Shown piece after piece: positions 1 through 10,436 of a stretch of DNA of 10,436 nucleotides; position 1 is the stretch's first letter; every line of letters starts with the position of its first letter. A program made the translations under genes and the position numbers. The notes beneath the pieces were generated by a model. The model was given only the letters and a program-made list of their open reading frames with translations. It was not told where the DNA came from and made no database searches. The stretch is from UHGV virus genome UHGV-0239688. One strand, written 5' to 3'. The stretch is from a virus.

Positions 1-272
1 TTATTATAATATGCTTCACTAACATCAATATAGTTAGATTTAGTAAATGCTTGAATTGCCATAAATGGAGAATTTTGTACAGTTTCAATAATTCCGATCT
101 TTTTAAGTTTTATTTCAACATCTTCTGGAATTGGCATTGAAATAAAATCTTCTACTAGATACATGTTATTGTCATATCTTTTATCAATCATTACTGCTAC
201 GGTAATTGGAACATCCTTGACAAACGCCATACTAATGCTATTGATAGACATTTCAAACAAAATTGCTTCCAT
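1..272 (-). CDS. Hypothetical protein, 5'-complete, 3' end beyond window start
   Basis: ATG at 272..270 preceded by GAGGA (276..280); frame stays open to position 1 (about 90 codons, [27 protein letters not shown]...). Not in the ORF track because it has no in-window stop. Function unknown. Confidence 0.5.
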
Positions 273-280
273 AATTTTCC

Positions 281-622
281 TCAATCACAAGATGTAGATG
301 AACAACTAGAATCACAAGAACTTCCACATGAATCGCCCGTCCATACATGAACAGGAACATTTGTATCATATGAATCAGAACTAGACTGTGTTTTCTGTGC
401 ATTAGATGATGTAGTAGGTGTTGACCAGCGCCAAGGATTTTTATAATATTCTTGGGCTTCTTCATAAGTCATAGTAACTGCTTCTACTGTTCCATCTCCC
501 ATATAAACATACTCAACTACAGTTAAAGGAAGGTAGTCATTTGAAATAGGAACTACACCTTCTCCGGGAGTTGTAGAGAAAAAATCTGTAAAGAAACTTT
601 TAAACCAATTAAAGATAAACAT
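281..622 (-). CDS. Hypothetical protein, 113 aa, aromatic N-terminus and Ser/Cys-rich C-terminal tail
   Basis: ORF-track ORF; its ATG (622..620) overlaps the stop of the upstream ORF (TAATG), suggesting translational coupling. C-terminus ...[17 protein letters not shown]. Confidence 0.6.
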
Positions 623-828
623 TACAAAAAGCCTCTCTTGAATTCGACTTGCTTTTCGCCATAATCATATCGAATTTCTGCATTAAATTCGACAGAACCA
701 TCTGCGTACATCATAAATGAATGAACAACAACTTCTGTAGACCATGGTTGCAGTTCATATTTCTTCATTACATGCCGTGAAATGATAATATCTAAATCTT
801 CATTTGGTTTAATCCAACGATTTAACAT
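622..828 (-). CDS. Hypothetical protein, 68 aa
   Basis: ATG at 828..826 preceded by GAGGAG; lies just downstream of an early-type promoter; stop overlaps the next start. Confidence 0.55.
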   Translation of the reverse strand: MLNRWIKPNEDLDIIISRHVMKKYELQPWSTEVVVHSFMMYADGSVEFNAEIRYDYGEKQVEFKRGFL

Positions 829-854
829 AGTGCTCTCCTCTATAAGATAATTCT

Positions 855-883
855 ATTATACCATACTCATTTTGGAAAGTAAA
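855..883 (-). promoter_or_regulatory. Sigma70 / T4 early-type promoter (TTTACT, 17 bp spacer, TATAAT)
   Basis: Minus-strand reading ggTTTACTttccaaaatgagtatggTATAATag: -35 at 883..878, -10 at 860..855, 17-nt spacer; sits between the soc terminator and the ORF starting at 828. Confidence 0.5.
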
Positions 884-894
884 CCGTTTAAATG

Positions 895-917
895 AAAAAG
901 GACTCCCGAAGGAGTCC
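895..917 (-). terminator. Intrinsic terminator downstream of soc
   Basis: 7-bp GC-rich stem (GGACTCC/GGAGTCC) with a UUCG tetraloop on the minus-strand RNA, followed by UUUUU (plus-strand AAAAA at 895..899); 7 nt after the soc stop. Confidence 0.7.
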
Positions 918-923
918 TTGAAT

Positions 924-1169
924 TTATTCACCAGTTACTTTCCACAAATCTTCATTTGCAGCAATCCATTCAGTACGTTGATTTTCTTCATATACTGTAG
1001 AATATGCTGCTTTTTCTGAAGGGAATGTCTGGTAATGAGCGCCAGAAATTTTGTGAACGTCAGAATAAAGAGGGAAAGCTACAGAAATTTCCTTTCCTTC
1101 AATTTTCTTATTTCCATCTAATTTCTGCTCAAATGTTTTGATATTAACATAACCGCGAGTACTAGCCAT
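924..1169 (-). CDS. soc: Small outer capsid protein Soc
   Basis: 81-aa product MASTRGYVNIKTFEQKLDGNKKIEGKEISVAFPLYSDVHKISGAHYQTF... matches my recollection of T4 Soc; RBS AAGGAG; late promoter upstream; terminator downstream. Confidence 0.88.
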   Translation of the reverse strand: MASTRGYVNIKTFEQKLDGNKKIEGKEISVAFPLYSDVHKISGAHYQTFPSEKAAYSTVYEENQRTEWIAANEDLWKVTGE

Positions 1170-1185
1170 GTAATTCTCCTTTTAT

Positions 1186-1395
1186 TTAAATTACATGATT
1201 ATTTATAATAAATTCTCGCGGAACGGTAAAATATCCAATTTTAGTTAATATAACAACATCGCCGTTAATAATTACCGGAGAATAATCGTCTGGAGCATTA
1301 AATTTCCAATGGGCTCTAATATTATATCCATCAGAACCAAATGCTCGACTAGCCGGTCTCCCGGCTTTTTGCCATGCATAAAAATCAAATTTCAT
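1186..1395 (-). CDS. Hypothetical protein, 69 aa (position of T4 soc.1-like ORF)
   Basis: ORF-track ORF; ATG (1395..1393) overlaps the upstream stop (ATGA); 3' end overlaps the soc late promoter. Confidence 0.55.
   Translation of the reverse strand: MKFDFYAWQKAGRPASRAFGSDGYNIRAHWKFNAPDDYSPVIINGDVVILTKIGYFTVPREFIINNHVI
1200..1207 (-). promoter_or_regulatory. T4 late promoter TATAAATA upstream of soc
   Basis: Exact TATAAATA on the minus strand (plus-strand tatttata at 1200..1207), about 30 nt upstream of the soc ATG; the only exact match I found in the window. Soc is a late capsid protein. Confidence 0.6.
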
Positions 1396-1595
1396 TTTGA
1401 ATGCTCTATAATTAATTTTAAGGCTTCTTCACGCACCAACTTGCCTAATGGTATATGCCCAGTTTTAATTGTGTAAGCTTTGTGGAGCTGATTAGATAAG
1501 AGCTCGTATGTGAGCTCTTTGTCATAATTTTTAAATAGCTGGTCAATACGTTTCTTGCGGGCTTTCTTAAGCTGGCGTTTATTTAAACGAACCAT
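1392..1595 (-). CDS. Hypothetical basic protein, 67 aa (position of T4 soc.2-like ORF)
   Basis: ATG (1595..1593) overlaps the stop of the dCTPase gene (TAATG); Lys/Arg-rich N-terminus MVRLNKRQLKKARKKRIDQLF. Confidence 0.55.
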   Translation of the reverse strand: MVRLNKRQLKKARKKRIDQLFKNYDKELTYELLSNQLHKAYTIKTGHIPLGKLVREEALKLIIEHSK

Positions 1596-2113
1596 TAATA
1601 GCCTCTGTCTTGACGAGCGAAGTTTTCAGCATTTTTCAGATAATAAAGTTTAAAGATTTCCTCAGCTGACATTCCAAGAGCAATGAATTTATTCATGAAA
1701 AAGTGAAATTGATCAATCAGTTCAAATTTAATTTCAAGCTGATCTTCAGGAGATAAGTCTTGAATTTTCTTGGATTGCATTTCAGAATAACGTTTCTTCC
1801 AAGGTTTCCATACAGCAGAAGCTTCTTTTTCACCATTACTCATACCACCAAGAGAAGTATATAGCTCGCGGGTTTCGTCTGCGATATAATCGTCTTGGTT
1901 TCGCAACCAAGCAAGAACTTCTCCTGCGGTTTCAAGTGAATCAGGATGACGATTTGTTTCTGGTTTATCATTAGCCAAACGAATCTGTAAAGACCGCTGC
2001 ATATCAAGCATAACCTGCAATGGGTCAATATTGTGCATAATATTCTCAGCATATGCACGAGTTGCTTTATCAACACCTTCGATCAAATGGGCGCATTCAT
2101 TAAAGTGAGCCAT
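1595..2113 (-). CDS. 56: Probable dCTP pyrophosphatase (T4 gp56-like, MazG/dimeric-dUTPase-like), 172 aa
   Basis: Start placed at ATG 2113..2111 (MAHFNECAHLIEGVDKA...) with an AAAGGA RBS; the longer track ORF (to 2206) would run through the promoter. Size and position next to the soc cluster match T4 gene 56; identity is from synteny and remembered sequence, not a search. Confidence 0.6.
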   Translation of the reverse strand: MAHFNECAHLIEGVDKATRAYAENIMHNIDPLQVMLDMQRSLQIRLANDKPETNRHPDSLETAGEVLAWLRNQDDYIADETRELYTSLGGMSNGEKEASAVWKPWKKRYSEMQSKKIQDLSPEDQLEIKFELIDQFHFFMNKFIALGMSAEEIFKLYYLKNAENFARQDRGY

Positions 2114-2147
2114 TATTTTTCCTTTCAATTCATGGATTAATAGATTA

Positions 2148-2172
2148 ATTATACAATAAATATATAAAGCAA
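2148..2172 (-). promoter_or_regulatory. MotA-dependent middle promoter upstream of gene 56
   Basis: Minus-strand reading tTGCTTTAtatatttattgTATAAT: MotA-box-like TTGCTTTA (2172..2165), 11-nt spacer, -10 TATAAT (2153..2148). Confidence 0.5.
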
Positions 2173-2184
2173 TAAGGAGGACAT

Positions 2185-2385
2185 ATGGTACAAAAATTAA
2201 TGGCACTTGTTAATGCCATCAAAGGTAATAAAAAGCGTATAGCTTTTACTATTTCTGCTATGGTAGGAATTTTACTCTGGAACTTTATTTTATCACCTGT
2301 TGCAATTGCGCATGGTATTAATATTCCAGTAGTTACTCTTGATACATTCGTAGATTTAGCATTCGCTTTAGTTGGGTTAATTTAA
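2185..2385 (+). CDS. Hypothetical small hydrophobic (probable membrane) protein, 66 aa, on the opposite strand
   Basis: ORF-track ORF with a strong SD AAGGAGG (2173..2180) 4 nt before the ATG; product is dominated by hydrophobic residues (two likely TM segments); convergent with gene 61, stops overlapping by a few nt. No minus-strand ORF of any length fills this gap. Confidence 0.35.
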   Translation: MVQKLMALVNAIKGNKKRIAFTISAMVGILLWNFILSPVAIAHGINIPVVTLDTFVDLAFALVGLI

Positions 2386-3410
2386 ATCTTAGCATATTTA
2401 GATAACCGCATTTTAGCCATCAACCCCTGGGCAATATTATTTTTCATATATTCCATAATTTGTTCAGTGGTTGCACCTTCCTTTCTAATCATATCATTAA
2501 CATCTTTTGATTTCCAGGGAGATTTATCCCAAAACATAACCCTTTCTCCTGCATCAACTAATTTAGTCATTCGCTTAATAGTGTCAGGATGACGAGGTTC
2601 ATTATCTAAAACCCACACGCGTCTATCTTTAAATGGAACAATTTCTAGGTCTAATTGACCACCCGTAATAGCTATACCATTTTCAATAAAAAGTGAATCT
2701 ATAGGTCCTTCTAGAACATATACATCACCATCTTTAACTCGTTCGACTCCATAGATTTTTGTTGCCTCAGGATAAGCTTTGATGGTGATATATTTTTGAG
2801 GAGCATCTTTCTTTAATGCACGTCCTTGAAAAGACTCAGCTTTTCCATTAGCATTATAAATTGGAATAACAAGACGAGGCTCAGAAATTTCCTTTTTGTA
2901 TGTTCCCGGTGCTATACTATTAACTAATTTAGGCCATTCAGTTGTAAACCAAAGATATTTCCATTTATCCTTTGGAATACAACGAGCTTTTACGTATTTT
3001 ATAATTGGATGGTCTTCCGCCAGTTTATCTAATCTAACACATGACGGAAGAGATTTAATTATTTTCTTCTCAGGTTGTTTAGGAAGTTCTTTAGGTTTTT
3101 CTACTGGACGACTTTTACCTTTTTCTTTTCTTATTTCAAAGATATACTCACGATATAAATCAGGTTCAAACTCCTTTAAATATATTCCGATTGGTGCATG
3201 ATAGTTACAGTTATAACAATGAATATTTCCTTCATTATTATCACCATAATACCATCCACGAGCTTTATTCTGGTCGGTTTTTGAATCTCCACAAACAGGG
3301 CATCTAAACCGTAATTTAAAAGTTGAACTATTATTTACTTGTGTGAATTTAGGTAAATGAGCTAATGCACGGTATGCAAACTCATTATCAATCCAAGGTA
3401 TTGATGACAT
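2382..3410 (-). CDS. 61: DNA primase (T4 gp61-type), 342 aa
   Basis: N-terminal zinc ribbon (CPVCGDS...CYNC), TOPRIM-like motifs (VYVLEGPIDSLF, WVLDNEPRHPD); length equals T4 gp61; synteny next to gene 41. Confidence 0.9.
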   Translation of the reverse strand: MSSIPWIDNEFAYRALAHLPKFTQVNNSSTFKLRFRCPVCGDSKTDQNKARGWYYGDNNEGNIHCYNCNYHAPIGIYLKEFEPDLYREYIFEIRKEKGKSRPVEKPKELPKQPEKKIIKSLPSCVRLDKLAEDHPIIKYVKARCIPKDKWKYLWFTTEWPKLVNSIAPGTYKKEISEPRLVIPIYNANGKAESFQGRALKKDAPQKYITIKAYPEATKIYGVERVKDGDVYVLEGPIDSLFIENGIAITGGQLDLEIVPFKDRRVWVLDNEPRHPDTIKRMTKLVDAGERVMFWDKSPWKSKDVNDMIRKEGATTEQIMEYMKNNIAQGLMAKMRLSKYAKI

Positions 3411-3412
3411 TT

Positions 3413-3577
3413 TTACTCTTCTTTTTCTTTAGATTCCTCTTTTTTCTTTTTAGGAATCTGTTCAGGACCTTTATTTACTACAGCGCCTGATGTTGTTCCA
3501 GTAGAGATATTTTCAGGACTACCACCTGAATCTCCAGCGACCATATCTTCTTTGATAAATTCTTTATATGTTTTCAT
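3413..3577 (-). CDS. Small hypothetical protein, 54 aa (position of T4 61.1)
   Basis: Below the ORF-track cutoff; hand-translated ATG at 3577..3575 with GAGG RBS; product MKTYKEFIKEDMVAGDSGGSPENISTGTTSGAVVNKGPEQIPKKKKEESKEKEE; stop at 3413..3415 abuts the gene 61 start (3410). Confidence 0.45.
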   Translation of the reverse strand: MKTYKEFIKEDMVAGDSGGSPENISTGTTSGAVVNKGPEQIPKKKKEESKEKEE

Positions 3578-3578
3578 A

Positions 3579-3935
3579 TTAACCTCTATTCATAAAAGCA
3601 TTAAAAATTTGGTCATCAATAGATAGTGCAGTAATATTTTCTGCATCATTTAGCAAATCATTAATTTCATCAGATAGCATAACACATGTACCTTTATTTC
3701 CTGTAATTGTTACTGCACAATTACGAACGTTTTCTTTATTAAATTTTAGGTTAATATTTTCGTAATGAAAATCCTTTAATGCTGAATATATTTTTAAAAT
3801 AAAATTGTCTTTTACTGCAATAAACCCAACCTCACTATTAAAACGTGGTTCATGAAAACTGTAATAAACCTTTTCATCTATAAAATCGTATGAAATTTTT
3901 TCCATTTTTAAATATGAAAATTCAGAACTATGCAT
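3579..3935 (-). CDS. Hypothetical protein, 118 aa (position of T4 61.2)
   Basis: ORF-track ORF; ATG 3935..3933 with GAGG RBS, 12 nt after the sp stop. Confidence 0.6.
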   Translation of the reverse strand: MHSSEFSYLKMEKISYDFIDEKVYYSFHEPRFNSEVGFIAVKDNFILKIYSALKDFHYENINLKFNKENVRNCAVTITGNKGTCVMLSDEINDLLNDAENITALSIDDQIFNAFMNRG

Positions 3936-3947
3936 ACTAACCTCTAA

Positions 3948-4241
3948 TTACTCACCTACCACTTCAGCGATGATATTTTTGTTATTAAAGTTTTTATCGC
4001 AATACAGAACATAATTATACTGCATTACACCACCAGACTTAAGCTGTTTTTGCACTTCAGCTTTCATTTCAGGACGATCGCGCTCAACGATATTCATAAT
4101 ATCTGCTTCAATTTGGGTTTCAACCTCAGTCTGATCCGCAGTCATAGACCATTCGCACAAATCTTTATCATAACCTGCCATAGCAGGCTGAGCAGCACAA
4201 GAAGCTAAAGCAAAAATTGTGGCAAAGATAAATTTTTTCAT
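3948..4241 (-). CDS. sp: Spackle (Sp) periplasmic superinfection-exclusion protein, 97 aa
   Basis: N-terminal signal peptide MKKFIFATIFALASCAAQPAMA; sequence and length match my recollection of T4 Sp (gene 61.3); position between 61 and dmd. Confidence 0.75.
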   Translation of the reverse strand: MKKFIFATIFALASCAAQPAMAGYDKDLCEWSMTADQTEVETQIEADIMNIVERDRPEMKAEVQKQLKSGGVMQYNYVLYCDKNFNNKNIIAEVVGE

Positions 4242-4269
4242 GATAATCTCCTCAGTAGTTTATGTTTAT

Positions 4270-4298
4270 ATAGTATCTCAATTTCCAACAAAAGTAAA
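4270..4298 (-). promoter_or_regulatory. Candidate early promoter upstream of sp (TTTACT, 17 bp, TACTAT)
   Basis: Minus-strand reading tgTTTACTtttgttggaaattgagaTACTATataaac: -35 at 4298..4293, -10 at 4275..4270. Confidence 0.4.
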
Positions 4299-4301
4299 CA
4301 G

Positions 4302-4559
4302 CTATTTTAAAACTTTTGCATAATCACATGTTACAAACTGTTTCTCTAGCTTGACGATTTTACGAAAGTATCTTTTGCATTGGCGAATCTGCCGCTTCGT
4401 AGGGCGAACAGCAAACTTAATAAATTTCACTCGACCAAATGGAGGACTTTCTTCTGCTGGAATATCTAGCACCAATTCCCACGTATCTGCAATAAGTGCT
4501 TTGAATTGCGTATTTTTCCTGACGTTATACGGAGTAGGTTTAAATAAAACAATATGCAT
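4302..4559 (-). CDS. Hypothetical basic protein, 85 aa (position of T4 61.4)
   Basis: Start chosen at ATG 4559..4557 (MHIVLFKPTPYN...) with GAGGA RBS, 1 nt after the dmd stop; the track's longer version (to 4601) would overlap dmd by about 40 nt. Lys/Arg-rich C-terminal half. Confidence 0.5.
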   Translation of the reverse strand: MHIVLFKPTPYNVRKNTQFKALIADTWELVLDIPAEESPPFGRVKFIKFAVRPTKRQIRQCKRYFRKIVKLEKQFVTCDYAKVLK

Positions 4560-4560
4560 A

Positions 4561-4743
4561 TTATCCTCGGCAATCCACTTCACATACTTTCTTGTCATCA
4601 ATGAAAGCTTTAACTAATGCTTTATTAACTTCAGCATATTGAGTAGTAGCCCATTGAACATCATCTTTCATCATTGTGATTTCTTTAGTAAACATGCTTT
4701 CATTCTTAAACCACCCCATAAAAACTACCTTTACCAATTCCAT
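4561..4743 (-). CDS. dmd: Dmd, antitoxin against host RnlA/LsoA toxins, 60 aa
   Basis: 60-aa product MELVKVVFMGWFKNESMFTKEITMMKDDVQWATTQYAEVNKALVKAFIDDKKVCEVDCRG matches my recollection of T4 Dmd (gene 61.5); GAGGAG RBS; own early-type promoter upstream. Confidence 0.8.
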   Translation of the reverse strand: MELVKVVFMGWFKNESMFTKEITMMKDDVQWATTQYAEVNKALVKAFIDDKKVCEVDCRG

Positions 4744-4772
4744 AACAATCTCCTCATTTAACCAACAAGACT

Positions 4773-4801
4773 ACTATACCATAGTCTTGTCAGCTTGTAA
4801 A
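4773..4801 (-). promoter_or_regulatory. Early promoter for dmd (TTTACA, 17 bp, TATAGT)
   Basis: Minus-strand reading gTTTACAagctgacaagactatggTATAGT, immediately after the gene 41 stop; -35 at 4801..4796, -10 at 4778..4773. A 9-bp inverted repeat (4765..4773 / 4782..4790) overlaps the spacer and -10. Confidence 0.5.
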
Positions 4802-6229
4802 CTAAAATTTTAATTCATTTGCCAAAGCATCTAACTGAGCTCGAGTCGATTCGTTTCTTTGATAGCGATTCTGCTCAGCTTGTATCTGTTGTGAACCTGC
4901 TACCTCACTCACTTCAGTTGGAGTAGAATCTTGTTCAATTTCTACCCATTTCTGATTTCCTTTTTGAACACCCATCAAAAACTTATTCCATTTATTCTTA
5001 TCACCATATCGTGATTTGATTTGCTTAATAAGTTGTTGTTCAGCAGCTGCTAACTCCTCGGTTTCAATGACCGCAAGCATAAAATCAGCTGTTGCTGGAA
5101 GACCGGCAGATTCTGCAATATCGCTCATGTTAACATCAGAAGAATCCCAAGCTTGTTTACCAACCTGTGCTGCAGTCCAAAGAACAGTTTCGGTTTCAAC
5201 AGCAAGAGCACGTAATTCCTCTGCAATGGCTTTAACAGTTGTGTAACTATTTTCTGAGTAAACTCTAATGCGGCAAGATTTACAAATACCCAGATAGTCG
5301 ACAATAATGATTGTTGGAACAAAATTCTTCTTGAGCTTTAATTCGTTTAAAAGCGATCGAAATGTATTAGCATCTGCTCCACCAGTAGGATACTGTTTAA
5401 CTATTAAACGACCGAGAGTAGATTTCTCGCGCCATTTTTCCATTTTTCCTTTATACTCAGCGTAAGAAATATGCCCATCATCAATATCATCAAGAGAAAC
5501 ATCAAGCATATTAGCATCAATACGCTTAGCACAGACTTCTTCTGCCATTTCCATGGAAATGTAAAGAACATTATGTCCGAGCTGCAAATAATCTGCTGCC
5601 AATGAACACAATCCTAATGACTTACCAACGTTAACTCCAGCCATTAAAACGTTCAGTGTTCCAGTCTCAGCTCCGCCTTTAGTAATTTTGTTTAGAATTC
5701 TGAGTTTAAATGGAACCTTACGAGCTTTATTCATATAAGATAGCCAACGTGCTTCGTAGTCATCCATCCAATCATGACCAACGTAACTATCAAATGAAAT
5801 TGATAATGCCTGGCGCATGATGTCAGGAATAGCACCAACATCCGGCATTTTCTTATTTCGTTTTTCCGGAGGAAGCTCAGCATTAGTTTGAATTTCGATT
5901 ATTTTAGACGTAGCATTAAACATCGCCCTTTGCTGAACATATTTTTCTGTTTCTTTTACTAACCAGCTGTGGTCTTCCGGAGAATCAGCCAGTTTTGAAA
6001 TAAGTGTTTTTACACCAGAATATTCTGTTTCAGTAAATGAACTATTTTCTAATGCAACATTTAACGCATTAATAGATGGAACGCTATGATACTCATTAAC
6101 ATGAGATTTAATTAATTTGAATGTATTTTTAGCTGGACCACTTTCAAAATATTCTGAATCCATATATGGCCAAACTTTTGAAAAATAAGCTTGATCAAAT
6201 ATGAGATGAGAAAGAATAATTTCTACCAC
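4802..6229 (-). CDS. 41: Replicative DNA helicase (T4 gp41, DnaB-like), 475 aa
   Basis: Walker A GVNVGKS; length and N-terminus MVEIILSHLIF match T4 gp41; the initiation codon is GTG (6229..6227) preceded by AAGGAG at 5-nt spacing. Confidence 0.9.
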   Translation of the reverse strand: MVEIILSHLIFDQAYFSKVWPYMDSEYFESGPAKNTFKLIKSHVNEYHSVPSINALNVALENSSFTETEYSGVKTLISKLADSPEDHSWLVKETEKYVQQRAMFNATSKIIEIQTNAELPPEKRNKKMPDVGAIPDIMRQALSISFDSYVGHDWMDDYEARWLSYMNKARKVPFKLRILNKITKGGAETGTLNVLMAGVNVGKSLGLCSLAADYLQLGHNVLYISMEMAEEVCAKRIDANMLDVSLDDIDDGHISYAEYKGKMEKWREKSTLGRLIVKQYPTGGADANTFRSLLNELKLKKNFVPTIIIVDYLGICKSCRIRVYSENSYTTVKAIAEELRALAVETETVLWTAAQVGKQAWDSSDVNMSDIAESAGLPATADFMLAVIETEELAAAEQQLIKQIKSRYGDKNKWNKFLMGVQKGNQKWVEIEQDSTPTEVSEVAGSQQIQAEQNRYQRNESTRAQLDALANELKF

Positions 6230-6238
6230 ACTTACTCC

Positions 6239-6583
6239 TTAAAAGAATTTAAATTTTTTCTTTGACCTTTTATTAAATGCATCTTGTAGTTGCATTGTAA
6301 TACATTTTTCTACATGAGGAGCTAACTCAGCTTTTCTTTCTTGGTCAAGAACAGCAAAGTCCATTACAACCTTTCCATCAACCCAATCTAATTTTGTCAC
6401 ATACACAATGTGTGTAGAACCATCTTCTAGTTTAATGACAATCTCCTGGATAACATTTTCCATGGCAGATTTAATTATCTTAAGAGACTCATTAAAAAGA
6501 CGTTCTTTTCTTTCTTCTTCCCCCTCCGAAGAGGGGGATTCGTCGATAATTTCTAGATCTAAATCTAAATCATCTTTATTCAT
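6239..6583 (-). CDS. 40: Gene 40-like protein (T4 head vertex assembly chaperone position), about 114 aa
   Basis: ORF between uvsX and 41 as in T4. Start ambiguous: ATG at 6583..6581 (MNKDDLDL...) or the track's GTG at 6601; both overlap the uvsX 3' end. Assignment is by synteny only. Confidence 0.55.
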   Translation of the reverse strand: MNKDDLDLDLEIIDESPSSEGEEERKERLFNESLKIIKSAMENVIQEIVIKLEDGSTHIVYVTKLDWVDGKVVMDFAVLDQERKAELAPHVEKCITMQLQDAFNKRSKKKFKFF

Positions 6584-7757
6584 TAAATTCTTCCATATCA
6601 CTTAACTGTTCTAGGTCAGTTTCTAAATCAGCTGCTGATTTACTTTTACTTTCTGGAGATTTAAATTTTTCAACCTTTGAGTTAATCAATTCATCGACTT
6701 CAGCCTCAACAATTTCATTACTATCAATAGCACCTAACTGATAAGCACGTTTAATAGCATCTCGGAATGGTTGATGCTTAAATAAAGGACCCCAGAATGT
6801 AGTGCAGTTGGTATCTTTTGCACGCCAAGATTTTTCTTCGCGAATCATCTCGCCGGTTTCTTCATCAAGAAATTCACGAGCATACCAGCCATTTTTTGGT
6901 TTTACTACAAATCCTAATTCTAGAGCCATATCTAACAATCCAGAATAAGGATCGATGCCACCGTCAAATTTAACATCAATAAAGAATTTACTTTTTTCTT
7001 TAACGGTACGAGATTTTTCTACATTTAGAACAAATTGATACCCCTGAAGATCAGAACCATCTTTAATCTGGCGTTTACCGATAATGAATACAGTATCAGC
7101 CGAATACATTACGCCTGTACCACCTGTCATCACGGTTTTACTAAACATTTCAATTGTTTCAATTGTATGGTTAACCGCAACACATGGAATATTTTTAATG
7201 CTAAAATAAGGAGTAACAATACGGAATAATGACTTCAGTGATTTAGCACGAGTCATATCTGCCACAGATTTTTCATTCAAGGCATCTTCAGTTTCTTTCT
7301 TAGAAGCCATATTACCAATTGAGTCGATGAATACTATAACCTTTTCACCACGCTCAATAGCTTCAAGCTGATTCACCATATCAATTTTCAGCTGTTCAAC
7401 TGACTGAATTGGCGTATGAATTACTCGTTCCGGGTCAACTCCCATGGATCGCAAATAAGCTGGAGTAATACCAAATTCGCTATCATAGAATAGACAAACC
7501 GCGTCAGGATATTTGTTCAAATATGCCGCAACCATAGTCAAAGACATATTTGATTTAAAGTGTTTAGAAGGCCCTGCGAAAATAGTTAAACCAGACTGCA
7601 TTCCACCATCAATCGCACCGGAAATAGCGATATTAAGCATTGGAATTTTTGTACGAATTACATCCTTTTCATTAAAGAATTTAGATGTAGTCAGTTCAGC
7701 AGTCATTTTAGAAGTGGAAGCTTTAATCAAACGGGATTTTAAATCTGCAATAGACAT
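6576..7757 (-). CDS. uvsX: UvsX recombinase (RecA/Rad51 family), 393 aa
   Basis: Walker A GPSKHFKS; C-terminal half agrees with my recollection of T4 UvsX, N-terminal half diverges in places (so a relative, not T4 itself); synteny. Confidence 0.93.
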   Translation of the reverse strand: MSIADLKSRLIKASTSKMTAELTTSKFFNEKDVIRTKIPMLNIAISGAIDGGMQSGLTIFAGPSKHFKSNMSLTMVAAYLNKYPDAVCLFYDSEFGITPAYLRSMGVDPERVIHTPIQSVEQLKIDMVNQLEAIERGEKVIVFIDSIGNMASKKETEDALNEKSVADMTRAKSLKSLFRIVTPYFSIKNIPCVAVNHTIETIEMFSKTVMTGGTGVMYSADTVFIIGKRQIKDGSDLQGYQFVLNVEKSRTVKEKSKFFIDVKFDGGIDPYSGLLDMALELGFVVKPKNGWYAREFLDEETGEMIREEKSWRAKDTNCTTFWGPLFKHQPFRDAIKRAYQLGAIDSNEIVEAEVDELINSKVEKFKSPESKSKSAADLETDLEQLSDMEEFNE

Positions 7758-7810
7758 TCATTTTTTCCATAGGCATCATTATATTTTCCTCACTGGTTAA
7801 AGATAGAATA

Positions 7811-7836
7811 ATTATAACACAATAAATTTAGGCATT
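7811..7836 (-). promoter_or_regulatory. Candidate promoter upstream of uvsX (extended -10 TGtTATAAT with degenerate MotA box)
   Basis: Minus-strand reading aaTGCCTAAatttattgTGtTATAAT; -10 at 7816..7811, TG at 7819..7818; the MotA-box-like element has two mismatches to TGCTTtA. Confidence 0.35.
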
Positions 7837-8677
7837 AATCAACTGCTATTGGATGAATAGCATTAAACTTATGAAATGCTTCTGATTTTTCTTTACGCGA
7901 AACACACATGCGAAGAACCTTTAATGGTTCGTCTTCTTCACCCAACGATTTTCGTTTTTCAATATTAGAAGTTTTCCAACGAGCTTGCTCTGGAAACTCT
8001 CTATTGATTTGCTCAAGCGCTCTATTATGTTTAGAATTACTACGAATTGAACTACACCCACCAGGAGCGTGTGATTTTCCAGATACAACTAGATATTTGA
8101 ACAAGGCCAAATGCGGATAACCTTGATTAATTAAATTGAGAAATGCATACATATCTTCGCATAAATCAATTTTTCCATACCCAATTTGTTCTGTGGTAAG
8201 TTTTCCGAGGTCATACCATGTATTCGTGAATCCGTATGAGTTTTCACGATAATTACCCCAAGATGAAGTAATTTTAAAAATTGGTAGACGAGCATGACCG
8301 TGATAATACCCGCAATCCATGGCATCTTCAACGTATTGAATCAATTCATAGAACTGTTCACGAGTCAATTGATTGACTTTATCTACACAACGACGATCAT
8401 CTCTTTTTCGCATTGAACTCATACGAATAGTAGTATCATCGTCAATCATCCAGATTCGTTGACCTGCATACATATCAGTAATTGCTTTACGAGTACCGGC
8501 AATTCCGTTTACATCATCAGGAATAGTTATAATTTTAGCTCTAGACCCATAGGCATCATAATAAGCTTTTTCTTCGTGTTCACGCACTACAATATGAGGT
8601 TCATAATCAGTCGGAAACATATCAAGGGCAGAAACTGCCCCGACACGCTGATAACTTGGAATTACGAATTGAATCAT
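7835..8677 (-). CDS. Putative DNA glycosyltransferase (GT-A-like), 280 aa, at the locus occupied by beta-gt in T4
   Basis: Start ATG 8677..8675 overlaps the gene 42 stop (ATGA); the track's GTG at 8683 is less likely. N-terminal FVIPSYQR strand and IWMIDDDTT (DXD) motif are typical of GT-A enzymes; no resemblance to the 351-aa T4 beta-gt as I remember it. Confidence 0.55.
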   Translation of the reverse strand: MIQFVIPSYQRVGAVSALDMFPTDYEPHIVVREHEEKAYYDAYGSRAKIITIPDDVNGIAGTRKAITDMYAGQRIWMIDDDTTIRMSSMRKRDDRRCVDKVNQLTREQFYELIQYVEDAMDCGYYHGHARLPIFKITSSWGNYRENSYGFTNTWYDLGKLTTEQIGYGKIDLCEDMYAFLNLINQGYPHLALFKYLVVSGKSHAPGGCSSIRSNSKHNRALEQINREFPEQARWKTSNIEKRKSLGEEDEPLKVLRMCVSRKEKSEAFHKFNAIHPIAVD

Positions 8678-9414
8678 TTCCACTCACCTTTATAGTCTTT
8701 TTTCACAATATGAGTTTCGCCAGTATTCCACCAATGATCAACCAAGTAAAAATGACGAGAATATACATGAAGACTTCCAACATTCCATATAATAGAACCT
8801 GCTTTATACTGACGAGTTGAATCGCCTGCATTCAAATCAGATACTAATTTATCTAATACGTATTTTTGCCATGCATAATCATTACGGAATCCGAAGACCA
8901 CGTCATTTGAGCGCATGTTAACTACTGCATTGACTTTCTTATCACGAATCAGGTATTGTACTGTATTAGTACACATGAAATCTGACATACCATCTTTATT
9001 GTAGTCAAATTGCATGGATGGACGAGTATAAATCATGATACCACGTCGAGAATCAGGATTTTGACCAAGTTCAGCTAAACACATATCATACTGGGCATAG
9101 TTATCTTCTGACCAAATAGCCCAACCATAATTCGAGTTAATTTCACCTTTAGAAGATGCTACTTGTTGCCAAATCTTCGGTGTTTCACCCGGAATATCTT
9201 TAACGAACAAGCTTTTAGATTTATACCATTCAAGTTCACGCTGAATGTATTCATCATTAAGAGCGCCAAAAATAAACGGTTCATCTGCTACAAATGATGC
9301 GCCAATAATTTCAATAGTTTTAACGCCAGTTTTATCAACTACGAAATCTTTTTCTTTTAATGCAAGCCCCAAATGAAGACGGATTTCTTCAACTGTCATA
9401 GAGTCACTAATCAT
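8674..9414 (-). CDS. 42: dCMP hydroxymethylase (T4 gp42), 246 aa
   Basis: Length 246 aa; thymidylate-synthase-like features including the catalytic-Cys context DFMCTNT and RSNDVVFGF; sequence agrees with remembered T4 gp42; GAGG RBS. Confidence 0.9.
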   Translation of the reverse strand: MISDSMTVEEIRLHLGLALKEKDFVVDKTGVKTIEIIGASFVADEPFIFGALNDEYIQRELEWYKSKSLFVKDIPGETPKIWQQVASSKGEINSNYGWAIWSEDNYAQYDMCLAELGQNPDSRRGIMIYTRPSMQFDYNKDGMSDFMCTNTVQYLIRDKKVNAVVNMRSNDVVFGFRNDYAWQKYVLDKLVSDLNAGDSTRQYKAGSIIWNVGSLHVYSRHFYLVDHWWNTGETHIVKKDYKGEWK

Positions 9415-9521
9415 TTAAACCTCAATTGATACATTCATATTTAACTTGTAACAGTAATAAACTCCAACCTAAAATAATAGTTGGAATCATAAGAGGAACC
9501 GTTACACTATAGTATATACTT

Positions 9522-9546
9522 ATTATAATCATCAAGATTAAAAGCA
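9522..9546 (-). promoter_or_regulatory. MotA-dependent middle promoter upstream of gene 42
   Basis: Minus-strand reading gtgTTGCTTTTAatcttgatgatTATAAT: MotA-box-like TGCTTTTA (9546..9539), 11-nt spacer, -10 TATAAT (9527..9522); lies in the 153-bp imm-42 intergenic region. Confidence 0.5.
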
Positions 9547-9567
9547 ACACTGCTATAATTTTGCTTT

Positions 9568-9819
9568 TCATTCCTTCTCTCTGATGATAATTACTTGATT
9601 TGGTTGTGCAGACTTTTTAGTTTCACCCGCAATTGACCAAATAAATGTAATAAACCAACCAATAATTGACCAGTTAAACAGTAAAGATGTGAAAAAGATT
9701 CCTACTGTCGATTTTGACCCACGCATCAAGGCGATAAACCATGGAAGCATGTATATAATAATAGCCAACACACCTGAAACTAAAACCATAAAAATTGAAC
9801 CTGCTACTAAAGTTTCCAT
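9568..9819 (-). CDS. imm: Imm, membrane superinfection-immunity protein, 83 aa
   Basis: 83 aa, the T4 Imm length; two hydrophobic segments; GAGGAAA RBS; position between 43 and 42. Confidence 0.7.
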   Translation of the reverse strand: METLVAGSIFMVLVSGVLAIIIYMLPWFIALMRGSKSTVGIFFTSLLFNWSIIGWFITFIWSIAGETKKSAQPNQVIIIREKE

Positions 9820-9826
9820 GTTTTCC

Positions 9827-10207
9827 TCACTTAGTCAAATTTTTTACACATGAATTATAAGAATTCACTACATACTCCATCGGTGCATTTTTACCTGTAC
9901 GCCATTGGTAATTATTAGCCCAATTTGCCCAAAGTTCAGCGCAGTAGTTTTCAATTTTTTCTTCGCGTGTAATTACATCTGAATTACGATATGCTTGGGC
10001 AGATTCATCTGGACGAATAGCTTCGTCAAAATTCGCCTGCATTTGTTCTACTGTCTGTTTTGGAGCTTCTTTATAACACTTGACATTAGGATTATAAAAC
10101 TTGCTTGAACAGTTTACAATTTTTCCTACATCAGACTGATTTACTACTGGTCCTTGAGCTACACAGCCAGTAAGACCTAATGCAATAATCAAAATAGCGA
10201 TTTTCAT
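9827..10207 (-). CDS. Predicted lipoprotein, 126 aa
   Basis: True start at ATG 10207..10205 (MKIAILIIALGLTGCVAQ...) with GGAG RBS; lipobox LTGC after a short K-containing hydrophobic signal; the track's upstream extension to 10273 reads through the promoter. Cys-containing mature domain. Confidence 0.65.
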   Translation of the reverse strand: MKIAILIIALGLTGCVAQGPVVNQSDVGKIVNCSSKFYNPNVKCYKEAPKQTVEQMQANFDEAIRPDESAQAYRNSDVITREEKIENYCAELWANWANNYQWRTGKNAPMEYVVNSYNSCVKNLTK

Positions 10208-10241
10208 TTCATTCTCCAAATCCGTATCAGTTGATAGTTGT

Positions 10242-10270
10242 ATAGTACCATGGAAGAACAGGGATGTAAA
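10242..10270 (-). promoter_or_regulatory. Early promoter for the lipoprotein-imm unit (TTTACA, 17 bp, TACTAT)
   Basis: Minus-strand reading gtTGTTTACAtccctgttcttccatggTACTATac; -35 at 10270..10265, -10 at 10247..10242; downstream of the gene 43 terminator. Confidence 0.45.
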
Positions 10271-10354
10271 CAACTTTGTGAAAAATTTTTTAATGAATTC
10301 AAAGGGTCCAGAATCATCTGTTTTTCATAAGTATAGATTTATATTACTTGTATG

Positions 10355-10375
10355 AAAAAGGGACCCGGAGGTCCC
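10355..10375 (-). terminator. Intrinsic terminator downstream of gene 43
   Basis: 6-bp stem GGGACC/GGTCCC with UCCG loop on the minus-strand RNA, followed by UUUUU (plus-strand AAAAA at 10355..10359). Confidence 0.7.
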
Positions 10376-10388
10376 TAGATTTATTCTA

Positions 10389-10436
10389 TCAGCCAAACAG
10401 GAAGTCTAACGAAGCTTTTTCTTCATAGTCCATACC
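10389..10436 (-). CDS. 43: DNA polymerase gp43, C-terminal 15 codons (5' part beyond window end)
   Basis: Minus-strand frame ends ...GMDYEEKASLDFLFG then TGA (10391..10389), which I recognise as the clamp-binding C-terminal tail of T4 gp43; position upstream of imm and 42. Confidence 0.65.
   Translation of the reverse strand, partial: GMDYEEKASLDFLFG

Follow-up and report, generated by a model that had tools for sequence, protein, structure and literature searches.

Lysis and lysis inhibition in phage T4 are among the most studied phage systems, and the T4 lysis genes include spanin genes. In phage 21, the S68/S71 proteins are small two-helix (class II) holins/pinholins that are expressed late. 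A further group of holins is the PF11351 family, GTA_holin_3TM, which we take to be the GTA-holin family of TCDB. Its prototype is rcc00556 of R. capsulatus, and the partner of this protein is the endolysin/lysozyme rcc00555. Together, rcc00555 and rcc00556 are needed for lysis and for the release of RcGTA (PMC3423380, PMC5026251). In T4, the T protein is a late-made holin, and t knock-outs never lyse (PMC6832632).

The window analyzed here is a stretch of 10,436 nucleotides of the viral genome UHGV-0239688. Between gene 56 and gene 61, it carries a short open reading frame (ORF) on the plus strand. This ORF is the T-even gene dam.1, also known as RB32ORF030w and phrog_2024; it is already annotated and is not new. 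Our best reading, to which we assign a probability of roughly 0.55, is that dam.1 encodes a late holin-derived inner-membrane protein that is probably accessory to lysis.

The dam.1 gene and its neighbors

The ORF, its ribosome-binding signal, and the genes that flank it are the following.

2185..2385, plus strand: dam.1 coding sequence, 66 codons and TAA (from the ORF listing, the T4T match, phrog_2024, and pN/pS)
2174..2180, plus strand: Shine-Dalgarno (SD) sequence AAGGAGG, with the ATG 4 nt downstream (from the sequence)
2382..3410, minus strand: gene 61 (DNA primase), convergent with dam.1 (from the ORF listing and the T6 alignment)
1595..2113, minus strand: gene 56 (dCTP pyrophosphatase), divergent and 71 nt from the dam.1 start (from the T6 alignment)

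The ORF begins with ATG, and its product is MVQKLMALVNAIKGNKKRIAFTISAMVGILLWNFILSPVAIAHGINIPVVTLDTFVDLAFALVGLI. Its TAA (2383-2385) overlaps the TAA of gene 61 (2384->2382) by 2 nt, and the ORF listing has no minus-strand ORF of at least 40 aa in 2206-2382. The sequence-only reading of this DNA had claimed a 66-codon plus-strand ORF, a strong SD, a 3' end that overlaps the gene 61 stop, and a gap free of minus-strand ORFs. All of these are present: the ORF at 2185..2385 (+), the AAGGAGG at 2174-2180 and 4 nt from the ATG, the 2 nt common to both stops, and the gap at the 40-aa cutoff. Over a stretch of 801 bases that includes the ORF, the window shares 98.4% identity with phage T6, whose record annotates the flanks as genes for dCTP pyrophosphatase (56) and DNA primase (61). 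Antisense ORFs of 40-100 aa occur several times in the window, and thus the length of the dam.1 ORF by itself is not significant. What is beyond chance for dam.1 is its conservation, its substitution pattern, and its flanking signals.

Phage T4T annotates dam.1, and the window protein is of equal length and 98.5% identical to it. The gene is named RB32ORF030w in RB14 and RB51 and is called a 'hypothetical protein' in other records. The window protein matches phrog_2024 (E 1.4e-31, 109 bits), with residues 2-66 aligned to profile positions 1-65 of 65, and has no match in Pfam at E <= 10. A tblastn search with the peptide as query found dam.1 in 697 phage records, 687 of them with coverage of at least 80%, and a scan of viral contigs returned five close relatives only. 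Automated annotation has produced the names 'Putative head morphogenesis protein', 'DNA packaging ATPase', and 'Holin'; these conflict with one another and were given no weight. The reference T4 genome, NC_000866.4, contains an intact copy of dam.1 at 17738..17938 (+) that is left unannotated. Because of this omission, omics work based on that annotation cannot report dam.1. A literature search on dam.1 and RB32ORF030w found no paper on the gene, and a search on T4 ribosome profiling and unannotated small proteins returned nothing relevant. The bare existence of the ORF adds nothing, as it is already on record. What is added here is the probable assignment of dam.1 to the late genes and its likely kinship, in truncated form, with the holins of PF11351.

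The spacer between gene 56 and dam.1 has no insert in the window and in 294 of 514 matching records. In T4, the dam gene occupies this stretch, and the earlier statement that T4 carries dam between genes 56 and 61 is correct by the T4 records. In the Yersinia phage fPS-90, the spacer contains an HNH/NUMOD3 endonuclease gene, and in Kanagawavirus and Jiaodavirus it contains small unrelated ORFs. The dam.1 gene keeps its place: in the window and in ten related lineages, it adjoins the 3' end of gene 61 and runs opposite to both gene 56 and gene 61; in Metamorpho, a small extra gene separates dam.1 from gene 61. The interval had been described as a variable locus. This description fits the 56-to-dam.1 spacer but not dam.1 itself, which is fixed near gene 61. 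A mobile cassette made up of dam.1 and a homing endonuclease was also considered and was rejected, as the HNH/NUMOD3 endonuclease of fPS-90 is unrelated to the SegE-type GIY-YIG protein of the prophage loci described below.

Conservation of the coding sequence

Six genera keep the position and orientation of dam.1: Tequatrovirus, Mosigvirus, Gaprivervirus, Kanagawavirus, Jiaodavirus, and Gelderlandvirus. The Mosigvirus homologue is ~55% identical, Gaprivervirus has two tandem paralogues, and the identity drops to 20-30% across genera. Among 22 T4-type members, W32, N33, P38, and A40 do not vary at all, and G44 and P48 hardly vary. An SD of the GGAGG type is found upstream of dam.1 in all ten lineages.

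Nine Tequatrovirus copies were compared at the nucleotide level. Their variable sites fall at codon positions 1, 2, and 3 in the numbers 5, 2, and 12, and the pairwise dN/dS ranges from 0.06 to 0.31. The pN/pS summed across pairs is lowest in the dam.1 frame, at 0.15, and ranges from 0.21 to 2.56 in the remaining five. In comparisons of different genera, pS reaches 0.57-0.73, close to saturation, and pN is 0.32-0.36. Conservation as coding sequence had been set beforehand as the test that could refute the gene, and with a pN/pS of 0.15 and variable sites at 5/2/12, dam.1 has come through it. Judged from these substitution patterns, dam.1 is a real protein-coding gene under purifying selection. 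The T6 reference has ATT where the dam.1 start codon would be, which suggests that full-length dam.1 may be dispensable in laboratory culture.

The 5' part of the coding sequence also contains a structure on the opposite strand.

2197..2222, minus strand: terminator-like 11-pair hairpin with UUUUUG after it, within codons 5-13 of dam.1

Read on the minus strand (2222..2197), this hairpin has a folding energy of -12.4 kcal/mol and a z-score of -3.9, and none of 200 shuffles was equally stable. Its counterpart in fPS-90 is annotated as a terminator. No such hairpin was found at the matching place in Mosigvirus, Kanagawavirus, or Jiaodavirus. Since it is missing outside Tequatrovirus, the hairpin cannot account for the conservation of the dam.1 ORF, and the idea that the ORF is conserved as a by-product of it was rejected.

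Candidate promoter elements upstream of dam.1

Three promoter-like elements lie between the start of gene 56 and the SD of dam.1.

2155..2162, plus strand: late-promoter-like AATAAATA, a 7/8 match to TATAAATA with A replacing the first T
2165..2173, minus strand (2173->2165): MotA-box-like ATTGCTTTA of the putative gene 56 middle promoter (from the sequence and the fPS-90 annotation)
2148..2153, minus strand: TATAAT, the putative -10 element of the same promoter, separated from the MotA box by 11 nt (from the sequence)

A MotA box plus a -10 element is the layout of T4 middle promoters. The fPS-90 record marks a 'predicted middle promoter' at the position that matches ATTGCTTTA. A middle promoter of gene 56 had been placed next to the ORF start from the sequence alone, and the arrangement of ATTGCTTTA, 11 nt, and TATAAT, with which the fPS-90 annotation agrees, upholds this placement.

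The plus-strand element is of a different type. The heptamer ATAAATA occurs twice in the 10.4-kb window when both strands are counted, once upstream of soc and once upstream of dam.1. The soc copy is part of TATAAATA on the minus strand at 1207, upstream of the late gene soc. The dam.1 copy is at 2156-2162, with the ATG 22 nt further on. A TATAAATA-type element shortly upstream of the gene is the criterion for T4 late genes, and dam.1 has such an element with 7 of 8 positions matching. In nine of ten lineages, ATAAATA is found 12-22 nt before the dam.1 ATG, although the flanking bases have diverged. The exact TATAAATA is present upstream of dam.1 in Q7622 and CIP9, two Kanagawavirus phages. 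At a background of 3.2e-4 per base, the chance of this placement in nine lineages is ~1e-20, a value that assumes independent lineages and is overstated because the lineages are not fully independent.

These elements suggest that dam.1 is a late gene with a probable transcript start near 2168. Transcription would begin at a late-type promoter of dam.1 itself, AATAAATA, and proceed clockwise, opposite to the early and middle genes around it. Most T4 late genes are transcribed clockwise, and membership in the late class would thus account for the orientation of dam.1. A transcript that starts near 2168 would have a leader of 16-17 nt that carries the strong SD. No plus-strand terminator was detected after dam.1, either by a terminator scan or by folding of 2370-2460 (z -0.16). 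The late motif sits within the spacer of the gene 56 middle promoter on the opposite strand, so the 71-nt gap would hold two overlapping divergent promoters of different temporal classes. The window differs here from T4T dam.1: without dam in between, the late-type promoter overlaps the middle promoter of gene 56. In T4, dRNA-seq is reported to have mapped 150 phage start sites, of which 22 are antisense (bioRxiv 10.1101/2024.04.04.588121).

The dam.1 protein, its probable holin relatives, and its proposed function

The dam.1 protein has a GRAVY of 1.25, in line with the hydrophobic character that had been claimed for it, and its hydrophobic stretches are residues 19-42 and 49-66. The basic residues all lie within the first 18 positions (K4, K13, K16, K17, and R18), and the acidic residues are D53 and D57 only. 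AlphaFold, run with a 22-sequence alignment, predicts helices at 2-12, 16-42, and 52-63 with a mean pLDDT of 75.6. The peptide had been described as two-helix. The two hydrophobic stretches and the long and C-terminal helices of the model agree with this description, but the model adds a short N-terminal helix at 2-12. By the positive-inside rule, the N-terminus is predicted to be inside. The N-terminal 18 residues would stay cytoplasmic, and residues 19-42 would span the inner membrane. The loop HGINIPVVT would face the periplasm, and the C-terminal helix (~49-66, with D53 and D57) would dip back into the membrane. Across the dam.1 family, the loop has the conserved pattern G-x3-P-x-V-x-L-D/E. 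A Foldseek search against viral structures returned dam.1 family members only, with all else at E > 3; a 66-residue helical hairpin is too simple for a fold search to help. UniProt labels one of the family members among the Foldseek matches 'Holin'.

The dam.1 family is small: an exhaustive search with its profile through 1.84 billion cluster representatives turned up only 20 clusters. Outside the T4-type phages, the family consists of proteins of 50-99 aa encoded in prophage loci of enterobacterial chromosomes. The prophage homologue closes the right arm, where it comes after the tail-tip genes. A gene for a T4-type lysozyme (PF00959) is found 0.5-1.5 kb from it on the opposite strand. A SegE-type GIY-YIG gene and a gene for a small protein with a transmembrane segment and a coiled coil (DUF2730 by PGAP in E. 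coli) are also nearby. One E. coli prophage of 33 kb, inserted in yegD, has this lysozyme as its sole glycoside hydrolase, and the annotation of the whole prophage names neither a holin nor a spanin. By eye, the prophage lysozymes have no hydrophobic N-terminus and, for this reason, would need a holin. The link between the prophage homologue and the lysozyme is guilt by association and not proof.

The foreign families that are matched by more than one of 24 dam.1 family members are three holin families and two unnamed PHROGs only. PF11351 is matched by 4 of the 24 members, always in its C-terminal half and with a best E of 0.03. The other two holin families are phrog_3427 (3 of 24 members, best E 5e-4) and phrog_11161 (2 of 24). 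Searches of NCBIfam and PADLOC with the family members gave single unrelated noise matches only. The best family member scores 15.3 bits on PF11351, below the gathering threshold of 24.8. P0130, a 99-aa prophage member, aligns to PF11351 positions 30-116, which is more than the others cover, and looks intermediate between dam.1 and the PF11351 holins.

For a direct comparison of profiles, the reference set consisted of six phage proteins of 133-152 aa with PF11351 scores of 58.9-89.7 bits. For four of the six, the adjacent gene encodes an endolysin, a muramidase, or an M15 peptidase. With hhalign, the whole family of 24 members aligned to the six holins over 54 columns (probability 93.6%, score 42.6, E 2.2e-7), where the pairwise E-value needs correction because PF11351 was chosen from weak hmmscan matches. 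The T4-type members alone gave 62.9% and a score of 29.7, and the window protein alone gave 60.7% and a score of 29.3. As a control, the columns of the membrane half of the holin profile were shuffled 350 times. The mean scores were 10.0-10.9 and the maxima 17.3-19.6, with 17.3 for the whole family and 19.6 for the test with T4-type members only. The reversed holin profile scored 13.1, and the whole-family score of 42.6 thus stands well clear of all controls.

The aligned motifs follow the same order in both families. The WRP..GW of PF11351 aligns with the basic cluster that precedes the dam.1 helix, W-x-F-L-L-x-P aligns with W-N-F-I-x-x-P of the dam.1 family, and G..P.LP.LD aligns with the conserved loop pattern. 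In PF11351 holins and in the dam.1 family alike, the last helix ends at a conserved Gly. The two differ in length, with 66 aa in dam.1 versus 133-152 aa in PF11351; the alignment is confined to the region that starts with the WRP motif, and the N-terminal half is gone. The full PF11351 architecture of an N-terminal segment, a long charged helix, and two membrane helices is not found in dam.1. Since dam.1 falls short of both the threshold and this architecture, it is not filed as a member of the family. The endolysin neighbor that is typical of PF11351 holins is likewise absent for dam.1 of the window, whose neighbors are genes 56 and 61, whereas the prophage relatives are near a lysozyme gene, as PF11351 holins are beside endolysins. 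Taken as a whole, the profile comparisons make it likely that dam.1 is homologous to the membrane module, or C-terminal half, of the PF11351 holins. The protein looks like the last two PF11351 membrane helices without the N-terminal half, and it would derive from a PF11351-type holin by loss of that half.

There is little doubt that dam.1 is a real late membrane protein, and it would accumulate in the inner membrane late in infection. Its role in lysis is a tentative proposal. T4-type phages have T, an unrelated protein, as their main holin, and since t knock-outs of T4 never lyse (PMC6832632), dam.1 cannot be the main or a sufficient holin. It might instead modulate the T holin or membrane energisation, as an accessory and not as the primary holin. 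The more specific idea that dam.1 is a T-even lysis-control component, which would tune the firing of the T holin or, while lysis is inhibited, set the energisation of the membrane, is rather unlikely. A role in lysis would have been missed because the reference T4 genome omits dam.1 and because the only long tryptic peptide of the protein is extremely hydrophobic.

Several small lysis proteins can be set beside dam.1. Like phage 21 S68/S71, dam.1 is of similar size, has two hydrophobic helices, and would be expressed late. Unlike S68/S71, its C-terminal helix is short and has no charged C-terminal tail. Tequatrovirus dam.1 has two in-frame Met codons, M1 and M6, that flank a Lys, which recalls the dual starts of holin/antiholin pairs. 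The second Met is not conserved outside Tequatrovirus. With the T4 antiholins RI and RIII and the holin T, dam.1 would share small size, late action, and a place in or close to the inner membrane of the same phage (PMC6832632; see also PMC11413866 and PMC8385771). RI resides in the periplasm and RIII in the cytoplasm, and T combines a single transmembrane helix with a large periplasmic domain, whereas dam.1 would lie almost wholly within the membrane. No similarity of dam.1 to RI, RIII, or T was detected in any search.

A late membrane protein could also have a job outside lysis, such as superinfection exclusion, the membrane anchoring of an assembly or replication complex, or anti-defence, and the likeness to PF11351 would then reflect merely a reused membrane hairpin. 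In T4-type genomes, dam.1 lies away from e, t, and rI as well as from the spanin genes, and its location in the replication gene block, away from the lysis genes, speaks for such a job. So does the fact that T4 lysis is genetically covered by t, e, rI, and rIII (PMC6832632) together with the spanins. The family is small, at 20 clusters, and is diversifying into sub-types and tandem copies, as accessory host-interaction genes often do. Its prophage copies sit at the prophage end beside variable cargo (DUF4238, DUF3800, and a dynamin-like GTPase). Against this, those prophage copies are consistently near the lysozyme gene, the recurrent named remote similarities of the family are to holins only, and PADLOC gives no signal for it. 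We consider a non-lysis job somewhat doubtful.

Two further readings shift the function from the protein to the nucleic acid. The late plus-strand transcript might run antisense into gene 61 and shut off primase late, with the peptide being secondary. The conserved late-promoter-like motif is indeed directed at the 3' end of gene 61, and no convincing plus-strand terminator follows dam.1. Such an antisense role could coexist with the protein, yet it leaves unexplained the conservation of that protein, which is under purifying selection and has residues that are invariant across genera. In addition, the strong SD is kept in every lineage, and the prophage relatives retain the protein with no primase gene nearby. 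We consider an antisense transcript very unlikely to be the main function. Still more extreme is the reading in which dam.1 is a chance ORF and the interval is conserved for two minus-strand signals, the terminator hairpin of gene 61 and the promoter of gene 56. It can draw on the strong minus-strand terminator-like hairpin within codons 5-13, on how common antisense ORFs of 40-100 aa are in this AT-rich window, and on the reference T4 record, which has no dam.1 annotation. The ORF persists, however, at 25-55% protein identity outside Tequatrovirus, where the hairpin is absent. Substitutions fall mainly at the third codon position, with the lowest pN/pS in the dam.1 frame, the SD and promoter motif are conserved, and homologues are present in unrelated prophages. 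The comparative data already contradict a chance ORF, and we regard it as extremely improbable.

The preferred reading of dam.1 as a late holin-derived inner-membrane protein gives a 'hypothetical protein' a testable identity, that of a membrane hairpin made late and akin to the part of a known holin family that forms the pore. If a mutant shows no phenotype, dam.1 would be one more small accessory membrane protein. If the reading is true, a conserved holin-related late membrane protein beyond t, e, rI, and rIII would be of interest to the T4 lysis field.

Late-promoter core motifs and an opposite-strand hairpin

Scanning both strands of the AT-rich 10.4-kb window identified only two copies of ATAAATA, the core heptamer of the T4 late promoter. 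One lies upstream of the late gene soc and the other upstream of dam.1. The late promoter core seems to be avoided elsewhere in the early and middle gene block of the window.

Window 1200-1207, minus strand: ATAAATA upstream of soc (motif scan)
Window 2156-2162, plus strand: ATAAATA upstream of dam.1 (motif scan)
Window 2197-2222, minus strand: terminator-like hairpin of 11 pairs followed by UUUUUG, with the U-run extending to ~2187 (folding, z -3.9)

The hairpin falls within dam.1 codons 5-13, approximately 160 nt downstream of gene 61, and would serve the primase gene as an intrinsic terminator. It is strong in Tequatrovirus (z -3.9) but missing from the corresponding position in Mosigvirus, Kanagawavirus, and Jiaodavirus. 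Codons 5-13 of dam.1 thus bear a second, lineage-specific signal on the opposite strand.

On the far side of gene 61, window 3579-3935 (minus strand) holds a 118-aa ORF where T4 and T6 carry gene 61.2 (208 aa). This ORF aligns with the C-terminal half of T4 gp61.2 only, at 34% identity. The 61.2 allele of the window is much more diverged, and shorter, than the neighboring genes.

Start codon, duplication, and distant relatives of dam.1

In the T6 reference (MH550421), ATT at 2786-2788 of comparison locus L001 replaces the dam.1 ATG found in the window, T4, and others, and the record therefore annotates a 61-aa product from Met6. In Tequatrovirus, Met1 and Met6 of dam.1, with Lys4 between them, resemble the dual start of some holin/antiholin pairs. 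Met6, however, is not conserved outside of Tequatrovirus.

Gaprivervirus phages encode two tandem paralogues of the dam.1 family. In VR7 (comparison locus L012), these are located at 1295-1492 and from 1501 onward. The second is unannotated, its reading frame continues into the gene 61 region, and a frameshift is possible. The second copy is intact in related phages, at 66 aa (e.g., P0061, a family protein).

In enterobacterial prophages, a dam.1 homologue is part of a conserved right-end module, which was located in the following comparison loci:

L030, 20079-22514
L021, 4595-6252
L024, L026, and L028, same layout

The module contains a small DUF2730-like transmembrane and coiled-coil gene and a single T4-type lysozyme gene, the latter encoded on the opposite strand. 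It also includes a SegE-type GIY-YIG gene and, in addition, the homologue of dam.1; in Leclercia-type copies, these two genes overlap by 4 nt. Variable, defense-like cargo lies beyond the module. One E. coli prophage carrying the module is 33 kb, is inserted at yegD, and has no holin or spanin annotation.

Pseudanabaena phage Pan1 encodes an 81-aa protein (comparison locus L023, 2471-2716) annotated as a 'GTA-like holin'. Like dam.1, it has a sub-threshold match limited to the C-terminal half of PF11351 (E 0.041 for the Pan1 protein). Short PF11351-type holin modules thus also occur beyond enterobacterial phages.

Database records of dam.1

The automated names of dam.1 homologues disagree across records:

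UniProt A0A482MZV5, phage OE5505: 'Holin'
T6 AP018814 / NC_054907: 'putative head morphogenesis protein'
Klebsiella phage SAKp28: 'DNA packaging ATPase'

The same T6 record names gene 56, the dCTP pyrophosphatase gene, 'ferredoxin'.

Reference T4 (NC_000866.4) has an intact dam.1 ORF on the plus strand at 17738..17938, with ATAAATA nearby at 17710-17716 and a single substitution, A25T, relative to T4T. The record has no annotation at 17738..17938, and work relying on the NC_000866.4 annotation is unable to report dam.1.

Follow-up and report, generated by a model that had tools for sequence, protein, structure and literature searches.

The window analyzed here is a 10,436-nucleotide stretch of the virus genome UHGV-0239688, which is that of a T2/T4-like Tequatrovirus. 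Between the genes for the replicative helicase (gene 41) and the primase (gene 61), the list of open reading frames and the minus-strand sequence gave five consecutive, co-oriented ORFs on the (-) strand that exactly fill positions 3413 to 4743 and encode proteins of 60, 85, 97, 118, and 54 aa (Table 1). An earlier note, made from the sequence alone, had placed five short genes here (dmd, an 85-aa ORF, sp, a 118-aa ORF, and a 54-aa ORF), and this layout was borne out. Megablast returned 576 records (best match 98.5%) annotated as primase, three hypothetical proteins, spackle, Dmd, and helicase, and the gene maps of T4 and T2 agreed with that of the island. Because each of the five ORFs has a Pfam or PHROG family, we regard them as real genes and not chance ORFs. 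Compared to close relatives, dN/dS was 0 to 0.34 across the five genes (0.01 to 0.08 for genes 41 and 61), and all five are under purifying selection. No Rfam match was found within the window, and no intrinsic terminators were predicted in the island.

In T4, the region between genes 41 and 61 has been termed the "anti-TA island" (Srikant et al. 2022, PMC9391042; see also Guegler et al. 2023, PMC10853763). The position, order, and strand of its genes, dmd (61.5), tifA (61.4), sp (61.3), and adfA (61.2), are alike here, the promoter regions are kept, and identity amounts to 100% for Dmd, 96% for TifA, and 99% for Sp, whereas the 61.2 slot, filled in T4 by the 208-aa AdfA, here contains the T2-type half-length paralogue of 118 aa. 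We consider it highly probable that what lies here is a Tequatrovirus "anti-TA / superinfection-exclusion island" of the T2/T4 type, with two promoters and the gene roles proposed below. The note's view of the region as an anti-defense and exclusion cluster was right, and had been published independently (PMC9391042), and the two genes it credited with host-interaction roles indeed encode near-copies of characterized T4 proteins (Dmd, 60/60 residues identical; Sp, 96/97). Its three unknowns fared differently: only the 54-aa gp61.1 is one, whereas the 85-aa protein is TifA (61.4) and the 118-aa one sits in the adfA (61.2) slot. Close relatives, expected in the note to differ in these three unknowns, do so only at the 61.2 slot and by insertions between tifA and sp; TifA, Dmd, and Sp hardly vary within the T2/T4-type phages.

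Table 1. Genes, promoter-like elements, and protein segments in and around the island (positions in the window).
Feature	Position	Strand	Description
Gene 41, replicative helicase, upstream boundary	4802-6229	(-)	474/475 identical to T4 gp41
Early-promoter-like element upstream of dmd	4773-4801	(-)	TTTACA-17-TATAGT, TG before the -10; 10/12 matches in the scan
dmd (gene 61.5), antitoxin mimic versus RnlA/LsoA RNase toxins	4561-4743	(-)	60 aa; Pfam Dmd
tifA (gene 61.4), inhibitor of type III toxin ToxN	4302-4559	(-)	85 aa, ATG at 4559; Pfam DUF7279
Early-promoter-like element upstream of sp	4270-4299	(-)	GTTTACT-17-TACTAT, then TGAGGAGATT ribosome-binding site; inferred by reading the sequence
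sp (gene 61.3), Spackle	3948-4241	(-)	97 aa; Pfam T4_Spackle
61.2s, T2-type occupant of the adfA (61.2) slot	3579-3935	(-)	118 aa; half-length AdfA paralogue
61.2s C-terminal motif SIDDQIFNAFMNRG	3582-3623	(-)	Occurs in AdfA and 61.2s and in slot proteins of a third class
Gene 61.1	3413-3577	(-)	54 aa; stop-start coupled to 61.2s upstream and primase 61 downstream
Capsid-targeting-sequence-like leader MKTYKEFIKE, 61.1 codons 1-10	3548-3577	(-)	Ends in I-x-E, gp21-type cleavage motif
gp23-homologous segment, gp61.1 residues 2-38	3464-3574	(-)	Matches gp23 57-93: propeptide end, cleavage site, N-arm start
Gene 61, primase, downstream boundary	2382-3410	(-)	338/342 identical to T4 gp61

The first three genes could be assigned from their closeness to characterized proteins. 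Dmd matched Pfam PF17587 over its full length (residues 1 to 60, E 1.6e-46) as well as chain B of PDB 5hy3, 'Antitoxin Dmd' (E 1.8e-37), and, given its 100% identity to T4 Dmd, it is confidently predicted to bind and neutralize the RnlA/LsoA RNase toxins. The listed tifA ORF was 99 aa from an upstream TTG start; the 85-aa start at the ATG was chosen because a GAGGA lies 6 nt before it and because T4 and T2 are both annotated with 85 aa. This protein matched Pfam PF23945 (E 6.7e-20), is identical to T4 TifA at 82/85 and to T2 TifA at 84/85 residues (99% for the latter), contains the central positively charged cluster RPTKRQIRQCKRYFRK, and, as had been remarked earlier, is basic (pI 10.2); a PDB search with TifA gave no match. 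TifA has been published as a ToxN inhibitor (PMC9391042, PMC10853763), and the TifA proteins of T2, T4, T6, and RB69 were all tested against ToxN, inhibition being shown for T4 and T2 TifA (PMC9391042). From this near-identity, TifA is here expected with confidence to bind ToxN and RNA and to block type III toxIN. Sp matched Pfam PF25676 over its full length (E 1.3e-44) and also two PDB entries, 6x6o and 7cn6; in the latter, the mature chain begins with residue 23, just behind AMA, marking an N-terminal signal peptide. As a near-identical copy of the T4 protein, it is confidently predicted to be exported to the periplasm and to inhibit the gp5 tail lysozyme of superinfecting phages.

The suggestion that the region has its own early promoters found support in the sequence for both elements listed in Table 1 and in the literature for dmd-tifA, which in T4 is driven by an early promoter (PMC9391042). 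The element upstream of dmd is identical in T4. The one upstream of sp scored 8/12, below the scan threshold of 9/12 matches; it is kept in both T4 and T2 and stands in register with the dmd promoter. The tifA ATG lies 1 nt past the dmd stop, with no promoter-like site between the two genes. In T4 omics data, 61.2, sp, 61.4, and dmd are all found as early RNA and early protein. Early expression would start from two promoters, one serving dmd-tifA and the other sp-61.2s-61.1 and reading on into primase 61.

The 118-aa protein, here called 61.2s, lies between sp and 61.1, in the position of adfA, which is gene 61.2 in T4 (PMC9391042) and encodes anti-DarT factor A (LeRoux et al. 2022, as cited in PMC9391042 and PMC11257639). 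It scored 33.2 bits against the Pfam AdfA family (PF23813; cut-off 27), over profile positions 113 to 211 of 211 only, and aligned to residues 109 to 208 of T4 AdfA with 34% identity (BLASTP E 1e-9); it forms a separate PHROG, 4122. Compared to AdfA (208 to 219 aa), 61.2s is without ~90 residues, mainly of the N-terminal half, the equivalents of residues ~10 to 67 and 83 to 113 being absent. The genomic slot and the invariant C-terminal motif DDQIFNAFMNRG are, however, the same in both, and the C-terminal end of 61.2s fits DDQIFNAFM(N/K)R(G/D). Across the slot proteins, the amino acids of this motif are invariant and the codons vary synonymously; the last codons of 61.2s (AGA GGT TAA T ATG) supply the Shine-Dalgarno sequence for gene 61.1. 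The 61.2 slot would harbor a cassette superfamily (AdfA, 61.2s, and the third class) united only by the invariant C-terminal dodecapeptide.

In L013, RB18, and Sf21, 61.2s stands in tandem with full-length adfA. A simple truncated adfA allele was thereby ruled out, and for the same reason we regard 61.2s as a paralogue. It could still be a decaying adfA remnant that lacks its own function: the alignment covers just the C-terminal half of AdfA, its dN/dS (0.25 to 0.34) is the highest in the island, the T2 record annotates the ORF (115/118 residues identical to 61.2s) from an internal Met as 108 aa, and T2 is treated by the LeRoux lab as naturally lacking an adfA homologue (PMC11257639). Decay is nevertheless improbable, as this dN/dS remains well below 1, the gene keeps its own GAGG ribosome-binding site, and, with 61.2s found in 339 phage records, the 118-aa frame is intact in 338 records with at least 80% query coverage, and 295 records have at least 80% identity. 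The tandem arrangement also argues against a remnant, as do divergent short forms of the 61.2s type (45 to 48% identity) in another genus (L014 and L017). All five database clusters of 61.2s consist of 118-aa proteins and carry PF23813.

With regard to function, 61.2s would be a single-module AdfA paralogue that keeps the C-terminal half, the part that in AdfA carries the residue deciding DarT1 binding; the region aligned to 61.2s includes this residue. The DarT1-neutralizing AdfA allele has His at RB69 residue 164 (PMC11257639). In that column, which is tentative given an alignment of ~30% identity, 61.2s has Asn72, while some other short forms (L013 and P0022) carry His. Our tentative first choice, judged from these alignments, is that 61.2s binds directly to a toxin of the DarT type (or another) and so neutralizes it. 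Speaking against a toxin inhibitor are Asn72 in place of His, the listing of T2 as a phage without adfA, its DarTG1 resistance being ascribed to AdfN, and the T4 adfA deletion, which shows no phenotype on DarTG1 (PMC11257639). The T2-type mini-AdfA may be a candidate inhibitor of a further toxin. An AlphaFold2 model of 61.2s from a 6-sequence alignment had a mean pLDDT of 58.8, too low for the fold to be read, and a PDB search with AdfA gave no match.

As a whole, the island is already published, and the one real lead that remains is gp61.1. The earlier note had described the 54-aa protein as acidic and lysine-rich, and a Lys/Glu-rich tail was seen, but its expectation of variable cargo failed: gp61.1 was present in 1,398 T4-like phage records across many host genera, and in each of the 61 loci examined its gene immediately preceded gene 61. 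It matched PHROG 1823 (E 2.4e-33) and also the C-terminus of the 156-aa PHROG 2086, while Pfam and NCBIfam gave nothing for either gp61.1 or its longer homologues. Members of the family are usually 154 to 177 aa long (the long form), and Tequatrovirus has a short form. The family core consists of [L/I/M/V]-x-E followed by MVAGDSGG..NIASGTTSGAV..KGP; across the homologues examined, the hydrophobic-x-E tripeptide ends 0 to 1 residues before MVAG and is retained despite a 2-residue indel in the short forms, and Glu109 is invariant in a 44-sequence alignment of the family. In the long forms, the tail is strongly basic (KKRKRIKVNLNKL). An AlphaFold2 model of the long form (44 sequences; mean pLDDT 62.1) had a helical N-terminal domain (pLDDT 67 to 85) and a tail predicted to be disordered, and Foldseek against the PDB returned nothing at E <= 0.001, hence no functional clue from the N-terminal domain. 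Since this domain had no tblastn match anywhere in T4, it appears to have been lost and not relocated. In Tequatrovirus, a leader of 10 residues and internal-protein type would have taken the place of the ancestral ~105-aa N-terminal domain. We infer that gp61.1 is the short form of a protein conserved throughout the T4-like phages and not island cargo.

Searches with gp61.1 pointed to the major capsid protein. Residues 2 to 38 matched gp23 with 41% identity over 37 aa (BLASTP E 7e-8), the family profile searched against the whole PDB matched T4 gp23 only (E 2e-4), and the long-form homologues matched gene 23 in the T4 genome (E 1e-4 to 5e-9). Compared to gp23 (PDB 6uzc, 7vs5, and 5vf3), the match is colinear for 37 residues over FLTE/AEIGGDHGY..NIAAGQTSGAVTQIGP. 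Protease gp21 trims 65 residues from the N-terminus of gp23, whose N-arm includes Met98 (PMC7136217); cleavage is therefore after Glu65. Unlike gp23 and gp24, with a capsid body of ~450 to 520 aa, gp61.1 is without a capsid fold and has no Pfam Gp23 match. Only 37 residues align, and the names "major capsid (domain-containing) protein" given to gp61.1 homologues were rejected as misannotations. A link to the portal through a gp23 N-whisker was also dropped, as the whisker belongs to the portal protein gp20 (PMC7136217). Residues 58 to 106 of gp23 were almost invariant in 8 paired phages, so a test for covariation between gp61.1 and the gp23 N-arm had no power. That the N-terminal part of a head protein can exist as a separate fragment has a precedent in T4 alt.-1/alt.-2, which the T4 record attributes to an old duplication of the beginning of the gene for the head-packaged Alt, persisting as small ORFs; however, these genes adjoin their parent and are not conserved across genera, whereas gp61.1 is far from gene 23 and widely conserved.

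The first ten residues of gp61.1 resemble the capsid-targeting sequence found in T4 internal proteins IPI, IPII, and IPIII (Mullaney and Black 1996, reviewed in PMC9026906 and PMC3012670). They are identical at 8/10 positions to the IPII/IPIII leader MKTYQEFIAE, and T4 gp61.1 was the third-best leader match among 1,992 Met-started stretches in T4, ahead of IPI. At the DNA level, the first 22 to 24 nt of 61.1 are nearly identical to those of ipI and ipIII. In internal-protein leaders, residues 4 and 7 determine targeting and residues 8 and 10 processing (PMC9026906), and the gp61.1 leader keeps Y4, F7, I8, and E10. Neither this leader nor the gp23-like segment is mentioned in the literature searched. 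Like the internal-protein genes, 61.1 is small and transcribed early; in contrast to them, it lies outside the hypervariable ip loci and is conserved, not diverse. The predicted mature gp61.1 is acidic (44 aa, pI 5.0), whereas the long-form and T6-type tails are basic.

These likenesses suggest a path in which the leader would carry gp61.1 into the prohead core and gp21 would cleave it after Glu10, freeing a 44-residue disordered peptide like the gp23 N-arm. We tentatively propose that gp61.1 is a peptide that is targeted to the prohead and processed there by protease gp21. In favor of this are the four function-mapped positions, all kept, together with the invariant Glu109, the conserved hydrophobic-x-E, the specific homology to gp23, and the predicted disorder of the long-form tail. 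Early transcription of 61.1 does not disqualify the proposal, because true ip genes are also early RNA. On the other hand, the residue after the cleavage site (P1') would be Asp, compared to Ala or Ser at the gp23, gp24, and internal-protein leader sites, and no report of gp61.1 as a virion component was found in the literature searched. T4 time-course omics found early 61.1 RNA and did not detect the protein; a ~4.6-kDa peptide might also simply leave the head after cleavage. That gp61.1 is a fourth, overlooked product of T-even phages with a capsid-targeting sequence, a peptide that enters the prohead, is cut after Glu10 by gp21, and contains a gp23 N-arm copy, is possible but doubtful.

The fixed 41-61.1-61 position in a replication operon, found in every lineage, speaks against targeting to the prohead and points equally to a role at the primosome. 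It is conceivable that gp61.1 is a primosome accessory, or 61.1 an upstream coupling ORF through which translation of primase gene 61 is set, the capsid-like features being evolutionary leftovers without a function in the head. Consistent with this possibility, 61.1 adjoined gene 61 in every locus examined, its stop lies 2 nt from the gene 61 start (TAAAAATG), and in the most compact lineages (L064 and L065) the operon consists of 41, 61.1, and 61 only; its RNA is early like that of the replication genes, with the protein undetected, and the strongly basic long-form tail could bind DNA. For a pure coupling ORF, however, the near-invariance of ~30 residues across phages of Escherichia, Klebsiella, Acinetobacter, and Aeromonas would be unexpected, and neither the specific gp23 homology nor the gain of an internal-protein-type leader in the short forms would be explained.

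Capsid-triggered systems such as Lit/Gol and CapRel serve as a model for a different role, in which gp61.1 would be an early decoy of the most conserved gp23 stretch, pre-occupying a host factor or immune sensor of gp23 and thereby blunting it before gp23 appears. By analogy, this would fit the mimicry of gp23 residues 57 to 93, a stretch with hardly any variation among the 8 phages compared, the early transcription of 61.1 relative to the late gp23, and the location at the edge of a proven anti-defense island; capsid-triggered immunity is documented for Gol-Lit (PMC3014915). We consider a decoy unlikely, given that, in contrast to typical counter-defense cargo, gp61.1 is conserved in practically every T4-like phage, across many hosts, and that the conserved hydrophobic-x-E site would have no role. 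In addition, the Gol peptide, which we take to lie just C-terminal to gp23 residue 93, would fall outside the gp61.1-like segment.

For Dmd, TifA, and Sp, our analysis adds nothing new, and the island is close to textbook knowledge; it does confirm that reasoning from genome position picks out counter-defense genes. A conserved half-AdfA in T2-type phages, reported to be without adfA, bears on how toxin inhibitors diversify by module loss and cassette exchange. With gp61.1, a protein found in ~1,400 sequenced relatives has a capsid-targeting-type leader and a copy of the coat-protein cleavage site and N-arm, in the very well-studied T4. Should gp61.1 be packaged, or serve as a mimic of the capsid, the replication operon would be linked to head assembly or to capsid-sensing immunity, and the T4-like phages would encode, inside that operon, a near-universal head-associated (or capsid-mimicking) peptide that had previously gone unrecognized.

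By its sequence, the window is that of a Tequatrovirus of the T2/T4 type. A megablast search with positions 3000-5200 matched 576 phage records (top identity 98.5%), whose annotation runs primase, three hypotheticals, spackle, Dmd and helicase, and over the full length of the window no record exceeds 97.5% identity. The gene order agrees with the T4 and T2 maps (41, dmd, 61.4, sp, 61.2, 61.1, 61), and the coordinates and gene lengths that an earlier note had given for the five-gene island between helicase and primase proved exact when compared with the ORF list and the sequence. Every island gene was assigned to a Pfam or PHROG family. Compared with T4, T2 and two metagenomic relatives, and with small counts, dN/dS was 0-0.15 for dmd, tifA and sp, 0.06-0.25 for 61.1 where dS was >0, 0.25-0.34 for the 118-aa gene, and 0.01-0.08 for genes 41 and 61. 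The same note had considered that the ORFs might lack a coding signature; the families and these ratios, small as the counts are, give no hint of non-coding ORFs. Outside the island, the T4 genes dam, segF, segA and that for beta-glucosyltransferase were absent from the window (1595-2382 and 7835-8683 compared). Gene 56 (1595-2206), 176 bp from gene 61, is ~70% identical to that of T4, and the ORF at 7835-8683 had no T4 match; relatives in the whole-window match are annotated there as beta-glucosyl-HMC-alpha-glucosyltransferase.

Genes and sequence elements of the island and its flanks (window positions unless a comparison locus is named)
Feature	Position	Strand	Remarks
Helicase 41	4802-6229	-	ORF list and sequence
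dmd	4561-4743	-	60 aa
85-aa gene (61.4, tifA)	4302-4559	-	ORF list and sequence
sp	3948-4241	-	97 aa
118-aa gene (61.2s)	3579-3935	-	ORF list and sequence
54-aa gene (61.1)	3413-3577	-	ORF list and sequence
Primase 61	2382-3410	-	ORF list and sequence
TTTACA-17-TATAGT with TG extension	4801-4773	-	promoter-like element upstream of dmd
GTTTACT-17-TACTAT	4299-4270	-	second promoter-like element, upstream of sp
Shared C-terminal motif	3582-3623	-	also in the 61.2-slot gene of loci L008, L012-L022, L026 and L149 (RB69)
Second TifA-like gene	L012-L022, about 5594-5818		additional to the copy beside dmd

The island is already known, and its Dmd, TifA and Sp are, at the sequence level, near-identical to characterised proteins. 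Dmd was identical to T4 Dmd at 60/60 residues and matched PDB 5hy3, while Sp shared 96/97 residues with T4 Spackle, whose mature chain begins at residue 23 in the solved structure. Three products had been listed as unknowns, which does not hold for the basic 85-aa protein (pI 10.2): it is that of gene 61.4, renamed tifA, with 82/85 residues identical to T4 TifA and 84/85 to T2 TifA. TifA binds ToxN and RNA and overcomes the type III toxIN system, and the homologues from T2, T4, T6 and RB69 have all been assayed (PMC9391042, PMC10853763). The idea of an anti-defense cluster was thus correct and already published, because the T4 region has been proposed as one that "may be an anti-TA island" in an eLife paper (PMC9391042). 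Overall, the observation is confirmed and its interpretation partly supported.

The region was also thought to have its own early promoters, and this was borne out by two promoter-like elements in the sequence and by the published early promoter from which dmd-tifA is transcribed in T4 (PMC9391042). The element upstream of sp, which is kept in T4 and T2 and can be aligned in register with that upstream of dmd, fell below the threshold of the promoter scan because of its score of 8/12. In T4 omics data, 61.2, sp, 61.4 and dmd appear as early RNA and early protein. No intrinsic terminators were predicted in the island, and no Rfam families matched in the window.

Across 61 IMG/VR loci, the expectation that relatives would differ here held for the 61.2 slot and for insertion points, but not for tifA and 61.1. 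From none to seven or more ORFs lie between gene 41 and 61.1, and the Tequatrovirus 61.2 slot holds AdfA, 61.2s (the short type found in the window), or both. One close relative (L011) carries an extra 84-aa ORF (MMLVNREYQFKSEEDLEKF...) at 5027-5281, between tifA and sp, and phages with a ~65% identical helicase have a second TifA-like (DUF7279-type) gene of 73 aa directly upstream of 61.1. In RB69 (L149 5012-5690), the superinfection-immunity genes imm and imm.1 are found inside the island, beside sp, whereas the window resembles T4 in having them outside it, ~5 kb away, at 9568-10273. The TifA of L011 has an altered C-terminus.

In T4, the 61.2 slot is occupied by adfA, encoding an anti-DarT factor of 208 aa. 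The product of 61.2s scored 33.2 bits against a Pfam AdfA cut-off of 27, matching positions 113-211 of 211 only, and was 34% identical to T4 AdfA residues 109-208 by BLASTP; it has a separate PHROG. Identity to the T2 ORF was 115/118 when the latter was read from its upstream ATG. GAGG stands 7 nt before the upstream ATG of the 118-aa ORF, and the T2 record (LC348380, L001 2080-2436) annotates 61.2 from an internal Met, giving 108 aa. The length was 118 aa in 5/5 database clusters, and by tblastn 61.2s was present in 339 phage records (295 at ≥80% identity), with full-length AdfA present in 487. Both genes occur in tandem in RB18, Sf21 and L013, and the short form is therefore a paralogue; the same arrangement rules out that it is a truncated adfA allele. 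The T2-type 61.2 gene is recognised as a conserved mini-AdfA, and its product is a putative toxin-binding inhibitor. At the alignment position of the His that neutralises DarT1 (RB69 position 164), the window has Asn72 and some other short forms have His. T2 has been said to be naturally without an adfA homologue, and in the same study the DarTG1 resistance of T2 and T4 was due to AdfN, deletion of adfA in T4 being without phenotype (PMC11257639). The T2 record also annotates sp as 92 aa, with a C-terminus (...NNKNNHR) unlike that of T4 and the window, suggesting a frameshift near the 3' end.

AdfA (208-219 aa), 61.2s (117-119 aa) and a third class (146-190 aa), found in phages whose helicase is only ~65% identical to that of the window, share the C-terminus S(I/V)DDQIFNAFM(N/K)R(G/D) and are otherwise dissimilar. 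The peptide is invariant while its codons differ synonymously, and its end, AGA/CGA-GGT-stop-T-ATG (GAGGT-TAA/TGA-T-ATG), provides the Shine-Dalgarno sequence and start for whichever gene is next.

The 54-aa gp61.1 is not cargo. A tblastn search matched it in 1,398 records, the hosts of these phages being Escherichia, Klebsiella, Acinetobacter, Aeromonas, Enterobacter and others, and 61.1 lies directly upstream of primase in 61/61 loci. Outside Tequatrovirus, it mostly forms the last ~45 residues of a protein of usually 154-177 aa (extremes 121-245 aa). This long form is PHROG 2086 and matched nothing in Pfam or NCBIfam, and no counterpart of its N-domain was found in the T4 genome. In RB69, 61.1 (L149 3318-3784) is annotated as 92 aa from an internal Met, with ORF032c overlapping upstream, and RB69-like contigs (L026 2673-3167) have a single continuous long-form ORF of ~155-164 aa; judging from these ORFs, the RB69 record may carry a frameshift or mis-call. 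T6-type variants (P0002, P0004) are 62 aa and, after PKKKK, have RNLKKKKSKNVINTLD in place of EESKEKEE (the A-rich window tail, 3413-3450), an apparent frameshift in the A-rich run which turns the acidic tail basic and takes the ORF across the gene 61 start.

The first ten residues, MKTYKEFIKE, are 8/10 identical to the capsid-targeting sequence MKTYQEFIAE of the internal head proteins IPII and IPIII, in which Mullaney and Black mapped positions 4 and 7 to targeting and 8 and 10 to processing (PMC9026906); gp61.1 retains all four. A six-frame reading of T4 gives 1,992 stretches that start with Met and span ≥30 codons; the four best matches among them to this sequence were, in order, IPIII, IPII, gp61.1 and IPI. 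The first 22 nt of T4 61.1 are identical to those of ipI, the first 24 nt of the window's 61.1 match ipIII at 22 positions, and MK[TS][YF]K[ED][FV] is kept by all short forms, in several genera.

Residues 2-38 in turn align to residues 57-93 of gp23, the major capsid protein (41% identity, E 7e-8), pairing gp23 FLTE-AEIGGDHGYNATNIAAGQTSGAVTQIGP with gp61.1 FIKE-DMVAGDSGGSPENISTGTTSGAVVNKGP. T4 gp23 was the sole match of the family profile among all PDB sequences (E 2e-4), and the long forms of other genera matched gene 23 of the T4 genome (E 1e-4 to 5e-9). gp23 loses its N-terminal 65 residues to the prohead protease gp21, so that the cut lies after Glu65, and the N-arm reaches at least Met98 (PMC7136217). 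The corresponding Glu is invariant as Glu109 in the 44-sequence family alignment; in the homologues examined, MVAG is preceded at a distance of 0-1 residues by a hydrophobic-x-E tripeptide, which is kept across a 2-residue indel in the short forms. Several GenBank and UniRef records call gp61.1 and the long forms "major capsid protein" or "major capsid domain-containing protein", misannotations caused by the 37-residue gp23-like segment.

The conserved unit may be read as a cleavage site with an N-arm-like peptide after it and a delivery module in front, which would be a helical ~105-aa domain in most lineages and the 10-residue internal-protein-type leader in Tequatrovirus. Most economically, the leader would target gp61.1 to the prohead, where gp21 would cut after Glu10 and free a disordered 44-mer; the equivalent tail of the long form has a predicted pLDDT <50. 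Since the ip genes appear as early RNA and late protein in T4 omics data, packaging is not at odds with an early transcription of 61.1. Against it count the acidic character of the predicted mature peptide, an Asp at P1', the lack of detection of gp61.1 in the T4 proteome, and the absence of any report of the peptide in virions in the literature searched, and we regard a packaged peptide as a tentative reading, somewhat doubtful on balance. The universal 41-61.1-61 arrangement is equally consistent with a role in the primosome or in translational coupling; thirdly, gp61.1 might act as a decoy for capsid-sensing immunity. Beside the recognition of mini-AdfA, the remaining value of the island lies in the description of gp61.1 as a capsid-targeting-like leader joined to a copy of the gp23 N-arm, unreported in the literature searched and conserved across T4-like phages.

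Follow-up and report, generated by a model that had tools for sequence, protein, structure and literature searches.

The open reading frame between gene 42 and uvsX in this viral DNA very probably encodes the T2/T6-type beta-glucosyl-HMC-alpha-glucosyltransferase (ba-gt, also designated ggt or TAGT), which adds a second glucose to glucosylated hmC. This assignment is supported by homology, by structure and by the published LC-MS of near-identical phages, all of which point to ba-gt. The identity, position, fold class and product of ggt are already known from published work (PMC13216743, PMC13390438).

The window, meaning the whole stretch of 10,436 nucleotides analyzed here, is a replication/recombination segment of a T-even phage (Tequatrovirus). 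Its genes are read from the minus strand and lie in the order 56, 61, several small ORFs, 41, 40, uvsX, ggt, 42, imm and imm.1. The 280-aa reading frame that the earlier note on this DNA had placed between gene 42 and uvsX is read directly from the sequence:

7835..8677, minus strand: ggt (ba-gt, TAGT) coding sequence, 843 nt, comprising 280 codons and the TAA stop (7835-7837)
8674..9414, minus strand: gene 42, dCMP hydroxymethylase, 246 aa, with a match to Pfam Thymidylat_synt (6e-16), syntenic with gene 42 of T2, T6 and T4

The ORF downstream of ggt is uvsX, which matches Pfam RecA and T4_UVSX_C and aligns with uvsX of T2, T6 and T4. T2, T6 and slur07 likewise show the order uvsX - ggt - 42 - imm. 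The ATG of ggt at 8677 is the annotated start in T2, slur07, DalCa and SA21RB, and the mechanical ORF listing begins two codons earlier, at a GTG (8683). The mechanical frame of gene 56 (dCTPase; 1595-2206, minus strand) also extends to a GTG, giving 203 aa. Since the T4-like gene 56 protein starts at an internal MAHFNE..., this mechanical start is probably too far upstream.

Many Tequatrovirus records match the ggt DNA at 98% identity. The ggt protein differs from the annotated T2 ggt (MH751506) at four of 280 residues (276 identical, 99%). It is 98% identical to the T6 copy over the aligned part, and identity to other Tequatrovirus copies reaches 99.6%. PHROG 842, 'beta-glucosyl-HMC-alpha-glucosyltransferase', was matched at 3.4e-88 over residues 1-275. 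The Pfam family PF20691 (TAGT, for TET-associated glycosyltransferase) was matched over residues 3-207, corresponding to positions 2-205 of the 205-position profile, with 38.0 bits (E 2.1e-9) against a curated gathering cut-off of 27.5 bits. The suggestion that the enzyme could be the T2/T6-type ba-gt is borne out by these comparisons. We found no evidence contradicting the identification. The gene is present at 90% nucleotide identity or more in 475 phage records, with gene 42 adjoining it in all of them, and a homologue was found by tblastn in 689 records. Its annotation varies among the 475 records ('beta-glucosyl-HMC-alpha-glucosyltransferase', 'glucosyl transferase' or 'hypothetical'), and many are labeled ba-gt. 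NCBIfam holds no model for the protein, and a PDB sequence search for a relative of solved structure gave chance matches only (E >1). The original cloning of ba-gt is said to be that of Winkler and Rüger in 1993.

The motifs FVIPSYQR and IWMIDDDT, which the first reading of this DNA had taken as hallmarks of a GT-A enzyme, are present at residues 4-11 and 75-82, respectively. The relevant sites are as follows:

8645..8668, minus strand: FVIPSYQR, residues 4-11, predicted first beta-strand of the Rossmann-like nucleotide-sugar-binding half (AF2 strand E2-6, pLDDT >80)
8435..8443, minus strand: DDD (D79-D81), putative DXD-type metal/UDP-binding motif, codons GACGATGAT, invariant in the family alignment
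8153..8161, minus strand: CED (C173-D175), with D175 invariant and E174 nearly so in the family alignment

In the TAGT family alignment, I6, P7, S8, Y9 and R11 of the first motif are invariant, as are D93, D121, N146, D175, G206-G207, S209, R212, E250 and R256. An AlphaFold2 (AF2) model was built from a 10-sequence alignment. Its mean pLDDT was 70.6 and its pTM 0.72; the N-terminal 90 residues had a pLDDT of 82-93, and two loops were poorly predicted. The model is a single Rossmann-like alpha/beta/alpha domain that resembles solved GT-A enzymes and GT-A/GT2-type folds, and no GT-B enzyme was matched. With Foldseek against BFVD, a Klebsiella-phage ba-gt was the best match (1.5e-32), followed by TAGT-domain and GT2-like phage proteins. 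The model thus supports the earlier reading of a GT-A-type fold, and ggt is predicted to be a GT-A-fold, GT2-like transferase. In the model, D79 ends strand 74-79 and D80-D81 come next, so that DDD appears as a DXD motif at the end of a core beta-strand, where it may bind metal. E174 and D175 are candidates for the acidic 'ED' motif that serves as the catalytic base in inverting GT2-type enzymes. Given its GT2-like GT-A fold, the enzyme is probably inverting. A divergent b-gt was also considered for this ORF and was rejected, as BLASTP against T4 b-gt gave a best E of 2.2.

The earlier note had proposed that this gene replaces T4 beta-gt. The proposal holds for this phage, but the two genes are not mutually exclusive: CC31 and Serratia phage SP1 carry both. 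TAGT occupies a position syntenic with T4 b-gt (PMC13390438), and in the majority of T-even-like phages TAGT is accompanied by either a-gt or b-gt (PMC13216743). T4 is the oddity, and the window has the common configuration. In CC31 (2495-4404 of the locus) and SP1 (2492-4440), TAGT and b-gt stand in tandem in the interval from gene 42 to uvsX, and the disaccharide chemistry that this implies for these phages is a different one, based on beta-glucosyl-hmC. SP1 has in addition a 308-aa ORF between gene 42 and TAGT. The C-terminus of gp42 also differs between the two arrangements, ending in ...DYVGKYA* in T4 (6456-6500 of the T4 locus) and in ...DYKGEWK* in the ggt type (window 8674-8700). The switch from a b-gt-type to a ggt-type cassette therefore falls within roughly the final five codons of gene 42.

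The start of ggt overlaps the stop of gene 42, as had been claimed, and the overlap reads ATGA at 8674-8677. Three features bear on the expression of the two genes:

8674..8677, minus strand: ATGA, ggt start over gene 42 stop (TCAT on the plus strand); ATG at 8677-8675 and TGA at 8676-8674, with two bases in common
8683..8688, minus strand: GGTGAG, a Shine-Dalgarno (SD)-like sequence 5 nt upstream of the ggt ATG, within the last gene 42 codons, with a putative function in ggt initiation
9522..9546, minus strand: T4 middle-promoter-like site upstream of gene 42, a pattern match consisting of a MotA-box TGCTTT followed by TATAAT

GGTGAG is complementary to the 3' end of 16S rRNA. T2, T6, slur07, CC31 (Karamvirus), Mineola (Jiaodavirus) and almost all IMG/VR loci share the ATGA overlap and the AAAGGTGAGTGGAA that precedes it. 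Overlap and GGTGAG are thus kept in Tequatrovirus, Karamvirus and Jiaodavirus, as is the lack of a promoter motif between the two genes, with the confounder that the junction also encodes the gp42 C-terminus (KGEWK*). Pattern scans of the stretch from the gene 42 start to the ggt start yielded neither a MotA box nor a late-promoter motif. A simple sigma-70 scan gave 13 promoter-like sites versus 11.3 in shuffled sequence, which says nothing for or against an internal promoter. The MotA-type pattern was matched three times in the window versus 4.1 times expected by chance, so that a match alone is weak; phage SA21RB carries a middle-promoter annotation at the counterpart of the 9522..9546 site. 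Transcription of 42-ggt would begin upstream of gene 42 at a middle promoter, likely this one, and ribosomes would initiate at the overlapping ggt ATG by means of the SD inside gene 42. Co-transcription of the two genes, with translational coupling or SD-driven initiation of ggt, is plausible from the arrangement of the sequence.

Some Tequatroviruses carry a seg-like ORF between gene 42 and ggt (DalCa 563-1204; another locus at about 1300-2003). By eye its N-terminus is GIY-YIG-like, and a weak NUMOD3 match falls short of the Pfam cut-off. Here too the stop and the ggt ATG share an ATGA, which indicates that the 42/ggt junction is a place where a mobile endonuclease gene inserts. On the other side of ggt, the ggt-uvsX spacer (7758-7834, minus strand) contains an extended -10-like TGTTATAAT at 7811-7819 and a strong SD (GAGGAAAA) for an ATGATG that lies out of frame, 22 nt ahead of the uvsX ATG. 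At the corresponding place in CC31 and Mineola there is an upstream ORF of six codons (METYGK*/METYGI*), so a conserved uvsX leader ORF is possible.

A terminator-like scan located a further element shortly after the ggt start:

8625..8641, minus strand: hairpin GGGGCAG-TTT-CTGCCCT in ggt codons 13-18, at +37 to +53 from the ATG and about 35 nt past the gene 42 stop

Its folding energy is -11.8 kcal/mol. Synonymous sites were compared among 21 distinct TAGT genes with about 35% amino-acid divergence. Of 70 conserved-residue columns with four- to six-fold degenerate codons, seven had an invariant codon, and three of these seven form the hairpin stem (G13 GGG, A14 GCA and A17 GCC, in three genera); in the loop, codon V15 is either GTT or GTA. 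The hypergeometric chance of this placement in the stem is about 6e-4, a post hoc value obtained with phylogenetically related sequences. In the SP1-type genes (47% identity), another hairpin with a perfect 7-bp stem, GGCCAGA-TAATGT-TCTGGCC, has its centre about 3-4 nt from this one. In the other loci compared, a hairpin lies within +35 to +55 of the TAGT gene. The hairpin is annotated as a rho-independent terminator in the DalCa record; its U-tract is poor, especially in CC31 and Mineola. We consider it possible, though rather unlikely, that the hairpin is a conserved cis-acting RNA element, working as a partial terminator or 3'-end stabilizer for gene 42 mRNA or as a translational brake. If so, it would uncouple the amount of the second-sugar transferase from that of the hydroxymethylase and help to set the level of gentiobiosylation. 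The hairpin is the sole feature here that might repay experiment.

These observations bear on whether ggt is truly coupled to gene 42. The alternative is that ggt initiates independently at its own SD and that its level is set separately, for instance by the hairpin acting as a partial terminator or as a processing or stability site for gene 42 mRNA. This is a serious possibility that falls somewhat short of probable. The 5-nt spacing of GGTGAG allows de novo loading of ribosomes, and in SP1-type phages the TAGT gene has its own RBS and no overlap with gene 42; however, three genera retain the 4-nt ATGA overlap, even where a seg-like ORF has been inserted. A stable hairpin with conserved synonymous sites 37 nt into ggt, called a terminator in one record, would fit separate control, whereas the lack of a proper U-tract in CC31 and Mineola counts against this alternative. 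Coupling and independent initiation are not mutually exclusive.

For the ba-gt reading, the following pathway is proposed. The gene 42 product would make 5-hydroxymethyl-dCMP, which would be phosphorylated and then incorporated in place of dC. An alpha-glucosyltransferase, encoded outside the window, would attach glucose in alpha linkage to hmC in the DNA. With UDP-glucose as donor, the ggt protein would then add a second glucose, beta-1,6-linked to the first, giving alpha-gentiobiosyl-hmC. In this reaction UDP and the divalent metal would be held by the invariant DDD (79-81), and an acidic residue, with E174/D175 as candidates, would act as the base. The beta-1,6 transfer of glucose onto alpha-glucosyl-hmC is thus proposed here as the activity of the predicted enzyme. 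Neither a-gt nor b-gt was found in the 10.4-kb window by tblastn with T4 b-gt and slur07 a-gt, and an a-gt within the window was rejected on this search. With a-gt lying outside, the step that produces the acceptor is known from relatives alone. Phage slur07 matches the entire window at 97.3% identity; it has an annotated a-gt about 12 kb beyond gene 42, and no b-gt lies between its gene 42 and uvsX.

The chemistry of the relatives has been reported. T2 and T6 combine a-gt with ba-gt, and a second glucose on alpha-glucosyl-hmC yields gentiobiosyl-hmC, at about 5% in T2 versus about 72% in T6 (PMC6024577, PMC13216743). As these two enzymes are nearly identical, the extent of gentiobiosylation is not predictable. 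Two 2026 papers described a TAGT of GT-A fold at the place of T4 b-gt and alpha-gentiobiosyl-hmC in phages EH2, Some and BGP (PMC13216743, PMC13390438). By LC-MS, EH2 and Some contained about one-third hmC and two-thirds alpha-gentiobiosyl-hmC, BGP contained hmC, alpha-glucosyl-hmC and gentiobiosyl-hmC at about 1:2:2, and beta-glucosyl-hmC was absent from all three (PMC13390438). Over the full length, the window is 96.5% identical to EH2 and 96.7% to BGP, and the ggt protein of Some is 98.6% identical. The presence of ggt therefore probably indicates hypermodification with alpha-glucosyl- and alpha-gentiobiosyl-hmC and without beta-glucosyl-hmC, which is useful for annotation and for the choice of phages.

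It is very improbable that the window enzyme is a TAGT-family transferase of another activity, that is, one using another sugar or another linkage or acting directly on hmC. The family is broad, with distant TAGTs in phages that lack a-gt or b-gt (PMC13216743), and the homologue in CC31 and SP1 lies beside b-gt rather than having an a-gt partner, so the acceptor can differ within the family; the window protein, however, shares 99% of its residues with T2 ggt and as many as 99.6% with other Tequatrovirus copies, and relatives with ggt make alpha-gentiobiosyl-hmC by LC-MS (PMC13390438). The window has S202-H203 where T2 and T6 have A-Q, but both fall within a loop modeled at low confidence (196-211), and neither position is invariant. 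That the ORF is a decaying or non-functional remnant is extremely improbable: lesions in ggt of two sequenced T6 stocks suggest that its loss is tolerable in the laboratory, but the window gene is intact, full length and furnished with all the invariant family residues, and it is conserved in hundreds of phages.

As to the T6 stocks themselves, T6 is the classical high-gentiobiose phage. In record MH550421 (3951-3953 of the locus), TAG replaces CAG at ggt codon 10, and the protein is annotated from Met20. In AP018814, one GAT of GATGATGAT is lost, which changes DDD to DD and leaves 279 aa. These lesions could be laboratory loss-of-function variants or sequencing artefacts.

Among known systems, the ba-gt of T2 and T6 is the closest to the window ggt, sharing its 280 aa, its slot between gene 42 and uvsX and the ATGA at which the two genes overlap upstream. 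The T2 protein differs by R11H, S202A, H203Q and P251S (window to T2), none scored at an invariant family position. With the PF20691 TAGT family at large, the window protein shares the invariant DDD and the GG.S..R motif; it differs in its modest score (38 bits), in belonging to the T-even branch, a divergent subgroup, and in being paired with a thymidylate-synthase-type hydroxymethylase instead of a TET/JBP dioxygenase. The GT2-type GT-A enzymes TarP (6H1J), BcsA (4P00/9FMV) and TarS (5TZE) are only 5-16% identical to ggt, and Pfam Glycos_transf_2 found no match in it. These enzymes act on lipid, polysaccharide or teichoic acid, whereas the acceptor of ggt would be a sugar on DNA. T4 b-gt shares with ggt the slot 42 - X - uvsX, the UDP-glucose donor and a beta linkage on T-even DNA. 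However, ggt showed neither sequence nor fold similarity to the T4 beta-gt (GT-B) family. The T4 enzyme in the corresponding slot is a GT-B protein of 351 aa (1056 nt), the length that had been given for it earlier, in contrast to the 280-aa GT-A ggt. In T4, 23 nt separate gene 42 from b-gt and the ATGA overlap is absent, whereas ggt overlaps gene 42. Finally, T4 b-gt acts on hmC itself, and ggt would act on alpha-glucosyl-hmC.

Follow-up and report, generated by a model that had tools for sequence, protein, structure and literature searches.

The 126-codon ORF directly 5′ of imm in the phage DNA studied here is an ortholog of the phage T4 gene imm.1, by sequence and by position, and so belongs to a gene already catalogued and not to a new element. 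Its product is best explained as an envelope lipoprotein acting as a non-essential accessory of Imm protection, a reading as a whole to which we would give a probability of about 45%.

The DNA analysed (the window, 10,436 nucleotides) is a 10.4-kb piece of a Tequatrovirus (T4-like) genome. Its major genes all lie on the minus strand, in the order primase 61, sp, dmd, helicase 41, 40, uvsX, glucosyltransferase, dCMP hydroxymethylase 42, a 49-aa ORF, imm, the imm.1 ortholog and the last codons of DNA polymerase 43 (Table 1). The right-hand kilobase matches 520 phage records, with Yersinia phage PST as the best of them (98% identity).

The minus-strand ORF was listed as 9827..10273 (148 aa, TTG start), and an in-frame ATG at 10207 yields a protein of 126 aa that begins with MKIAILIIALGLTGCVAQGP. 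As the TTG sits 5′ of the predicted promoter, the shorter product of 126 aa is to be preferred, and its ATG is preceded by a ribosome-binding site. The 126-aa ORF directly upstream of imm, as described in the original prediction, was therefore recovered in the same place. The protein is identical to T4 Imm.1 (NP_049661.1; UniProt P18057 in the supplement of PMC9697503) at 123 of 125 positions (98%). The two proteins differ at two residues of the signal peptide (I7V and T13A) and by one extra C-terminal Lys, which keeps the lengths within one residue, and position, promoter and 5′ leader are the same. T4 imm.1 (26636..27013) is found between 43 and imm, and the order 43-imm.1-imm-42 is shared by the window, T4 and PST, with a gap between imm.1 and imm of 7 nt in the window versus 11 nt in T4. 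The original prediction had known of no such lipoprotein at this position in T4, where there is in fact one, and the novelty that it implied for the ORF falls with it. The protein matches Pfam DUF5481 (PF17578) over the whole profile (positions 1–103 of 103; 239.2 bits against a cut-off of 27, E = 5.4e-72) and phrog_1754 over residues 1–126 (profile positions 2–148, E = 9.3e-44), the latter being annotated in PHROG as "unknown function".

The RefSeq product name of T4 imm.1, iduronate sulfatase, was rejected, this being a 125-aa protein without a sulfatase domain. The name has been copied from T4 (imm.1 at 12637–13014 of our T4 locus, L001) onto other phage records, and further records say "immunity"; both look like annotation artefacts. 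No published function of imm.1, DUF5481, PF17578 or phrog_1754, nor any experimental account of lipidation of the protein, was found in the literature library searched. The sole comparative-genomics paper found that names Imm.1 treats it as a T4-group marker and, speculatively, considers a part in exclusion (PMC5885020).

Table 1 Features of the right-hand part of the window and related promoter matches.
Feature	Position	Strand	Remarks
T4-type early promoter matches, others	855–884, 4270–4299, 4773–4802	-	5′ of an mrh.2-like ORF, sp and dmd, respectively
49-aa very hydrophobic ORF	9422..9571	-	possible third gene of the conserved module; phrog_3610, 9.5e-26; start overlaps imm stop (ATGA)
imm	9568–9819	-	superinfection immunity membrane protein, 83 aa; Pfam Imm_superinfect 7.7e-16, phrog_1039
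imm ribosome-binding site, GAGG	9825..9828	-	overlaps imm.1 stop codon TGA (9829–9827); read from sequence
imm.1 ortholog	9827..10207	-	126 aa; Pfam and PHROG profile matches, T4 alignment
Signal peptide and lipobox Cys	10163..10207	-	codons 1–15; predicted signal peptidase II site between G14 and C15; lipobox rule
imm.1 Shine-Dalgarno, GGAG	10214..10217	-	6 nt before the ATG at 10207; read from sequence
T4-type early promoter of imm.1	10242..10271	-	GTTTACA-17 nt-(TG)GTACTAT; -10 TACTAT, TG-extended; A/T-rich stretch upstream
Terminator-like hairpin	10359..10376	-	just after gene 43 stop; stem GGGACC/GGTCCC (AGGGACC-TCCG-GGTCCCT), loop TCCG, T-run

We regard as refuted the notion of an accidental or degenerate frame without a product, for which the small size of the ORF speaks and nothing else. 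T4 imm.1 is classed as "early-RNA_early-Protein" in a published data set (PMC9697503 supplement), which means that the protein is made, early in T4 infection. By tblastn, a DUF5481-type gene is present in 657 phage records, and this conservation, with a ribosome-binding site and a promoter, likewise speaks against a chance frame.

The signals around imm.1 were as originally predicted, namely a terminator after gene 43 and, beyond it, an early-type promoter belonging to the ORF. The terminator-like hairpin with its T-run is conserved in T4 and PST. The promoter hexamers are identical in these two phages, in which the sequence hardly varies from the promoter through the leader to the ribosome-binding site, and the A/T-rich stretch 5′ of the promoter reads AAAAAATTTTT. 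The T4-specific pattern GTTTAC-N17-19-TANNNT is enriched in the window, with five occurrences versus 0.31 expected, a number reached in 0 of 200 shuffles. The fifth match (8507–8535, plus strand) lies on the non-coding strand within the glucosyltransferase gene and is probably due to chance. A generic sigma-70 scan of the window returned 51 matches versus 45 expected, which is no enrichment; only the T4-type pattern was thus counted as evidence, and a sigma-70-like match inside imm.1 (10119–10091) was rejected as a promoter. A MotA-type middle promoter was looked for near the imm.1 ortholog, and none was found.

The start codon of imm follows 7 nt past the stop codon of imm.1, and the window has no T4-type promoter or terminator that we could find between imm.1 and imm or ahead of gene 42. 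Hence, imm.1, imm, the 49-aa ORF and probably gene 42 could share one early transcript. The claim that imm.1 is co-transcribed with imm from an early promoter is borne out as far as the promoter, the short gap and the lack of an intervening signal go, and co-transcription itself can soundly be inferred from this arrangement. It is not universal, since imm.1, imm and sp of Mosigvirus each have a GTTTAC promoter of their own.

The export signal was examined with a PROSITE-style lipobox rule (positively charged N-region, hydrophobic core, [LVI][ASTVI][GAS]C, Cys within residues 15–35), which among 193 ORF/start combinations in the window is satisfied by just two ORFs, the imm.1 ortholog and sp. 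The signal of the former, MKIAILIIALGLTGC, comprises K2, the hydrophobic core IAILIIALG and the lipobox L12-T13-G14-C15, with residues 1–14 as signal peptide, and four more Cys follow at positions 33, 44, 89 and 120. The canonical lipoprotein signal and the several Cys of the original prediction are thus present, as is a signal peptidase II site by this rule. The N-terminus of Sp (window 3948–4241, minus strand), MKKFIFATIFALASC, also fits the rule, with a Cys at position 15, and yet Sp has been reported as a soluble periplasmic protein with a mature form of 75 residues, the first 22 residues being removed (PMC7677548). The rule alone is therefore not decisive.

A stronger argument comes from comparison. 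In a 25-sequence alignment of the family, the lipobox Cys and the L-x-G before it are kept in 23 of the 25 clusters, and because the family is so divergent (15–43% identity to the window ORF, bar one near-identical T4-type cluster), this conservation weighs more than the rule. In the two other clusters (P0004 and P0008), a canonical AHA signal-peptidase-I site replaces the whole lipobox and the product is probably a soluble periplasmic protein, which suggests that the lipid anchor is useful, not indispensable. Imm.1 of the window might likewise be exported without lipidation, cut by signal peptidase I and left soluble in the periplasm like Sp. The behaviour of Sp under the same rule and the two AHA lineages would fit such a protein, and the small residues after the Cys make a signal-peptidase-I site conceivable (between A and Q of C-V-A-Q). 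However, the Cys, the L at -3 and the G at -1 persist in 23 of 25 clusters while their neighbours vary freely, which would not be expected if the Cys were removed with the signal peptide or were irrelevant to it. We therefore consider a non-lipidated Imm.1 improbable and lipidation at Cys15 highly likely.

According to the Lol sorting rule, an Asp at position +2 after the lipidated Cys leads to retention in the inner membrane, and other residues lead to the outer membrane. In the Imm.1 of the window, Val follows the Cys; among the family members the place is taken by V, A, G, S or Q and in no case by Asp, so that by this rule the inner face of the outer membrane is predicted, which points to outer-membrane anchoring of Imm.1. 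The precursor would be exported by the Sec route, lipidated at Cys15 and cut by signal peptidase II.

Within the family, Y38 (part of Y-N-P in the DUF5481 branch), R74, C89 and C120 are invariant or nearly so, and C33 and C44 are confined to the T4-type branch and to the two branches without a lipobox. Two AlphaFold2 models, weak overall (pLDDT 66, pTM 0.39–0.43), agree in leaving the first ~30 residues unordered and the middle uncertain, and in folding residues 81–125, C89 and C120 among them, into a helical hairpin predicted with confidence (pLDDT about 90). A Cys89-Cys120 disulfide would probably staple this hairpin. Mature Imm.1 would have a poorly ordered N-terminal stretch (~35–65 residues) with the conserved Y38-N39-P40, followed by the C-terminal helical hairpin. 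Neither a fold match of the model among known structures (PDB) nor a sequence match among PDB sequences was found.

The Imm.1 family is phage-only. An exhaustive HMMER search against 1.84 billion representatives gave 6 clusters only, and word-indexed searches gave 3, 8 and 21 clusters with phage sources throughout. The 21 come from the final profile search, of 5.8 billion clusters, and none has a cellular source name, the longer contigs being phage-sized at about 170 kb. Searches of PADLOC and NCBIfam with Imm.1 returned no credible match. The tblastn records split into ~502 of Tequatrovirus (at least 95% identity, T2 and T4 included) and ~155 of Mosigvirus (~34%). The Imm counts run parallel, with 502 records at 90% identity or above and 156 at 60–80%, and the Imm of the window is 100% identical to many Tequatrovirus Imm proteins.

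Other T4-like genera carry imm and give no DUF5481 match, and in every one checked a lipobox protein adjoined imm. It is encoded upstream of imm in Gelderlandvirus S16 (gp27), Klebsiella Jiaodavirus (a 147-aa protein) and Serratia PS2 (gp047), and downstream in Dhakavirus IME08 (orf44) and Gaprivervirus SP18 (gp045). All five match phrog_1754 (E from 2e-15 to 4.5e-52) and share with Imm.1 the lipobox, the conserved Tyr, the two C-terminal Cys and the place next to imm. They also carry an N-terminal motif, G-[DE]-V-V-x-x-S-E-V-G-K, after the Cys. Compared with the Imm.1 of the window, they are 20–40 residues longer and 19–24% identical, and they are missed by Pfam DUF5481. An hhalign comparison of the DUF5481 alignment with S16 gp27 gave a probability of 21%; the homology of this protein was settled by its match to the phrog_1754 profile. 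These Imm-adjacent proteins are, by profile and motif, distant homologs of Imm.1, and the family extends beyond what the Pfam model captures.

The association of imm.1 with imm turned out to be stronger than the original prediction had claimed, as the pairing is conserved in all T4-like lineages examined, despite relocation and inversion of the gene order. A phrog_1754 member adjoins imm in Tequatrovirus, Mosigvirus, Gelderlandvirus, Jiaodavirus, Muldoonvirus, Dhakavirus and Gaprivervirus, with the order flipped in Dhakavirus and Gaprivervirus, where it comes after imm. Four uncultured lineages have a DUF5481 gene immediately followed by an Imm_superinfect gene. In Mosigvirus, imm.1 and imm have moved jointly and no longer lie between 43 and 42; the order there is dmd-61.4-imm.1-imm-sp, 61.4 being a 61.4-like ORF. 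In Mosigvirus ST0 (L004 2968–4003; the same in L005), imm.1, imm and sp are contiguous and form a compact exclusion-linked envelope cluster.

The neighbourhood was then assessed in 80 IMG/VR loci encoding an Imm relative, which were searched with the family HMM for a member on the same strand within less than 400 nt. The pair was present in 23 of the 23 T4-like loci with Imm, and the family HMM found no member by imm in the 57 other Imm-bearing loci (0/57). A nearby lipobox ORF of any kind was seen in 2 of the 55 checkable non-T4-like Imm loci, and no Imm.1 family member was found away from imm. Since the pair has outlived at least one relocation and at least one inversion in mosaic early regions, this is good evidence, by association, of a functional link between Imm.1 and Imm.

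The imm module may include the 49-aa ORF as a third gene. T4 has an intact copy (L001 12228–12377), which neither NC_000866 nor AF158101 annotates, and Gaprivervirus SP18 (47 aa) and contig L014 each have a homolog behind imm.

An extra ORF of 78 aa, with a signal-peptide-like N-terminus (MKIIMGCLAVCLVALAAVPF), is present in 326 phage records between the same early promoter and imm.1, for example in phage vB-Eco-KMB40 (L003 1819–2055, minus strand). It is absent from the window, where its site would be at about 10208, and from T4 and PST. Matches of the right-hand kilobase to the phages that have it are split in two because of this insertion.

On this neighbourhood evidence, Imm.1 would cooperate in the envelope with the inner-membrane protein Imm in shielding the infected cell from secondary T-even phages. 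It might span the periplasm to position or stabilise Imm, for example at injection sites; alternatively, it might contact the tail tip of the incoming phage where injection takes place. A bolder version, which we find rather doubtful, makes Imm.1 the missing periplasmic partner of Imm in a trans-envelope module of T4-like phages, perhaps with the 49-aa membrane peptide, that closes the route of DNA injection to secondary phages; such a module could account for the way in which T4 immunity is established.

The gene imm is classically non-essential. Plasmid-borne imm alone reportedly excludes T4 (Lu and Henning, in 1989), and on that account Imm.1 would not be strictly required. In a T4 CRISPRi-ART screen, which reads fitness and not exclusion, knock-down of imm.1 had no effect on fitness and was scored "Not Fit" (score -0.77, p = 0.98; PMC11879866 supplement), and knock-down of imm was scored "Fit" (1.40, p = 0.022; PMC11879866 supplement file 15, T4 26607–26637). 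The imm score could possibly come from a polar effect on the essential downstream gene 42. The dispensability of imm.1 in this screen and the 57 non-T4-like Imm loci without a partner argue against a strict requirement of Imm for Imm.1.

A serious rival, which we rate as less probable than the accessory role, is that Imm.1 is an envelope protein with an independent job, such as the modulation of lysis inhibition, protection from lysis from without or the countering of a host envelope defence. Its adjacency to imm would then reflect the clustering and joint inheritance of exported early genes. This would suit the dispensability of imm.1 in the laboratory, the Mosigvirus gene, which has its own promoter and clusters with sp too, and the faster evolution of Imm.1 than of Imm (~34% versus ~64% identity between T4 and Mosigvirus). 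It would also suit the insertion of the exported 78-aa ORF into the same operon, which suggests a hotspot for envelope accessory genes. However, an adjacency that survives relocation and a flip and holds in 23 of 23 T4-like loci is hard to attribute to inertia alone in mosaic early regions, and no member of the family was found apart from imm.

T5 Llp and the Cor family are superinfection-exclusion lipoproteins that inactivate FhuA, and the original prediction had named receptor masking among the common roles of early phage lipoproteins. As a protein of this type, Imm.1 would block the outer-membrane receptor of its own phage, thereby stopping superinfection and protecting the released progeny. 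Like Llp and Cor, Imm.1 is a small phage lipoprotein, predicted to be directed to the outer membrane and made early by a lytic phage, with a proposed protection of the infected cell at the level of the envelope. The Serratia PS2 homolog even has a weak PHROG match to Cor (E = 8e-4), which covers the signal peptide only. Unlike them, imm.1 is paired with the gene of an inner-membrane protein and not with that of a receptor-binding protein, and no similarity to Llp or Cor was detected for the window protein in sequence or fold, nor any structural match in the PDB. T2 and T4 differ in the receptors that they use, and T-even phages arriving at an infected cell can still adsorb to it and release their DNA into the periplasm. 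With a protein at least 95% identical across 502 Tequatrovirus records that include both T2 and T4, and with adsorption continuing, receptor masking is very unlikely, and this part of the original prediction was not upheld.

Imm.1 also has a parallel in T4 Spackle (Sp, gp61.3), a periplasmic protein of superinfection exclusion, which like Imm.1 is early, exported, small, Cys-containing and helical, and whose gene in Mosigvirus directly follows imm.1-imm. The two proteins have no homology, and the target of Sp is the gp5 lysozyme (PMC7677548).

The mechanism of Sp has been solved structurally (PMC7677548), whereas the way in which Imm halts incoming DNA of another T-even phage at the inner membrane has been unexplained since the 1970s. 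As a probable outer-membrane lipoprotein encoded by imm in every T4-like phage examined, Imm.1 is a candidate co-factor of Imm. If this is true, immunity in T4 would depend on an envelope-spanning device of two or three components and not on a single membrane protein; if the link is false, Imm.1 would be one among many conserved early T4 genes. What the present analysis adds is a wider, phage-only family, a conserved lipobox and the coupling to imm in all T4-like phages examined.

Elsewhere, the window differs from T4 in a few places. The segA gene seems to be absent between uvsX and the glucosyltransferase gene (7757–7835), and there is apparently no dam-sized gene between 61 and the ORF at 1595–2206 (2206–2382). 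Where T4 has b-gt, the window encodes a 282-aa beta-glucosyl-HMC-alpha-glucosyltransferase, a name taken from the PST record.
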